Shown: in pieces, positions 1-54,811 of the stretch
How the letters are laid out: each line of letters begins with the position of its first letter
Numbering within the stretch: the first letter of the stretch is position 1
Source: Candidatus Odinarchaeota archaeon
GTDB lineage: Archaea; Asgardarchaeota; Odinarchaeia; Odinarchaeales; Odinarchaeaceae
Direction of reading: 5' to 3'
NCBI GenBank assembly: GCA_038826135.1
Contig: JAWBON010000001.1
Coordinates: 1 to 54,811 of the forward strand
Length of the DNA stretch: 54,811 bases
The notes under the pieces: model-generated
Seen by the model: only the letters and a program-made list of their open reading frames with translations
The model's database searches: none
Told to the model about the DNA's origin: nothing
Translations under genes and position numbers: made by a program

Positions 1-386
1 TTAACACATTGAGGGTCCCCTTTACAGAAATCGCATTTAAATGAAACTTTTCTCTCAAGATTTTTCCAGGGAACTGAGATCGGGCACATAATATTGCAGC
101 TTCTGCACCCTATACACTTATTTTGATCTATGTTAACTATTCCATCCTCACCTTTACTTATAGCGTCAACAGGACACGCTGATTTACATATAGGATCCTC
201 GCAATGAGAGCAGTGTATACCTATATAGTAAAATGGTCTCTGCGGGTCAGGGTAAATCCATAAATTAGATAATTCGTAATCTAATACTTTGAAATGCTCG
301 TATGAGCAGGCTAACATACAATAAGTGCAACCGCTGCACAGCTCAGGGTCATAAAACAGAACCTTCTGCTCATCGGTTTCAGGCAT
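1..386 (-). CDS. 4Fe-4S dicluster ferredoxin-type electron-transfer subunit (DmsB/HybA/NrfC-like); C-terminus cut by window edge
   Basis: Not in the ORF track because it runs off the window. Minus-strand translation from ATG at 386-384 gives MPETDEQKVLFYDPELCSGCTYCMLACSYEHF...IHCSHCEDPICKSACPVDAI...NKCIGCRSCNIMCPISVPW...FKCDFCKGDPQCV, with several CxxCxxCxxxC(P) cluster motifs. Confidence 0.7.
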   Translation of the reverse strand, partial: MPETDEQKVLFYDPELCSGCTYCMLACSYEHFKVLDYELSNLWIYPDPQRPFYYIGIHCSHCEDPICKSACPVDAISKGEDGIVNIDQNKCIGCRSCNIMCPISVPWKNLERKVSFKCDFCKGDPQCV

Positions 387-603
387 GTTTAATCCCCAGT
401 AATTATATAGAGAATCATTAACCCGATTTATTTAAAAGTTTAACGGTAAACTTTAGAAACAGATACTCTATTAACAGCATTAAATTTTTTAATAGTTTTT
501 TAAAAAGGCTAAAAATTTAAGATTAAAACCTTTATATCCTTTGAATAAAATAGTATTAAATAATAATTAAACCTAGATATCTAGGGGAGTTTGGGGTGGT
601 GGC

Positions 604-1080
604 TTGGGTTTAATAGCGAGGCTTAAAGCATTTTTTAGACGGAGATCCTCTAAAACTCCACAAGCTAAGACTTTACCTGAAAAAACTAAGCCGGTCTCTG
701 AGATTAAAAGGGAAGCAGGAACAATAAAACCTGTTCAAATCAATAAAGATGTGAGTGTGGGAGAAGAAGTCAAGCCTGTTTCAGCCTGTGAACCTAAAGT
801 ATTAGAGGAGAAGCCGCCTCTGATTACACCGCTTAAAATTGAGCCTGAAGCTAAAAGTGAAATCCAAATATTATACGATGAATATGAGCGTCTCAGTAAG
901 GAAAAGGACAGTGTTAGACAGGAAATGGTTGAGCTTGATAAGAAACTATCTGCTGGGGAGCTTAAGCCTGCGGAGAGGGATAGGTTATTCCGGGAAAAAA
1001 TGGTTAAAGTTGTTGGGATAGCGCAGCGCATTCTTGAAATAAGAGCCCGGTGCGCTGAGCTTGGTAAACCTATTGAATAG
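604..1080 (+). CDS. hypothetical protein (basic amphipathic N-terminus, Pro/Lys/Glu-rich linker, helical C-terminus)
   Basis: 158-aa ORF with a TTG start just after a GGGGTGGTGG purine-rich stretch. N-terminus is GLIARLKAFFRRR. No family recognised. Confidence 0.4.
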   Translation: MGLIARLKAFFRRRSSKTPQAKTLPEKTKPVSEIKREAGTIKPVQINKDVSVGEEVKPVSACEPKVLEEKPPLITPLKIEPEAKSEIQILYDEYERLSKEKDSVRQEMVELDKKLSAGELKPAERDRLFREKMVKVVGIAQRILEIRARCAELGKPIE

Positions 1081-1119
1081 TGATGCGAAACCAATTTTTA
1101 TAATTAATTCTTTCCAGAT

Positions 1120-1156
1120 CCTTTCTAGTGTTTTCAACATTTTACAACTAGAAAGG
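1120..1156. terminator. perfect 10-bp inverted repeat (CCTTTCTAGT-N17-ACTAGAAAGG) between convergent genes; possible bidirectional terminator hairpin
   Basis: Arms read directly at 1120-1129 and 1147-1156. It lies between the stop of the 604..1080 ORF and the stop of argS. A T8 run follows at about 1206-1213. Confidence 0.3.
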
Positions 1157-1223
1157 CTAGATTTATTCATTTAACCGTGTTGTAAAAATTTGAATTATAG
1201 TTTATGAAATTTTTTTTAAACGG

Positions 1224-3131
1224 TTACATTTTAGGTGGAATATCTATGCCAAGTAGATCTGTTAAACCTATTTTCAAACTTTGAGCTACTGCTTTTATAA
1301 GATTTAATCTAGCACTACGTAACGCATCGTTTTCAGCTTTCAGAACAGGTAGTTTATGATAGAACATATTAAATTTATTCGCTAGTGAAAGACAGTAGTG
1401 CGGTATTAGATGATACTGGTATGTTTCCGCAGCCTCTTTTATTGTGGACGGGAATTTTGACAGTGTACGGATAAGGTCTATTTCAGTTTCATCTGTTAAC
1501 AGTGAATAGTCCGCCTCCCCTATCCTGTCAACCTTACTTAGTATACTGTTTATTCTCACTATTGTGTACTGTATATAGGGGGCGGAGTCTCCTTCAAAAT
1601 TGATCGCTTCCCTCCAATCTATTATAATCTTCTTCTCAGAACTGTATTTTGCAAGATAGAATTTGACAGCTCCTGAAGCTATGATTTCAGCTATCCTCTT
1701 TTTAACTTCAGGCTTCATCTCAGGGTTTCTCTTTTCAACTTCATCTAAGGCTAGTGTGAAAGCCTTATCTAAAACAGCGTCGGCGTGAAAACCTATCCAT
1801 GTGCCTTTCCTACCGGAGAACGCTACCTGTTCAGGCAGCCAAACCCATTGAAAAGATAGGTGATAAGAGTTAAGGTAAGCCTCCTCGTAGCCCATTATTT
1901 TAAGGGCTTGGTATACTACTTGCTGGGGTAGTGTCTGCTCGTATCCTATCACATTTATTACTTTATTAGCGTGGCCGAATCTCGGATCAGGCTGGCCTTC
2001 CTGAGAGGTCTCCATTAATACTGTACCGTTTTTCTGTGTACCGAATGTTCTAAATTTCAGATCCGCTTCAGCTAAACCGAACTTCCACATTTGAAGAGCT
2101 ATGTCTTTACCAGTGTATGTGCTGACACCGTCTGATCTAACCAGTATCTTATAGCTTTTCTTTAGAGACTGGTATGGTTCTCCAAGCGGAGACATATCTA
2201 TAACTATGCAATTAGCATCCTCCCCCTCTGTAAGTTTGAAAACATGCGGTGAACTCAACATTTTATTAAGCGCTTCCCTGAATAATCCGGATCTGACTAT
2301 ATCCTTCTCCCATATTAAAAGATCATAAAATATATTCATCCTAGCCGCTGTTTCAAGATGTCCGTGAACCGCCTGGTATACTAGTTTCTGCACTAAACTA
2401 GCGTATTCATTACCACCTTCCTCCATTTTCTTCAAGATGTGTTTAACGTTTTCCTCGATTTTAGGATTCTCCTCAGCTCTCTGAGCGGCTGCTGTGTATA
2501 TTAAACCAAGCCAGTAATCGTCTTTATAATCCGGTTTCCTTTCAACTTCGCCTCGTAGATTCTCATACCCCCACGCTAATACAGCTACTTGACGGCCTAA
2601 ATCATCCATATAATTTTGAACCTCTACATTATATCCTACTTTCCTCAGAAGACGCGCAATGACATCTCCTAAAACAGCGCATCTCATTGTACCTAGGTGA
2701 ATAGGTTTAGTGGGGTTAGCGCTAGTATGTTCTACAATAACTTTTTTACCGAAACCTATATTATTATCTCCGTAACCGTCACCCTCCTTCAAAATAGTGT
2801 CTAAGACTAGTTTCGAGAAATCAGACCAATTTATATAGAAGTTCAAGTAACCCGGTCTCGCAACCTCGACTCTGTCAATGAATTTACGCGGGTGTGCGGT
2901 GTAATCCTCTAATATTTTAGAAGCTATTTTCATAGGCGGGGTTTTTAATATTTTAGCCGTTTGAAAGGCTATTGTTGAAGATAAGTCTCCGAGTTTACTA
3001 TCCGGCGGAACCTCTAGGAACAGATTGAAATCTTTATCAGGTTTCGGCCAGTTATTATTTTTAAAAGTGTTCTCTAATAATTCTTCAACACTTTTCTTGA
3101 AAACACTCCACGGGTCGATCAATAAAACCAC
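1224..3131 (-). CDS. argS: arginine--tRNA ligase
   Basis: 635 aa. Class-I HIGH-type region SANPTKPIHLGTMRCAVLGD, ArgRS-like N-terminal domain and C-terminal anticodon-binding helices (YIQYTIVRINSIL...). Length and architecture are typical of archaeal ArgRS. Confidence 0.93.
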   Translation of the reverse strand: MVLLIDPWSVFKKSVEELLENTFKNNNWPKPDKDFNLFLEVPPDSKLGDLSSTIAFQTAKILKTPPMKIASKILEDYTAHPRKFIDRVEVARPGYLNFYINWSDFSKLVLDTILKEGDGYGDNNIGFGKKVIVEHTSANPTKPIHLGTMRCAVLGDVIARLLRKVGYNVEVQNYMDDLGRQVAVLAWGYENLRGEVERKPDYKDDYWLGLIYTAAAQRAEENPKIEENVKHILKKMEEGGNEYASLVQKLVYQAVHGHLETAARMNIFYDLLIWEKDIVRSGLFREALNKMLSSPHVFKLTEGEDANCIVIDMSPLGEPYQSLKKSYKILVRSDGVSTYTGKDIALQMWKFGLAEADLKFRTFGTQKNGTVLMETSQEGQPDPRFGHANKVINVIGYEQTLPQQVVYQALKIMGYEEAYLNSYHLSFQWVWLPEQVAFSGRKGTWIGFHADAVLDKAFTLALDEVEKRNPEMKPEVKKRIAEIIASGAVKFYLAKYSSEKKIIIDWREAINFEGDSAPYIQYTIVRINSILSKVDRIGEADYSLLTDETEIDLIRTLSKFPSTIKEAAETYQYHLIPHYCLSLANKFNMFYHKLPVLKAENDALRSARLNLIKAVAQSLKIGLTDLLGIDIPPKM

Positions 3132-3322
3132 CGTTAAAGTTCAGCTTAAACACAGCATAACTATCCTACACGTAATCCTATTTAAATAATTTATAGCCGC
3201 TTTTATGCTTGAATCATTTATCAGACCTATCTTAAAACAATTAAATTTATTTATTAATAAAATTTTTAAGGAAGAATCTACATATTCACGTTACAATTTA
3301 GTATTTATAGGAGGAGTAATAA

Positions 3323-3751
3323 ATGGTTAAAATCGACAAGTTTGAACTACCAGACGACCTATACTATAATGACGATCACATATGGGTTAAGATCGAGGGT
3401 GGAAAGGCGAGAATGGGGCTTAACGACTTCGGTCAGCATATCGCTGGAAAAATTCTTTTCGCAAGAACTAGACCTGAAGGTAAAGATGTTCAAGCTGGTA
3501 AAAGCTTTGTTTCAATCGAGACTGGTAAGTGGGTGGGGTCGTTGAAATCCCCTCTTACAGGTGTTATATTACAGGTTAACCCTGCTTTGAAGAGTAAACC
3601 GAGTTTAATCAACGAATCACCGTATAATGAGGGCTGGTTGGTTGTAATCCAACCGTCTAACTTAGAGGCTGAGCTTAAGACACTTCACCATTCACCTGAA
3701 GATGTTAAAAGCTGGATGGAGAAAGAGATCAAGGAGAAGCTTAAACAGTAA
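3323..3751 (+). CDS. gcvH: glycine-cleavage H-protein family lipoyl carrier
   Basis: 142 aa with GGAGG SD. Has HIWVKIEGGKARMGLNDFGQ, the lipoyl-lysine context SIETGKWVGSLKSPLTGVI, and NESPYNEGWLVVI. No gcvT/gcvP next to it. Confidence 0.8.
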   Translation: MVKIDKFELPDDLYYNDDHIWVKIEGGKARMGLNDFGQHIAGKILFARTRPEGKDVQAGKSFVSIETGKWVGSLKSPLTGVILQVNPALKSKPSLINESPYNEGWLVVIQPSNLEAELKTLHHSPEDVKSWMEKEIKEKLKQ

Positions 3752-3779
3752 AACTCATACAATATCCACTAATTTTTGT

Positions 3780-5114
3780 TTAGTAATCGGTTAAAAGCTT
3801 TTGACCGATAACCTTATCTTCTTTTTCCGATTCTTCAACCTGTTTTCTAGCACCTATATTTAATTTACCGTAGACTCCGTCATGACCGGGTGGGTCGAAG
3901 TAGAATTCTCCTTTTCTCACCGAGCATATGTTTAACGCTAACTGTTCGTCAATATATTTTTTAAGTGAAGAGCAGTCTAAGCTTTCATTTAAAAGCAGAT
4001 CATACTCTGACCCGTACACTTCTATAAGCCTTTTATAAACCTCTATTACCTTATTAGACCAAGGTGACGTGATATTATAAGTGTAGGCGATCACTTCCGT
4101 TAACGGGAGAAGATATTTAAACGGCTTAGCTCCCTCGCGTTTAAATCCGAGCGGTCTATCTGAAAGCTTTATAACCCTGCTTAGCACCCCTCTGGTGATC
4201 TTTCTATGACAGATAGGACAGTTTTTAAGCCGCTCTGTAACGGAGGGGTGAGCGTAGAAATCCTCTTTATTTTTATGATGGTCGGGCCGGCACCCGTCAT
4301 AATTGTATTTACCCTCCTCCGGTCGGAATTCAATAGTCATCTTCAACCGTTCGTCATTCGTTCTAAGAGCCTCTATAACCTCCTTATATGATGGTTTTTT
4401 AAGGTTAAATACTGTAGCCTCTCGCCCAAGCCTGTGAGGGTAGAAACTATGCAAATCACTGCATGAAATAATTGAGAAGTTATCAAGCCAGGATATTGAG
4501 TGAATATATGTGGGATCCGCGCTTAACCCTGTTTCCAAGCAGTGTATTTCAGAAAACCTGTCTTTATAACAGTCCTTAATATTATCATAACCGTTAAACG
4601 TGCCTAGTAAACCATACCATGGTGTGAATATATGCGCTGGTATAATTTCAATTAAATCGTCTACCTCTTTAACAATATCTATGAACTCTGGAACCTGGAG
4701 TTTCAAAGTGGGTCTAGCATCACTTTCCAAACTTCCATAGCGTGACAGCGCTTCATTTATCTGTTTAGCGACTTCAAATGTAGGGGCTAAAATAATGTGG
4801 TGGACTCTTTTACCCCCTTCACCTTCATCACCGATTACAGTGTTAACCTCCGCTTGGAGTATGAAATGAACTTTAACATTATCCTTCTTGAAAACATAGA
4901 TCTGGTTTTCCTCATCGAAGGATAATTTATCTTCAAGCTCTGAAAGCCACTTAGGATATGTGAAATCACCGGTGGCGAGTATTGAAACACCTTTCAACCA
5001 AGCGTAATATGATAGTAATTCGATATCAAGGTTTTTAGAACAGCCGCCTGAATATTTACTATGAATATGCAAGTCGGCTATGAAATCTACCATAAAAGGA
5101 TTGAAATGAAACAC
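3780..5114 (-). CDS. endonuclease Q (PHP-domain deaminated-base endonuclease)
   Basis: Same-order matches to the EndoQ family as I remember it: DLHIHSKYS, HHIILAP, PAHIFTPW, LETGLSADP, SDLHSFYPHRLGRE, and a Zn-finger-like CPICHRK. The track start is GTG at 5114; the ATG at 5093 (MVDFIADLHIHS) is the more likely start. Confidence 0.75.
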   Translation of the reverse strand: MFHFNPFMVDFIADLHIHSKYSGGCSKNLDIELLSYYAWLKGVSILATGDFTYPKWLSELEDKLSFDEENQIYVFKKDNVKVHFILQAEVNTVIGDEGEGGKRVHHIILAPTFEVAKQINEALSRYGSLESDARPTLKLQVPEFIDIVKEVDDLIEIIPAHIFTPWYGLLGTFNGYDNIKDCYKDRFSEIHCLETGLSADPTYIHSISWLDNFSIISCSDLHSFYPHRLGREATVFNLKKPSYKEVIEALRTNDERLKMTIEFRPEEGKYNYDGCRPDHHKNKEDFYAHPSVTERLKNCPICHRKITRGVLSRVIKLSDRPLGFKREGAKPFKYLLPLTEVIAYTYNITSPWSNKVIEVYKRLIEVYGSEYDLLLNESLDCSSLKKYIDEQLALNICSVRKGEFYFDPPGHDGVYGKLNIGARKQVEESEKEDKVIGQKLLTDY

Positions 5115-5149
5115 ATTATTAAAACTTTATTATAGCCGGCTTACATTTT

Positions 5150-5740
5150 TTAACATTTAACTTTACTAGTTATCTTCTGATAATGTTTAAGGACAGCCTC
5201 CCTGCATATTTGAATAAAAGCTCTTCTAACATTTTCACCTGTAACTGCAACTGTTTCATATATTATTGAGGCTGGGAAACCATACCCGGCTAGTATCTCC
5301 TTAACTTTCTCCTTTGATATAGCGTTCGGTAGATCTCTTTTATTAAGCATTACTATGAAAGGTATCTCCGTCCCAACTAAACCGTTTAAAAACTCTTTAA
5401 GCTCATCCAGGCTCCAAATGTTTTCCTCTAATTGATCGGGGGAAGAATCCCATACAAAAACCAGGCCGTCAACACCTTGTAAAATAACTTTTCGCTGGTA
5501 CTTGTGTCTTTTCTGCCCCGCCACAGTCCATATCTGGAATTTAACACCTGCAACACCCGCAGTCATCCTATCGAAGAATAGTGTTCGACCTGTTGGATCA
5601 GTTATGCTTTGAAGGTTTCCATCCACTAAATTTCCCTCGTTTGCGTGCAGCCATTTTACAGACGTGGTTTTACCGCCGAGGCTGGGACCCCAATAGACGA
5701 GTTTGAATACTAATCTTCCATCCTGATCTCGTGAAGGCAT
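5150..5740 (-). CDS. Ras-superfamily small GTPase, MglA-like
   Basis: 196 aa. P-loop GPSLGGKTT; G3 is TVAGQ, with Thr replacing the usual Asp as in MglA (TVPGQ); VILQGVDGLVFVWDSS; G4 is NKRD. No Roadblock/MglB partner next to it. Confidence 0.75.
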   Translation of the reverse strand: MPSRDQDGRLVFKLVYWGPSLGGKTTSVKWLHANEGNLVDGNLQSITDPTGRTLFFDRMTAGVAGVKFQIWTVAGQKRHKYQRKVILQGVDGLVFVWDSSPDQLEENIWSLDELKEFLNGLVGTEIPFIVMLNKRDLPNAISKEKVKEILAGYGFPASIIYETVAVTGENVRRAFIQICREAVLKHYQKITSKVKC

Positions 5741-5940
5741 TCATTATCACTTTGTAATAGTTTTTTGTATCATTATTATAAAAAATTATATTAAATTTTT
5801 CATTTAAAAACCTAATTTCAATAAAATAAACGTTTTCTAGACTTTGAATTAAAAATACCGTGTCTAACCATAGAAAGTTTTTTAAATACCTAGTTATCTA
5901 TTTGCTTTTTGTTAAATCAAGGATGAGTGGAGTGTAAAAT

Positions 5941-6198
5941 ATGTTAGATTTCATATTACACTTTACGATGATCGCGGCTATGATAATATTCGCCGTAATC
6001 GCTATCGAGCATAAAAATCTTATTTACTGCGCTGTTTCACTTGCCGCTATGAGTGTCTTCCTAGGCATAATATATTTTATTTTAAACGCGCCGTATGTGG
6101 CGGTCTTCCAGCTGGTTATATACGCTGGGGCTGTTACAGTTCTATTTCTAGCAGCTATAAGTCTTGTAACTAAGGCGAAGGGGGATGAAAAGGATTGA
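5941..6198 (+). CDS. nuoJ: complex I (NADH:quinone oxidoreductase-type) subunit J, N-terminal part
   Basis: 85 aa, 3 TM. VFQLVIYAGAVTVLFLAAISL matches the conserved NuoJ TM3 motif (QvlVYvGAimVLFLF). Confidence 0.75.
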   Translation: MLDFILHFTMIAAMIIFAVIAIEHKNLIYCAVSLAAMSVFLGIIYFILNAPYVAVFQLVIYAGAVTVLFLAAISLVTKAKGDEKD

Positions 6199-6500
6199 AA
6201 CCATATGATATTGCTTTAAAAGGAGTAGCCGCCGCATTATCAATAATTTTTCTCCTATTTATTTTAATTCAGCTACCGACCATTATTCCATTCCAGTATT
6301 CACCCACAGGAACCTCTTTTGTAATAACTCCTTCAGACAGTCTTCTAGAGTCGATAAGCAATATTTTATGGAATCAAAGAGTGGTTGAAACATTCGGTCA
6401 AGTGATAGTTCTATTCGTAGCAGCAGCTGGAGCGGCTGCATTATTCAGATTAGAGAAACCGTCCTCTATTGAATCAGAGGCTGAGGAGGAGACGCAATAA
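6195..6500 (+). CDS. complex I subunit J, C-terminal part (MbhE-like split product)
   Basis: 101 aa. TTG start overlaps the upstream TGA (TTGA). The C-terminal helix VVETFGQVIVLFVAAAGAAALF resembles the last NuoJ helix (pFEiaSvLLLvAlvGA). Confidence 0.5.
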   Translation: MKPYDIALKGVAAALSIIFLLFILIQLPTIIPFQYSPTGTSFVITPSDSLLESISNILWNQRVVETFGQVIVLFVAAAGAAALFRLEKPSSIESEAEEETQ

Positions 6501-6820
6501 TGCTTCCGTTAAATTTGCTATGGTGGTATTTAGGCGCTGCAGCAGCCCTGTACATTATAGGGCTTTACGCTCTCGTTTCAACGAGAAATATGATTAAGAC
6601 AGTTATCGCGATAGAGATACTGATAGATGGGGCTCATCTTAACTTTATAGCGTTCGCTGCAACTCCGACAGGGGGAGTTGATCCTATAGCTCACAGCATA
6701 GTGATAACAAGTATAATAATAGGCGGCTGTATAGCAGCTATCGCTCTCTCACTAGCTATAAACGCATACAAGCATTACGGAACTATAGACGTCAAGAAAC
6801 TGAGGAGATTAAGGGAGTAA
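6500..6820 (+). CDS. nuoK: complex I subunit K
   Basis: 106 aa, 3 TM. TRNMIKTVIAIEILIDGAHLNFIAFA matches the NuoK/MnhC signature. The ATG overlaps the upstream TAA (TAATG). Confidence 0.85.
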   Translation: MLPLNLLWWYLGAAAALYIIGLYALVSTRNMIKTVIAIEILIDGAHLNFIAFAATPTGGVDPIAHSIVITSIIIGGCIAAIALSLAINAYKHYGTIDVKKLRRLRE

Positions 6821-6835
6821 ATAGGAGGGTATGGA

Positions 6836-8890
6836 ATGTTACCGTTCGCACCATGGTTATGGGTTATACCAATGATCGGGGCGGTTTTAATCCCGATTGT
6901 CAACAGGATAAGTGGAGCTGCCCGAGACTATTTCGCCATCGCAGTCGGTGGGTTAACTATGATTTTCGCCATCTCCATAATCCCGGATATCGTAAACGGT
7001 TATGACTGGCTTACAGGCGTTGCTTTAACAGACTTCCCAACCACAGGCGCCCACGGAGACTGGGTTATCCCTTGGATCTCAGGCTTCTTAAATATGGGTG
7101 TTTTAGTAGACCCGTTATCTGTTTTCATGGCTAACATCGCATCCGGGATAGGCTTCCTCATACTAGTCTACTCTCTAGGATACATGCATCATGAAACCGA
7201 TAAGATGAGATACTGGTTTTTCATGCTCTTCTTCATAGGTGGTATGGATCTCCTTGTATTAGCTGATAATCTTTTAATGACGTTCATAGGTTGGGAGATT
7301 GTAGGCTTATGCAGCTATGCGTTAATAGGATTCTGGCATAAGAAAACAGGGCCAAGCCCTGATCCCCGCTATAAGAATGAAGGCGAGTATAATGCAGCCT
7401 GCGGTATGAAAGCATTCATAACCACCAGGGTGGGGGATGTAGCGTTACTGATAGGTATAATCATAATATTCACGTTCGCCGGCACATTCAATTATTTAGA
7501 GCTGGCGGAAGGTGGTTTCGGCTGGGTTGTAGCATTAGCTAATGGGGGTCTATTACTCCCAGCCTTAATACTATTATTCGGCGGCCCTGTAGGGAAATCC
7601 GCTCAATTTCCATTGCATGTTTGGCTTCCTGAAGCTATGGCGGGTCCAACTACAGTCAGCGCTTTAATTCACGCAGCTGCCATGGTTAAAGCCGGGGTTT
7701 ATTTAGTGGCTAGAGTTCTACCAATAGTTCATGAAGCATACGTTGTTTTAGGATACACGGAGATTGTAACCTTCTTCCAGATCGTCTCATGGGTTGGAAT
7801 AGGGACGGCTTTCCTGGCGGCTACAATAGGTATTGTTAAAAAAGAGATAAAGCAGGTGCTAGCGTATTCTACAATAAGCCAGCTCGGATACATGTTCGCA
7901 GCTTTAGGTGTAGCTGGAACTGTGATCGAATCCGCGGCAGGTTACATAGCTGGTACATTCCATCTTGTAGCTCACGCTATATTTAAAGCACTACTCTTCT
8001 TAGCAGCTGGTAGCGTGTTGCACTCAACAAACACTAAGAGCATGTTCGAAATGGGTGGGATACGGAAGGATATGCCTTGGACGTACCGGACTATGCTAGT
8101 TGGAGTACTCTCCTTATCCGGGATACCTTTCATATTCGCTGGCGGTTGGAGTAAGGAAGCGATTTTAACAGCTGCTCTTCAAGCCGGTAACACGCTTTTA
8201 TTCGCTATAGCGGCTATAACAGCTGCTATAACAGTCTTTTACAGTTTCAGAATGCTCGGCATAACATTCTTCGGCAGTAAAAGCAGCTATTTACAGGAAA
8301 TGGAGAAGAAAGGTCATCACGTTCACGAATCCCCTAAAGTTATGATTATACCGTTAATAATACTAGCCGCGGGCACGGTGATAATAGGTATACTTTCAAT
8401 ACCGGACTTTTTCGGAGTTCCAGGATGGGAGGGAGCGTTCACCATATTCTTCGAGGAGTTGATAGGTCATCATACAACTACAGGTATACCGGCCACTAAC
8501 CCGCTTGTTCTTACCGCTCTCGGCACAAGTATCGCTATGATACTTATCGGATTCATTCCAGCATACTTACTATACATTAGAAGGGATGGGAAACAGGATA
8601 CACCCACATTTAAACCGATCTACACGTTTCTTATGAACAGATGGTATATTAACGCATTCTACTACGCGTTCTTCGTAGACGGCTTTATATGGGCTGCTAG
8701 AGGCGCATACAAGTACATAGAGGAGGCTGGTATAGATCGCTTCAACGATGTTCTAGTGAACGGCACTCGCGGATTCACTGAAAGATTCAGGAAGACTCAT
8801 ACAGGCATACTCAGCATTAACATGCTCGGCGTGCTTATAGGAATATTAGTTATGGCCGCGGCTGCTTTAGCCGTTCTACTGCTGATTTAG
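6836..8890 (+). CDS. nuoL: complex I subunit L (antiporter-like, with long C-terminal extension)
   Basis: 684 aa. Has GWEIVGLCSYALIGFW, KSAQFPLHVWLPEAMAGPTTVSALIHAAAMVKAGVYLVAR and SQLGYMF. Confidence 0.9.
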   Translation: MLPFAPWLWVIPMIGAVLIPIVNRISGAARDYFAIAVGGLTMIFAISIIPDIVNGYDWLTGVALTDFPTTGAHGDWVIPWISGFLNMGVLVDPLSVFMANIASGIGFLILVYSLGYMHHETDKMRYWFFMLFFIGGMDLLVLADNLLMTFIGWEIVGLCSYALIGFWHKKTGPSPDPRYKNEGEYNAACGMKAFITTRVGDVALLIGIIIIFTFAGTFNYLELAEGGFGWVVALANGGLLLPALILLFGGPVGKSAQFPLHVWLPEAMAGPTTVSALIHAAAMVKAGVYLVARVLPIVHEAYVVLGYTEIVTFFQIVSWVGIGTAFLAATIGIVKKEIKQVLAYSTISQLGYMFAALGVAGTVIESAAGYIAGTFHLVAHAIFKALLFLAAGSVLHSTNTKSMFEMGGIRKDMPWTYRTMLVGVLSLSGIPFIFAGGWSKEAILTAALQAGNTLLFAIAAITAAITVFYSFRMLGITFFGSKSSYLQEMEKKGHHVHESPKVMIIPLIILAAGTVIIGILSIPDFFGVPGWEGAFTIFFEELIGHHTTTGIPATNPLVLTALGTSIAMILIGFIPAYLLYIRRDGKQDTPTFKPIYTFLMNRWYINAFYYAFFVDGFIWAARGAYKYIEEAGIDRFNDVLVNGTRGFTERFRKTHTGILSINMLGVLIGILVMAAAALAVLLLI

Positions 8891-8897
8891 GAGGATA

Positions 8898-10439
8898 TTG
8901 AATATGCAGTTACCGACACCCGCAAACTCAAGTTGGATGCTAATATCTCTGCTTATCTTAATTATCGGAGCCCCTGTAGTTTACTTATTCGGTAAACGCT
9001 TTGAAGAGAAGAGCGGCTGGCTTGCTACTGTAATCGCCGCAATAGCCACCGTCATCTTCGTAGTTATAGCAGGCTCTAACGTCTTAGCTGGAACACCAAT
9101 CTATGAATTATACACTTGGAACCCTGGCTTGCTAAGTCTGGATTTCGGATTATACGCTGACGGTTTAAGCACCCCCATAGCAGCTATAACTATGATATTA
9201 ACCACGCTGGCAACATTGTACAGTATATCCTATTTAAAAGAGGAGGGGAATAAGGGCTCCTACTTCGCTTTAATGCTTCTTTACATGACCGGTATGACCG
9301 GTGTAATCTTAGCCACGAATCTACTAGAATTCTTTGTTTTCTGGGAGCTTATGCTAATACCGTCATGGGCTATGATTGTACGCTGGGGAACTCCCGGTAA
9401 AGCTGCTAGAGCCGGCTTCAAATACTTCATGTTCACCCAGTTCGGTTCAATATGTATTCTTCTAGCGATAGGTGTAACATGGTTCATATCCTTCCAAGCA
9501 GGTTCACCAACCCTTAACATTTACGACCTGAATATAGTAGCCTCATCTTTAGCAACATTAGCTGTGCCCCTGTACCTTGTAGGCTTCTGTGTTAAAATGG
9601 CGATATTCCCAGTTCACACATGGCTGCCTGAAGCACACGGTGAGGCTCCAACACCTGTGTCCGCTATTCTTTCAGGTGTTATGATAGAGACAGCAGCCTA
9701 CGGTATCATCAGAATACCTGTAAATCTATTCGGTGTCACATTCACCGATGTCATATTGTTCACGGCGGGTGGATGGGTTATTAACGTTTCAACCATTATT
9801 ATGATCTTCGCAGTGATCACAATGATATACGGCGGAGTTATGGCGATAGCTCAAACAGATACGAAAAGACTCTTCGCATACTCATCTGTCAGCCAGATGG
9901 GTTATATATTATTCGGTATCTCCGCTGTAACATCTCTGGGACTGGCGGGTGCATCACTTCACATAGTAACTCACGCATTCGGTAAAGGCACCCTCTTCAT
10001 GATCGCGGGTATATTAATGACACAGATCGGGCATTTGAAAGGGAGAGATATAACTAAATTAAGCGGCTTAGCCTCTAGGATGCCTATCACCGCAACAATT
10101 ACCTTAATAGCGGGTTTAAGCATCGCAGGCACACCACCGTTAGCAGGCTTCGCAAGCGAATGGCTTATATTCGCGGGAGCAGCTTCAGCCTACCACATTG
10201 TACTTTTAATATTCGCAGTTTCTTCAACAGCGGTCACAGCAGGCTACATACTATGGTTTATTAGAAGAGTATTCTTCGGACCACCGCGCGAAGATCTTTC
10301 AAATGTTAAAGAAGCCCCCTGGACTATGCTTGTTCCAGTAGCGCTTTTAGCATTAGGAGCCATATTGATCGGGATATTCCCGAATATAATTCTAGATTAT
10401 CTATTACCTATAGCGCAACACATAGCGCCTTTAACGTGA
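8898..10439 (+). CDS. nuoM: complex I subunit M (antiporter-like)
   Basis: 513 aa. Has FVFWELMLIPS, HTWLPEAHGEAPTPVSAILSGVMIETAAYGIIR and SVSQMGY. The M versus N assignment rests on gene order. Confidence 0.8.
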   Translation: MNMQLPTPANSSWMLISLLILIIGAPVVYLFGKRFEEKSGWLATVIAAIATVIFVVIAGSNVLAGTPIYELYTWNPGLLSLDFGLYADGLSTPIAAITMILTTLATLYSISYLKEEGNKGSYFALMLLYMTGMTGVILATNLLEFFVFWELMLIPSWAMIVRWGTPGKAARAGFKYFMFTQFGSICILLAIGVTWFISFQAGSPTLNIYDLNIVASSLATLAVPLYLVGFCVKMAIFPVHTWLPEAHGEAPTPVSAILSGVMIETAAYGIIRIPVNLFGVTFTDVILFTAGGWVINVSTIIMIFAVITMIYGGVMAIAQTDTKRLFAYSSVSQMGYILFGISAVTSLGLAGASLHIVTHAFGKGTLFMIAGILMTQIGHLKGRDITKLSGLASRMPITATITLIAGLSIAGTPPLAGFASEWLIFAGAASAYHIVLLIFAVSSTAVTAGYILWFIRRVFFGPPREDLSNVKEAPWTMLVPVALLALGAILIGIFPNIILDYLLPIAQHIAPLT

Positions 10440-10452
10440 GGTTGGATGAAAA

Positions 10453-12015
10453 ATGCAGCTTGATCTAACAGTTCTGGTTTGGCTACTACCAATAATCTTA
10501 CCGCTTATAGGAGCTGTCCTAACACCCTTAATCCACTTAATATTCAGTAAACTTAAAGCGGAGCGGGCCACTGACTTCTTCGCATCTTTTATACTCGTAC
10601 TCACCTTATGGTCTGTCATAAACGTTTATCTTATGTTAACAGATCCCGCTCTAACACCTACAGGTGTGAAAACGATACTTATATTCGGTTCACCTGCAAC
10701 AGGTGGAACAGGGTTCGAAATAGACATATTCAGCTGGTTTATGAGTGTTGTATTCGTATCAATAGGCTTCATAGTAACCATATACAGCATAAAATACATG
10801 GATAAAGATGACGGTCTGGAGAAATACTATATATTGCTTCAAACACTGGTAGCGGGAATGGTTGGAGTCGTTTACGCCGCTGACCTTTTCACATTATTCG
10901 TTTTCTGGGAGATAATGGCGTTATCAGGGTACAGTCTTGTTTCATTCAGGAAAAGTAAATGGGAGCCTATTGAAGCAGGCTATAAATATCTTATAATGAG
11001 CGCATTCGGCTCAACCCTTATACTCTTCTCGATCTCTTACCTATACGGTTTAACAGGCACACTTAACATAGCCTACTTAGGGTCAATCATCTCCACTGTG
11101 ACACCTAACCCGATGCTTTACATACTGTTAGGGATGTTGATATCAGGTTTCGGGGTTACAGCTTCAATCGTTCCATTCCACTCATGGCTTCCAGACGCTC
11201 ACCCCGCAGCCCCCAGCGGGATAAGCGCTATGCTCAGCGGGGTTGTTATAAAAACCGGTGTATACGCTATACTCAGAGTAGGCTCAGTTATATTCGCTCC
11301 GGGTATATGGAATTTCGGATTCATTGTAGCTGGATTCGCGGTTATAACCATGCTAGTCGGAAATATAATGGCTATGCTTCAAAACGATTTTAAGCGGCTT
11401 TTAGCATTCTCAAGCATAGCTAATATAGGATATATTATAGCAGGTCTTTCAATAGCATTCCTAGGTGTGGACGCATCCGCTCAAACCATAGCGTTAACAG
11501 GTAGTATATTCCACCTTCTCAACCACGCTATGGCTAAGGGGCTGCTCTTCCTTGTTTCCGGAGCCTTCCTATACCAGGTTCACACCAGGGATCTTAATCT
11601 TCTTAAAGGTATTGGGAGAAAGATGCCTATAACTGCTTTCTGTATGATTCTGGCGATTCTCTCGATTGCAGGTGTACCCCCGCTTCCCGGGTTCTTCAGC
11701 AAATTCATGATTATTTGGGGGCAGGCAGCAACCGGTAGTGTCGCAGGGATAGTTTTAGCAGCTTTAACATTGTTTAACAGTGCTCTCTCAATCGCATATT
11801 ATCTAAGAATCCTTGGCATAACAGTGTTCTCAGAGCCGTCTGAGAAAGTAGCTGAAGTTAAAGAATCTCCTATTGGAATACTTATCCCAATCGCTATACT
11901 CGCTGTAGCGATTTTCATATTAGGTGTTTGGAACACGCCTATACTCGACCTGATACAGCAGGTGGCGTATTCAGTTCTTAACCCTGCTTCATATATAGGG
12001 GCTGTTGTTCCATAG
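10453..12015 (+). CDS. nuoN: complex I subunit N (antiporter-like)
   Basis: 520 aa. Has FVFWEIMALSGY, HSWLPDAHPAAPSGISAMLSGVVIKTGVYAILR and SSIANIGY. Confidence 0.75.
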   Translation: MQLDLTVLVWLLPIILPLIGAVLTPLIHLIFSKLKAERATDFFASFILVLTLWSVINVYLMLTDPALTPTGVKTILIFGSPATGGTGFEIDIFSWFMSVVFVSIGFIVTIYSIKYMDKDDGLEKYYILLQTLVAGMVGVVYAADLFTLFVFWEIMALSGYSLVSFRKSKWEPIEAGYKYLIMSAFGSTLILFSISYLYGLTGTLNIAYLGSIISTVTPNPMLYILLGMLISGFGVTASIVPFHSWLPDAHPAAPSGISAMLSGVVIKTGVYAILRVGSVIFAPGIWNFGFIVAGFAVITMLVGNIMAMLQNDFKRLLAFSSIANIGYIIAGLSIAFLGVDASAQTIALTGSIFHLLNHAMAKGLLFLVSGAFLYQVHTRDLNLLKGIGRKMPITAFCMILAILSIAGVPPLPGFFSKFMIIWGQAATGSVAGIVLAALTLFNSALSIAYYLRILGITVFSEPSEKVAEVKESPIGILIPIAILAVAIFILGVWNTPILDLIQQVAYSVLNPASYIGAVVP

Positions 12016-12052
12016 CCCCTTTAACACTATTTTTATTTTTTAAAAAAAACGT

Positions 12053-12790
12053 TTAGAACGGGAATTCTCCTTTAATAACTGTACCGCTGTTTCCATCGAT
12101 AATAACGTTGAATAATTCATTTTTATATTTATAGACTATAAACCATAACGGTGCGTGTAAATAAACGGTTTGATTAAATTCAAACTCGTTTTTAAACTCA
12201 ATCAGCTTATCCACGCTGTTTAACACTAAAATTTTATGGTGCGCTTCAATCTCCTGTTGAGCTGTTCTTTTAGCTTCATCCTCATTTATCTCAGAGTTTA
12301 ATATTATAGAATTTCTAGGAATCTGGATAAAGTTGAAAACAACCCTTCTAGATAAAGGTATTTCAAACTCCTTGGTTGGGAAACTTGCTCCTCTTCTACC
12401 TAGAACCCGCCAATTATACTCTTTGATTATACTATCCTTTTTCCTGACCGGCGGTGTTAAACGTTCAAACACGCCTTCAAATAAAGTTGTTACTTTAACA
12501 GATAATATCCAGAACGGTAAGTATTTCAACTCTTTCAATTCTATTTTAGATTTTTTAACTAAATCCTTAGGTTTAATAAAACCCTCCTTCATCCAATCCA
12601 CCAGTACACTGTCTATCTTATCCTCAGAGTATTTTAAGGGCAACATTGAATGATCTAAGATAAACGGTTTACTTACATCTATCAACTGTGTTGAACCACA
12701 GTATTTACATGTAATAATAGCCTCGTTCTCAGCGTATTGAAGCGGCGCTCCACAGTTACTGCAATACACTCCCTTTGTTATCTGCGGCAT
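12053..12790 (-). CDS. hypothetical protein with N-terminal zinc ribbon
   Basis: 245 aa. CSNCGAPL-x13-CKYCGS four-Cys ribbon at the N-terminus. The rest is mixed alpha/beta with no motif I can name. Confidence 0.55.
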   Translation of the reverse strand: MPQITKGVYCSNCGAPLQYAENEAIITCKYCGSTQLIDVSKPFILDHSMLPLKYSEDKIDSVLVDWMKEGFIKPKDLVKKSKIELKELKYLPFWILSVKVTTLFEGVFERLTPPVRKKDSIIKEYNWRVLGRRGASFPTKEFEIPLSRRVVFNFIQIPRNSIILNSEINEDEAKRTAQQEIEAHHKILVLNSVDKLIEFKNEFEFNQTVYLHAPLWFIVYKYKNELFNVIIDGNSGTVIKGEFPF

Positions 12791-12875
12791 ACTACCTCAA
12801 CTTTTAAAAATTAAAGTGATTAATATTATTGGTGATTAAAATAACTATTAAACGGTTTCCCTAACCGGTGTTTAA

Positions 12876-13991
12876 ATGAATTTAACACAGTTAAAAACTA
12901 AAATCGGACAGTCACTGGCTCTAATAATAATATTAGAGTTAATATTTATTTTCGCAATAGTATACGTGATCGACTATTTCTTTGACGCTCTCTACTGGGT
13001 TCCAATATTTACAACAGGATATTATTTCCCAATAGCTAGAGATCTAATATGGGGTTTTATCGCTGTAGCTGTTTTTCTAATAGTTCAGTGGAGTTTAGGC
13101 TCATCATCAGTCGACTACGCTATGAGACCACGCCTCCTCCGTAAAGGTGAGAACCCCTGGATTGAGCAAACAGTTAACGAGTTATCTGAAAAATCAGGTA
13201 TTAAACCACCTAAAATAAAGATTGTAGACATGGACGCTCCTAACGCGTTTGTTTACGGTAGAACCGTAAACAGCTCCTCCCTGTGCTTGACAACAGGCCT
13301 CTTAAAATCGCTTAATAGGAATGAGATTAAAGCGGTTATAGGCCATGAACTAGGTCATTTAAGACATAAAGACGTTATAATAATGACATTAGCGGCAGGA
13401 GTTCCGCTGCTAGCTCTTCTAGTTTTAAGAGGCGGCTTATATACAGCCGCTACTATAGGCCGTACTTCCCGGCCAGGCGGCAAAGGGGATGGAGGCGCCT
13501 TCATAGTAATAATTTTAATAATCGTGGCTATTGCCTCCGCTATTTTCTTCCTATCACTGCTCGCCGTAAGAGGTCTCAGTAGGCTTAGAGAGCATTACGC
13601 GGACGCTCATGCTGCAATAGCCACAGCAGACCCGCACTCTATGCAAAGCGCTTTAGCTAAGATAACTTGGGGTCTTTCAATAGCACCTAAAAGTAATCAA
13701 AGCGATGCTATGAGAAACCTTTACATAGCCGACTCTTCTCAAGCCAAGTTGGAAGTAGCCTACGTGCGAGAGCATAAAGAAGAGTTTGATCTCGATAAAG
13801 ACGGTGTTCTGGATGAGCAGGAACTGGTAATCGCTATGGAAAAAGAGGCTAAAAAATCAAAACTTAGCGGGTTAAGCGCTAAATTCGCCACTCATCCACC
13901 AACATATAAGAGGATTCTCCTTCTGAAAAAAATAGAGAAAGAGCTTCAAACAATCCCCGCTGAGAAATTAAATATTAAAAAACTAATTTAA
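12876..13991 (+). CDS. htpX: M48-family (HtpX-like) membrane zinc metalloprotease with inserted EF-hand-like loop
   Basis: 371 aa. Several TM helices, HELGHLRHKD (HExxH), LREHYADAHAA, and C-terminal ATHPPTYKRI. The insert is FDLDKDGVLDEQEL. Confidence 0.85.
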   Translation: MNLTQLKTKIGQSLALIIILELIFIFAIVYVIDYFFDALYWVPIFTTGYYFPIARDLIWGFIAVAVFLIVQWSLGSSSVDYAMRPRLLRKGENPWIEQTVNELSEKSGIKPPKIKIVDMDAPNAFVYGRTVNSSSLCLTTGLLKSLNRNEIKAVIGHELGHLRHKDVIIMTLAAGVPLLALLVLRGGLYTAATIGRTSRPGGKGDGGAFIVIILIIVAIASAIFFLSLLAVRGLSRLREHYADAHAAIATADPHSMQSALAKITWGLSIAPKSNQSDAMRNLYIADSSQAKLEVAYVREHKEEFDLDKDGVLDEQELVIAMEKEAKKSKLSGLSAKFATHPPTYKRILLLKKIEKELQTIPAEKLNIKKLI

Positions 13992-14626
13992 ACATTAGAC
14001 GCTATTCTTTCCAGAAACACGGCTTGCTGATTAATTAAACCCATTATTGTCAGTATCTCTCTACCGTTCTCCGTTAACCCGTAGTTGTTACCAACCTTCT
14101 CAACTAAATTCTGCTCGACTAAAGCGTTTATATGATGGTATAGAGAGCCCCCTTTCTTACCTGAAAGCTGTTGAATCTCCTTCGCAGATCTATCCCGCTC
14201 AGCCAGCGAACACAATATTCTTATCCTGTCAACGTTTGAAAGAGCGGAAAGATAGTTCGCTATTCTCTCAAAGGATCTATCGCTATCCCCGATTATATCC
14301 TCAGTGTCAAACTCCATAACCATACTATGCATTGGAATAGCTTGATTTTGGAAAAATCTAACAGATGATAAGAATACAATCCCCTTCTGTATCCTCCTAG
14401 AAGCGGAAACACTTTCAAAAATAATTCTATCAAGCGCATCCTGTTTAACAGACTCCTTATCTTTTATAATCGGTGTTAGACTATCTTTCTCTGAAGAAGG
14501 CTGCTGCTCTATTAATCTAACAATTTTATCAAGCATTAACCTTAACCCTGTAACATCAATCTTAACACCTTCAAGGTTTGTTAACTGTTTTTTAAGTGTT
14601 TGAATCTCTTTTTCAACGCTTTCCAT
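13988..14626 (-). CDS. ArsR-family winged-helix transcription regulator with N-terminal coiled-coil extension
   Basis: 212 aa. wHTH segment is NVDRIRILCSLAERDRSAKEIQQLSGKKGGSLYHHINALVEQNLVEKV. Its stop overlaps the htpX stop inside the palindrome TTTAAA. Confidence 0.7.
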   Translation of the reverse strand: MESVEKEIQTLKKQLTNLEGVKIDVTGLRLMLDKIVRLIEQQPSSEKDSLTPIIKDKESVKQDALDRIIFESVSASRRIQKGIVFLSSVRFFQNQAIPMHSMVMEFDTEDIIGDSDRSFERIANYLSALSNVDRIRILCSLAERDRSAKEIQQLSGKKGGSLYHHINALVEQNLVEKVGNNYGLTENGREILTIMGLINQQAVFLERIASNV

Positions 14627-14641
14627 ATCATCCCAACTGTA

Positions 14642-14695
14642 ATGTTAATACATAAAAGTGTAGTATATTAACATTATTATGTAATTATGTTACAT
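14642..14695. promoter_or_regulatory. two AT-rich inverted repeats (ATGTTAATA-N15-TATTAACAT and ATGTAA-N5-TTACAT) just upstream of the ArsR-family gene; candidate operator
   Basis: Arms read at 14642-14650/14666-14674 and 14679-14684/14690-14695, in the divergent intergenic region 14627-14874. Confidence 0.25.
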
Positions 14696-14874
14696 TTAAA
14701 ACTTTCTATTTAAAAAAAACTCCACCAAACTGTATTAAATAAGTGAAAAACCGACAAAAATCTTTTTTTCAACAAACCCCTCTACCAGTTAAATTAAAAA
14801 TATCACAGTAAGTTTTAAATTAAATAATTTCAAGTTATATATATCTTAGTGAACAGTTTTTTAGGTGAACGATT

Positions 14875-15384
14875 TTGAGGAAAAGCAACGGGCTGACCTC
14901 AGTTTTAGTTAAAATAAATGAGCGCTACAATGTTTTAAAAACCGCTTACAATCAGCGAATGGACGAGCTTCTGGAAATGGCTAGTAAGTTAAACTCTAAT
15001 ACAGGCGAGGAGAGTGTTAAATTAGCAGTTTTATTACAGCAGAAAATATACTCGTGCTCCGAGATCATAATACAGTTTCAAAGCTGGCTTGACGATATTC
15101 AAAGCTTGGAGATCGTTGACGGATTGGAGAAGAAATTAAAAATTTTATACGCTCACACCCGAAACGAATTCAGCACGCTTGAAGAGTTTCAAATTCTAGT
15201 AAAAGACTATCTAAAAACGCAGATAAGCGACACCCCTCTTATTAAAGATGTTCAGCAGACTTTGAAAAACATGATTAAACTATTAACCGACTCGAAACAT
15301 TACACCAATAAACAGATAGAGGATGTATATTCAATGTTATTCAATAAAAGGAAGCTGATTGACAGTCTCTCAGAGCATATTTGA
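14875..15384 (+). CDS. hypothetical all-helical protein
   Basis: 169-aa ORF with TTG start in the track. Helical, heptad-like composition. No family recognised. Confidence 0.45.
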   Translation: MRKSNGLTSVLVKINERYNVLKTAYNQRMDELLEMASKLNSNTGEESVKLAVLLQQKIYSCSEIIIQFQSWLDDIQSLEIVDGLEKKLKILYAHTRNEFSTLEEFQILVKDYLKTQISDTPLIKDVQQTLKNMIKLLTDSKHYTNKQIEDVYSMLFNKRKLIDSLSEHI

Positions 15385-15606
15385 CAGTTATCTCTAATTT
15401 TTCTCTTTTTAAAAATCATATAGCGTTAACATTATATTAATATGGTTAAAATCGTATTGCAGCTGGTGGGGGTAAGTTTCCTGGGAACACCACGTCACGT
15501 TTACACGCAGGTCTCTGAATTTTACTGGATAAAGATTAAATATTTAAATATAACAATTGTAAAACGTTATGAAAGTTAACAATTATTCAGAGCGGATGGG
15601 GCTAAT

Positions 15607-17496
15607 ATGCTTAAACCAGCTAAGATGAGTAAATTTACAATTATCGCGTTAGATGAATACGCAGATGATTTAATCAGATTGCTGGGTAATCTAGGAATCG
15701 CTCAATTAGTGAATGTGAGTGAGAAGATCGCAGCATATAATGGTTTGATTCAACCAGTTGAGCCGGGCGACTACTATTACCGGGTTTCAGCCCTTTTATC
15801 CCAGGTAGAGGGGTTAATCGGCGACCTCGCTGTTCAGGAAATAGAGGATGTTAAAGAAAAGAAACGTCATCAAAAACTCAGCGAGGACGAGTTAACTAAA
15901 ATAGAGGATGAAGTTAGGAAAATTGAGGAAGAATATCTCACTCTTTCAAAAGAATATGACACGTTAAAAGAAAAAACAGATTTGACAATAGACGAAGAAA
16001 AAAGACTAGCCGAGCTTGAAGAGAATAAAGTTGATCTTAAAAAAAGAGTGAGTAAAAACCTACTTGTTCTCCGAGAGATTCTGCAAATAGAGCAACGTAT
16101 AGAAGAAGTTAAAGGAATGTCAGGTAAAACCGACCGCTCTTTTATGTTTGAAGGCTGGGTTGAAGAGCGAAAGGTTAAAACACTTCAAGAATCAGTGTTA
16201 AAGATTACAGGGAATAATTGTATTATTAAAATAGACGCACCTAAAAAAGAAGATAAACCGCCTGTGTTAATAGAGAACCCTAAATTAATTAAACCCGTTC
16301 AAATGCTTACAGTAGGGTTCTCAGTTCCATCATACAAGGAAATAGACCCGACGCTTCTAGCATCTATCACATTCCCCATATTCTTCGGGATAATGTTCGC
16401 CGATATAGGTCACGGGTTAATACTTTTAATCCCATCCCTTCTAGGATATATATCATTGAAAAAGGGTCACCCTAACTTTGAAGGGATGGTAGGCTGGTGG
16501 GTTAAAGGATCCCCTCTATTAGTCTCCTGCTCGGTGTCATCTATTTTCTTCGGTATATTATTCGGTGAAATGCTAGGCTTCTCCATAGTAGCTGAACCCT
16601 GGTATATAGCGTTAGCTCCGTATCTATTATTCTTAAGACAAGCGCTTGTAGGCTTATTCACATTCTTCGACTACGACGGCGGTGTTAAAATACTTACTGA
16701 CCCCAACTATGTTAACCCAGCTACAGGTATCGCTGAATACTCTCCGCTTCCAGGTGAATTGTGGGTTGATCCCGTAACCCACTTAGAACATTACAGCGGT
16801 CCTATACTTTTCAGCCCCTTCCACCACCCCTTCCTATTATTCGCGCTATCGATTATGATCGGAGTCATGCATCTTTTAGTGGGATTAATTCTCGGCGTTG
16901 TTAACAGTATTAAAAAAGGTAAAATATTGGAAGGAATAGTTGACAGAGGATTCTGGATATGGTTCTACATAGGTCTCGTATACTTAGCTTTTAATAGAGG
17001 TGTAACTTTCACAAACTGGTTCTCAACATTCAGTTTAACAGACGTGTCATTCTACTTATTCGCTATGCCTTTTGCCGGTCTCATATTCGGTAAACTAGTA
17101 GCTCACCGAAACATTATGGAAGGCTTCATAGGAACCTTCGAAGTTCTAGTATCCTCAATATCAAACACTATCTCGTATACTCGTATTCTCGCTTTAAACC
17201 AGGTTCACGCTGGATTCAGCAAGACATTTATAAACTTGGGGACATCCCCTGTTTACCACCCAATACTGCACGAGTATCTGCCAGCCTCCGACGCAGGCTT
17301 TTTAGTATTTCAACCGACACTTTACTATGTAATGTTTATTGTAACACAGATCGGTTTAGTAATGTTTCTGGAAGGATTACTAACATTCATAAACACTCTC
17401 AGGTTACATTGGGTTGAATGGTTCCTTAAATTCTATGAGGGAGGAGGCTCAGAGTTTAAGCCGTTTAAAATAAGTAGAGTATATACCTCAGGTTAG
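15607..17496 (+). CDS. atpI: A/V-type ATPase subunit I (a-subunit)
   Basis: 629 aa. N-terminus MSKFTIIALDEYADDLIRLLGNLGIAQL, a coiled-coil arm, a multi-TM C-terminal half, and the conserved end TLRLHWVEWFLKFYEGGGSEFKPF. Confidence 0.9.
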   Translation: MLKPAKMSKFTIIALDEYADDLIRLLGNLGIAQLVNVSEKIAAYNGLIQPVEPGDYYYRVSALLSQVEGLIGDLAVQEIEDVKEKKRHQKLSEDELTKIEDEVRKIEEEYLTLSKEYDTLKEKTDLTIDEEKRLAELEENKVDLKKRVSKNLLVLREILQIEQRIEEVKGMSGKTDRSFMFEGWVEERKVKTLQESVLKITGNNCIIKIDAPKKEDKPPVLIENPKLIKPVQMLTVGFSVPSYKEIDPTLLASITFPIFFGIMFADIGHGLILLIPSLLGYISLKKGHPNFEGMVGWWVKGSPLLVSCSVSSIFFGILFGEMLGFSIVAEPWYIALAPYLLFLRQALVGLFTFFDYDGGVKILTDPNYVNPATGIAEYSPLPGELWVDPVTHLEHYSGPILFSPFHHPFLLFALSIMIGVMHLLVGLILGVVNSIKKGKILEGIVDRGFWIWFYIGLVYLAFNRGVTFTNWFSTFSLTDVSFYLFAMPFAGLIFGKLVAHRNIMEGFIGTFEVLVSSISNTISYTRILALNQVHAGFSKTFINLGTSPVYHPILHEYLPASDAGFLVFQPTLYYVMFIVTQIGLVMFLEGLLTFINTLRLHWVEWFLKFYEGGGSEFKPFKISRVYTSG

Positions 17497-17509
17497 GAGT
17501 GTTATATTA

Positions 17510-17758
17510 TTGAGCGATAGCGATGAAAAAAGCGAGGGTACATCATCCTACGGTTCTATGTTTAAATATTTAGGGATAGGCTTCGACATAGTGATATTTG
17601 CAATAGTAGGATGGATAGTGGCTAAATCACTCGGCTGGAATGAAGTACTCGGCATAGGGGTAGGCGCGATCGTTGGAACCCTTATAATGTACATTCACCT
17701 CTTCTGGACTGTTAAACGCCTGTCGCAAACTAAGGAAAAGGGGGACAAAAGTGTTTAA
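17510..17758 (+). CDS. small 2-TM protein resembling the AtpZ/AtpI (ATPase_gene1) family
   Basis: 82 aa. YLGIGFDIVIFAIVGWIVAKSLGWNEVLGIGVGAIVGTLIMY has the same G-spaced two-helix pattern as bacterial AtpZ/AtpR proteins. Its 3' end overlaps the atpC start by 8 nt. Confidence 0.45.
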   Translation: MSDSDEKSEGTSSYGSMFKYLGIGFDIVIFAIVGWIVAKSLGWNEVLGIGVGAIVGTLIMYIHLFWTVKRLSQTKEKGDKSV

Positions 17759-18809
17759 CACGGTTAAACTATCTTTTCTGAACGCTAAGATAAGAGGGCT
17801 GAAATCTAAGCTTTTAAGCACTGAAGAATTTAATTCACTGGTAGGCAGCAAAACATTGCAAGCGATGATCAGAATACTAAGCTATACAGATTACTCCAGG
17901 TATATAACTAAACAGGCTAGCATGGAGCTTTCTGAACGGGATGTTGACAACTTGTTAAATAAAGCGTTCATCGACGCGATTGAAAGCATCAGAACCGTGT
18001 CCCCGCCTGAAATTAGATCTTTAATGACTGTTGTTAGATCAAAATATGAAGCAGCCGCTCTTAAAACCCTGCTTAGATTAAAGTACAGTGGTGAACCTCT
18101 TCAAAAAGCGTTGATGTACGTTATACCTATAGGCATCTTCTCCGAGAAAACAGTATCCGATCTGCTATCGAAAGGAACGTTGAAAGCTATGATTGAAGCC
18201 ATCCCGGATGAAGGTTACAGAGCGGTTTTAACCAGTGCGTGGCGGGATTTTGAACGTGAAAAAATTCTATTACCCCTCGAACTCTCACTCGACTATTATA
18301 CGTTCACTAGAATGTTGAATTCGGCCAGAAGGATCCTAACACCGGAAGATTATTTATCAATATATAATTATATGGGGCGTACGATAGACGTCACCAATAT
18401 AAATATAATTCTTCGAGGTAAAGTCTTTAACTTAAACCCTGTTGAAATACAGAAAATGATAGTTAGAGAAGGAAGATATATTAAAAAAGACAGTCTTTTA
18501 GCAGCTATTAGATCTAGAAATATTGAAGAAGCTATTAAGAATCTTATGATACCCCCCTTCGACTACTATCTATCTATAGGGTGGAAAAAATATCAGGCTA
18601 AAAAAGAGTTTTATTTAATTGAAAACATGCTGGAAAAAAGCATTTACGATAAAGCTAAACTTATATTAGGAACATATCCTTTCCAGATTCAGATGCCTCT
18701 TGCATTCGTAGATTTGAAATTCTATGAGGTGAATAGTATTAAAATCGTTCTAGTAGCTTTACTGGAGGGGATACCCCCGTCGACAATAAGAGAGTACCTA
18801 ATATACTAA
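17751..18809 (+). CDS. atpC: A/V-type ATPase subunit C (eukaryotic d-like)
   Basis: 352 aa, GTG start. N-terminus LSFLNAKIRGLKSKLLS and an all-helical AC39-type pattern. It lies between atpI and atpK. Confidence 0.8.
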   Translation: MFNTVKLSFLNAKIRGLKSKLLSTEEFNSLVGSKTLQAMIRILSYTDYSRYITKQASMELSERDVDNLLNKAFIDAIESIRTVSPPEIRSLMTVVRSKYEAAALKTLLRLKYSGEPLQKALMYVIPIGIFSEKTVSDLLSKGTLKAMIEAIPDEGYRAVLTSAWRDFEREKILLPLELSLDYYTFTRMLNSARRILTPEDYLSIYNYMGRTIDVTNINIILRGKVFNLNPVEIQKMIVREGRYIKKDSLLAAIRSRNIEEAIKNLMIPPFDYYLSIGWKKYQAKKEFYLIENMLEKSIYDKAKLILGTYPFQIQMPLAFVDLKFYEVNSIKIVLVALLEGIPPSTIREYLIY

Positions 18810-18878
18810 TTGCAAAATATTTAAATACACCATCAAGATAACAAGGCTTGTAAAACCGCTGAACCAGGAGGATATAAA

Positions 18879-19187
18879 GTGAAGAAAAGCACACTATTAG
18901 TTATTGTTACATTGATTATTATGATCTCTGTTGCTGTTCAAGCCTTATCGTTTGTAGCCGCCTTCCAGGAGGGGAATATAACAGACGCCTATAAGTTTTT
19001 GGGGGCTGGTCTTTCAATAGGTTTAGCTGGTTTAGGTGCAGGTATAGGGCTTGGAATAGCTGGAGCAGCCGCTATCGGCGCATCTACAGAGAAACCTGAG
19101 ATGCTTGGTAAAAGCATCATCTTCGTTGTTTTAACAGAGGCTATAGCAATATATGGTCTACTGATATCATTCCTACTGCTAGCTTAA
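18879..19187 (+). CDS. atpK: A/V-type ATPase proteolipid subunit K (c-subunit)
   Basis: 102 aa. GLAGLGAGIGLGIAGAAAIGA glycine zipper, plus the ion-binding Glu in VVLTEAIAIYGLLISFLL. Confidence 0.9.
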   Translation: MKKSTLLVIVTLIIMISVAVQALSFVAAFQEGNITDAYKFLGAGLSIGLAGLGAGIGLGIAGAAAIGASTEKPEMLGKSIIFVVLTEAIAIYGLLISFLLLA

Positions 19188-19248
19188 CAAATATACTATA
19201 CTATTTTTGAAACCCTATTTTTAATTATTATTTCAAAATATTTTTACG

Positions 19249-20340
19249 GTGAAATTGTTGAAGGTTATAATTCCCGCAGGCGGGTTTGGAACCAGGCTTA
19301 GACCTTTAACATATACTCGGCCTAAGTCTCTGCTACCAATATATAATACTACAATACTGGGTTTCATACTAGACCATTTATCAAATTTTAAGGTCATTGA
19401 TGAAGTTATTATAGCAGCTAATAAAGAATTCCGCCAGATTGAATCAGTCTTCAAAAACAGCTACAAGGGGTTGAAAATAAAATATGTATGGGAAGAGAAG
19501 CGGATGGGGGGTGTTGCCTGTATTAAAAACGCTTCTAAAAATATTGAGGAAGATTTCTTAGTGTTTCTGGGGGATAATCTATCAGACGTTAACATAACAG
19601 AGTTTACAGCGTTTCATAAGAGAAAAGAATCAGACGCATCAATCATGCTTGTAAAATCAAAAACACCATGGTTGTACGGTGTTCCTGTCATTGATGAAAA
19701 CGATTACATAACATCTCTAATAGAGAAGCCTAAAAATATAGAGTGCAAGGAGGCTTATATTGCGACTGGAATATACATTTTTAAAAAAGACGCTCTGGAA
19801 TCTGTTGATGAAAAACAGTTCATAGATCACACAGGTGAAATATTCCCGATAATACTAACAGCTGGTAAAAAGGTTTCAGGATTTAAAACATCTTTCTACT
19901 GGTCTGATATAGGCGACTTTAAAAACTACTTAGAAACTAACAGGTGGGTTTTAGAAAATAAGAGGGGGAAAATAAAACCTTCTTCAAATAATATAGACGG
20001 CCTCTCATACACAGCTTCACCCTCTATAGCGGATAACAGTTGCGTGGAATCCTCTATTATTCTCAAAGGGGCTGTTGTTAAAGGTAAATGTAGAATAATA
20101 AATAGTATGATATACGAGAATACGATTATAGGCGAAGAGGCCTCGATAATTAATTCAATAATAGCTGAAAACACCGTCGTCGAAGAGCAGGTTAGCGTTG
20201 AGAACAGTATTATAGGCGCTAACACTTTAATAAAAGCTAATTCAAACATTAAAGATGCTAAAATATGGCCTAGGATGATAATCGAAACAGGCGGAATCGT
20301 TAAAGGAACTATTCAACACGATTACCTGCCGTTGAAATAA
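19249..20340 (+). CDS. sugar-1-phosphate nucleotidyltransferase with C-terminal left-handed beta-helix
   Basis: 363 aa. IIPAGGFGTRLRPLTYTRPKSLLP signature. The C-terminal part has hexapeptide-like I/V repeats (SSIILKGAVVKGKCRIINSMIYENTIIGEEASIINSII...). Confidence 0.8.
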   Translation: MKLLKVIIPAGGFGTRLRPLTYTRPKSLLPIYNTTILGFILDHLSNFKVIDEVIIAANKEFRQIESVFKNSYKGLKIKYVWEEKRMGGVACIKNASKNIEEDFLVFLGDNLSDVNITEFTAFHKRKESDASIMLVKSKTPWLYGVPVIDENDYITSLIEKPKNIECKEAYIATGIYIFKKDALESVDEKQFIDHTGEIFPIILTAGKKVSGFKTSFYWSDIGDFKNYLETNRWVLENKRGKIKPSSNNIDGLSYTASPSIADNSCVESSIILKGAVVKGKCRIINSMIYENTIIGEEASIINSIIAENTVVEEQVSVENSIIGANTLIKANSNIKDAKIWPRMIIETGGIVKGTIQHDYLPLK

Positions 20341-20341
20341 A

Positions 20342-21118
20342 CTAGCATGTTTTCCGCGCGAAGCTCATATACCCGGTATGACCGATCATCAGAGTAGCCG
20401 GTCTAGTTTTATCCTCTCTGACCATAATCTCTCTCAATATGCACTCAAAAGTTTTAATGTCTTTAAACCCTATTTTCTCCATAACATAAACCGCTTTCTG
20501 AGTCTGCTCTATTGTCGGTGAATAATTCACTAATATACCGCTTCCTCTAAGAGATGAATAAGCCTTCTCCACAACAAGCCATGGGGTAGCTAAATCCAGA
20601 ATGATAATATCCAAATCCTTCTCCATAAAACCTTCACAGACATCATGTTTTTTAAGTTCAACATAGTCGGAGAGCCCGTATTCGCTGAGATTTCTACCCG
20701 CCGCTTTAAGAGACTCATCTCTAATATCATACCCGTATATTTTACCATGAGGTTTAACAGCGTTAGCTAAATAAACAGTTAAGCCGCCGCTCCCGACACC
20801 CGCCTCAGCAACTCGTTGGCCGTCCCCTATCCCTGTATACGCTAATATTATACCCACGTCTTTAGGGTAAATTATCTGAGTAGACCGCTCCATTTTTAAA
20901 ACCAGATCACTTAAAACAGGTTTAAAAACCGTGTACTCGACACCCAGACTCGTATACCCTTTACACCCATACTCTTTTCCGATTAAATCATCAAATTTTA
21001 TGATACCTCTATGCGTGTGATGTTCTTTACCCTTCTGGACTTTAACAAGCCATCTCTTCTTATAATCTATTGCAAGCAGTACACGATCCCCTTCACCAAT
21101 AATATTCATCAACACCAC
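20342..21118 (-). CDS. trmI: tRNA (adenine-N1)-methyltransferase TrmI/Gcd14 family
   Basis: 258 aa. Has STQIIYPKDVGIIL and the SAM motif VAEAGVGSGGLTVYLA. The architecture is typical of archaeal m1A57/58 methyltransferases. Confidence 0.85.
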   Translation of the reverse strand: MVLMNIIGEGDRVLLAIDYKKRWLVKVQKGKEHHTHRGIIKFDDLIGKEYGCKGYTSLGVEYTVFKPVLSDLVLKMERSTQIIYPKDVGIILAYTGIGDGQRVAEAGVGSGGLTVYLANAVKPHGKIYGYDIRDESLKAAGRNLSEYGLSDYVELKKHDVCEGFMEKDLDIIILDLATPWLVVEKAYSSLRGSGILVNYSPTIEQTQKAVYVMEKIGFKDIKTFECILREIMVREDKTRPATLMIGHTGYMSFARKTC

Positions 21119-21175
21119 CGTTCAAATGGAATTAAATGATAAGGTTTTTAACTTACTATATAATTCTTATCAGCT

Positions 21176-21862
21176 ATGAACTATAAGAGTCTTCTAATAT
21201 GGGATTCTAAAGTTAAATCACAGCATCCTAATCTATCAATATGCGCCTGTATAATAAACAATGTTAAAAACACCGAGCACCCTCCAATCCTGGAAGATAT
21301 TAAACAAACAGTTATTAAAAAAATACATGCTAATTACACGCTTGAAAACATTAAAGATGAATCCACCACTAGAAGATATAGAGATTTTTATTGGAGGTTG
21401 GGCATAGACCCAACTAAGATAAGACCAGCTGGTGAAGCCTTGGTAAGGAGGATCCTGGCAAATAAGCCTTTTCCAAGAATATCCCCCGCAGTTGACGCTT
21501 ATAATCTAGCTTCAGTTGAAACCCTTGTCGCGTTAAGCGGATACGATTATAGTAAAATACTGTTTCCTTTAACTGTGCGCTTAGCCTCGGTTAAAGATGT
21601 ATTTCAGGGAATAGGCATGGATAAAACTGAAAACCTTCAAGGAAACGAGATCGTGGTATGTGATAGGGAGAAAATAATATGTGTTTACCCTTACAGGGAC
21701 TCGGAGCTTAGTAAAATCGACCCGCAAACCAGTAAAATACTTATCTTAGGATATAGTGTACCCGGCCTTGATTTAGATACGATTACTAGAGCCGTTCAAA
21801 AAGCGTGTGAAAACATAAAACTTGTATGCGGTGGTGAAGTAGAGTATATAGAAACACTTTAA
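21176..21862 (+). CDS. B3/B4 tRNA-binding-domain protein (PheRS-beta B3/B4-like)
   Basis: 228 aa. YRDFYWRLGIDPTKIRPAGEALVRRI and VDAYNLASVETLVALSGYD are typical of stand-alone B3/B4 domain proteins. Confidence 0.65.
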   Translation: MNYKSLLIWDSKVKSQHPNLSICACIINNVKNTEHPPILEDIKQTVIKKIHANYTLENIKDESTTRRYRDFYWRLGIDPTKIRPAGEALVRRILANKPFPRISPAVDAYNLASVETLVALSGYDYSKILFPLTVRLASVKDVFQGIGMDKTENLQGNEIVVCDREKIICVYPYRDSELSKIDPQTSKILILGYSVPGLDLDTITRAVQKACENIKLVCGGEVEYIETL

Positions 21863-21910
21863 CCATTGTTTATAAATATATATTATTTAAATATAAGTTA
21901 AGGTGTCTTA

Positions 21911-23428
21911 ATGAACCTCAACGTTAAGATATGTTTCGATGAATCTCATAATGAGGGAGGGCGGCTTAACACAACCTACACTGGTTTAAAAGAGCTGCTT
22001 GAAAAAAACGGGTTTGAATGCGTGTCGTTAACAGATTTCCCCATAACATACGATAAACTAAAAAAATATAATACCCTTGTTATAGCCGGCCCCGACATGT
22101 CTAAGTTCAGACCATCTGAAATAAATGATATTTTAAAATATGTGAGTGATGGCGGGAGTCTTGTTTTAATGTCGGATGCTGGCGGTGACAGCGGGCATAT
22201 GACTAACTTAAACAGAATAGCTCAAACTATAGCCTTCCAGTTTAACGCTGACCAAGTAATCGACCAGAAGTCAAACTTAGGTGTTGAAACCGTGCCGATA
22301 CTTGACCAGATAACGCCTCATGAAATAATGCGTGGTGTAGCCTCCGTCTCCTACAGAGCCGGTTGCAGTATAACAGTTACAGGGGAAGCCCTGATACTTC
22401 TTAAATCCAACCAGACTTCAAACCCTCCTAACGCGCCTATAATAGTGTTAGCTAAACACGGTGAAGGTAAAGTTTTAGGTATTGGAACATACGAGATATT
22501 CAGAGATAGACTACTAGGCGGAATAAACGCGAAATACCATAGCAATCTAGCTTTAAACATATTTCAATACATGTCAGTGTATGGGGAACCGGCTGAGGGG
22601 GAGGGAATAGTAATCGAGGAAATCCATGAGGAGACCAGTCCGTTAATAAAGGAATTAGCTCAAATCAAAGATGCTACGCAAATATCCGGCGAGTCTAAAA
22701 CTCAAGCTGAGAGTAGAATAGAGGAGGCTAAAATAACACCGTTAAAAGAGTCTCCGAAACGTAGAGAGCAGGAAAACCTGCTAAGAGAGTTATCTGAAAA
22801 CGTCACCAGTGTTTCAACCATGATAAAAGAACAGGTTTACAATCTATCAGATCTTCATGAAAAAATAACTGTGGCTGAAAGAGAGCTTGAAAACATAAAC
22901 TCAACTATTAAAAACTACCGTTTAAACGAACTTTATGATAACATAAATAATATTAATACAGCTTTTCAGAAAATCGGTGAGGACACAAACACCCTGCTGA
23001 AAGATATGGATAATTTGAAAAAGCATCTTGAAACTATTAAGTCAACTCAAGATGAATATAATACAACCGCAGCCGAGTTATCTAAAAACATTAAATCCGC
23101 TATAAACACTAGCAGCGATAAATTAATTAAAAACATTGAAGCCGGGTTTAACCGTGTGGGTAAAATAAGTCAAGAGCTGAAAAATCTAATTCCAGAAACT
23201 GTGAGAAACATTTTTCAAACCTATCAATCAGAGTTTCTAAACACCCAGGTGAAGTTGATTGAAGGATTAGAGGAGCGGTTAACTGAAAAAATAAATAAAC
23301 TTTTAACAGAGTTTTCAAAGCTGAAACCAGTAGAGGAGACGGGTAAAACCCCGGTTTCTAAAGAAGCTGAAGCGGCTGCTGAGAAACCTAAGGTTAAGAA
23401 AGCGGTGAAAAAACGAAGCCCTAGTTAA
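21911..23428 (+). CDS. GIFT-domain (GldG/IFT52-like) protein fused to acidic linker, long coiled coil and Lys-rich tail
   Basis: 505 aa. Residues 1 to about 215 carry FDESHNE, LVIAGPDMSKFRPSEINDILKYVSDGGSLVLMSDAGGDSGHMTNLN, FNADQV, and GEGKVLGIGTYEIFRDRLL...ALNIFQYM. The order matches the IFT52/GldG GIFT-domain pattern as I remember it. Confidence 0.6.
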   Translation: MNLNVKICFDESHNEGGRLNTTYTGLKELLEKNGFECVSLTDFPITYDKLKKYNTLVIAGPDMSKFRPSEINDILKYVSDGGSLVLMSDAGGDSGHMTNLNRIAQTIAFQFNADQVIDQKSNLGVETVPILDQITPHEIMRGVASVSYRAGCSITVTGEALILLKSNQTSNPPNAPIIVLAKHGEGKVLGIGTYEIFRDRLLGGINAKYHSNLALNIFQYMSVYGEPAEGEGIVIEEIHEETSPLIKELAQIKDATQISGESKTQAESRIEEAKITPLKESPKRREQENLLRELSENVTSVSTMIKEQVYNLSDLHEKITVAERELENINSTIKNYRLNELYDNINNINTAFQKIGEDTNTLLKDMDNLKKHLETIKSTQDEYNTTAAELSKNIKSAINTSSDKLIKNIEAGFNRVGKISQELKNLIPETVRNIFQTYQSEFLNTQVKLIEGLEERLTEKINKLLTEFSKLKPVEETGKTPVSKEAEAAAEKPKVKKAVKKRSPS

Positions 23429-23432
23429 ACCC

Positions 23433-24461
23433 TTATATGGAAGCTTCATCGCTTGATTTCAGAAACGCGTAGATAAACGATGAGATAAATATTATTGAAG
23501 TAAACCCTAGACTCCCAGTTAATATGATAATGTTAAACCTGTAAAGCAAGTCCACTACCAGGAACCCTGCTGCGACAAGAACACCGAGAAGTGTCAGATT
23601 ACTGCCAGCCACTCCCAGCTTAAGTTTTACGATTATTAAAAAACCCATTAAAATCAAACTAGCTATATTGACATAATCGATTATATATGGCATATTACCT
23701 AACTGGGGAATCCAGAGATAAGCGAATAAAATAAACAGTGCTAATTCGAATCCTCTTATCCCCCAACCGGAGCCTGAGAAAGCATCACTTAATCTTCTTC
23801 TCGCAATCCAATTATAAACAAACCATACAACCGAACCGATTGTCAGCGAGTTAACAACCCAGATTGAAAAAGCATAGATCAATCCCACTAAACCTTGCCA
23901 AGTATTCAATATCCATAAGCTCAGCGGTAAATAAGCCTGGTAGAAGAAGAAGGATACTAGAACCGGTAAAAATAATATTAGCGAGAAAATAACAGCGGAC
24001 ACCGTTATTAGAACTCTTCGACCGTGAACCCATAACCCCTCCCTGCCAGCAACCAGCTGCCAGCCGAGTACTATTGTAGTGAATATTGACAGGGCTGGTG
24101 AAATAAACGGTAGAATAAAGAACCCCGCCACTGCAACTGCGTTAATACCGTAAAACAATAAGTATCTTAACGGAACAATTGATACCCTCTCACTCCATAC
24201 ACTGAACATATTCGATAATCTATTCTTAAAAATATGTATTAAAATCAGCCATGGAGAGGATAAAATAATAGGGGTTATAATGAAATTGAAAAACATATTT
24301 AAATAAATGTTAGGCATAAGCGTGAATGATAAAGCTTGGATATCGCTGGAAACTATTAGAAGAGTGAAATACACGGGGATAAATAAGGCTGCTAAAAATA
24401 TCAGTAACCTGTTTAATAGAAAACCCTTTATGTAATAAGGCACTTTAATCTCACTCTTCAT
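23433..24461 (-). CDS. polytopic membrane protein, unknown function
   Basis: 342 aa with about 9-10 hydrophobic helices. No motif recognised. Confidence 0.55.
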   Translation of the reverse strand: MKSEIKVPYYIKGFLLNRLLIFLAALFIPVYFTLLIVSSDIQALSFTLMPNIYLNMFFNFIITPIILSSPWLILIHIFKNRLSNMFSVWSERVSIVPLRYLLFYGINAVAVAGFFILPFISPALSIFTTIVLGWQLVAGREGLWVHGRRVLITVSAVIFSLILFLPVLVSFFFYQAYLPLSLWILNTWQGLVGLIYAFSIWVVNSLTIGSVVWFVYNWIARRRLSDAFSGSGWGIRGFELALFILFAYLWIPQLGNMPYIIDYVNIASLILMGFLIIVKLKLGVAGSNLTLLGVLVAAGFLVVDLLYRFNIIILTGSLGFTSIIFISSFIYAFLKSSDEASI

Positions 24462-24636
24462 TTAATATATTAAGAGTAATATCCGCCTCTTATACAATAA
24501 AAATATAACTATTTAGTTAACCATTCAAATTATTATAGTAAAAGATGTTGAATACAAGTTTATCGCTAACTTATTATATATTTTTAAAATAACTTTTAAA
24601 GCGAATCAGACTATTATACTCTGAAGAGGTTTTTAA

Positions 24637-25437
24637 ATGCCGAGCAGGTTTATTAGTAAACTTCAGAAAAGCTCTAAGGATAATGACTCGAAGATAATAC
24701 TTGCACTGGATATCAGTTCAGAGTTAAAACTAAGCGAAAGAGTGAATTGGGATTCAGGGAAAAGAAAATTGTTTAAACAAGCCGCGGATGTTATCAATAA
24801 GATAGGGGATAAGATCGCAGGGGTTAAAATAAATAATCAGTTGATACTACCATTAGGGCTTTACGAGCTTATACCTGAAATTATTGATGTGATCAACTCT
24901 TGGCAGCTGCCTGTAATCGCTGATATTAAGATTAATGATGTAGGTCACACTAATGAATGGATCGCCAGACATTTTATGAACGCTGGCTTTGACGCTTTAA
25001 TAGCTAATCCCTTCGTAGGCTGGACTGGTGGTTTAGATAAGGTTTTCGAAACAGTTAAAAACTATAATGGCGGTGTAATACTACTGGTTTACATGTCCCA
25101 TCCAGGGGCTTCTGAAGGATTTAATCAAATTGTAATCGACTCTAGGACAGGTTTACAAAAACCTCAGTATATTCTCTTCGCTGAAAAAGCTGGTAAGTGG
25201 GGTGCTGACGGAGTTATAGTGGGGGCTACATCCCCGGATATTATTAGAAAAGTTCGCAGTGTGTTAGATGAGAATATCCTGATTCTCTCCCCCGGCGTCG
25301 GAGTGCAGGGTGGGGAAGGCGGGGAAGCTATTCGAGCCGGGGCCTCTTATATTATAATAGGCCGCTCACTCTTTGAATCAGGGGACCCTGTTCTCAAAAT
25401 CAACGATTTTAATAAACGTGTAAAAAGTGTTGAATGA
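24637..25437 (+). CDS. pyrF: orotidine-5'-phosphate decarboxylase
   Basis: 266 aa. Has KIILALDIS, IADIKINDVGHTN (the DxKxxDI-type motif) and LSPGVGVQGG. Confidence 0.8.
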   Translation: MPSRFISKLQKSSKDNDSKIILALDISSELKLSERVNWDSGKRKLFKQAADVINKIGDKIAGVKINNQLILPLGLYELIPEIIDVINSWQLPVIADIKINDVGHTNEWIARHFMNAGFDALIANPFVGWTGGLDKVFETVKNYNGGVILLVYMSHPGASEGFNQIVIDSRTGLQKPQYILFAEKAGKWGADGVIVGATSPDIIRKVRSVLDENILILSPGVGVQGGEGGEAIRAGASYIIIGRSLFESGDPVLKINDFNKRVKSVE

Positions 25438-25446
25438 GAATTTCAC

Positions 25447-26343
25447 TCACAAGCTTTCACAAGGCTTTCTAGTAATATAGTTCATAACGGTGACAGCTAC
25501 CACTATAATAATAACCCCGATTATTCGGAACAAAGAGTAGGGTAGCAAAAACACTCCGCTGAATAATAGAATTATCTCTTCGCCGAATATGATAATAGAA
25601 ATTATAACCGGGATAATTATTGAAAGCGCGTTAATTAAAGGTATAGATATGCATGCTCTACCCTGCGATAACGCTGTCTGTTTCAGTATGAATCCGAAAA
25701 CTGTGAACAGCGCTAGACTCCAAAAAATAGGGCTCATAAAAAAATATAGTATTTTATCAGGGAAAGGTGTGGATGAGAAACCTTGGATACTCAGCCATTT
25801 AGTGAATACTTCCGCGATCCCGTAGGCTAATCCCGCGCTTAAAGAAATAGCATATTCCCCTCTAGTACCAGTGAATTTAAACAAGTTTAAGACAACTATC
25901 GCCAGTGATAGTAAAACTACTAATCCTATTAAAAAAGCTTCATTGATTACAGTCACCCCTGTGACTCTAGAATCATAGCTGAGTAATATAACACCTAAAA
26001 TAATTAAGCTGATAAAAAATGTCTCATGCTTTCTAAGCTTCTCTTTTAGAAAAACTAAGCTGAGAACAATTATTACCACTAAGTTAAGATTTATAATCGG
26101 TTTAACAACTATAAGATCTCCGAGTGAAAGAGCCTCCACGTAAATAAACCATGCTATAACCCCTGTTATCATACCAGCTAGCCAGTAAAGATTTTTTAAA
26201 AGATTCACAACCACTGAGATGAAATTTTTAAAAAACCCTTTCACCGTTAAAACCGTTAACTGGGTTAAACCTTTTTTCTGGAGTACATTACCTAAACCGA
26301 ATAAGATCGCGGATAATACGGCAAGATAAATATACTCCCACAT
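25447..26343 (-). CDS. DMT-superfamily (EamA-like) transporter
   Basis: 298 aa with about 10 TM in two similar halves. N-terminus is LSAILFGLGNVLQKKG. Confidence 0.6.
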   Translation of the reverse strand: MWEYIYLAVLSAILFGLGNVLQKKGLTQLTVLTVKGFFKNFISVVVNLLKNLYWLAGMITGVIAWFIYVEALSLGDLIVVKPIINLNLVVIIVLSLVFLKEKLRKHETFFISLIILGVILLSYDSRVTGVTVINEAFLIGLVVLLSLAIVVLNLFKFTGTRGEYAISLSAGLAYGIAEVFTKWLSIQGFSSTPFPDKILYFFMSPIFWSLALFTVFGFILKQTALSQGRACISIPLINALSIIIPVIISIIIFGEEIILLFSGVFLLPYSLFRIIGVIIIVVAVTVMNYITRKPCESL

Positions 26344-26368
26344 TTTAAATCATTCCATACAACAGCGC

Positions 26369-27139
26369 TCACTGTTCAGCTGCTTTTTTACCCCAGGAAT
26401 AGTTGAAGTATCCTGCTGCCACCTGAGCTAACCCAGCGTGATCCGACCATATTCCTAGAAGAGGCTCATATAATATTATTAGCACTTCCCTCTGATCCAC
26501 TATTACACCTCCCCCGAATAATTGGTCCACTGTTATAACGTCGGAGACTGTTTTTATTTTATCAACTATTTTATCAGCTTCAGATTTAGGTATCACGATA
26601 ACAGTTTTAATACCTTTCAGTTTAGCTGTTTGAACAACGGGGAAAATAATCTCCTGGATGCCGGGTAGGATAAACGGTAATGCTATTAAAATATTTTTCT
26701 CCGCTTTACTTATCATATCTCGTAGTTTAAATAACAGCCTCTCTTCCCCTCTTAAAATCCATATATCCGGTTTTTCAGTCTGGCTTTTCTTCAAATATAT
26801 AGGCTCTAACTCCTCTATCAACTCTTTCTCTAACGAGTCAAGTTCAATTATCTTCCTGTTTTTAAGACTTTTAATCACGTCTGAAGGCGGCTTAGCTGTA
26901 AATTTAACCGGCCTACCAGCCTCCGCTTCAACCCATCTATTCTCCTCTAACTGGTGTAATAAATCGTAAACCTTGCTTTCAGGTACACCGCTTAGAAGAC
27001 TAACCTGTTTAGCTGTTAAACCACCCTGCTGGATAAGGACAAGATATATCTTAGCCTGGTTTGATGTGAGTCCGAATCTCTTTAAATCCTTAAAAATCTT
27101 AGCCTCTAACGGCATTAGAGGTCCTCCTTCGACTAACAA
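26369..27139 (-). CDS. TrmB-family transcription regulator
   Basis: 256 aa. wHTH segment is FGLTSNQAKIYLVLIQQGGLTAKQVSLLSGVPESKVYDLLHQLEENRWVE, followed by a TrmB-type C-terminal domain. Confidence 0.8.
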   Translation of the reverse strand: MLVEGGPLMPLEAKIFKDLKRFGLTSNQAKIYLVLIQQGGLTAKQVSLLSGVPESKVYDLLHQLEENRWVEAEAGRPVKFTAKPPSDVIKSLKNRKIIELDSLEKELIEELEPIYLKKSQTEKPDIWILRGEERLLFKLRDMISKAEKNILIALPFILPGIQEIIFPVVQTAKLKGIKTVIVIPKSEADKIVDKIKTVSDVITVDQLFGGGVIVDQREVLIILYEPLLGIWSDHAGLAQVAAGYFNYSWGKKAAEQ

Positions 27140-27162
27140 TATTAAATAGGATTAATTATTTA

Positions 27163-27178
27163 AATGATTTCAATCATT
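27163..27178. promoter_or_regulatory. palindrome AATGAT-N4-ATCATT in the TrmB/VIT1 divergent intergenic region
   Basis: Read directly at 27163-27168 and 27173-27178. It does not match the known Thermococcales TGM motif, so any function is purely hypothetical. Confidence 0.15.
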
Positions 27179-27221
27179 ATACTTGTAAAGTGTTGCCAGC
27201 TACCTGCTGATAAGCTTAAAG

Positions 27222-27848
27222 TTGTGGGTTCTAATGTCTAGTGAAGAGAATAATAGTGGACGTAAGTCCACGGTTAATAAGTTAAGAGAATATCTTGCTA
27301 TATCCGGTGTCGGTGAAATAGCTAGACGCTACTTTGTTATGAACGCGTTTGACGGTGTTCTGACAACTCTGGGAGTAATAATAGGGGCGTCCTCGACTAG
27401 TTCAATAAACACTTTTTTCATTATCAGCGCGGTTCTAGGCGGAGCTATTGCTATGGCTGTATCCGGTGTATCAGGAGCTTATATGGCTGAGAAAGCGGAG
27501 AGGGAGCGTGAATTCGGTGAGCTTAAAAAAGCATTGATAAGTGATTTGAAAGGCTCTATTCATGAAAAAGCTTTAAAGTTCGCCTCCCTCTATGTGGCGG
27601 TGGTGGATGGAGCGGCGCCTTTCATATCCTCTATTATAGTCTTATCCCCCTTCTTCGTTGCCCATATAGGTTTAATACCGCCTTTAATAGCGTTAATCAT
27701 GTCAATTATAGTAACCACTATCTTCCTTTTCACATTAGGCTCCTACTTGGCTAAAATATCTAAAACTAATATTCTAATTTCAGGATTAAAAATGGTTTTA
27801 GCAGGTGTTATAACAGCGGTAATAATATTTCTGGTAAGTTTACTGTAA
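27222..27848 (+). CDS. VIT1/CCC1-family iron/manganese transporter
   Basis: 208 aa. Has MNAFDGVLTTLGVIIGA, the Glu-rich cytoplasmic helix YMAEKAEREREFGELKKAL, and C-terminal TM helices. Confidence 0.75.
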   Translation: MWVLMSSEENNSGRKSTVNKLREYLAISGVGEIARRYFVMNAFDGVLTTLGVIIGASSTSSINTFFIISAVLGGAIAMAVSGVSGAYMAEKAEREREFGELKKALISDLKGSIHEKALKFASLYVAVVDGAAPFISSIIVLSPFFVAHIGLIPPLIALIMSIIVTTIFLFTLGSYLAKISKTNILISGLKMVLAGVITAVIIFLVSLL

Positions 27849-27988
27849 TTTTTAATTTCCGACTCGTTAATTTAAAATTGAATGAAACAGACGAGCCTGA
27901 TTACTATTCTTCGCAAGTGTTAATATATTAAATAATTGGTTATATCACCTACCTTAAATTTATTATTGTATTTTTTTAATATTATATT

Positions 27989-29197
27989 ATGGAATTAAAA
28001 TCGCTGGATGAAAAAACTCTTTTAGAAAGGGCTAAAAAACATATTTTTTCAACAGGTATAGGTGATGCTGCTTCAAGGCTGTGTCGTGAAAATACAGCTT
28101 ACGGGCTTGCTAAAATTCAGCTCGTCCAGGAGGAGTATGGTTTCGAGCCTTCAGCTACATTTATATCAACTCCTGATGAGACCGTCACTAGAAATGTTGA
28201 GAGATGGCAGAATGGTATAGGCTATGGTGGTAAAATTAGTTGGGGTGAAGGCTCTGATAAAATAATTTTCTTAGATGTTAAACCTAATTGTTGTGGAACA
28301 CTTGTAGGAGGGTTAGATGAGTTACCTGAGCCGGCGTATATTATCAAACATCTTTACAAGCTTGAATCGAAGGATTTTATTATTGACGGGATACCTGTTA
28401 AATGGGATTTTAATGTCGGGAACCATTTTATCGATGTTTTTAAAACATCTCCAGGGGCTAGTGTAGATTTACCTGAATATGTTTTTATAATTCATTCATC
28501 AGCCCCTGAGCTTAAAAGTGAAACACCTTTAGGTATGGGGCTGTATTATAGTAAAAGCCCTAGTTTAAGCCGGATTATGAAGACTGTTAAAACAAAATTC
28601 GGGGACGCTAAAATAGTTTTAGACGGTGATGCTGAAGCATATTATGATTTCTACAAGCTCTCTGAGCGTTTCTCCGAGCAGAAGAGGCTGCTGGCTGCTA
28701 AAGAGATATTCGGTGATTTTAAGCTGATCTCTAGTAAGACTCATCAGGGTTTATTAAACTTTAATGAGGCGGTTTTAGGTTGTCATTATTCGGATGATAC
28801 TGGTGGCGTACTGTACCCTGTTACTTTAAGACCTGATTTACCGGCTTATCTTATTGAAGCTAAAAAAAGTTTTTCGAAAAACATGTTAGAAGCCTTAGGA
28901 TTCTTTAATCGAGCTGAAGAGTTGGGTGTTTTAAACAGGCTTCTATCATTCAATTGTGTACCTCACGGGGGTGGATATAGTTTTCCAGACATGGTTACGG
29001 TGAAAGATATTATTAATATTCGTGGTGAAAGATACTTTGTTATGGAGCTTCAAAACGAGTTAGGGTTAAAGATTTTTAACAACCCTGGTGAGTTACAGTT
29101 CATCTACAGGGGGCGTCAGGTGGTTATCAGCTCTGTTGAATTGGAATTAATCGAGTTAAAAGCTAAGCTTATACCGGAATACGTGTTGAAATTATAA
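27989..29197 (+). CDS. divergent RtcB-like protein (putative metal-dependent RNA ligase fold); function unknown
   Basis: 402 aa. Same-order motif matches to RtcB: FLDVKPNCCG (DINCG), NVGNHFIDV (GSGNHFLEV), FIIHSS (HTGSRGLG), YYDFYKLSERFSEQKRLL (YfsamkaAaNfAwaNR), KTHQG (AHN) and CVPHGGG (CHGAGR). Confidence 0.45.
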   Translation: MELKSLDEKTLLERAKKHIFSTGIGDAASRLCRENTAYGLAKIQLVQEEYGFEPSATFISTPDETVTRNVERWQNGIGYGGKISWGEGSDKIIFLDVKPNCCGTLVGGLDELPEPAYIIKHLYKLESKDFIIDGIPVKWDFNVGNHFIDVFKTSPGASVDLPEYVFIIHSSAPELKSETPLGMGLYYSKSPSLSRIMKTVKTKFGDAKIVLDGDAEAYYDFYKLSERFSEQKRLLAAKEIFGDFKLISSKTHQGLLNFNEAVLGCHYSDDTGGVLYPVTLRPDLPAYLIEAKKSFSKNMLEALGFFNRAEELGVLNRLLSFNCVPHGGGYSFPDMVTVKDIINIRGERYFVMELQNELGLKIFNNPGELQFIYRGRQVVISSVELELIELKAKLIPEYVLKL

Positions 29198-29262
29198 TGC
29201 TTCAAATCCTCTATGAATATGTTTATTATTTATAAAGAATTTAAAAATAGAGTGGTGGTTCT

Positions 29263-29673
29263 ATGATGAGTAGCGGTTCTAGTATTGTAAGCGATATAAG
29301 AGATATACCGGGAAGCTCTTTTAAAATCCAAATAGAGAAAAAACCCAGCTCAGCTTTAATCAGAATATTACGCGGTTTGAAGGTGACAAAGGAGATTGAG
29401 ATTGAACGAGGGGAGTTAACCAAGAATCGGGTTGTCACAATCATTCAATCCGAATTATTTATGCCTATCTCTCCTTTCAAAATTATGAAAATTGTTGAAG
29501 AGCTTTTCAAAAATATTGAAGATAAAGAAAAACAGGCCGCCTCCTTGGAATCTCAAGTAACCCCTATGGAAGGTTCTCCACCCACTCCTGAAAAAGAAGT
29601 GGTTAAAGAAGCTGAGCAATCTACTTCGGAGGCCTCTGCTAGCAGCGATGTGAGTGAAAATAAACCCTGTTGA
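29263..29673 (+). CDS. hypothetical protein with acidic Ser/Glu-rich tail
   Basis: 136-aa ORF with a GGTGG SD 4 nt upstream of ATGATG. No family recognised. Confidence 0.45.
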   Translation: MMSSGSSIVSDIRDIPGSSFKIQIEKKPSSALIRILRGLKVTKEIEIERGELTKNRVVTIIQSELFMPISPFKIMKIVEELFKNIEDKEKQAASLESQVTPMEGSPPTPEKEVVKEAEQSTSEASASSDVSENKPC

Positions 29674-29736
29674 AATATCTTAAGCTTAAAGGCTTTTATA
29701 AAATAAAAATAGAGGGTTAGCCGAATACCGGCTGTT

Positions 29737-30936
29737 TCACTTCTTTGATTTTATGAACTCCTCTATTTTATCAAATGCGGTATTCAGCATTTCAGGTGGC
29801 GGTAGGAAAACCGTTCGGAAGTGTCCCTCACCGGTTCTCGGGCAGAATCCTGATCCGAACACAACCACCACGCCTGTTTCTCTGAGCAGCTCCATCACGA
29901 ACTCTTTGCTATTAGGCCATTTTCCTTTAAGATCTATTTTCGGGAAAGCGTAGAAAGCTCCTTTAGGGGTAACGCAGCTGACACCGTCTATTTCATTGCA
30001 TCTTTTAACAGTTAAATCTCTTCTAACTCTGAGTTTCCGATTCATTTCTATAAGATGGTCCTGCGGGCCTCTTAAAGCAGCTATAGCAGCGATCTGGAAC
30101 GGGTGGGGTGCGCACAGTCTCACTCTGCCTTCTTTTTCAATATTTTTTCTGAGCTCAGTTAGCTTGTCTTCGGGATCATAGAAGTACATGTAGCCTAGTC
30201 TCCATCCTGGTGCTAGGTAAATTTTAGAGAATCCGTTGAATCCTATAACCGGCACGTCTTTAGCTATTGAAGCTGTGCTCACTATCTTCTCATCAAATGT
30301 CATTCTATCATATATTTCATCGCTTAACAGCAGCAGGTTATATTCACCTGCGAGGTTGATTATCTGTTTTACAACTTTTTCCGAGTATAATGCGCCTGTC
30401 GGATTGTTAGGGTTGATTAATACTAGCATTCTTGTTTTAGGTGTTATCTTCTTCCTTATGTCATCGATATCTGGTTGCCATCCATTATTTTCATCGCAAT
30501 CGTATGTGACTGGTACAGCGCCGAAAAACTGGGCTATTGAAATATAAGGCGGATATGTCGGACCGGGCATTAAGACTTCGTCACCAGCTTCTGTGGCGGC
30601 GGCTATGACGAATTGTAAAGCCTCGGAGACACCGGTTGTGATAAGCACATCTTCAACCGCTAACCCGCTAATATTATTATATTTTTTCTCTTTCTCAACT
30701 ATTGCTTTTCTAAGCTCGTCAACACCGTTGGAGGCTGAGTAGCCGTTGTAACCTTCGTCGATAGCTTTCTTAGCAGCCTCCCTGAATACTTCAGGTGTCT
30801 TGAAATCATATGCTATAGGGTCTCCGATGTTTAAGTATATCATCTTCTTACCTTTCTTTTCAAGCTCCATAGCGACTGCAGCGACGTCTCTAATAGCGTA
30901 GGTTAAATTCTTCACTCTATTGCTTATAAAAACCAC
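29737..30936 (-). CDS. class I/II PLP-dependent aminotransferase (alanine/aspartate aminotransferase-like)
   Basis: 399 aa. Has LINPNNPTG, the PLP-lysine motif NGFSKIYLAPGWRLGY, and a C-terminal RTVFLPP. Confidence 0.88.
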   Translation of the reverse strand: MVFISNRVKNLTYAIRDVAAVAMELEKKGKKMIYLNIGDPIAYDFKTPEVFREAAKKAIDEGYNGYSASNGVDELRKAIVEKEKKYNNISGLAVEDVLITTGVSEALQFVIAAATEAGDEVLMPGPTYPPYISIAQFFGAVPVTYDCDENNGWQPDIDDIRKKITPKTRMLVLINPNNPTGALYSEKVVKQIINLAGEYNLLLLSDEIYDRMTFDEKIVSTASIAKDVPVIGFNGFSKIYLAPGWRLGYMYFYDPEDKLTELRKNIEKEGRVRLCAPHPFQIAAIAALRGPQDHLIEMNRKLRVRRDLTVKRCNEIDGVSCVTPKGAFYAFPKIDLKGKWPNSKEFVMELLRETGVVVVFGSGFCPRTGEGHFRTVFLPPPEMLNTAFDKIEEFIKSKK

Positions 30937-31073
30937 TTTTATACACCTCTTAGCTTCCCTTGAATTTTTTTACTGTGATAAAATTATAGTTTGCTTTTCA
31001 GTTTAGATTTTCAAAGATATTAGTATATAAGGCTTTAGTGTTTTCGCTGATAATTAAAAAATCAAGGTATTTT

Positions 31074-31451
31074 TCAGTGCGGGTGACCGGTTTTTTTAGC
31101 TATTAATTGAACGAAGATAAGTGTGAGGCTGATTAAAAATAATGTGCCTAATTGATACCCATTTAAAAGAGCGTAGCATTTTAACGCTATATCCCATATT
31201 AGCACAGCGGTTGTTAGATTATAGGCGTGGTCTTTTTTTCCTAAAAGATGTGAGCTGTTGATGAATTGAGCTGCTCCTAATGCGAAGAATACTATTCCCA
31301 CAATTATAGTGGATTCACCGGTTATCATAGAAATAGAAGGGAACATGATTATTATAGCACCGGATACTATGCTTAAAGCACCGAGAAAAAGCATGAATAA
31401 ACCCATTCCACTATAATATTTCGGATGTACATCCATAATCTTATATTCCAC
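31074..31451 (-). CDS. small membrane protein (4 TM)
   Basis: 125-aa hydrophobic ORF. No family recognised. Confidence 0.45.
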   Translation of the reverse strand: MEYKIMDVHPKYYSGMGLFMLFLGALSIVSGAIIIMFPSISMITGESTIIVGIVFFALGAAQFINSSHLLGKKDHAYNLTTAVLIWDIALKCYALLNGYQLGTLFLISLTLIFVQLIAKKTGHPH

Positions 31452-31547
31452 CTTGTTTTTGAACAGCTATTTGTGTTTTATGAAGGGTTATTTAATTGTT
31501 TCGAATACTGTCAGAGACTTTTAAACAAATTCTATGAGGTTTTAACT

Positions 31548-31781
31548 TTAAGGTCTCTTCCACTGATTATATGCTAGTTGAATATCCCTGCTGGTTACGG
31601 TTTTTCTCTTGGAATGGATTGATAATTCACCTGCTCTTTTAGCTATTTCTAAACCTATTTCCTCAAGTATTTTACCCAGCTCACTAGCAGCTTTCTCAGA
31701 AACTCTTTCAACTTTCGCTTTTCTTATTAACCTATCTAATGGTGCTAACGGTATTATTCTCTCAGCTTTCTCTTTCGGCAT
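31548..31781 (-). CDS. archaeal histone (HMf-type histone fold)
   Basis: 77 aa. IPLAPLDRLIRKAKVERVSEKAASELGKILEEIGLEIAKRAGELSIHSKRKTVTSRDIQLA aligns with HMfA/B. A TATATAAAAG box and an AAGGTGAT SD lie upstream. Confidence 0.9.
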   Translation of the reverse strand: MPKEKAERIIPLAPLDRLIRKAKVERVSEKAASELGKILEEIGLEIAKRAGELSIHSKRKTVTSRDIQLAYNQWKRP

Positions 31782-31901
31782 TCTATCACCTTAGCTTAAA
31801 TTTCTTTTATATAGTGGTTATAAATTTTCTTACTGTAACAGGGTTTTTAACTTTGTTGCCTAAGTTATACTTGTTAGATTATGTAAAAGTTTAGGTATTA
31901 C

Positions 31902-32438
31902 TTAGAATAAAAGCATTATTGAACCACCTAGTATTAATAATATGCCTTGTATTATGCATAACGCTCCAAGTATTATTGAAACCGCGGGGAAACCTAGTTT
32001 TTTTCCAATGAAATCTATTACTTCTTCAACTGCTTTAGCAAATATAAATATAACCGCCACTATTACTATGAAAACGGCTGCTATGATCCATGTGTTATGG
32101 ATGAAGCCTGATATGTAGAATGCAGCTACACCCCCCGCTCCCAGCGCTAGAAGACCCGCTAACGGCAGCTTAACCGTGGGAGCTAATGTTAAAGCTAATC
32201 CTGCTAATATGAAGATCACTATTGTAGCAGTATCCATGATTCCCCTGCTCCAACCGGACGCTACCACTATTAAATCTAAAATCCCTAATATGAATCCTAT
32301 CGCAGCTAATAGTTTAAGCTTCCACTTCCACTCTTCTTTACCCGCCTTCCACTCGAATATGTCTAGGAGAAGGATTACCCCTGAGGCTATTAATATAATA
32401 TTCGAGTAGCTTACAAGTGAGGATAATATATCCTGCAT
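31902..32438 (-). CDS. membrane protein (5-6 TM), unknown function
   Basis: 178-aa hydrophobic ORF. No family recognised. Confidence 0.5.
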   Translation of the reverse strand: MQDILSSLVSYSNIILIASGVILLLDIFEWKAGKEEWKWKLKLLAAIGFILGILDLIVVASGWSRGIMDTATIVIFILAGLALTLAPTVKLPLAGLLALGAGGVAAFYISGFIHNTWIIAAVFIVIVAVIFIFAKAVEEVIDFIGKKLGFPAVSIILGALCIIQGILLILGGSIMLLF

Positions 32439-32514
32439 TACAGGTCACCTTTAAGTTAATATTATATTTTAACAGTTAGCTAGTATAATAGTTATTCTAT
32501 TAACTAGTTTTTTA

Positions 32515-34176
32515 TTATTTATCTTCCGCCGGGTTTGTAAACTTATTGTAATAGTATTCAGCGTATCTTTTAAGGTATCCCGCTGTTTTTGTTTCCGGTT
32601 TAACCCATTCTCTTCTCCTTTTAGCTATTTCACTTTCACCAACCAGCAGGTCTAGTATCCTATTCGGGATGTCTATTCTAATCCTGTCGCCATTTTTAAC
32701 AAGGCTTATTGGTCCTCCTAAAGCAGCTTCAGGTGATACATGGCCTATGCATAAGCCTCTAGTCCCACCTGAAAATCTTCCATCTGTTATAAGAGAGACC
32801 TCCCTATCCATTCCCCTTCCCATAAGATTCGCGGTGGGGGTGAGCATCTCCCTCATTCCCGGTCCGCCTATAACTCCCTCATATCTTATAACTATAACAT
32901 CTTTAGGTTTTATTTCACCTTTACAGATCGCTTCAGTAGCCTCCTCCTCGGAGTTGAAGACTTTAGCCGGTCCCTCATGAACCATGTTCTCAGGGTTCAC
33001 CGCTGTCTGCTTCACCACGGCTCCTAGTGGGGCTAAGCTTCCTTTTAAAACAGCTATACCCCCCTCCTTATGGTAGGGTTTATCGACCGGTCTTATAATA
33101 TTTTCATCGATGATTTTGAAACCGTCTATCAGTTTCCCTAATGGTTTACCGGTGACGCCTACAGTGTTAAGGTTGAGTAGTTTTTTAAGTTGTTTGAGCA
33201 GAGCTGGAACACCGCCCGCTTTCTCCATATCCCACATGGTGTAAGGGCCGCCTGGTCTCAGATTTACTAGGTGGGGGGTTGTTCTCCCTAACCGGTCGAA
33301 TTCATCTATTTCTATTTTAATATTCAACTCCTCCGCTACCGCCGGTAAGTGTATGGTTGTATTAGTTGACCCCCCTATAGCCATGTCGACTCTAATAGCA
33401 TTTTCAAAAGCCTCCCTTGTAAGTATATCTGAAGGCTTTAAATTCTCTTTTACCAGTGAAATAATTCTGACACCCGTTTCATATGAAATTCTAAGCTTCT
33501 TCGCTTGAACAGCGTGAGCTGTTCCGCAGCCTGGCAGTGACATGCCGAGGGCTTCCGTAAGACAGGCCATAGTATTCGCGGTGAAGCATCCGGCACAGCT
33601 TCCAGGACCCGGGCACGCGGAATCCTCAAGTTCTTTAAGCTCTTCTAAACTCATTTTACTGTTTTGGTAAGCTCCAATCGCTTCGAAAACTGTTATTACA
33701 TCCGCAGGTTCTCCTTTAAACAAGCCGGGCATCATGGGGCCGCCTGTTATTACTATGCTTGGGATGTTTAATCTTGCAGCCGCTATCAGGTGGCCTGGTA
33801 CAATTTTATCGCAGGAGGATATGAGAACCATGCCGTCAAACTGGTGGGCTTGAACCATCAGCTCCACTGAGTCTGCTATTAGATCCCTGCTGGGAAGCGA
33901 CATTTTCATGCCGATGTGCCCCATCGCTATTCCATCACATATACCGATTGTGTTGAATTCTATAGGGGTGCCTCCGGCTGACGATATGCCTTTTTTAACC
34001 ATTTCGCTGAGTGTTCTAAGATGTATATGTCCTGGTACTATCTCATTCCAGGAGTTTACAACCGCTATTAGAGGTTTCTCCAGTTCACTATCAGTTAACC
34101 CGGTGGCTTTTAGGAGTGCTCTGTGCGGAGCGTGTTCAACACCTTTCTTAATATTGTCGCTTCTCATCTTTACCAC
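32515..34176 (-). CDS. ilvD: dihydroxy-acid dehydratase
   Basis: 553 aa. Has [29 protein letters not shown] and the [15 protein letters not shown] Fe-S region. Confidence 0.95.
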
Positions 34177-34177
34177 G

Positions 34178-35107
34178 TTAGTAGACTGGTGTAAGCCAGT
34201 GAAGATATTTTTTATTTCTACCGTTTACAGCCTCTAAGTACGCTTTCTGTATTTTTCTTGTTATCTCACCAGGTTTCCCATCACCTATGATTGTGGTGTC
34301 GATTTTAACAACAGGGGTGACTTCCCCGGCTGTCCCGCATATAAATACTTCATCAGCCCTGTATAATTCGCTTCTAGTGAGATCGGTGACTGTGACGTTT
34401 ATGTTGAGCTCGCTTTTAAATAATTGAAGTAAACTGTCACGTGTTATCCCTTCTAGAATAGATGCGTATAATGGTGGGGTGTAAACTTCACCTTTTCTTA
34501 CGACGAATATGTTCTCCCCTGTTCCCTCGCTTATAAACCCTCTTTGGTCGAGCATGATGGCTTCAGTGTATCCTTTTTCAACAGCTTCTAACCGGGCTAG
34601 GACGGAGTTGAGGTAGTTGCCGCATGCTTTAGCCTCCGGGGGTAAAGCTCTAGGTGAAATTCTCTCCCAAGAGGATACTAGGCAGCTGATCCCTTTCTCC
34701 AGTACTCCTTCACCCAGGTATTCTTTGAAAGGTATTACATATATGGCTGTGTTAACAGGGCTTTTCAGCGGATTCAAGCCTAGAGGCCCGTATCCTCTGT
34801 AGACTATTGGTCTTATGTAACAATTTTCTTTTATATTATTGACTTTTATTATATCTTTAATAGCTTGAGATAATTCCTCATACGTGTATGGTATTTTCAT
34901 CCTGTATACTTTAGCTGAATTGTAAAGTCTCTCTAAATGTGCTTTTAAACGGAATATGTGAACGTTTCCGTTGAAAGCGTACCCTCTAAGCCCTTCAAAA
35001 ACTCCTGTGCCGTAGTGTAATGCGTGAGTTTTAACATGGATGTTAGCGTCATCCCATTTCACTATTCTACCATCCATCCAAATATAATCCGCTTTTTCCT
35101 CGGACAT
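34178..35107 (-). CDS. ilvE: branched-chain-amino-acid aminotransferase (class IV)
   Basis: 309 aa. Has [31 protein letters not shown] and [10 protein letters not shown]. Confidence 0.9.
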
Positions 35108-35150
35108 TTTTAGCGCCTCTTTAACAGGAGGTTTAATTTTACGCGTGTTT

Positions 35151-36134
35151 TTACTCTAATCCTATTTCGCGTCTAAGCTGGGCTCCAATCTTCTCTATCA
35201 GCCTCTTCTCCTCTTCAGCTCGAAGCTCACTGAGTTTACGGGAACCTTTCTGATACTCCTCTATCCATTCTTTAGAGAACTGTCCGCTCTGTATTTCTTT
35301 TAAAATTTTCTTCATATCCTCTCTTGTCTGCTTGTTTATGATTCTAGGCCCTCTTGTAAGACCTCCGTATTTCGCTGTGTTACTGACAGCCTCCCACATT
35401 CCTTTCAAACCTTTAGCGTATATCAGGTCAACTATTAGTTTCACTTCGTGGAGGCATTCATAATACGCCATTTCAGGCTGGTAACCAGCTTCTACTAGTG
35501 TGTCGAAACCGGCTTTGATAAGCTCTGTTAAACCGCCGCATAATACCACCTGCTCTCCGAACAGGTCGGTTTCAACCTCTTCTTTGAATGTTGTTTCTAT
35601 AACTTGTACCCGTGTTAAACCGATAGCTTTAGCCATTGCTAGAGCTATTTTTTTAGCTGTACCAGAGTAGTCTTGAGCTACTGCCAGTAATCCAGGTACA
35701 CCGAAGTTGTTTAAGTACTCTCTTCTAACAGCTTTCCCCGGTGCTTTCGGGGCTATCATAATTACGTCAACATTGTTTGGGGGTATTACCTGTTTGAAAT
35801 GTATGTTGAAGGCGTGGCTGAATCCTAGAACCTTCCCGGCTGTTAAATTAGGTTTAATATCCTCTTCGTAAACTTTTTTCTGAGCTTCATCCGGTATGAG
35901 TATATGGATTATGTCAGCTGTTCTAGTAGCCTCGCTTATGGGTAGTACTTTGAAGCCGTCTCTTTCAGCAGCTTCAGCGGTTTTACCTTTTCTCAAACCT
36001 ATTATAACTTTAACCCCGCTATCCCTCATATTCATGGCTTGAGCCATACCCTGGTTTCCGTAGCCTATAACAGCTACGGTTTTGTTTTTTAAAATATTTA
36101 AGTCAGCGTCAGCATCCGTATATTTTTTAACCAT
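35151..36134 (-). CDS. ilvC: ketol-acid reductoisomerase
   Basis: 327 aa. Has VAVIGYGNQGMAQAMNMRDSG, LFGEQVVLCGG and ECLHEVKLIVDL. Confidence 0.95.
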   Translation of the reverse strand: MVKKYTDADADLNILKNKTVAVIGYGNQGMAQAMNMRDSGVKVIIGLRKGKTAEAAERDGFKVLPISEATRTADIIHILIPDEAQKKVYEEDIKPNLTAGKVLGFSHAFNIHFKQVIPPNNVDVIMIAPKAPGKAVRREYLNNFGVPGLLAVAQDYSGTAKKIALAMAKAIGLTRVQVIETTFKEEVETDLFGEQVVLCGGLTELIKAGFDTLVEAGYQPEMAYYECLHEVKLIVDLIYAKGLKGMWEAVSNTAKYGGLTRGPRIINKQTREDMKKILKEIQSGQFSKEWIEEYQKGSRKLSELRAEEEKRLIEKIGAQLRREIGLE

Positions 36135-36145
36135 TTAAACTCCTC

Positions 36146-36622
36146 CTATCTTTTCAAAGCTATTATACCGGATCTAACTATTTCCGTTACATATTTCTGT
36201 TCTATATGGTTTAGTATATGGTCTATCTCGCTGATGGGGCCGCTGATCTCTATCGCGTGTCCTTTAACATAGCTTACTAATGAGACGTTAGACTCCCTTG
36301 TTAACTGTTTGATTTGTTCAAGAATATTCTCATGGTGGTTTTTAAGTTTAATTATAACTAGCTCTCTGACAACAGCCTCCTCAGCTCTTAGCTGAGTTAT
36401 TTTTTTAACAGATATCAGCCTGCTTAATAGGTTTCTCATAAACTTTGCTTTCTTAGGGTCTGCGTCAAATGACATTATTATTCGCGCTGTTCTCTCACTG
36501 AGCTCTGATGGCCCTACTGAGATTCTAGATATGTTGACAGCTCTTCTGCTGAATATGGAGACTACTCTCTGCATTACACCAGGCTCGTCGTCAACTATAA
36601 GTGAAAATATGTAATGTGGCAT
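36146..36622 (-). CDS. ilvN: acetolactate synthase small (regulatory) subunit
   Basis: 158 aa. The ACT domain start is SLIVDDEPGVMQRVVSIFSRRAVNISRISVG. Confidence 0.85.
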   Translation of the reverse strand: MPHYIFSLIVDDEPGVMQRVVSIFSRRAVNISRISVGPSELSERTARIIMSFDADPKKAKFMRNLLSRLISVKKITQLRAEEAVVRELVIIKLKNHHENILEQIKQLTRESNVSLVSYVKGHAIEISGPISEIDHILNHIEQKYVTEIVRSGIIALKR

Positions 36623-36626
36623 CTTA

Positions 36627-38312
36627 TCACCCTATCATTTTATCGATCTGCCCCCCCGGTCTTACCATGGGGAAAACGTTGCATTCCCGGTCCACTTCAA
36701 AATCTATGACGGTTGTTTCACCTGATTTTATCGCCTCTATAAAGGCTTCCTCTATCTCAGAGCATCTGGTTACTTTAATACCTTTAGCACCGAACGCTTC
36801 AGCTAGCTTAACGAAATTTGTTTTCTCCCCTAGGAACGTGTAAGAATATCTTTTCTCATAGAATAACTCCTGCCATTGTCTAACCATTCCAAGATACCGA
36901 TTGTTTATTATAGCCGCTATTACTGGTATATTATTCTCCACCGCGGTTGCCAGTTCATGGCATACCATTAGGAAGCTACCGTCACCTGCAACATCTATAA
37001 CGGTACTGTCGGGTTTAGCTGCTTTAGCTCCTATAGAGGCTGGTAGACCGAAGCCCATTGTGCCTTGGCCGCCTGACCATATCACGGTTCTAGGTTTTTT
37101 AGGCTTATAGTATAAGGCGGTCCACATTTCACATTGACCGACCTCTGTGACGACTATGTCGTTTTCCTTTAGAATCGAGTTCATCTTCTTTATTATAAGC
37201 GGCGGCTTTATCGGGTGGCTTTCCTCAGGTTCAGGCAGCGGATTATCTTTCACTAATTGTTTAATTCTATCCATCCAGGGAGTGTTGTGTTTCTTTAACC
37301 CGGTTGTCTGCATATAATATATCAGTGATTTAACTATTTCTTTAGCGTCTCCGATTATCGAAATATGGCTTTTAATATTCTTATCTATTTCAGAAGGGTC
37401 GATGTCTATGTGAATTATTTTAGCCTTAGTGGCGAAGGTTTTCTCATCCCCTGTAGCTCTATCATCGAATCTGCAGCCTACAGCTATGAGGCAGTCTGAC
37501 TCCATTAAAGCATAGTTAGCCGGCTTTGTACCATGCATCCCTATCATACCTAATGCTAGAGGATGATACTCTGAGATTGAACCTTTACCCATAAGTGTGG
37601 TAACCACTGGTGCGGGGAGCATCTCCGCGAGTGTTCTGATCTCCTCAGCTGCGTTTGAAATTATAACCCCGCCTCCGGCTAATATCACCGGTCTATCAGA
37701 ATCCATTATCATTTTAGCTATTTGTTTAATTCTTCTGAGACTTAGTATAGGAGTTTTACCTGTATAGAACTGCTTGTATAATATTTTTCTAGTAGCTTTT
37801 TTAGTTTGGACATCCTTCGGCAAATCTATATGAACTGGGCCGGGACGACCAGAGGTGGCTATGTCAAAAGCCATATTCATTATTCTAGGTAAATCGTTAA
37901 CGTCTTTAACTAGGAAATTGTGTTTGGTTATAGGTATTACGAGGCTGTAAAGATCCGCTTCTTGAAAAGCGTCTTTTCCAATGTATTGAACTGGCACTTG
38001 TCCTGTAATAGCTATTACCGGTGATGAATCAGCGTACGCTGTTGAGATACCTGTTAAAAGATTAGTAGCGCCTGGACCTGACGTTGCAATCGCCACTCCA
38101 GGTTTTCCGCTAGCTCGAGCGTAGCCGTCTGCTGCGTGAGCGGCTCCCTGTTCATGTCTAACTAATATGTGTCTGATTGATTTTTCATCGTATAATTCAT
38201 CATACAGGGGCATTATAGCCCCGCCTGGCAGTCCGAAAACTGTTTTCACACCCCTGTTTTTAAGAACTTCTAACACTATTTCAGAACCGCTTAACATATT
38301 CAAAAAGACCAC
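36627..38312 (-). CDS. ilvB: acetolactate synthase large subunit (ThDP-dependent)
   Basis: 561 aa. Has VFGLPGGAIMPLYD and the ThDP motif GDGSFLM...NN. The track start is GTG at 38312; the ATG at 38297 (MLSGSEIVLEVL) is an alternative start. Confidence 0.95.
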   Translation of the reverse strand: MVFLNMLSGSEIVLEVLKNRGVKTVFGLPGGAIMPLYDELYDEKSIRHILVRHEQGAAHAADGYARASGKPGVAIATSGPGATNLLTGISTAYADSSPVIAITGQVPVQYIGKDAFQEADLYSLVIPITKHNFLVKDVNDLPRIMNMAFDIATSGRPGPVHIDLPKDVQTKKATRKILYKQFYTGKTPILSLRRIKQIAKMIMDSDRPVILAGGGVIISNAAEEIRTLAEMLPAPVVTTLMGKGSISEYHPLALGMIGMHGTKPANYALMESDCLIAVGCRFDDRATGDEKTFATKAKIIHIDIDPSEIDKNIKSHISIIGDAKEIVKSLIYYMQTTGLKKHNTPWMDRIKQLVKDNPLPEPEESHPIKPPLIIKKMNSILKENDIVVTEVGQCEMWTALYYKPKKPRTVIWSGGQGTMGFGLPASIGAKAAKPDSTVIDVAGDGSFLMVCHELATAVENNIPVIAAIINNRYLGMVRQWQELFYEKRYSYTFLGEKTNFVKLAEAFGAKGIKVTRCSEIEEAFIEAIKSGETTVIDFEVDRECNVFPMVRPGGQIDKMIG

Positions 38313-38381
38313 TCTCCGGTGGGAAAAATATTCTGGTTTACAAATAATAGAGGTGAAAAACCGCAGTTTTTATTTTGGTTT

Positions 38382-38464
38382 GGAGGACGGGATTGAAAGG
38401 TAGCTTCTAGCCTAGATAATAAAGTAATTCCCCTTATCCAGGGGATTGACAAAGCTAGTCCTCC
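38382..38464. other. 83-nt GC-enriched element closed by a 7-bp stem (GGAGGAC...GTCCTCC) with an internal hairpin CCCCT-TATCC-AGGGG; possible terminator or small RNA upstream of ilvB
   Basis: Outer arms at 38382-38388 and 38458-38464. Inner hairpin at 38430-38434 and 38440-38444. An additional TAGC/GCTA pairing is possible. It lies in the 203-nt gap between two minus-strand genes. Confidence 0.2.
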
Positions 38465-38515
38465 TTAACATCTCCACCACTATCACGCTCTCTTAAAAAT
38501 AATGTATTTCTGTAT

Positions 38516-39223
38516 TTAACTTTTTCGTAGTCTTTTATGTCTAATCGTTTTCTTAACTTTTTTTACGGGTTCTCTATCTGTTTTATCAACGGTTTTCGAG
38601 GCTGCTAAAAACCAGTATGCTTGGAATATTAAAGCTGCGATCATAATTATAATTCCGGCTGTTAAATAAATCATATATCCCGCCATAGAGGCTAGCATAA
38701 GAATAGCGGTTATCGTTAAAACTTGTTTAAGTTGAAGATAACCTGTGAACTCTTTTACAGCTATGTAAAGCATTAGAATCCATACAACCAGATATATGAT
38801 TAGAGGTGCTAGTGTAAAAGATGAAAGAATGTTAATCAAGTACACTATGTTTGAAACTGTTTCAGACTCGCCTATAATATTGGACGCTAAAACCACCAGT
38901 AGGCTAGCTCTGCTTATTTGGAGGGCTGTGTTTATGAGAACATACCATAAATACCCTTTCAGGAAGATTCGGGTTTTACCTGTGTTTTTGAAAATATACT
39001 CGTTCGGTGTTAGAATCTTATAGCTGAAATATATTATAAAAAGCAGTAGCGCCTCTGTCAAAATGATTATTAATAAAATAATGGTTGTAAGAAGTGTGCT
39101 GGGAGGGTAAAATAATATTACAAGATGTGTAATATATATTAAGGCAACTACTAGACTGGAGAAAAATCCTCTAAGCGTTTTTTTAACGTTTTCACTAAGC
39201 TCGTCTTTTAGCAAAATCCCCAC
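38516..39223 (-). CDS. membrane protein (about 6 TM) with basic C-terminal tail
   Basis: 235-aa hydrophobic ORF ending KKVKKTIRHKRLRKS. No family recognised. Confidence 0.5.
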   Translation of the reverse strand: MGILLKDELSENVKKTLRGFFSSLVVALIYITHLVILFYPPSTLLTTIILLIIILTEALLLFIIYFSYKILTPNEYIFKNTGKTRIFLKGYLWYVLINTALQISRASLLVVLASNIIGESETVSNIVYLINILSSFTLAPLIIYLVVWILMLYIAVKEFTGYLQLKQVLTITAILMLASMAGYMIYLTAGIIIMIAALIFQAYWFLAASKTVDKTDREPVKKVKKTIRHKRLRKS

Positions 39224-39327
39224 TTAAAATATGTTTATTTGAATTTAATACTTACTAAGCGTTAACCATCTATATTATTAATTATAAAAATAATAACTGT
39301 TTTTATATATCTCCGCGCTTTAATGGG

Positions 39328-39537
39328 TTAAATTTTTAATTTGTTATCGTCTCCGCCGTTGAATTTATTGTTAACTGTTAACTCTAACACGATATTATCT
39401 ATTTCCCGGTCGAATTTCACAATCGGGCATAGGACGAAAACACATAATCCGTTTTCTTTAAGTTTACAGTTTTCCTCGCACCTGTTTCTGCACACTGATT
39501 TGAAATTAAGCCATTCTTCGAAGTCTCTTATATCCAA
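39328..39537 (-). CDS. small Cys-rich hypothetical protein
   Basis: 69 aa. TTG start 7 nt downstream of GGAGG. Cys pattern is CRNRCEENC-x7-C-x5-C. Confidence 0.35.
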   Translation of the reverse strand: MDIRDFEEWLNFKSVCRNRCEENCKLKENGLCVFVLCPIVKFDREIDNIVLELTVNNKFNGGDDNKLKI

Positions 39538-39688
39538 TTTTCATCCTCCGCCCTTTTTAAGAACAACAAAAAGATTAGTTAACCTTCTTTTATTTAAGGG
39601 TTTGTTTAATAAGCGTAAAATATTATAGCAATCTGCTTATTAAGGAAGGATGAATAAATAATTATAGGCTTGTTAATGGTGTTTAAAT

Positions 39689-40264
39689 ATGGGTGGTAAG
39701 GAACCGTTAATCAGCTTTGAAGCTCTTCTATCAGATATACTTAAAGGTGTGGCTGGTATTCAAAAAATGGTTGAGGAGCTTAACCGGAATTTAATTTCCT
39801 CACAGGAAGCTCAGAAAGAATCTATTATAAGTAGATTAGAACAGATGGAAACTTATTTCCACTCTATGAAGGAGACAACTGAGCTTTTAAACGAGTTGTT
39901 AGCAGAGTTAAGGATTTTGGTACCAACCCTGCATATAAATAAATTAATTGAAGAGGTTAAATCCGCTGGGTTCCAGGTTAAAAAAGAAGCTTCCACGGTG
40001 TCGGAGAAGTTTAGAGACTTCAGAGATGAGGCGGCTTATAATATTCAAACTAGAACCTCTCAGAAACAGGTTACAGCACCCGTTGAGGCTGAACCACCAT
40101 TCTCCCCGACTCCAGCTTTGGAACCAGGCGTGCAGGAGGCGGCTTCTGAGAAGAAGGAGCCTGATGTGGTTTACAGCTCCAAGGTCCCATCCTATGTGAA
40201 GGAGAAGAAGAAGCCTAAATCAATATGGGCGGGGATTAGAGATGAAGAGGAGCAGGTTCAATGA
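39689..40264 (+). CDS. hypothetical helical protein with Pro/Glu/Lys-rich tail
   Basis: 191 aa. The N-terminal ~100 aa are helical; LHINKLIEEVKSAG resembles FDVNKLEDILQKAQ in the 40698..41096 product. Confidence 0.5.
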   Translation: MGGKEPLISFEALLSDILKGVAGIQKMVEELNRNLISSQEAQKESIISRLEQMETYFHSMKETTELLNELLAELRILVPTLHINKLIEEVKSAGFQVKKEASTVSEKFRDFRDEAAYNIQTRTSQKQVTAPVEAEPPFSPTPALEPGVQEAASEKKEPDVVYSSKVPSYVKEKKKPKSIWAGIRDEEEQVQ

Positions 40265-40279
40265 ATTTGATTAATATTT

Positions 40280-40555
40280 TTATATTTTTCTCTCAAGTAA
40301 ATCTGTTAACAATCTGCTCATGCTGCTTAACTCTACAAGCCAAGCTATTGTTTTAAGCTCTTTGTAAAGTTTTCTGATCACCATGACCATTGCTTTATTG
40401 TCTTGTGAGAGTATCTTGTTTAAAACGTTTCGAAACTCTTCTATTGAATGCTGTTCTGTCGCTGTTAATTTGTTAATAAGATTTTTTCTAAACTCTTCGC
40501 TGCTCTGCTCTATGCTAGATAATTTAGCCGTCATCTCCATTGATTTACTTTTCAA
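40280..40555 (-). CDS. hypothetical helical protein; reading frame stays open and coding-like up to 40702, so the true start is probably upstream (candidate ATT at 40681)
   Basis: The track ORF starts at TTG 40555. The 49 codons upstream in the same frame have no stop and no ATG/GTG/TTG, and read ...VDITSPQETVKFITQALSDIYNKIDQLATGLKSLSDSVGELTAE. AGGAGG sits at 40690-40695. Confidence 0.5.
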   Translation of the reverse strand: MKSKSMEMTAKLSSIEQSSEEFRKNLINKLTATEQHSIEEFRNVLNKILSQDNKAMVMVIRKLYKELKTIAWLVELSSMSRLLTDLLERKI

Positions 40556-40697
40556 CTCGGCTGTTAACTCCCCTACAGAGTCGCTTAGAGATTTTAAACC
40601 TGTGGCTAACTGGTCTATTTTATTATATATGTCCGATAAAGCTTGGGTTATGAATTTAACTGTTTCCTGAGGGCTTGTAATATCAACCCCTCCTACT

Positions 40698-41096
40698 CTA
40701 TTTTAATTTGTTAAGAGCTGTTTTAAGCTCGTTAAGTACGTTTGCGATATTTGTTTTCTTAAGCTCTTCACCTAAGGTTTCAGTCACCTTTTGCGCTTTC
40801 TGTAATATATCTTCAAGTTTATTTACATCAAAAATTGTTTTAATACCTGTTATGCTCTCCATCAGATTTCTAATAAGGAAATCTGTTTGCTGTTCGAACC
40901 TGGTCTGCATCTGCGCAGTCTTATCGGCGAGTTTATCTATTGAAAGCTGCATTTCAGCCATGCTTTTCTCGAATACAGGTATCAAACTGTTTTTAATATT
41001 GTTAGCAGCCTCTCCGAGTTTTATGTTAACTTCTTCAAGCTTGCTAATCAAAGAGTTAAATTTACTCCATATCGCTTGATCTTCACTGTCAACCAT
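40698..41096 (-). CDS. hypothetical helical (coiled-coil-like) protein
   Basis: 132-aa ORF with an ATG start. Heptad-like composition. No family recognised. Confidence 0.55.
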   Translation of the reverse strand: MVDSEDQAIWSKFNSLISKLEEVNIKLGEAANNIKNSLIPVFEKSMAEMQLSIDKLADKTAQMQTRFEQQTDFLIRNLMESITGIKTIFDVNKLEDILQKAQKVTETLGEELKKTNIANVLNELKTALNKLK

Positions 41097-41262
41097 AAAG
41101 GTCGCCTAGGTGGAATCCTTTTTAGAATAGTTTTCTCACAGGGATCTTTCCCGTTAACATATATGGTGTTAATATATAAAAAATAGGCGGATGGCTACAG
41201 GTGATTTCGTAAAATTTCTAGCGCTAGCTTCTAGTATAAAAGAAAGGTTAACTTTAGAGTGT

Positions 41263-41499
41263 TTATTTAAGTCTTTTTATAAGATACACCCAGTAGCCTT
41301 CTTTCTCCTCGACTTTAAGTAACTGGTTTCCTGTTCTCTCAGCCCATCTTGGAAAATCCTCTTTCGAACCCGGATCTGTTGACCATACTTCTAGGGTTTC
41401 ACCTACATTTATGCTCTGTATCTCTTTTTTAGTTTTTAAAATTGGTAGTGGGCATTGATCACCGCGGCAGTCTAGTTTTTTAACAGGTTTTTCACTCAT
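41263..41499 (-). CDS. tusA: TusA/SirA-family sulfur carrier
   Basis: 78 aa. LDCRGDQCPLPILKTKKEI contains the conserved Cys-Pro persulfide motif. Confidence 0.85.
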   Translation of the reverse strand: MSEKPVKKLDCRGDQCPLPILKTKKEIQSINVGETLEVWSTDPGSKEDFPRWAERTGNQLLKVEEKEGYWVYLIKRLK

Positions 41500-41538
41500 T
41501 GGAATTCATCTCCAAATAATTGTTATGTCACACCACGT

Positions 41539-41994
41539 TTATATGAATAATGTGATATCCGCGTCAGCTGCCATGTCTATGAACGCTGCTGCTCCTAGAA
41601 CTTTTTCAACCTCTGGAATAAGATCTTCTTTTTTAAGCCCCATAAGCTCCATTGTAGCTGAGCACGCGTATATGTGCGTGTTTCCTAACTCGACTGTTTG
41701 CTTAACAAGGTCTTTCAGATCAGGGAATCCGGCTTTCTTCATTTTACTCTTCATCATACCTGTACCTATACGCATGACTCCTGGTAGTTTAGCTGACTCT
41801 AATCCGCCTTTTTTAAGCAGATTTAGCCCCCAGAAAGTGAAGAATAAGTGTGTTTCAATATCTGATGCGCCGGCTGCTGCTGCTAATATGAATGGTGGAT
41901 AAGCTTTATCTAATGTACCGCTGTGGACGATTATACACATTTTCTTGTTTTTTTCAGTTTTATTCATCTTGGTTTTCCCGCTCACGTTTACCAC
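41539..41994 (-). CDS. DsrE2/DsrE3-like (COG2210-type) sulfur-relay protein
   Basis: 151 aa. Has CIIVHSGTLDKAYPPFILAAAAGA, FFTFWGL and the conserved Cys in IYACSATMELMG. The real start is probably an internal ATG (MNKTEK... or MCIIV...). Confidence 0.7.
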   Translation of the reverse strand: MVNVSGKTKMNKTEKNKKMCIIVHSGTLDKAYPPFILAAAAGASDIETHLFFTFWGLNLLKKGGLESAKLPGVMRIGTGMMKSKMKKAGFPDLKDLVKQTVELGNTHIYACSATMELMGLKKEDLIPEVEKVLGAAAFIDMAADADITLFI

Positions 41995-42109
41995 CTTTTA
42001 AAATATTATTTTAATTTACATATTTATTCGTAAAGTTTTTAAATATTTCTGCTATAATTTAAATAATTTTAAAATAATAGGTTCTTAACCGAAAAATTTT
42101 TAACGGTGT

Positions 42110-42478
42110 ATGAAAATGGCGAAAATAGGTTTTCTTTTAATGACCGCCCCGTACACTCTTCAAAACTCTGACACTCTTCTAAAACTAGTTGAAACATTAT
42201 TAAGCGAAGGCCACACGATAACGGGCATATACCTTTACGTGGATGGTGTTTACAACGCTAACAGAAAGATTGATCCCAAATCCCCTGAGGAGAGAAATAT
42301 CCCCCAACTATTTCAAAAACTAGCCGCTACCGGTGTTCCGGTGAAAGTGTGCCCTGTCTGCGCAAACTACAGAGGCATCGGCGAGGAGGACCTGATAGCT
42401 GGAGCTGAATTTGACGGTTTAGGCGGTTTAGCTGAAATATTCGAGGAATCTGATAAGATAATAACGTTCACTGGATAG
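42110..42478 (+). CDS. dsrE: DsrE/TusD-family sulfurtransferase subunit
   Basis: 122 aa. The order matches E. coli TusD as I remember it: GHTITGIYLYVDGVYNAN, the active-site-region Cys in VKVCPVCANYRGI, and GLGGLAEI. Confidence 0.85.
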   Translation: MKMAKIGFLLMTAPYTLQNSDTLLKLVETLLSEGHTITGIYLYVDGVYNANRKIDPKSPEERNIPQLFQKLAATGVPVKVCPVCANYRGIGEEDLIAGAEFDGLGGLAEIFEESDKIITFTG

Positions 42479-42485
42479 TGGTAAT

Positions 42486-42845
42486 ATGGATTCAGCTATA
42501 ATAGTGTTCAGTAAAAGCCCCTACGGTCATATTAATATTATCGAGGGTGCTAGAGTCGCTCAAGGCCTACTTGTATTAGATAAAAATGTGGCGTGCGTGT
42601 TTACAGATGATGGTGTGATAAGCTTACTAAAAAACCAGGAACCATCAGCGATAGGTGTGAACCCTGTTAAAATAGTGTTAACGTACTTGGTGAACTTGGG
42701 GGTTGAATTCTACGCGCTGAAACACTCACTAGATGAAAGAGGATTAAGTAAATCAATGTTAGAGGACCAGTATAATGTTAAAATAATAAATTTAGATGAA
42801 TTCACAGTTATCCAGGATAAATTTGATACCGTGATATTCTTTTAG
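42486..42845 (+). CDS. dsrF: DsrF/TusC-family subunit
   Basis: 119 aa. Has IIVFSKSPYGHINIIEGARVA and VFTDDGV. It is second in a DsrE-F-H-sized gene triplet. Confidence 0.75.
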   Translation: MDSAIIVFSKSPYGHINIIEGARVAQGLLVLDKNVACVFTDDGVISLLKNQEPSAIGVNPVKIVLTYLVNLGVEFYALKHSLDERGLSKSMLEDQYNVKIINLDEFTVIQDKFDTVIFF

Positions 42846-42856
42846 GAGAGACCGTT

Positions 42857-43183
42857 ATGAAGTCAACACTATATCTCTGTAATAAATCCCCTTATAATGT
42901 GAAAGGGTTTGAAACTCTTTTAAAAATGGTGAACGCTCAAGCAAACCGTGGGGTTAAAACCGGGCTAGCGCTTTTACAAGACGCTGTGGCCTGCATCACA
43001 GGGGAAGCTTCTAAAAAACTTAATGAGCTTTCAAAATCAGTGAAAATATATATTTTATTAGAGGATGTTAAGGCTAGGGGATTAGCGGATTTGAATTCAA
43101 TAAGCTCTCCAGTCCTTGTAACATACAAGGAACTGGTGAACATCATAGTGAAAGAGTATGATCGTATTGTAAACTATTTATAA
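42857..43183 (+). CDS. dsrH: DsrH/TusB-family subunit
   Basis: 108 aa. Has LYLCNKSPYN and LLQDAV. It is third in the triplet. Confidence 0.7.
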   Translation: MKSTLYLCNKSPYNVKGFETLLKMVNAQANRGVKTGLALLQDAVACITGEASKKLNELSKSVKIYILLEDVKARGLADLNSISSPVLVTYKELVNIIVKEYDRIVNYL

Positions 43184-43192
43184 AATGAGTAA

Positions 43193-43639
43193 GTGAGAAG
43201 ATTGAAGCTCGATGAAAGAGATCAAAAGATAATAGAGATCTTAAAGAATAATGCTAGAACACCAGTTAAAGAAATAGCTGGGAAACTAGGCTTATCAGTT
43301 TCAACTGTTAGTTTAAGAATTAAAAACCTGGTTAAAAAAAATATTATAAAAGGGTTTAAAACTGTGATAAACCAGGCGCTTATAGAGGATGCCTGTCAGC
43401 TAGTTTTAGAGATCGCTGCGGATAAAGCTGAGAACATTAATGAACTGGGTAAAGCGTTAAGCGCTAAAGAGAATATCTGCCTTGTTTTAAACATCACAGG
43501 GGAGTATGACTTTCTCGTCTTCAGCAAGTGTAAAGATTCGCTTGAAGGAGCCGCCTTCTTAAACGAGCTTAGGAAATTGAAAGGTGTTTCTAAAATCAAA
43601 TCCCACTATGTTCTGCAGAAGTTGAAAGTCGAGTTTTAA
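43193..43639 (+). CDS. Lrp/AsnC-family transcription regulator
   Basis: 148 aa, GTG start. HTH segment is LDERDQKIIEILKNNARTPVKEIAGKLGLSVSTVSLRIKNLVKKNIIKGF, followed by a RAM/ACT-like C-terminal domain. Confidence 0.85.
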   Translation: MRRLKLDERDQKIIEILKNNARTPVKEIAGKLGLSVSTVSLRIKNLVKKNIIKGFKTVINQALIEDACQLVLEIAADKAENINELGKALSAKENICLVLNITGEYDFLVFSKCKDSLEGAAFLNELRKLKGVSKIKSHYVLQKLKVEF

Positions 43640-43696
43640 CTAAAAGTTTTTAAAAAACGTAGTGTAATCAGTTATACTAAGAGTTTTATACGAGGC

Positions 43697-46600
43697 GTGT
43701 TGATGGCGGCTTTAATCGCAGATGTTAAAGCTACTTTTTCGAAAGGTAATGAGAAATGGGTTTGGGAGAAAAAAACAGACGGCTGGGTTTTAGAAGGCAT
43801 ATATCTGGGTGGTAAAAAACTCGGATGGGAGAAAACCCCCGGTAACCTAATCGTCTACGAAAATAATTCAATAGTAAATTATAAACTTATCTTCGATCAA
43901 GTACAGGAAACCCCGGATGGGTTAGTATTCTCTGGTTCAAATGAATTATACGAGGTTAAAAAAATCTGGTTTTTCGGTGAAGATACACCTAAACTTGTAT
44001 TCGCGTTTAAAGCTAAGAAGCGTCTTGAAATAGATCTTTTAGAAGCTCCTGTTCTCATATACGCTCCTAAAAACCTCCTGTATTCCTTCATCGGCGGTTT
44101 AAGATACTCGAAGAACAGTTCATTCGATGTTGTAAACCGAGTATTCAATTTCCCCTATCCTTTTTCAACATATTATAAGGTGAAGATACCTCCCAGAGAG
44201 ATAAACGGCTCCTGGTATAGAAGCTTAATATATTGTAAAATGCCTTTAGCCCTATATAATTCACGCAAATACTATTTTGGATTAATATTTAACCCTGTGG
44301 AGAAAACCAGTTCGGGAAGAGAGCTACTACACTCCATAAGATTTGATGGAGCCGGGTTAAAAACAGAAAACACAGTGTCCCTATCCTACTGCACTCATAT
44401 GGTATATTCGAAGAGAAACATTTGGCTTGGACTGCCTTCTAAACCACGCCGTTTAAAAATCACGCTCAACCCTTTAGAAGAGGTTTACACAACTGTCAAC
44501 TTCATATACGGTCTCGGTAAATGGTATGAGGCTGTGGAAAAATTCTTTAAAGTAAATCCTTTAACGGAACCACACCTGACCGTTGACCCTAAAACCGTGG
44601 CTTCTAAAACTAAAAACGCTTTCTGGAGAGCTTGGGAGAGCAGGCTTAAAACATTTCTGCAATTACCTTTTAAGCGAAGCCCGGGATTCTTACTCGAAAA
44701 CCTTCTCTTCTCTCTCACATCATTCGACGCGGAGCGTCTCTCCAATTTCTACGACTATTATACTTTGACAGGTGACCGCGTATTCAAATACTGGGTTAAC
44801 TGTTTGAGAAGTAATCTTCTAAGCAGGCGTGTAATAGAAGTTAAAAACAACTATAAAATATGGCATAATGGAATAGCTTTTAACGGCGTGACCGGTGAAG
44901 GTTATACTTATCTCTGGACAGGTTACGCCGGTTACCCTGGCGGTCAAGCCACCATAGTCTTCCGCCTATTAGAATACTATTCTAAAAAGCTTCAAACAAG
45001 CGGTCTATCCGACCAGCGGGTTTTAAATAATGCATTAGACGGTTTAGACTGGATTCTCTCAACACAGAAGCGTAACGGCGCCTGGAGGAGTGCTTTAAAA
45101 ATATTTAGAGAATACCCGGCTAGGAGAATCGACTACTCTCTTCAGGAATCGGTTGGTGGAAGCGCTGAATGCATAAGAGCTTTAATATTAGCTTTTAAAC
45201 TGACAAGGGATAGAAAATACAGAGATGCTGCTGTGAACGGTTTAAAATGGCTTAACGGTAAAGGAGAGTCCGTTCTAGGATATAACTATCTACGCGACGC
45301 TGGTGTATACGAAGAGGAGGGGATCTCTGCAATAGTGGCTGCTCAAGCTAATCTAGACGCTTATGAAGCTTTTCAAGACGACATATACTATAAATACTCG
45401 CTGATATGGGGTAAATATCTTTTAACATGGCATTATCTATGGGAGTCTGAAAGGTTAAAGATCAGGTTCGGCTTCGACCCATTATCGTGGTCAATAACAC
45501 CTAGAGTAGCCCCATACGAGACCGCTATGGTCTTATCAGTATACTCTAGATTATACAAGCTCACTGGGGATGATTTCTGGAAGAAAATATTTATTCAAAC
45601 ATACAATAAGCTTTCAGAATTCCAGGAGTCTGACGGCGGCTTAAGTGAAACATACTTTTTCAACTATCTAAAAGGATTAGCGGAAATCCCTGTTCAACAA
45701 ACATTCGCCGCTAACGAATTACTAAAAGCGTCAATACAGTACATGAACCTTGACAGTGTTATAAAATTTAATGTTGAAGGGGATAAGATAATAATAATTG
45801 AGAGAAACAATCTTCTTAAAGAAATAATTCGAACAGGTAACATTCTCCAGGTAAAATTATCAAACAACTCTGATCACATAAGTCAACCGTTTAAACTCGT
45901 ATCCAACATCCTAGATAAGAGCACAGTGTTCATCGCAGATAAAGAGGTCGCTTCCAGAAGAGGGTGTGAAGTCTACGGGCTTATGGTTAACGCTAAATCC
46001 GATACTCAGATCACTATTAAAATGGAACCCTCTAAATCACCGTCACTAACCATGTATGGTGTAGAAGATTATTCAGCCGCTTATGATAGTAAGACTGGTT
46101 TATTAAAATTGGAATACACTGGTGGACAACCGCGATTAAATCTTATAAAAACCAGCCCGGGAAAAATATTTTTAACACTTGACCGTGATAAAGCAACTCT
46201 TATAGAGCTCCCCGGTGAAAAATTGAAAACTGTTAAAGTAAATCTCCCGCCAGGGCATCACACAGCTGAATTAAGTTTTTCAGATAAAACTGAGCTGAGA
46301 GACTGGGCTGATACCGATTCAAGTATTAGAATACCTTTGTTAATATACCCTAAATTAATATCGAATAAAAGTGAAAGCCTGGTAAGGCTTAAAGCTGATA
46401 AAATTATACAGAGTGCTCCATTCCAGATTAAAAAATCGCTTATAAAATTTCTAAGAGGGAAAGAAGAGATCCCGTTCTATATTCCAGGTAAATCAGAAAT
46501 ACTTGAAAGCCAGGATGAGATTATATTAAAACTTAGATTAGATAAACCCGCTGTAAAAATTCACATGTATTACGGGTCTCAGAGCAGGTTTAAGCCTGAA

Positions 46601-48616
46601 TCAGATTTGAAAGCTAACCTTGAAAAAGGCTGGCTTAACGTATTTGTAAAAGACGGTGCCAGGTGGATTAATCAGTTTACTATAAACAGGTTTGAAAAAC
46701 CTGAGATAGTATTCAACAGCGACTCATCTCATAGTGTAAGCTTAAAACTATCCTTCTGGGACGCTTACTCTAAAACCTCTAGGTTTTTAACCGGTATTCG
46801 CAAGGCTTTAAGAAAATACAGTTTAAGGCTTCTACTAGGTTTAGAAAACATAAGGGATCTATTATACGGCGTAGCTGATAGAAAAATTTCTGATACATTA
46901 CGTGTTCAGAGCCTTGAAAAATTCAAGGTGAATAAATACTCTCTTCAAGCGGATTGCAACCCTGCTTTAAACTGTCTAATAGCGGATTACCGGTTTGAAA
47001 CAGATCTCCACAGGGTTATAGCGAAAATATACGTTTTAAAAAATAATAATAGCTTATATTTGGTTTTTAACCCCTTGAAAATCCGTGTTATGCAGGAGGA
47101 TCTTAAAAGAACCTGGCAGTCTCTCACACCGTTGATAACAGGCGACATTAAAGATTTCAAAAGCATCTCAACCAACGAGCTGCAGTTAACATTGAATAAC
47201 GGTAAATCCATTAAATGGATGATATTTGACAGTGATAGGACAACAGGCACAGCTATGGGGGCTATTAGATCAAATGTAAACAGTGTAGGCGTGGATGTCT
47301 CTCTTAAAACAAACTGGGTTCACGCCGGTGAATACTATCAGTATAGTTCTCTTATAGTGGAGGATGGTAAACAAGCAGTGGAGGGTGTGAATCATCTGGA
47401 GTATTTATGTAATTTTTCATCAACAGATTATATTGCAGGAGCCGTGCAAACGCGTAAACCAGGGTTAGCAGCTGAATTAACAACACCTCAGACGATGACT
47501 GTTAAACCGTTAAAGATTGCTTTAATATATCCTGGAGCCGCTCACGGAATATACCATTATGTGCGTCATCTTAGAAATATGTTGAAGAAACAGGGTTTAA
47601 TAGTGAAAGGATTCTATTTCCCGGAGGAGAAGGTTACCAAGCCTATGATGAGTGATGATAAACCTTTAACAGTTAAATTGAAGATAGGTGAATTCTACTT
47701 TGTTTTACCTGATAAAAAAGCATCTAACACGATTCTTGAAAAAGAATATAAGAAAGACCCGTTTGATATAATTCACCTTCACTGGCCTACCACAACCTGG
47801 GATAGTTATGTTTTCGAATTCGCGGAGAAGTATAGGCTTCCTTTATGCGTTAACCTGCACTACGCTCTATCACTTAGAGATGACGCTTACGGTCTTCTAT
47901 CCCGGTTAATGTATAATATTAGTAAGCGCTACCTCAGGAAAAGTGATAGAATAGTTGTCACATCTAAAGCTCAGGAAAACTTTGTTAAAAGTTTAGGTTA
48001 CCCTTCAGTCACCCATATACCCACAGGGGTTGACGTCAACTATTTTAAACCCTGTGTGAAATTACCTAGTAAAATTAAAACTATACTATATGTCGGGCGA
48101 ATCTCACCTGAGAAAAACGTTGAAGCCTTGATTAAAGCCTTTAAAAAATGTGATTTTAAAGGTGTACGCCTAGTTCTTGTTGGGAAGGGGCCTTTATTGA
48201 AACGGTTGAGAAGCAAGTATATTGGCGGCGATGTTTTATTCACCGGATATATCTCCGAAGCGGAGAAGCTTAAGTACTTGCAGAATTCAGATCTATTTGT
48301 AACAGCGACTAAAATGGAGTTGATGAGTATAGCTGTTCTTGAAGCTATGGCTGCGGGTCTACCTGTAGTAACCTCCAGGCTTGAAGCGTTCGAAGAATTC
48401 GTCACCAGAGATGTGGGGAGAATGATAGAGTTAAACAAGGATTTTGAAGATAATCTAGCCGCTACTATGAAAGAGTTAATTGGCAACGATCGTTTAAGGG
48501 CTGCTATGGGTAAAGCTGCTCGGGAGAAAGCTGTCAGACTATGCTCATGGGATATTATAGGCGCCAAGTTTAAGAAACTGTACGAAAGTATGGTTCAACC
48601 CCATGTTAATCGTTAA
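43697..48616 (+). CDS. giant multidomain protein: unassigned beta-rich regions plus an (alpha/alpha)6-like helical-repeat region, with a C-terminal GT4-family glycosyltransferase
   Basis: 1639-aa uninterrupted ORF. The C-terminal ~370 aa have KIALIYPGAAHG, GRISPEKN, and the EX7E motif ELMSIAVLEAMAAGLPVV. Residues ~330-690 have W/Y/G-rich helix-pair repeats (STQKRNGAWRS, GGSAECIRALILAFKLTRDRKYRDAA). No signal peptide or TM is visible. Confidence 0.8.
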   Translation: MLMAALIADVKATFSKGNEKWVWEKKTDGWVLEGIYLGGKKLGWEKTPGNLIVYENNSIVNYKLIFDQVQETPDGLVFSGSNELYEVKKIWFFGEDTPKLVFAFKAKKRLEIDLLEAPVLIYAPKNLLYSFIGGLRYSKNSSFDVVNRVFNFPYPFSTYYKVKIPPREINGSWYRSLIYCKMPLALYNSRKYYFGLIFNPVEKTSSGRELLHSIRFDGAGLKTENTVSLSYCTHMVYSKRNIWLGLPSKPRRLKITLNPLEEVYTTVNFIYGLGKWYEAVEKFFKVNPLTEPHLTVDPKTVASKTKNAFWRAWESRLKTFLQLPFKRSPGFLLENLLFSLTSFDAERLSNFYDYYTLTGDRVFKYWVNCLRSNLLSRRVIEVKNNYKIWHNGIAFNGVTGEGYTYLWTGYAGYPGGQATIVFRLLEYYSKKLQTSGLSDQRVLNNALDGLDWILSTQKRNGAWRSALKIFREYPARRIDYSLQESVGGSAECIRALILAFKLTRDRKYRDAAVNGLKWLNGKGESVLGYNYLRDAGVYEEEGISAIVAAQANLDAYEAFQDDIYYKYSLIWGKYLLTWHYLWESERLKIRFGFDPLSWSITPRVAPYETAMVLSVYSRLYKLTGDDFWKKIFIQTYNKLSEFQESDGGLSETYFFNYLKGLAEIPVQQTFAANELLKASIQYMNLDSVIKFNVEGDKIIIIERNNLLKEIIRTGNILQVKLSNNSDHISQPFKLVSNILDKSTVFIADKEVASRRGCEVYGLMVNAKSDTQITIKMEPSKSPSLTMYGVEDYSAAYDSKTGLLKLEYTGGQPRLNLIKTSPGKIFLTLDRDKATLIELPGEKLKTVKVNLPPGHHTAELSFSDKTELRDWADTDSSIRIPLLIYPKLISNKSESLVRLKADKIIQSAPFQIKKSLIKFLRGKEEIPFYIPGKSEILESQDEIILKLRLDKPAVKIHMYYGSQSRFKPESDLKANLEKGWLNVFVKDGARWINQFTINRFEKPEIVFNSDSSHSVSLKLSFWDAYSKTSRFLTGIRKALRKYSLRLLLGLENIRDLLYGVADRKISDTLRVQSLEKFKVNKYSLQADCNPALNCLIADYRFETDLHRVIAKIYVLKNNNSLYLVFNPLKIRVMQEDLKRTWQSLTPLITGDIKDFKSISTNELQLTLNNGKSIKWMIFDSDRTTGTAMGAIRSNVNSVGVDVSLKTNWVHAGEYYQYSSLIVEDGKQAVEGVNHLEYLCNFSSTDYIAGAVQTRKPGLAAELTTPQTMTVKPLKIALIYPGAAHGIYHYVRHLRNMLKKQGLIVKGFYFPEEKVTKPMMSDDKPLTVKLKIGEFYFVLPDKKASNTILEKEYKKDPFDIIHLHWPTTTWDSYVFEFAEKYRLPLCVNLHYALSLRDDAYGLLSRLMYNISKRYLRKSDRIVVTSKAQENFVKSLGYPSVTHIPTGVDVNYFKPCVKLPSKIKTILYVGRISPEKNVEALIKAFKKCDFKGVRLVLVGKGPLLKRLRSKYIGGDVLFTGYISEAEKLKYLQNSDLFVTATKMELMSIAVLEAMAAGLPVVTSRLEAFEEFVTRDVGRMIELNKDFEDNLAATMKELIGNDRLRAAMGKAAREKAVRLCSWDIIGAKFKKLYESMVQPHVNR

Positions 48617-48627
48617 AAACTATCCGC

Positions 48628-49644
48628 CTATGTTTGCTCCATGTTTTTAATTATTTCCACGGTGAATTCTTTAGTTGACAGGGTTCCACCGATATCCGGG
48701 GTTTTTTTACCTTGAGCTAGGGTTTTGATTAAGGCTTTTTCAATTTTTTCAGCTGAAACCGACGCTTCACGGTCGCCGTGTTTTAAACCAATCCAATCTA
48801 GCATCATCTTTGCACTGAGTATCATCGCGGTTGGATTCGCATAGTTCTTATTTTTCATGCTGAAAGCCGCGCCGTGGACTGGTTCAAACATGCCTTTATC
48901 CTCACTTAGATTCGCACCCGGACATAGACCTAAACCACCCTGCACCCATGAGGCTAAATCACTTAGAATATCACCGAACATGTTCTCAGTTAATATCACA
49001 TCGAACTGTGAGGGGTTTTTAACTAGTTGATATGCACAGTTGTCCACGTACATTTCATTAATCTCTATCCCCGGATAGTTTTTACCAATATTTCTGCATA
49101 TGTTTCTGAAGAACACGTCTGAGATTAAAACATTTGATTTATCCACTATGGTTAGTTTTCCTCTTCTCCTCGAAGCCTGCTCGCACGCGATTCTCATAAT
49201 TCTCTCAGTAGCTTTCCTGGTTATTAGACGCGTGTTAAAAGCGAAATCCTCTTGAAGAGTCTCTATCCTAGAGTATAATCCCTCAGAGTTCTCTCTTACA
49301 ATAAGCAGATTAACCTCTTCACCCTCATATAATCTGGATTTGACTCCCGGCAGGCTTCTAGCAGGTCTCAGGTTTACGAAGAGGCCTAACCCCTGTCTTA
49401 AAGGTAAAACCACTTCTTTAGCAGTCTCCCCTGAAGGGCCTTTTAATATAAGCTCGCTTTCAGCCGCCGCGTTCAAGGTTTCTTTAGGCATAGCTGAACC
49501 GTATTTCTCCGCAGCCGCATCTCCAGCTTCGTAAAATGAGAATTCGAATCTCAAATTCGTGTTCTTTAAAACCTCTACAGCGGATTCAACTATACTTGGA
49601 CCTATACCATCTCCCGGGATAACCATAACCTTGTATGTTCTCAT
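48628..49644 (-). CDS. leuB: 3-isopropylmalate dehydrogenase (beta-decarboxylating dehydrogenase family)
   Basis: 338 aa. Has VIPGDGIGPSIV, LIVRENSEGLY and NMFGDILSDLAS. Adjacent to leuCD. Homoisocitrate specificity cannot be excluded from sequence. Confidence 0.82.
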   Translation of the reverse strand: MRTYKVMVIPGDGIGPSIVESAVEVLKNTNLRFEFSFYEAGDAAAEKYGSAMPKETLNAAAESELILKGPSGETAKEVVLPLRQGLGLFVNLRPARSLPGVKSRLYEGEEVNLLIVRENSEGLYSRIETLQEDFAFNTRLITRKATERIMRIACEQASRRRGKLTIVDKSNVLISDVFFRNICRNIGKNYPGIEINEMYVDNCAYQLVKNPSQFDVILTENMFGDILSDLASWVQGGLGLCPGANLSEDKGMFEPVHGAAFSMKNKNYANPTAMILSAKMMLDWIGLKHGDREASVSAEKIEKALIKTLAQGKKTPDIGGTLSTKEFTVEIIKNMEQT

Positions 49645-49647
49645 ATT

Positions 49648-50157
49648 TTAACCTCTAACCTTGAATAATCTGTTTTTAAGATAGTTTACAAGACCACCGG
49701 CGTTTAATATCTCCATAAGGAACCCCGGTATCGGCTTCGCGTTCAAGCTTTCACCGTTAGATAAATTTTTTATCTCACCCGTGTCTAGGTTAACGCTCAG
49801 AGTATCCCCTTCACCTGTTATATTCGATATTCCTTCAGCTATTATCGCCGGTAATCCGATGTTAATAGAGTTCCTGTAGAATATTCTAGCTATTGAATCA
49901 GCTAGTATTAGTTTAATACCGGACTCTTTTAAAACTTCAGGAGCCTGCTGTCTGGAGCTGCCGGAGCCGAAGTTTCTACCAGCGACGATTATCTGAGCGC
50001 CTTGAGCAATTTTCTTATGGAATTCAGGGTCAATAGTCTCCATAGCATATTTCGCCATTAAGTTAATATTACTGCCGTAAACAAGTCTGTGACCGGCGAT
50101 TATAACATCCGTGTCTATGTGGTCACCGTACTTGATTACTTTACTTTTAATCATCAT
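49648..50157 (-). CDS. leuD: 3-isopropylmalate dehydratase small subunit
   Basis: 169 aa. Has GDHIDTDVII and GRNFGSGSSRQQAPEVL, typical of archaeal LeuD/HacB. Confidence 0.85.
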   Translation of the reverse strand: MMIKSKVIKYGDHIDTDVIIAGHRLVYGSNINLMAKYAMETIDPEFHKKIAQGAQIIVAGRNFGSGSSRQQAPEVLKESGIKLILADSIARIFYRNSINIGLPAIIAEGISNITGEGDTLSVNLDTGEIKNLSNGESLNAKPIPGFLMEILNAGGLVNYLKNRLFKVRG

Positions 50158-51423
50158 CTAAAGATCCCTCGGATCGGTTATTCTACCAGTTACAGCTGAA
50201 GCTGCAACAGTCGCGGGTGAGGCTAAATACACTTTCGAAGCCGGGTCACCCATTCTCCCTTTAAAGTTACGGTTAGTTGAAGCTATAGCTATCTCACCTT
50301 TACCTAACACTCCCATATGCCCGCCTATGCAGGGCCCGCATGTTGGTGTTGAAACCGCGGCTCCTGCTTTAAGGAATATTTTCAGCAAACCGTTTTCAAG
50401 GGCTTTCATATATATTTTCTGTGTAGCTGGAATTATTATCAACCTCACGTTAGGGGCAATCCTTTTATCTCTTAAAATTCTCGCTGCAACCTGTAGATCA
50501 GAGTATCTGCCGCCTGTGCATGAGCCTATAACAGCTTGATCTATTTCAATATTATTCAGCTCCCTGGCGTTTTTAATATTAGAGGGCAGGTATGGCTCCG
50601 CGACTGTAGGCTCTATTTTCTCTGCTTCAAAATCTATAATCTCCTTATAATCCGCATCCTCATCGCTTTTAAACACGTTGAAGCCTCCTCTAACCCTGCT
50701 TTCAACATATTCTATTGTTTTCTCATCAGGGTTGATTACACCATTCTTAGCCCCCGCTTCAATCGCCATATTGCAGAGCACAAATCTCTCATCCATTGAT
50801 AGACTTCTCACCGTGCTCCCGTCAAACTCCATCGCCATATATAAAGCTCCGTCAACACCTATTCTCCCTATTATGTTTAAAATAACGTCCTTAGCGTAAA
50901 CGAATCGTTTAAGCCTACCGTTTACATTAAATTTCACTGTTTCAGGAACCCTGAACCAGCATTTACCTGTAGCGAAAACCGCAGCCATTTCAGTTGTCCC
51001 TATTCCTGTGGCGAAAGCTCCAACAGCTCCATGTGTACATGTGTGACTGTCAGTCCCCACTATAACTATTCCAGGTCTAGCGAACCCCTCCTCAGGTAAC
51101 ATTACATGACAGATACCATGACTGCCTATCGGATAGTAATTTTTAATTCCCTGCTCTCGTACGAATTTATCCATTTCAAGGTAAAGATTCGCTGCTTCAA
51201 TATCCTTTGCGGGTATAAAATGATCGGGAGTAACAACTATCTTGCTTCTATCCCATACTTGTTTTAAACCGATCTTTCTAAACTCGTTAGCAACCGGGCC
51301 GCAGAGTACATCATGAGTTAACGCTATATCGATCTCTGCGTTCACAATCTCCCCTGGAGAGGTCTTCTTAAGCCCGCTTGCTTTAGCAAGTATTTTCTCG
51401 GTTATCGTAGGCATATAATGCAC
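50158..51423 (-). CDS. leuC: 3-isopropylmalate dehydratase large subunit
   Basis: 421 aa. Aconitase-family motifs VGTDSHTCTHGA, GSCTGGR, and the Fe-S region CGPCIG. The ATG at 51414 (MPTITEK), with AAGGTG 7 nt upstream, is a better start than the GTG at 51423. Confidence 0.9.
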   Translation of the reverse strand: MHYMPTITEKILAKASGLKKTSPGEIVNAEIDIALTHDVLCGPVANEFRKIGLKQVWDRSKIVVTPDHFIPAKDIEAANLYLEMDKFVREQGIKNYYPIGSHGICHVMLPEEGFARPGIVIVGTDSHTCTHGAVGAFATGIGTTEMAAVFATGKCWFRVPETVKFNVNGRLKRFVYAKDVILNIIGRIGVDGALYMAMEFDGSTVRSLSMDERFVLCNMAIEAGAKNGVINPDEKTIEYVESRVRGGFNVFKSDEDADYKEIIDFEAEKIEPTVAEPYLPSNIKNARELNNIEIDQAVIGSCTGGRYSDLQVAARILRDKRIAPNVRLIIIPATQKIYMKALENGLLKIFLKAGAAVSTPTCGPCIGGHMGVLGKGEIAIASTNRNFKGRMGDPASKVYLASPATVAASAVTGRITDPRDL

Positions 51424-51592
51424 CTTAAAATGAATACAGTTATTAAAATATAACTTTTAGCCTTGATATACTCTACACAGCTTTAGTTTTTCGCAACTTA
51501 GCTGATATAGTTTACTTCACGGGGCAGACATATTCTTAAATATAAATTTTTGATATAATTATTTAGCGATTTAATCGCTTGGAGGTTATCAA

Positions 51593-51652
51593 GTGCCGTC
51601 TTGTACAAAAGGGAAGAAAAAAGAGAAAAAAGAGGAGAAAAAGAAAAAGTAA
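51593..51652 (+). CDS. candidate 19-codon Lys/Glu-rich mini-ORF (MPSCTKGKKKEKKEEKKKK)
   Basis: GTG start 6 nt downstream of GGAGGT (51581-51586). A TTAAATATAAAT TATA-like box lies about 45-55 nt upstream, with the hairpin AGCGAT-TTA-ATCGCT at 51565-51579. The ORF coincides with a homopurine tract, so it may be a composition artefact. Confidence 0.2.
   Translation: MPSCTKGKKKEKKEEKKKK
51607..51649. repeat. 43-nt perfect homopurine/homopyrimidine tract
   Basis: Positions 51607-51649 read aaaagggaagaaaaaagagaaaaaagaggagaaaaagaaaaag. These are A or G only on the plus strand. Confidence 0.9.
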
Positions 51653-51805
51653 TTTAGCGGTCGCCTAATTTCCTAAAATACTAATACCACCAATAACTCT
51701 TTTTCTCCTTTATTTACAATCAGGTCTTTTAAGTAAATGGGGTGTAATTTTATTTTTATTAATTAACTATCTTTAACTGTTATTTACTATATTGAATCTA
51801 GTTTT

Positions 51806-52189
51806 TTATGGAATAAGCAGTTTCACGTACTCTATTTTATTGCTGGTTATGTAACGGTTTACAAGCTCTTTTATTCTATTTGCATCGCCTTCTATTATGA
51901 ATATTTCCAAGCATTTATTCTGTCTTGTTTGACTGTGTATTTGTGTGCGTATTATATCTGTGTATTCGTGTTTTAATTGGCTGACGAAGTTTTCAGCGTC
52001 ATGGTCGTGTATCAGTAATAGGACTGAGTGTATGGTTCCTTCTAGTTTTTCTTTTTCAACGCTGTCTGCTAGTAACATTCTTAAACCAGCTCTTACAAGT
52101 TCGGATCGGCCTGTGAATCCTAGTTCCTTGCGGAGTTTTTCTATTTGGTCGAGTATCCGCTGGTTTAATGATAGGCTGATTATTGGCAT
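51806..52189 (-). CDS. nikR: NikR-family (ribbon-helix-helix plus ACT-like) metal-responsive regulator
   Basis: 127 aa. RHH N-terminus is ISLSLNQRILDQIEKLRKELGFTGRSELVRAGLRMLL. The C-terminal domain KHEYTDIIRTQIHSQTRQNKCLEI aligns without gaps to E. coli NikR [24 protein letters not shown]. Confidence 0.85.
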   Translation of the reverse strand: MPIISLSLNQRILDQIEKLRKELGFTGRSELVRAGLRMLLADSVEKEKLEGTIHSVLLLIHDHDAENFVSQLKHEYTDIIRTQIHSQTRQNKCLEIFIIEGDANRIKELVNRYITSNKIEYVKLLIP

Positions 52190-52253
52190 GATTTTAATAA
52201 GTTATTAAGTTATTTATAAACCTAACCATAATTGTTATTAACAAAATATTTAT

Positions 52254-52276
52254 AAGTTAATAATTAATACTAACTT
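52254..52276. promoter_or_regulatory. inverted repeat AAGTTA-N11-TAACTT immediately upstream of the metal-transporter operon; candidate NikR-type operator
   Basis: Arms at 52254-52259 and 52271-52276. ATG of the binding-protein gene is at 52283. Related tandem TAAGTTAT copies lie at 52198-52205 and 52206-52213, next to the nikR start. Confidence 0.25.
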
Positions 52277-52282
52277 CCTGAT

Positions 52283-53152
52283 ATGCTAGATAAAAAAACG
52301 CTGGGCGGTGTAATAACACTTCTTATAATAACAACCGCAGGTGTAAGCTCATTTTTAATTCTATCAAACCCTCAAATAAACCCCGCAGGATCCAAGATAA
52401 GTATAGCAGTCACTATACCGGTTCAGGCTGAAATCGCGGAAATGATCGGCGGAGGGCATGTTAAGGTGACTGTTCTCGTCCCTTCAGGAGCAGACCCACA
52501 CTCCTACGAGCCAACTCCAAGCCAGTTAACCGAGCTCAGCGCCGCTCAAATATATTTCTTCATAGGTTCAGGTTTAGAGTTCGAATTAACCTGGTGGGAT
52601 CAGATAACCTCTATTAACCCTAATATTCTATTAGTGAACGCCAGTGAAGGAGTAACTATAGAGGATAAAGACCCTCACATATGGACTTCACCGCGTAACG
52701 TTAAGATTATGGCTGAAAACCTGCATAAAGCTCTTTTACAATTGGATCCCTCGAACCAGGTTGACTATGACTCTAATCTGGCAGCTTATCTTAGAGCGCT
52801 TGATTTTCTAGACAACTATGTTATGGAAAGTCTTGGAAACTATACTAACAGGGTTTTTTTAATATTCCACCCCGCCTTCAACTATTTTGCTAAAGCATAC
52901 AATTTAACGCAGATAAGCATAGAGGAGGAAGGGAAACCTGTAACACCTCAATCACTTCAATGGGCTGTGGAAAACGCCAGCTTATATAATTTAACAATCG
53001 TGTTCGCGTCACCGCAATTTGACACATCCTACGCTGAAACAGTGGCTGAGCAGATAAGCGGCCGCGTGGTTTTACTAAACCATCTGGATGAAAACTATTT
53101 TCTCACGATATTAAGATTTGTAAGTTATCTTATTGAAGAATTCGAGAGTTAA
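52283..53152 (+). CDS. metal ABC transporter substrate-binding protein (cluster 9, TroA/ZnuA family)
   Basis: 289 aa with an N-terminal TM/signal anchor. Has GADPHSYEPTPSQ, DPHIWTSPRN, FHPAFNYFAKAY, and a downstream Asp (SPQFDTSYAE). That is a His/His/His/Asp-type ligand pattern. Confidence 0.85.
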   Translation: MLDKKTLGGVITLLIITTAGVSSFLILSNPQINPAGSKISIAVTIPVQAEIAEMIGGGHVKVTVLVPSGADPHSYEPTPSQLTELSAAQIYFFIGSGLEFELTWWDQITSINPNILLVNASEGVTIEDKDPHIWTSPRNVKIMAENLHKALLQLDPSNQVDYDSNLAAYLRALDFLDNYVMESLGNYTNRVFLIFHPAFNYFAKAYNLTQISIEEEGKPVTPQSLQWAVENASLYNLTIVFASPQFDTSYAETVAEQISGRVVLLNHLDENYFLTILRFVSYLIEEFES

Positions 53153-53163
53153 AGGTGATTTAA

Positions 53164-53922
53164 ATGAGTGGAGAGATTGTCTCGATTAAAAATATTTGGG
53201 TTAAATACGACGGTTACAATGTTTTAGAGGATGTTTCACTATCAATATTTGAACATGATCTTTTAGCGGTTATAGGTGTGAACGGCGGGGGTAAGTCAAC
53301 GCTTCTTAAAGTAATTGCTGGTTTAATCAAACCGTTTAAAGGAGAGGTTAAAGTTTTCGGTAACAGTCCTGAGAAAGCCAGAGATTTCATCGGATATTTG
53401 CCGCAATATAATGTTTTCGATTTAAACTTTCCAATCACAGTTTTAGACGTGGTTTTAACAGGTATTCTCGGTAAAAAACTTCTTTTAAAAAATTACTCTA
53501 AAGAAGACCGGGAGGCTGCTTTCGAAGCCTTGAAAACTGTTAAAATGGCGGGTTTCGAAGATAGGAAGCTGGGTTCATTATCCGGAGGGCAGCTTCAACG
53601 TGTATTAATAGCGAGAGCGATAATTAAAAAACCTAGACTGCTGCTTTTAGACGAGCCGACGTCCAGTCTAGACTCGGATATGCAGAAATCATTTTACGAG
53701 CTGCTTTTAGAACTTAAAAATAAGATGAGTATAATAATAGTCTCCCATGATATTGGTGTAATATCCTCCTATGTTGATAAAATGGCTTGTTTGAATAAAC
53801 GCCTATATTACCACGGTCCTGTTGAAGGGGCTTTAGCAACTCTGCAAGACGTTTACCAGTGTCCTGTTGAATTGATAGCTCACGGTGTACCTCACAGGGT
53901 TTTAGGGAGGCATGAGGATTGA
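53164..53922 (+). CDS. metal ABC transporter ATP-binding protein (ZnuC/TroB-like)
   Basis: 252 aa. Walker [10 protein letters not shown], signature LSGGQLQR, Walker B LLLLDEP. Confidence 0.9.
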
Positions 53923-54740
53923 TATTCGAAATTTTCGCATACGGTTTTATGAGGAATGCTTTAATAGCCGCTATACTAGTTAGCATAGCATGCGGGGTTG
54001 TGGGGACACTGGTTGTTTTAAAAAAACTGGTTTTTATGAGCGGCGGCATCTCCCATTCAGCCTTCGGGGGGATTGGGTTAGGCTATCTTCTAGGTTTAAA
54101 TCCTGTGTTAGTAGCGGTCCCCTTCAGCATAGCAGCCTCTCTGAGTATAGGTGTGATAGGTAAAAAAACAAGGGTCAGCGAGGATGTATCGATAGGAATA
54201 ATGTGGGCGGTTGGCATGGCTGCTGGTATAATATTTGTTAACCTTGCTCCCGGATATGCTCCGGATCTTTTCAGCTACTTGTTCGGTAGTATTCTAACAG
54301 TTCCAGTCTTTGATTTAATGTTAATGTTCATATTAGACATGGTTATATTGATGATATTTCTCCTCTTCCATAAAGAGTTTTATGCAATGTCTTTTGATGA
54401 AGAGTTTGCGAAAGTTTCCGGCGTTCCTGTAAGAGCCTTATACTATACTCTCCTAGGAATGATCGGTCTTAGTGTCGTGATACTGATAAGAGTTGTCGGC
54501 ATTATACTCGTTATCGCGCTTTTAACAATCCCAACCGTGATCAGCATGCAATTCACTCACGGAATCAAGAAACTGACGGTTTTATCAACTATACTCGGAT
54601 TAGCGTCAACGATTACAGGTTTATTGCTCTCATATATTTTCAATCTGACATCCGGAGCCACTATAGTGATGGTTTTAGCAGCAGCTTTTTTAATCTCTTC
54701 AACTGTTAAACGTTTAAAACAGGTAAAAAACGTTTTTTAA
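53919..54740 (+). CDS. metal ABC transporter permease (ZnuB/TroCD-like)
   Basis: 273 aa with about 8 TM. Its start overlaps the ATPase stop by 4 nt. The sequence is typical of ABC-3 family permeases. Confidence 0.88.
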
Positions 54741-54811
54741 ATTAACAAAGCTTATAAATAAATTATTTTATTGAATCTTCTAATCATATTCTTTATTTTC
54801 TGATTTGAAGG

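Follow-up and report, generated by a model that had tools for sequence, protein, structure and literature searches.

Background

To our knowledge, ligation of nucleic acids via histidinyl-GMP at a Cys/His binuclear metal site has been characterised in one family only, its founder RtcB. The family corresponds to PF01139, and both the P. horikoshii enzyme (Pho RtcB; structures 1UC2, 4DWQ and 8DC9) and human RTCB belong to it. As far as is known, the specialised RtcB paralogues truly belong to PF01139 and have the usual arginines. E. coli RtcB2 reportedly repairs 16S rRNA together with PrfH, and this pair is a precedent for an extra RtcB copy that is devoted to repair and has a partner encoded nearby.

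Regarding the active site of RtcB, metal M1 is bound by Cys98, His234 and His329, and metal M2 by Asp95, Cys98 and His203, Cys98 bridging both metals; GTP is contacted by Phe204 as well as by Asn202 (phosphates), Glu206 (guanine N1 and N2) and Lys480 (guanine O6) (PMC9745838). On the substrate side, Arg190, Gln194 and Arg238 bind the 5'-OH strand and Asn202 contacts the 5'-OH nucleophile; mutation of the Arg238 equivalent of E. coli RtcB makes the sealing step about 200-fold slower (PMC8051266). DNA ends with a 3'-phosphate are also capped by RtcB enzymes, and how well a given paralogue ligates or caps varies, Myxococcus xanthus RtcB1-3 and the DNA 3'pp5'G capping of E. coli RtcB being precedents for DNA or RNA ends that are capped instead of, or besides, being sealed (PMC10630183).

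Here we describe a short RtcB-like protein of 402 aa. It is encoded in a window of 54,811 nucleotides, the whole stretch of DNA that was analysed, from contig JAWBON010000001.1 of a Candidatus Odinarchaeota archaeon (GCA_038826135.1). A first-pass annotation, made from the letters only, had suggested that it represents a separate branch of the RtcB fold that has not been characterised. This is supported by structure matches that are with RtcB only, by a significant profile match and by the alignment of five of the six catalytic residues. We conclude that the short family is a previously unannotated family inside the known RtcB superfamily, separate from and much more divergent than the specialised paralogues, and with a different partner.

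Results

An accessory family missed by curated libraries

Single-sequence scans of the 402-aa protein against Pfam, NCBIfam and PDB gave nothing useful; the sole PDB matches, to MTA/SAH nucleosidases (E 0.63), were due to chance. The ORFan look noted in the first pass thus holds for curated libraries only. Overall it does not, since the short form has more than 869 homologues, widespread in archaea and bacteria. All of them are unnamed and without Pfam domains, every record with a name being called 'hypothetical protein', and our literature searches found no description of the family. The hosts are Asgard archaea, Bathyarchaeia, DPANN and methanogens on the archaeal side and, among bacteria, many anaerobic phyla; at least ten bacterial phyla are represented. 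In the tree of the family bacteria and archaea are cleanly split and the subclades are mostly congruent with taxonomy, apart from a few contigs that are probably mis-binned. Rampant horizontal transfer, an idea that came from the flat 47-55% identity across domains, was dropped because of this clean split.

The short gene is an accessory one, added to canonical RtcB and not replacing it, in the genomes checked. A whole-genome search with PF01139 in five diverse carrier genomes found canonical RtcB in all five and left the short family undetected, and the genome of the window itself also encodes a canonical, intein-containing RtcB. Within the Asgard phylum the short gene was present in 39 of 121 genomes, whereas canonical RtcB was present in 41 of 41.

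Similarity to RtcB in fold and profile

The AF2 model of the protein had a pLDDT of 93.7 and a pTM of 0.92. When it was compared with PDB using Foldseek, RtcB accounted for each of the top 15 matches (probability 1.00, E 8.6e-8 to 1.3e-5) and the next match after this set came at E 0.15, so that the structure comparison picks RtcB specifically. The TM-scores to RtcB were only 0.41-0.48, and over the structure matches as a whole they were moderate (0.41-0.55). The structure search in BFVD gave a single viral match, a phage RtcB (E 2.2e-9).

The profile signal depended on the diversity of the family alignment. With a first profile of 40 close sequences (Neff 2.7) the RtcB signal was only marginal with hhalign (P=0.02) and weak against the RtcB of PDB (E=0.13); the best PDB match of this profile, a segment of [NiFeSe] hydrogenase (E 0.019), was spurious. 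Members with 25-45% identity had to be added before the RtcB signal rose. The HMM-HMM comparison proposed in the first pass became significant once this diverse profile was used: aligned with hhalign to 22 Asgard RtcBs, the 128-sequence family profile gave a probability of 89.3%, which is short of 95%, and E=2.1e-6 over 351 columns (query 9-402 on RtcB 3-483). Its score was 53.9, against 31.2 +/- 3.2 for block-shuffled profiles (z about 7), 17.4 for the reversed one and around 17 for unrelated profiles, and since all these controls score far lower, a chance alignment is excluded. A confident match to an unrelated family, which would have spoken against RtcB, was found neither in Pfam and NCBIfam nor in the profile search of PDB and the PADLOC scans.

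The Pfam model itself is too narrow for these proteins. PF01139 did not match the window protein even at E<=10, and among 40 family members scanned only 8 appeared (best E 0.004), all 40 lying below the curated gathering threshold of 27 bits; these 8 matches, like the one to the RtcB of PDB at E=0.13, are weak but independent signals of the kinship. Therefore, neither the window protein nor these 40 members belong to RtcB as Pfam defines it. Even so, it is in our opinion highly probable that the family is homologous to RtcB and that its catalytic core is intact.

The catalytic core

The motifs that had been quoted as counterparts of RtcB motifs are all present at the residues given for them. 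Table 1 shows their positions together with other features of the gene; conservation is counted in the 128-sequence family alignment, whose numbering was mapped and verified to Pho RtcB.

Table 1. Features of the short RtcB-like gene, with positions in the window and, in brackets, residues of the protein.
Feature	Positions	Strand	Remarks
TATA-box-like element, candidate archaeal promoter	27954..27965	+	TTAAATTTATTA; -35..-24 from ATG
18 nt directly 5' of ATG, A/T-only	27971..27988	+	indel-free in three Odinarchaeial orthologues
Short RtcB-like protein gene	27989..29197	+	402 aa, stop codon included; from ORF listing and sequence
TPDET (61-65), remodelled RtcB PDxH	28169..28183	+	D63 (120/128) aligns with Pho Asp65
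PNCCG (99-103)	28283..28297	+	C102 123/128, G103 124/128; C102 aligned to L003 C100 = Pho Cys98
GNHFID (144-149)	28418..28435	+	N145/H146/F147/D149 correspond to RtcB Asn202/His203/Phe204/Glu206
IIHSSAPE (167-174)	28487..28510	+	H169 corresponds to His234, 128/128; P173-E174 replace Arg238
THQG (251-254)	28739..28750	+	H252 corresponds to His329, 128/128; Q253 to Asn330, 95/128
PHGGGY (325-330)	28961..28978	+	H326 corresponds to nucleophile His404; Y330 replaces Arg408
YRGR (373-376)	29105..29116	+	Y373 aligns with Tyr of RtcB AYK; Y104/F12
K401, penultimate residue	29189..29191	+	corresponds to RtcB Lys480; K90/R15 of 128; invariant in 40-sequence core

Five of the six catalytic residues of RtcB fall on those columns of the family alignment that vary least. 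His203, His234, His329 and His404 correspond to H146, H169, H252 and H326, each of them present in 128 of the 128 sequences, so the first-pass annotation was right about H146, H169 and H326. Where it had left two candidates, one of each pair stood: H252 is invariant but H266 is variable (H44/Y40/Q26), and C102 is conserved but C101 is variable (A63/C20/T18). All the ligand positions of M1 are thereby matched (C102, H169 and H252), and H326, the residue aligned to His404, is the histidine of an HGxG motif, as is the nucleophile of RtcB. Regarding M2, His203 and Cys98 have their counterparts in H146 and C102. The third ligand is less clear: D96, which had been proposed for Asp95 and is the nearest acidic residue, is D or E in only 95 of the 128 sequences; it lies two positions upstream of the Asp95 column, beside an alignment gap, and the column itself aligns to K98 (K/R/M). 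Other invariant aspartates (D26, D63 and D140) could substitute for Asp95. Since the histidines (128/128) and the cysteine (123/128) stand at the RtcB catalytic positions across bacteria and archaea, the active site appears to be maintained.

Further parts of RtcB can be followed around this core. Within GNHFID, N145 is conserved in 124 sequences and F147 in 127, and within PHGGGY, P325 in 126, G327 in 123, G329 in 126 and Y330 in 103. The position of Glu206 is occupied by aspartate in at least 90% of a core group and is mixed over the wider family (D49/N26/E15/G10); because of this variability the nucleotide may not be GTP. The helix AEAYYDFYKLSERFSEQKRLL aligns with RtcB EEYFQAMQCAANFAWANRQ, as had been noticed, with R233 (125/128) on the Arg of ANR. 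On the other hand, the N-terminal PDxHxGxG motif, which had been reported as missing, is not missing but remodelled: P62-D63 and G76..Y79-G80-G81 align with PD and GYGFPIGG of RtcB, the region has a 7-residue insert, and R72 (115/128) sits in place of His67. R374, in the YRGR motif, is a family-specific and near-invariant arginine (118/128).

In short, the family retains counterparts of Cys98, His203, His234, His329, His404, Asn202, Phe204, the ANR Arg, the AYK Tyr and Lys480. In practice, new members can be annotated by the presence, in this order, of PNxCG, GNHF, IH(S/G)S, THQG and PHGGGY in a protein of around 400 aa.

The substrate side

The residues by which RtcB holds the 5'-OH strand are not kept in the short family. 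The Arg190 column reads D133 in the window protein and D/N/E in the family, and the Gln194 column V137 and I/V/L respectively. The Arg238 column has P173 in the window protein and P48/S28/R9/K8 in the family, that is, R or K in only 17 of 128 sequences, and the following residue, E174, is conserved in 105. Two more arginines with which RtcB holds the polynucleotide are lost as well: the Arg408 column reads Y and the Arg412 column D/E. The basic residues that are near-invariant and new to the family are others, namely R72, R233 and R374, and the median pI is acidic, 6.3 compared with 8.65 for Asgard RtcB.

The protein had been described as about 80 aa shorter than RtcB. Actually, it is 81 aa shorter than archaeal RtcB, and most of the difference is one deletion of 61 aa between the Cys motif and GNHF, which are separated by 44 residues instead of 105. 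Length alone does not distinguish the family, however, because short RtcBs exist, for example a phage RtcB of 370 aa.

Thus, the short family differs from RtcB by this deletion, by an Arg for His67 and by D, I/V, P, Y and D at the positions of Arg190, Gln194, Arg238, Arg408 and Arg412, besides being accessory, acidic, below the Pfam threshold and associated with an HD partner. Since the RtcB fold and the His/Cys core are kept and the RNA-gripping arginines are absent, RtcB-type chemistry is probably carried out on a different substrate. A different substrate had already been proposed in the first pass, and this idea gains support from the non-conserved 5'-OH-strand residues, from the coexistence with canonical RtcB and from a YpgQ-like HD partner of its own. 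The family would be a second, deeply diverged one with the same catalytic constellation and an apparently rebuilt substrate surface, missed by Pfam, NCBIfam and genome annotation, and as a natural experiment it may tell which parts of RtcB set the chemistry and which set the choice of substrate.

Gene neighbourhood

A gene for a YpgQ-like HD protein adjoins the short gene on the same strand in 32 of 80 loci (40%). Either gene may come first, and the pair is seen in the bacterial clade as well as in the archaeal one. The profile of this partner matches the stand-alone HD phosphohydrolases YpgQ (5DQV, E=6e-24) and YedJ (3GW7, 2e-20), which are kin of the partner and not of the window protein. 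The metal motif H...HD...H...D is kept (invariant H32, H67-D68, H80, H112 and D130/D132). Compared by sequence, the partner nevertheless forms its own subgroup, tied to the RtcB-like gene and scoring at least 177 bits, where generic HD paralogues score about 60-150 bits. Among the Asgard genomes, 10 have a top-tier HD orthologue; the RtcB-like gene is present in every one of these, and in 5 of them both genes lie within around 2.5 kb. YpgQ hydrolyses (d)NTPs in a Mn-dependent manner, with a preference for dGTP and dATP (PMC8177086).

In the genus of the window no match to the HD partner was found at E<=1e-15 among 4 genomes, one of them a single contig, and the genome of the window has only generic HD proteins, at around 35 bits. 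A model with the HD partner cannot, therefore, be applied to the window organism. Here the neighbours are unrelated housekeeping genes of metabolism and transport, with synteny conserved across the genus. A defence-island reading was dropped, given this setting and given that the PADLOC models matched neither the RtcB-like protein nor the downstream ORF.

Other linkages are rarer. Operons of HD, RtcB-like and Endonuclease Q (EndoQ) genes occur in one Clostridia/Aerophobetes clade. Since no other bacterial clade shows the linkage with EndoQ, it counts effectively as a single event in evolution; the EndoQ gene of the window is found around 23 kb from the short gene. A weak ATP-grasp-like gene (c67) lies downstream in two loci, too sparse to be used, and is unrelated to the downstream EndoQ genes (c22). 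The gene-neighbourhood comparison found no metabolic operon conserved across lineages.

Proposed function and alternatives

The best explanation as a whole, which we consider moderately probable, is that these proteins are catalytically competent members of the RtcB superfamily that would cap or seal phosphate-terminated nucleic-acid ends. By homology, two transition-metal ions would be bound through C102, H146, H169 and H252, as in RtcB. GTP or another NTP would then react to give a covalent H326-NMP adduct, and this nucleotidylation of His326 we take as rather probable. The NMP would be passed to a terminal phosphate, and the job would be the capping or sealing of DNA or RNA ends in a repair context; that the acceptor is a nucleic-acid end, and the function distinct from that of canonical RtcB, we put forward tentatively. 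In many lineages the adjoining YpgQ-like HD pyrophosphohydrolase could hydrolyse an NMP cap attached through a pyrophosphate, or it could provide nucleotides or clear them away. In the Odinarchaeial genus, the enzyme would act without the HD partner, from a gene that is probably monocistronic. The role should not be that of the housekeeping tRNA-splicing ligase, because the polynucleotide-holding Arg and Gln residues are not conserved, 61 aa are deleted, the protein is acidic and canonical RtcB coexists. The family points to an activity in repair or in the modification of ends, with links to a guanine-nucleotide pyrophosphohydrolase and, within one clade, also to Endonuclease Q.

A more specific possibility, which we regard as unlikely, is that the RtcB-like and HD proteins make up a reversible module for end protection and repair. 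NMP (GMP or another) would go from His326 to a 3'- or 5'-phosphate of DNA or RNA and form a pyrophosphate-linked cap, not a phosphodiester, and the HD pyrophosphohydrolase would remove the cap. If true, a dedicated capping/decapping pair would be seen on the RtcB fold for the first time, with its own substrate-binding surface and with a wide distribution among anaerobic sediment archaea (Asgard included) and bacteria.

The conserved core could also belong to an RtcB that is very divergent but works in the ordinary way, as an isozyme with GTP/Mn-dependent 3'-phosphate/5'-OH RNA ligase activity on a particular RNA. This would agree with the four His and the Cys retained from the active site, with the conservation of N145 as counterpart of Asn202, with an RtcB alignment that spans the full length and with the fact that specialised paralogues with partner genes are known. 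Nevertheless, the counterparts of Arg190, Gln194, Arg238, Arg408 and Arg412 are not conserved, and mutation at the Arg238 equivalent was enough to slow sealing in E. coli (PMC8051266). The deletion lies beside active-site motifs in a protein of acidic pI, the partner, an HD protein of the nucleotide pyrophosphohydrolase type, is none of the known RtcB partners such as archease, RtcA or PrfH, and all 40 members scanned are under the Pfam threshold. We therefore find an ordinary ligase somewhat unlikely. The loss of polynucleotide-binding arginines and the acidic pI would fit with His-NMP chemistry of the RtcB type on something that is not a nucleic acid, either a protein or a phosphate-bearing small molecule such as a nucleotide 3'-phosphate or a cofactor, in which case the HD enzyme would act on a nucleotide product or substrate. 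The closest characterised relative of the partner does act on free (d)NTPs (PMC8177086), and the ATP-grasp-like gene in two loci and the metabolic and transport neighbours in the window point in the same direction. However, no metabolic operon is conserved across lineages, besides the HD gene only that of EndoQ, a DNA-repair endonuclease, recurs in tight linkage, and R72, R233 and R374 could bind nucleic-acid phosphates. We know of no RtcB-fold enzyme that acts on small molecules, and this reading seems to us quite unlikely.

It may finally be asked whether the protein is an enzyme of this kind at all, since single-sequence searches of Pfam, NCBIfam and PDB gave no match, the TM-scores are moderate and the counterpart of Asp95 is uncertain. 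A non-catalytic RtcB-fold protein (a pseudoenzyme with a binding or regulatory role), or a convergent or spurious likeness to RtcB, is nevertheless very improbable, because His and Cys are kept at the catalytic positions across both domains, the structure matches are exclusively with RtcB and the shuffled, reversed and unrelated-profile controls rule out chance.

Start codon and upstream region

The open reading frame on which the first-pass annotation was built is present as described, both in the ORF listing and in the sequence. Its start codon is unambiguous, because an in-frame TAA (27977-27979) lies four codons 5' of the ATG. The GC content of the gene (0.34-0.38) is the same as that of its surroundings, and so there is no sign of a recent acquisition. 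Reading of the sequence also bears out that a Shine-Dalgarno motif is absent and that the upstream DNA is A/T-rich. Three Odinarchaeial orthologues have the TTAAnTTTATTA box at the same distance from the ATG, without indels, and farther 5' of it their DNA diverges; the final 11 nt before the ATG, AATATTATATT, are invariant in the three. A leaderless mRNA, as had been suggested, is plausible and would fit the conserved box and the 18 nt before the ATG, conserved as well.

Relationship to RtcB

The first-pass annotation took the window protein for an ORFan at first sight, an appearance caused by single-sequence searches that came back empty: Pfam and NCBIfam scans gave no match even at E<=10, and a PDB search gave chance matches only. 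That impression was not borne out, as at least 869 relatives turned up at E<=0.001 among 5.8 billion clustered proteins. Its other proposal, a distinct branch of the RtcB fold, agrees with both structure and profiles. An AlphaFold2 model built on a 40-sequence alignment (mean pLDDT 93.7, pTM 0.92) was compared by Foldseek with 350,542 PDB chains, and all 15 significant matches were RtcB, from Pyrococcus horikoshii, human, zebrafish and Thermus (E 8.6e-8 to 1.3e-5, probability 1.00); the first non-significant match had an E of 0.15. In a viral structure library the one significant match was a 370-aa phage RtcB (E 2.2e-9). The TM-scores against RtcB were moderate (0.41-0.55), therefore the structures are clearly related but distant.

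Regarding the profiles, the signals from the shallow one were weak: it reached RtcB in the PDB at E 0.13 and by hhalign at P=0.02, and 8 of the 40 members of the shallow set touched PF01139 (best E 0.004). We then added members of 25-45% identity, which gave 128 sequences with a Neff of 6.2. Against a profile of 22 Asgard RtcBs, hhalign aligned residues 9-402 of this deeper profile to 3-483 of RtcB over 351 columns (probability 89.3%, E 2.1e-6). The score was 53.9. Block-shuffling the RtcB profile 25 times gave 31.2 +/- 3.2 (maximum 38.1), the reversed profile scored 17.4, and unrelated HD and Endonuclease Q (EndoQ) profiles scored around 17.

Catalytic residues and substrate surface

In RtcB, metal site M1 is formed by Cys98, His234 and His329 and metal site M2 by Asp95, Cys98 and His203; His404 serves as the nucleophile, the contacts to the GTP phosphates come from Asn202 and Asn330, and Glu206 and Lys480 read the guanine (PMC9745838). 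We checked the residue numbers of the Asgard reference on P. horikoshii chain 1UC2 and counted conservation over the 128 members.

Counterparts of P. horikoshii RtcB residues in the window protein and their conservation in the short family
RtcB residue	Window protein	Members
Cys98	C102	123/128
His203	H146	128/128
His234	H169	128/128
His329	H252	128/128
His404	H326	128/128
Asn202	N145	124/128
Phe204	F147	127/128
Asn330	Q253	95/128
Lys480	K401	Lys 90 and Arg 15 of 128
Glu206	D149	Asp in core group, variable overall
Asp65	D63	120/128

The candidate ligands proposed earlier (D96, C101/C102, H146, H169, H252/H266 and H326) lie in motifs that are all found at these residue numbers, and where two choices had been left it is C102 and H252, not C101 and H266, that are conserved. 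Furthermore, the Arg of the RtcB ANR motif is retained as R233 (125/128) and the Tyr of the AYK motif as Y373 (Tyr in 104 and Phe in 12 of 128). In the family, model and alignment show an RtcB fold with an invariant Cys/His4 constellation and a nucleotide pocket that is largely kept. Since four histidines at the RtcB catalytic positions do not vary across two domains of life, the alignment is strong evidence that the active site is maintained.

Other positions have changed. The Asp95 column holds Lys, Arg or Met, and at the nearby D96 only 95 of 128 members have an acidic residue; the invariant D26, D63 and D140 are candidates for the M2 carboxylate. The PDxHxGxG motif, which had been described as missing, does lack His67, replaced by Arg72 (115/128) downstream of a 7-residue insertion within the motif, but it is remodelled, not lost, and its Asp65 is kept. 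The residues that hold the 5'-OH strand in RtcB, Arg190, Gln194, Arg238 and His242, the E. coli equivalent of Arg238 being needed specifically for the sealing step (PMC8051266), align to D133, V137, P173 and S177, and in none of these columns is the RtcB residue conserved. After the nucleophile, Tyr330 (103/128) and Asp334 take the places of Arg408 and Arg412. The protein, estimated earlier as about 80 aa shorter than RtcB, is 81 residues shorter, and 61 of these are missing from a single stretch that separates the Cys motif from GNHF (44 vs 105 residues). The median pI is 6.3 in the short family and 5.7 in the window protein, compared with 8.65 in the Asgard RtcBs; D26, R72, W73, W85, D140, E174 and R374 are near-invariant and peculiar to the family. 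As most catalytic and nucleotide residues are kept and the strand-binding ones replaced, the nucleotide and metal chemistry looks conserved and the substrate-binding surface rebuilt.

Regarding membership in RtcB, the Pfam test was negative, the fold and homology tests were positive, and the catalytic-residue test was positive for the nucleophile and the M1 ligands. We file the short family as a new family (variant) inside the RtcB superfamily, not as an RtcB; no description of it was found among 8.4 million full-text papers or in Pfam, NCBIfam or PADLOC.

Distribution

Among the matches listed, the closest relative is unnamed (79% identity) and a 78% match is named Candidatus Odinarchaeum, and around 50% identity is retained in Bathyarchaeia, Loki-, Hel- and Hodarchaeia, Methanocellales, Nitrososphaeria and Woese-/Nanoarchaeota. 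No listed relative has a precomputed Pfam domain, and the names, where given, are all 'hypothetical protein'. An exhaustive HMMER scan of 1.8 billion representatives gave 260 clusters (50% identity); of its 150 best matches, those that are full-length are nearly all of 340-450 aa, and none is a canonical-length RtcB (~480 aa). The species-representative genomes of GTDB contain 235 stretches that code for a relative, and these include numerous bacterial MAGs from anoxic habitats (Spirochaetota, Planctomycetota, Clostridia, Chloroflexota, Atribacterota, Desulfobacterota, Actinomycetota and Bipolaricaulota). In a maximum-likelihood tree built on 81 sequences, a bacterial clade (38) separates from an archaeal one (43) with support 100/99, and the subclades are mostly congruent with taxonomy. 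A few sequences labelled 'bacterial' fall in the archaeal clade and seem to be binning errors, for instance L041, a near-duplicate of the Bathyarchaeial L042. In the same tree the window protein falls with the two Odinarchaeial sequences (100/100).

Of the 121 genomes sampled from the window's phylum, 39 have the gene (29 of the 52 high-quality ones), which makes it accessory there; canonical RtcB is present in 41 of 41. The window's own genome has a canonical RtcB on another contig (C16, loci L001/L002), and so have all five diverse carrier genomes tested, in none of which the PF01139 search detected the short protein. Therefore, the short family is an addition to RtcB and not a replacement. 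In the window's genome the RtcB Pfam match falls in two parts (model 1-50 and 49-426) of one 995-aa open frame, which means an insert of ~470 aa directly after the PDxHxGxG region, probably an intein; genomes G035, G026 and G003 show the same split.

Four genomes of one family of the phylum (G061, G101, G106 and G118, family f21) have two or three short RtcB-like copies each, one scoring ~520-540 bits and the others ~200, and in several further Asgard genomes the only version present is a distant one (~120-150 bits, open frames of 420-485 aa). These uneven scores and multiple copies indicate internal subfamilies. In G053, from the same order as the window, the gene match is broken into two neighbouring pieces, residues 4-115 and 113-402, whose frames differ, suggesting a frameshift or an assembly error; an orthologue of the HD protein described below lies 2 kb downstream.

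Genomic context

The window neighbours (a VIT1-family transporter, a TrmB regulator, an OMP-decarboxylase-family protein, an EamA transporter, an aminotransferase and a 136-aa ORF) keep their arrangement within Odinarchaeia only.

Features in the window and in the loci compared
Feature	Sequence	Position	Strand	Remark
Short RtcB-like gene	window	27989-29197	+	ORF, 402 aa
136-aa ORF	window	29263-29673	+	65 nt downstream of short RtcB-like gene
EndoQ homologue	window	3783-5126	-	hmmsearch E 1e-102, profile of EndoQ genes adjoining the RtcB-like gene in Clostridia/Aerophobetes MAGs
77-aa ORF	window	31548-31781	-	from its translation, presumably an archaeal histone-fold-like protein
Canonical RtcB	C16, window's genome	2586-5357	+	
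Split RtcB-like gene	G053, C6	9407-10619	+	
ATP-grasp-like gene	L040; L108	7252-8631; 4431-5786	+	
Zinc-finger gene	L073; L090; L106	3961-4530; 854-1333; 5460-5960	+	

Over 80 loci, the recurring neighbour is a stand-alone HD-domain protein (~217 aa, PF01966), which directly adjoins the short gene on the same strand in 32. It precedes the short gene in DPANN, Clostridia and Helarchaeota and follows it in Spirochaetota, Desulfobacterota, Chloroflexota and Planctomycetota, thus in both gene orders and in both the bacterial and archaeal clades. Profile comparison relates it to B. subtilis YpgQ (5DQV; E 6e-24) and E. coli YedJ (2e-20). YpgQ hydrolyses (d)NTPs in a Mn-dependent manner, with a preference for dGTP and dATP (PMC8177086); that review cites an original study whose title calls it a nucleotide pyrophosphohydrolase. 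All ten genomes of the window's phylum with a top-tier HD orthologue (>=177 bits) carry the RtcB-like gene, within ~2.5 kb in 5 of them; genome relatedness inflates any formal statistic on this co-occurrence, although its direction is clear. In one Clostridia/Aerophobetes clade the genes form an operon HD - RtcB-like - EndoQ with gaps of 2-4 nt, the last at E 1e-63 to P. furiosus EndoQ.

This partner context is drawn from organisms other than the window's. The HD partner gave no match at E<=1e-15 in four genomes of the window's genus, one of them a single contig, and there the predicted enzyme would act without it; the window's EndoQ is unlinked, ~23 kb away.

Proposed function

By analogy with RtcB enzymology (PMC9745838, PMC8051266, PMC10630183), C102, H146, H169 and H252 would bind two transition-metal ions, and H326 would attack GTP or another NTP at its alpha-phosphate to form a covalent enzyme-NMP, from which the NMP would pass to a terminal phosphate. 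That the protein is inactive or unrelated is very improbable beside the maintained active site and the structural matches, which are to RtcB exclusively. An ordinary but divergent RNA ligase isozyme would account for the kept catalytic residues, and we consider it possible though rather unlikely, the residues that place the 5'-OH strand for sealing being lost in the alignment. An acceptor other than nucleic acid would suit a rebuilt surface, but it is a doubtful reading with a DNA-repair endonuclease among the partners.

Of the functions considered, the likeliest for the short family is capping of nucleic-acid ends, or their sealing by a different binding mode, in a repair context. We favour this because the sealing-strand residues are lost, because RtcB enzymes cap DNA 3'-phosphate ends and their paralogues differ in ligation and capping activity (PMC10630183), and because no partners recur other than a guanine-nucleotide-type pyrophosphohydrolase (HD) and a DNA-repair endonuclease (EndoQ). 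Speculatively, the HD partner could strip a cap linked by pyrophosphate, or its target could be the nucleotide pool.

Other neighbours and expression signals

In a Helarchaeota MAG (HD - RtcB-like - ATP-grasp-like) and a Bipolaricaulia MAG, the gene directly after the RtcB-like one encodes a ~455-aa protein with a weak PF14397 ATP-grasp match (E 4.5e-5, below threshold). In Pirellulales and Sedimentisphaerales a DksA/TraR-type zinc-finger gene overlaps or abuts the RtcB-like start, with a TetR gene further upstream, which looks like lineage-specific synteny; other upstream genes there we take, from their translation, to be deoxyhypusine-synthase-like and pyruvoyl arginine-decarboxylase-like.

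The 136-aa ORF, with an acidic tail rich in Ser, Glu and Pro, has no Pfam, NCBIfam or PADLOC match and may be co-transcribed with the short gene. Two other Odinarchaeial genomes have a 125-aa ORF in its position, and none was seen next to the short family outside Odinarchaeial genomes.

GC content around the short gene is unremarkable. ATG 27989 is its only possible start, given an in-frame TAA four codons upstream. As the first-pass annotation had observed, no Shine-Dalgarno sequence precedes it; the preceding 40 nt, where it had placed a T/A-rich box, consist almost wholly of A and T. Three Odinarchaeial orthologues, once aligned, share a conserved TTAAnTTTATTA box at -35..-24 and conserved final 11-18 nt ahead of the ATG, both free of indels, and the sequence farther upstream diverges. 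The conserved spacing of TTAAnTTTATTA fits an archaeal TATA box with transcription starting at or next to the ATG, so that the mRNA would be leaderless.

Follow-up and report, generated by a model that had tools for sequence, protein, structure and literature searches.

The window analysed here, a 54,811-nucleotide stretch of an Odinarchaeota contig, contains a gene for a real and conserved Odinarchaeia protein of 1,637-1,639 residues, in which a glycosyltransferase is joined to a member of a rare, previously undescribed archaeal six-hairpin family. We consider it about an even bet (probability near 0.5) that this protein is a soluble, cytoplasmic, bifunctional enzyme whose GT4 domain glycosylates a lipid-linked acceptor and whose toroid module processes the sugar. 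The analysis shows directly how the domains are arranged, how conservation is distributed among them, how rare the family is and which genes accompany it; the chemistry of the toroid, a lipid-linked acceptor and the succession of the steps are inferred.

The gene and its domain architecture

The gene occupies 43697..48616 of the plus strand as one open reading frame of 1639 codons plus stop, free of internal stops, and is the largest of the window, as the preliminary description had stated; the second largest encodes 684 aa. Alignments with the orthologues begin at codon 3, which makes the ATG at 43703 the probable true start and would give a protein of 1637 aa. Seven full-length, co-linear orthologues (1572-1649 aa, 42-69% identity) were found in independent assemblies, including the closed Ca. 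Odinarchaeum chromosome CP091871.1, together with a further partial protein that is 98% identical to the product. These orthologues exclude both a chimeric assembly and a fusion created by a frameshift. Such an artefact joining separate genes had been raised as an alternative, and the unusual length of the frame and the existence of the core and GT4 as separate genes in other phyla are in its favor. However, GC content is even along the gene (0.36-0.42), and the domain order differs from that of the unfused clusters, so that read-through cannot create the fusion; the probability left to an artefact is practically nil.

Two AF2 models (pLDDT 89.3, pTM 0.91 and pLDDT 86.4, pTM 0.83) place two β-sandwiches at aa 1-275, a 12-helix (α/α)6 toroid at 298-688 and three β-sandwich domains at 689-1225 (Table 1). 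This pattern bears out the earlier assignment of a six-hairpin toroid to residues ~330-690, with the 12 helices lying between 298 and 683, and of β-rich regions without a named family to 1-330 and 700-1270. The peptide motifs quoted in that description were all found in the translation. No significant Pfam or NCBIfam family was detected over aa 1-1270, where a sub-threshold Pec_lyase match stood alone. The description of these ~1270 residues as unassigned therefore holds with respect to Pfam and NCBIfam, but they are not one block: they consist of an independent family of ~820 aa and Odin-specific additions, namely an N-extension and a β insert of ~300 aa. Standalone homologues lack residues ~2-57 of the N-terminal β-sandwich as well as the entire insert, and no internal duplication was detectable among the Odin-specific β-domains (hhalign, all probabilities <1%).

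Table 1. Domains of the fused protein and their positions in the window
Feature	Residues (aa)	Positions	Strand	Basis or remark
N-terminal β-sandwich	1-125	43697..44071	+	AF2; conservation weak (47%)
Second β-sandwich, within the conserved core	126-275	44072..44521	+	53/150 residues invariant among fused orthologues
Linker helix and 12-helix (α/α)6 toroid	276-688	44522..45760	+	Most conserved part
Insert of about two β-sandwich domains, Odinarchaeia-specific	689-1009	45761..46723	+	Conservation weak (42%)
Helical pair and C-terminal β-sandwich of the conserved core	1010-1225	46724..47371	+	
Tail and flexible linker to GT4	1226-1285	47372..47551	+	pLDDT <50 from aa 1264
GT4 (GT-B) glycosyltransferase	1286-1634	47552..48598	+	Pfam, motifs

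Conservation among the fused proteins is bimodal, being high in the toroid (76% identity) and the GT4 domain (70-72%) and low in the added β-domains (42-47%), which fits the expectation for two catalytic modules joined by spacers. No transmembrane or signal segment was found in the 1639-aa protein, and the maximum hydropathy (KD19 = 1.67) belongs to the GT4 helix that carries the EX7E motif. In accordance with the preliminary description, the protein looks cytoplasmic. An Rfam scan of the window gave no matches.

The GT4 domain and the six-hairpin core

The C-terminal ~350 aa can be assigned from sequence to the canonical GT4 glycosyltransferases (CAZy GT4, GT-B), as had been proposed. Both Pfam halves of such an enzyme score above their gathering cut-offs, PF13439 (Glyco_transf_4) at aa 1287-1448 (47.2 bits versus 28.5) and PF00534 (Glycos_transf_1) at aa 1456-1610 (E = 3.6e-29, 101.9 bits versus 26.4). 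In addition, the nucleotide-sugar-binding motifs VGRISPEKN (GRxxxxK) and ELMSIAVLE (EX7E) are invariant in all eight fused proteins. A phmmer search of PDB sequences with the full protein returned GT4 structures only, the best being PimA (E = 7e-22). The best NCBIfam match was the GlcNAc-phosphatidylglycerol synthase GpgS (NF053787) with 88.5 bits against a cut-off of 480, and every NCBIfam GT4 match was far below its equivalog cut-off. The domain shares the GT-B fold, both Pfam halves and the two motifs with PimA (PDB 2gej/4n9w) and GpgS, whereas the Odin protein differs from them in its ~1285 extra N-terminal residues and in the low GpgS score. No characterised family with the same full-length architecture was found in Pfam, NCBIfam, the PDB or by Foldseek.

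The core family corresponds to residues 105-700 and 1010-1225 of the Odin protein and has 149 representatives among 1.84 billion proteins. Our literature search found no description of the giant Odinarchaeia protein or of the standalone core family. Among the fused orthologues, 157 of the 353 toroid residues are invariant, and the conserved motifs are GYAGYPGGQA, STQ..G.W, GG.AEC, LRD.G..E.E, S.SITPR..PYE, GGLSE and QTFA..E. From Thermoplasmatota through Odinarchaeia ~60 residues are invariant, including 8 acidic and 7 basic ones as well as numerous aromatic residues, and the core family alignments show no invariant Cys or His within the toroid. The polar residues that are invariant family-wide (R476, E491, R533, D534, E539, E541, R603, E608, E651, Q668 and E674) are all predicted by the AF2 model to lie on one face of the barrel, either in its long loops or at the N-terminal ends of every other helix. 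A further invariant motif, D..L.TNWTHGG (D1200, N1206, W1207, G1211), is located at aa 1010-1225. We suggest that the toroid has a catalytic role.

Foldseek searches with the core gave matches at the fold level alone, at ~10% identity, to GH94 phosphorylases, a polysaccharide lyase and GH76, GH116, GH63 and GH15 enzymes, and no solved enzyme exceeds ~10% identity to the toroid module. The top match was GH94 (8ho8/3qde), with E = 1e-10 but a TM score of only 0.3-0.35 and 10-11% identity; other CAZymes combining a β-sandwich with an (α/α)6 toroid were the polysaccharide lyase 5nok, GH116, GH63 and a dextran dextrinase, and targets matching the toroid only were GH76 (TMt 0.76) and AGE-type epimerases (TMt 0.68). 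The layout of β-sandwich, helical linker, (α/α)6 toroid and β-sandwich in the AF2 model resembles that of GH94 enzymes, which at ~820 aa have the length of the standalone homologues. In contrast, the GH94 Pfam models (Glyco_transf_36 and the GH94 domains) gave no match even at E ≤ 1 with the query and 16 homologues, and the GH65 and GH15 models gave none either.

Weak matches to Pfam families of the six-hairpin clan were obtained among the 16 standalone homologues, most frequently to LANC_like (13/16). The C-terminal domain of D-glucuronyl C5-epimerase (PF06662) was weakly matched in 11 of the 16 (best E = 5.5e-6) and was not matched in the window protein; the match in distant relatives spans one hairpin. 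A profile search (hmmsearch) of PDB sequences with the core gave only partial matches, to LANCL2 and LANCL1 (E = 3.7e-5 to 3e-3) and to a SQHop_cyclase_C protein. The closest PDB sequence relatives of the toroid are thus LanC-like proteins and not glycosidases, an observation that speaks against a two-step synthesis and editing of a sugar. Distant relatives from an exhaustive homology search were also scanned for a family with a name that might connect to the core; none emerged, and only scattered sub-threshold six-hairpin matches were seen.

Standalone loci, proposed function and alternatives

In Thermoplasmatota and DPANN, the core is found as a standalone protein of 820 aa. A glycosyltransferase is present in 35 of the 39 standalone loci: a GT4 gene lies directly upstream of the core on the same strand in 29, a GT2 gene lies directly downstream in 6, and a PMT/ArnT-like GT-C with 7 TM segments occurs in 25. 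A flippase-like gene directly follows the core in 23 loci. Its product passes the TIGR00374 flippase-like model, with the GlcN-PG flippase as the next match, and the GT4 of these clusters matches the glycolipid synthases IagA/BgsA (184 bits, full length) and Dgs. Only the standalone clusters of Thermoplasmatota show the succession of GT4, core and flippase-like gene, and the Odin window does not. The GT4 precedes the core in the clusters and follows it in the Odin protein, and identity between the Odin GT4 and the cluster GT4s is just 20-27%, so that simple read-through of the cluster does not account for the Odin fusion.

We propose that the GT4 domain would be a retaining GT-B enzyme using a nucleotide sugar, whose closest characterised relatives are the lipid-headgroup glycosyltransferases PimA and GpgS, and that, on the inner side of the membrane, it would transfer the sugar to a membrane lipid or to an acceptor linked to a lipid. 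It is tethered by a flexible linker to the module of β-sandwich, (α/α)6 toroid and β-sandwich. This module may process the lipid-linked sugar of that pathway, whether by trimming or by phosphorolysis, by transglycosylation or by epimerisation. By analogy, the logic could be that of the 'synthesise, edit, flip' pathways or that of length control as in cyclic-glucan synthase. Separate neighbouring genes would carry the two activities in Thermoplasmatota and DPANN, followed by a flippase-like gene and often by a PMT/ArnT-like GT-C, whereas the Odinarchaeia would combine both in one chain enlarged by additional β-sandwich domains.

One 'synthesise, edit, flip' precedent is the Arn pathway (ArnC, ArnD, ArnE/F, ArnT). 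Another such lipid-sugar pathway is gpgSDF of P. aeruginosa (PMC12713373). The standalone clusters, with a GT, a soluble cytoplasmic protein, a flippase-like protein and a PMT/ArnT-like GT-C, mirror the synthase, headgroup-editing enzyme, flippase and GT-C transferase of these systems. However, a six-hairpin protein here takes the place of a deacetylase or deformylase, and neither the flippase nor the GT-C lies beside the Odin fusion. A search of the window for partners of the flippase-like, PMT-like, GT28 or GT2 kind found none, and no flippase-like, PMT-like or GT28-like gene adjoins the fused gene in the window or at the orthologue loci. This speaks against the two-step reading, as do the ~10% identity to solved enzymes, the low identity and reversed position of the Odin GT4 relative to the cluster GT4s, and the NCBIfam GT4 scores far below cut-off. 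An operon of the gpgSDF type was rejected for the Odin gene, given the GpgS score and the window without a flippase-like gene.

Synthesis and processing of a glycan on one chain have a precedent in cyclic β-1,2-glucan synthase (Cgs), which joins GT84, a GH144-like cyclase and a GH94-like phosphorylase, and like the Odin protein is a giant cytoplasmic polypeptide combining a GT with glycan-processing modules of the (α/α)6 type (PMC10901819). Cgs is bacterial, anchored by 6 TM helices, carries a GT84 (GT-A-like) and has a recognisable GH94 sequence; the Odin protein lacks TM helices, carries a GT4 (GT-B), and its toroid matches no GH family model. On these grounds it was not classed as a Cgs-type multidomain synthase. 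The precedent nevertheless favors a related alternative, that the module is a cytoplasmic phosphorylase, hydrolase or transglycosylase acting on a soluble glycan and setting the length or shape of an oligo- or polysaccharide produced by GT4. That product would resemble a compatible solute or the glucans of Cgs, cyclic or short, and no lipid-linked substrate would take part. The GH94 phosphorylases as best structural matches, with the same layout and size, agree with this, as does the fused gene without nearby membrane partners. Against it, a flippase-like membrane protein and a GT-C flank the module in 23-26 of the 39 standalone loci, the adjoining GT4 resembles glycolipid synthases, and the GH94, GH65 and GH15 models find no match, and we consider this alternative unlikely, at roughly the level of a minority view.

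Somewhat less probable again is a toroid that serves as a non-catalytic scaffold, either a lectin-like platform that binds the acceptor, a glycan or lipid headgroup, and brings it to the GT4 domain, or a means of oligomerisation, leaving GT4 as the single catalytic activity. Enzyme family models indeed give no significant match to the toroid module, and β-sandwich domains are commonly carbohydrate-binding modules. However, conservation is concentrated and very strong: the toroid retains its invariant residues though the fused orthologues are only 42-69% identical overall, and charged residues are among those invariant across phyla. Such a pattern fits an active site better than a binding surface, and the module is kept as a separate gene across phyla. 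A toroid engaged in non-glycan chemistry, such as LanC-like thiol addition or the binding of isoprenoids in the manner of terpene cyclases or prenyltransferases, is improbable. It draws on the fact that the sequence-level PDB matches are solely LANCL2, LANCL1 and the SQHop_cyclase_C protein, on LANC_like being the top weak Pfam match, and on the invariant aromatic residues. These PDB matches, the only significant ones of the core at the sequence level, span just 2-3 helical hairpins, and LanC proteins lack flanking β-sandwich domains. Assignment to the LanC-like proteins (PF05147) was rejected at the zinc site, where the Cys and Cys-His positions of LANCL1/2 align to Thr/Ser and Val-Glu. The absence of invariant Cys or His, the abundant invariant Arg, Asp and Glu, which argue for a polar substrate, and the genomic partners of the core, all of which are glycosyltransferases, are likewise against it.

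As a more tentative extension of the synthesis-and-editing reading, for which we would give distinctly less than even odds, the module would found a new carbohydrate-active enzyme family that edits lipid-linked sugars at the cytoplasmic membrane face. Its editing would then stand midway in an archaeal pathway, as yet undescribed, that makes a glycolipid or lipoglycan by the scheme 'glycosylate, edit, flip, transfer' and is common to Thermoplasmatota, DPANN and Odinarchaeia, with the Odin protein as a self-contained two-step synthase-editor. If true, this would add a six-hairpin enzyme family without a Pfam, NCBIfam or CAZy-type model and point toward an undescribed archaeal cell-envelope glycolipid or lipoglycan pathway. 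To our knowledge, the envelope glycoconjugates of Asgard archaea and Thermoplasmatota are almost uncharacterised. The concept itself would not be surprising, because there are precedents both for multidomain enzymes of GT and GH-like modules and for synthesise-edit-flip pathways. The Odinarchaeia fusion and the GT4 adjacency in the standalone loci together form a 'Rosetta-stone' link, which makes the function of the module directly testable.

Upstream neighbours of the fused gene

As noted in the preliminary description, genes for DsrE/DsrF/DsrH-like proteins and for an Lrp/AsnC regulator precede the fused gene in the window and share its strand. The close relative LCB_4 alone keeps this adjacency, which the orthologues of 42% identity lack, indicating that it is incidental and without a functional link to the giant gene.

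The giant gene and its domains

Translation of the giant ORF at 43697-48616 (+) gave 1639 codons with no internal stop, and GC content is even along the gene (0.36-0.42). No other ORF in the window is as large, as the preliminary description stated, the runner-up encoding 684 aa, and every peptide string cited in that description was found in the translation. A homology search with residues 1-1270 recovered seven full-length co-linear orthologues (1572-1649 aa, 42-69% identity) besides a 98%-identical partial protein, QW739_05830, from an NCBI 'Candidatus Odinarchaeota archaeon' MAG. The orthologues all come from Odinarchaeia or 'Promethearchaeota' MAGs, one of them from the closed chromosome (CP091871.1) of Ca. 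Odinarchaeum yellowstonii LCB_4. An assembly chimera or a frameshift, raised earlier as an alternative, is ruled against by the seven full-length proteins and can practically be dismissed. Because the orthologue alignments begin at codon 3, translation probably starts from the ATG at 43703 (1637 aa), and A/T-rich, TATA-like elements in the 57-63 bp upstream point to a promoter of the gene's own.

We regard the domain architecture, listed in the table, as close to certain. The C-terminal domain belongs to GT4, the defining features of which were found when tested, and it is the sole region assigned by Pfam (PF00534, E=3.6e-29; PF13439, E=3.3e-12), NCBIfam and PDB sequence searches. Its top PDB match was PimA (E=7e-22), and its top NCBIfam match was GlcNAc-phosphatidylglycerol synthase, far under the cut-off. 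AlphaFold2 models were obtained for residues 1-730 (pLDDT 89.3, pTM 0.91) and 700-1290 (pLDDT 86.4, pTM 0.83); the additional β-domains show no detectable duplication of one another. These results agree with the preliminary description, which had recognised the GT4 domain, placed a putative six-hairpin toroid at ~330-690 and called residues 1-330 and ~700-1270 β-rich without naming them. Its statement that signal peptide and TM helix are absent held for the query and for every homologue.

Domains of the giant protein, in residue numbers
Feature	Residues	Basis
β-sandwich 1	1-125	AlphaFold2
β-sandwich 2	126-275	AlphaFold2
Linker helix, then (α/α)6 toroid of 12 helices	helices between 298 and 683	AlphaFold2
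Two β-sandwich domains at the start of the 700-1290 model, before the helical pair		AlphaFold2
Helical pair	1026-1057	AlphaFold2
Third β-sandwich of the 700-1290 model	1076-1225	AlphaFold2
Disordered linker	from about 1264	AlphaFold2
GT4 (GT-B) glycosyltransferase	1287-1634	Pfam, NCBIfam, PDB sequence searches

Among the eight fused proteins, identity to the query is 76% in the toroid (157 of 353 residues invariant) and 70-72% in the GT4 domain, where GRxSPEK and EX7E are invariant; the N-extension and insert are loose (42-47%).

The standalone core and its gene partners

Standalone proteins of ~820 aa (P0009-P0024) aligned by BLASTP to residues ~105-700 and ~1010-1225 of the query. Judged from the limits of these matches, the Odin protein is this core plus an N-extension (~aa 2-57), a β insert of ~300 aa (689-1009), a tail (1226-1270) and GT4. 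The family is rare: an exhaustive profile search of 1.84 billion representative proteins returned only 149 matches at E<=1e-3, of which 48 reached E<=1e-30, and the fused architecture occurred in two clusters only. The Odin core is nearest to a GT2-associated subgroup (37-40% identity).

The standalone core is hosted by Thermoplasmatota (the majority of loci), Aenigmatarchaeota and other DPANN-like archaea, and a few unclassified archaea. Within the fetched stretch, 35 of the 39 standalone loci carried a glycosyltransferase gene. A GT4 gene lay directly upstream on the same strand in 29, often <20 bp apart or overlapping, and a 7-TM flippase-like gene (LPG_synthase_TM/TIGR00374) directly downstream in 23. 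A 7-TM PMT/ArnT-like GT-C was present in 25 loci, a MurG/Alg13-14-like GT28 in most, and a small soluble GT2 directly downstream in six (DPANN-type subgroup). The cluster GT4 aligned over its full length with IagA/BgsA glycolipid synthases (184 bits) and with Dgs (143 bits), neither score reaching the cut-off, and the next match of the flippase-like partner was GlcN-PG flippase. Since the Odin GT4 domain shares only 20-27% identity with those of the clusters and the two domains stand in the opposite order, the fusion took in another GT4 and reached the same physical coupling independently.

A cluster of five genes (MurG-like GT28, 7-TM PMT/ArnT-like GT-C, glycolipid-type GT4, the 820-aa six-hairpin protein and flippase-like) is conserved in the loci L002 (1804-11622) and L003 and in about 25 further Thermoplasmatota loci; our literature searches turned up no account of it. 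In L002 and L003, genes for polyprenyl synthase and the mevalonate pathway are nearby. Beside a DPANN-type GT2-core-GT2 cluster (L001, 13146-18574), an AEP-TOTE primase/AAA_25 gene, small ORFs and a phage-type integrase suggest an integrated mobile element. A 3.4-kb Guaymas contig binned as 'Spirochaetes bacterium' (QNBI01000357.1), with a standalone homologue and a downstream flippase-like gene, is probably mis-binned and archaeal rather than a bacterial occurrence.

Proposed activity and its alternatives

The main reading, to which we give even odds (about 0.5), is that the giant protein is a carbohydrate enzyme that combines two activities and uses a lipid-linked substrate. The partners of the core, among them PimA/GpgS/BgsA-type GT4s, MurG-like GT28, the flippase-like protein and the GT-C, which would draw on lipid-linked donors outside the cell, all appear to work at the membrane on acceptors that are lipids or lipid-linked. 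This partner set and the order of GT, soluble protein and flippase led us to propose two steps. At the cytoplasmic face, the GT4 domain would add a sugar to a lipid-linked acceptor. Before export, the tethered toroid module would then process this sugar, whether through trimming or phosphorolysis, through transglycosylation or through epimerisation. The same order is mirrored in the Arn pathway, which comprises ArnC, ArnD, ArnE/F and ArnT. It also mirrors the synthase, deacetylase and flippase of gpgSDF in P. aeruginosa (PMC12713373), and in cyclic β-1,2-glucan synthase a GT and (α/α)6 processing modules function on one polypeptide (PMC10901819).

In Foldseek searches of the PDB, the 1-730 model matched CAZymes that combine a β-sandwich with (α/α)6, though identity was only 9-13%: GH94 cellobiose phosphorylase (E=1e-10), the polysaccharide lyase BACCELL_00875, the families GH116, GH63 and GH133, and dextran dextrinase. 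Proteins that have the toroid only matched as well, GH76 with a TMt of 0.76 and AGE-type epimerases with one of 0.68, and the 700-1290 model matched only generic β-sandwiches, accessory domains of GH2, GH38, GH101 and PL26 enzymes. Such folds would also suit a phosphorylase, hydrolase or transglycosylase of soluble glycans with no lipid substrate, a reading that we hold unlikely beside the membrane-acting partners. The N-terminal module may work like the GH94, GH15, GH65, PL and LanC families, yet it is not assignable to any of them because it fails the sequence tests.

About 60 core residues are invariant across phyla. The polar ones (R476, E491, R533, D534, E539, E541, R603, E608, E651, Q668 and E674) all map to one barrel face, where they occupy long loops or the N-terminal ends of every second helix, and the short loops of the opposite face have none. 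The C-terminal β-sandwich adds an invariant D..L.TNWTHGG motif. From this pattern on the model we infer a genuine funnel for catalysis or binding, to which the C-terminal domain may contribute the final part. That the module is a non-catalytic scaffold or lectin-like platform is slightly less probable than the soluble-glycan reading. LanC-like proteins were the sole sequence-level PDB similarity of the core (2-3 hairpins, E=3.7e-5). Pfam gave only weak six-hairpin-clan matches on 16 standalone members (LANC_like in 13, C5-epim_C in 11, and GH127, SQHop_cyclase, Pec_lyase and GH88), and no bridge to a named family was found among more distant relatives. Thr/Ser and Val-Glu stand where LanC has its zinc ligands and the toroid has no invariant Cys or His, so a LanC-type enzyme was rejected. 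LanC-like or terpenoid-type chemistry is very improbable.

We found no published description of the giant protein or of the standalone family, and public annotation of the orthologues reads 'glycosyltransferase family 4 protein' only. The six-hairpin family is new and the fusion lineage-specific, both inside the familiar logic of multidomain carbohydrate enzymes; the protein offers a clean and testable way into the making of envelope glycolipids in archaea and is no conceptual surprise.

The neighbourhood in the window

The window is collinear with the LCB_4 chromosome (CP091871.1, 1135212-1156095) over ilvCNB, tusA/dsrE2, dsrEFH, lrp, the giant gene, leuBDC, nikR and znuABC. Despite this, the two giant proteins share only 67-69% identity, which argues that the window comes from a separate Odinarchaeia species or genus. 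The location of the giant gene after an Lrp/AsnC gene and dsrEFH on the same strand, noted from the sequence alone, holds as adjacency, but since the upstream genes differ in the more distant orthologues P0006 and P0007, it is local synteny without a functional link. Near P0007, a GMPPB-like sugar-1-phosphate nucleotidyltransferase gene (L042, 4946-6112, -) could supply the donor sugar; the other orthologue loci do not share it.

A 235-aa protein at 38516-39223 (-), by eye hydrophobic and multi-TM with a basic C-terminal tail, had no Pfam match, and an LCB_4 ORF of similar size (231 aa), also without one, occupies the equivalent position. Two small charged proteins, probably coiled-coil (191 aa, 39689-40264, +; 132 aa, 40698-41096, -), had no Pfam family beyond a weak apolipoprotein-like match; LCB_4 ORFs of 188 and 132 aa, likewise without a family, resemble them in size and position. 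In the sulfur-relay cluster (41263-43639), which may serve tRNA thiolation or sulfur metabolism, a DsrE2-like gene and tusA (78 aa, with a CPxP motif) on the minus strand diverge from dsrE/dsrF/dsrH-like genes and the Lrp/AsnC regulator on the plus strand, and the arrangement is identical in LCB_4.
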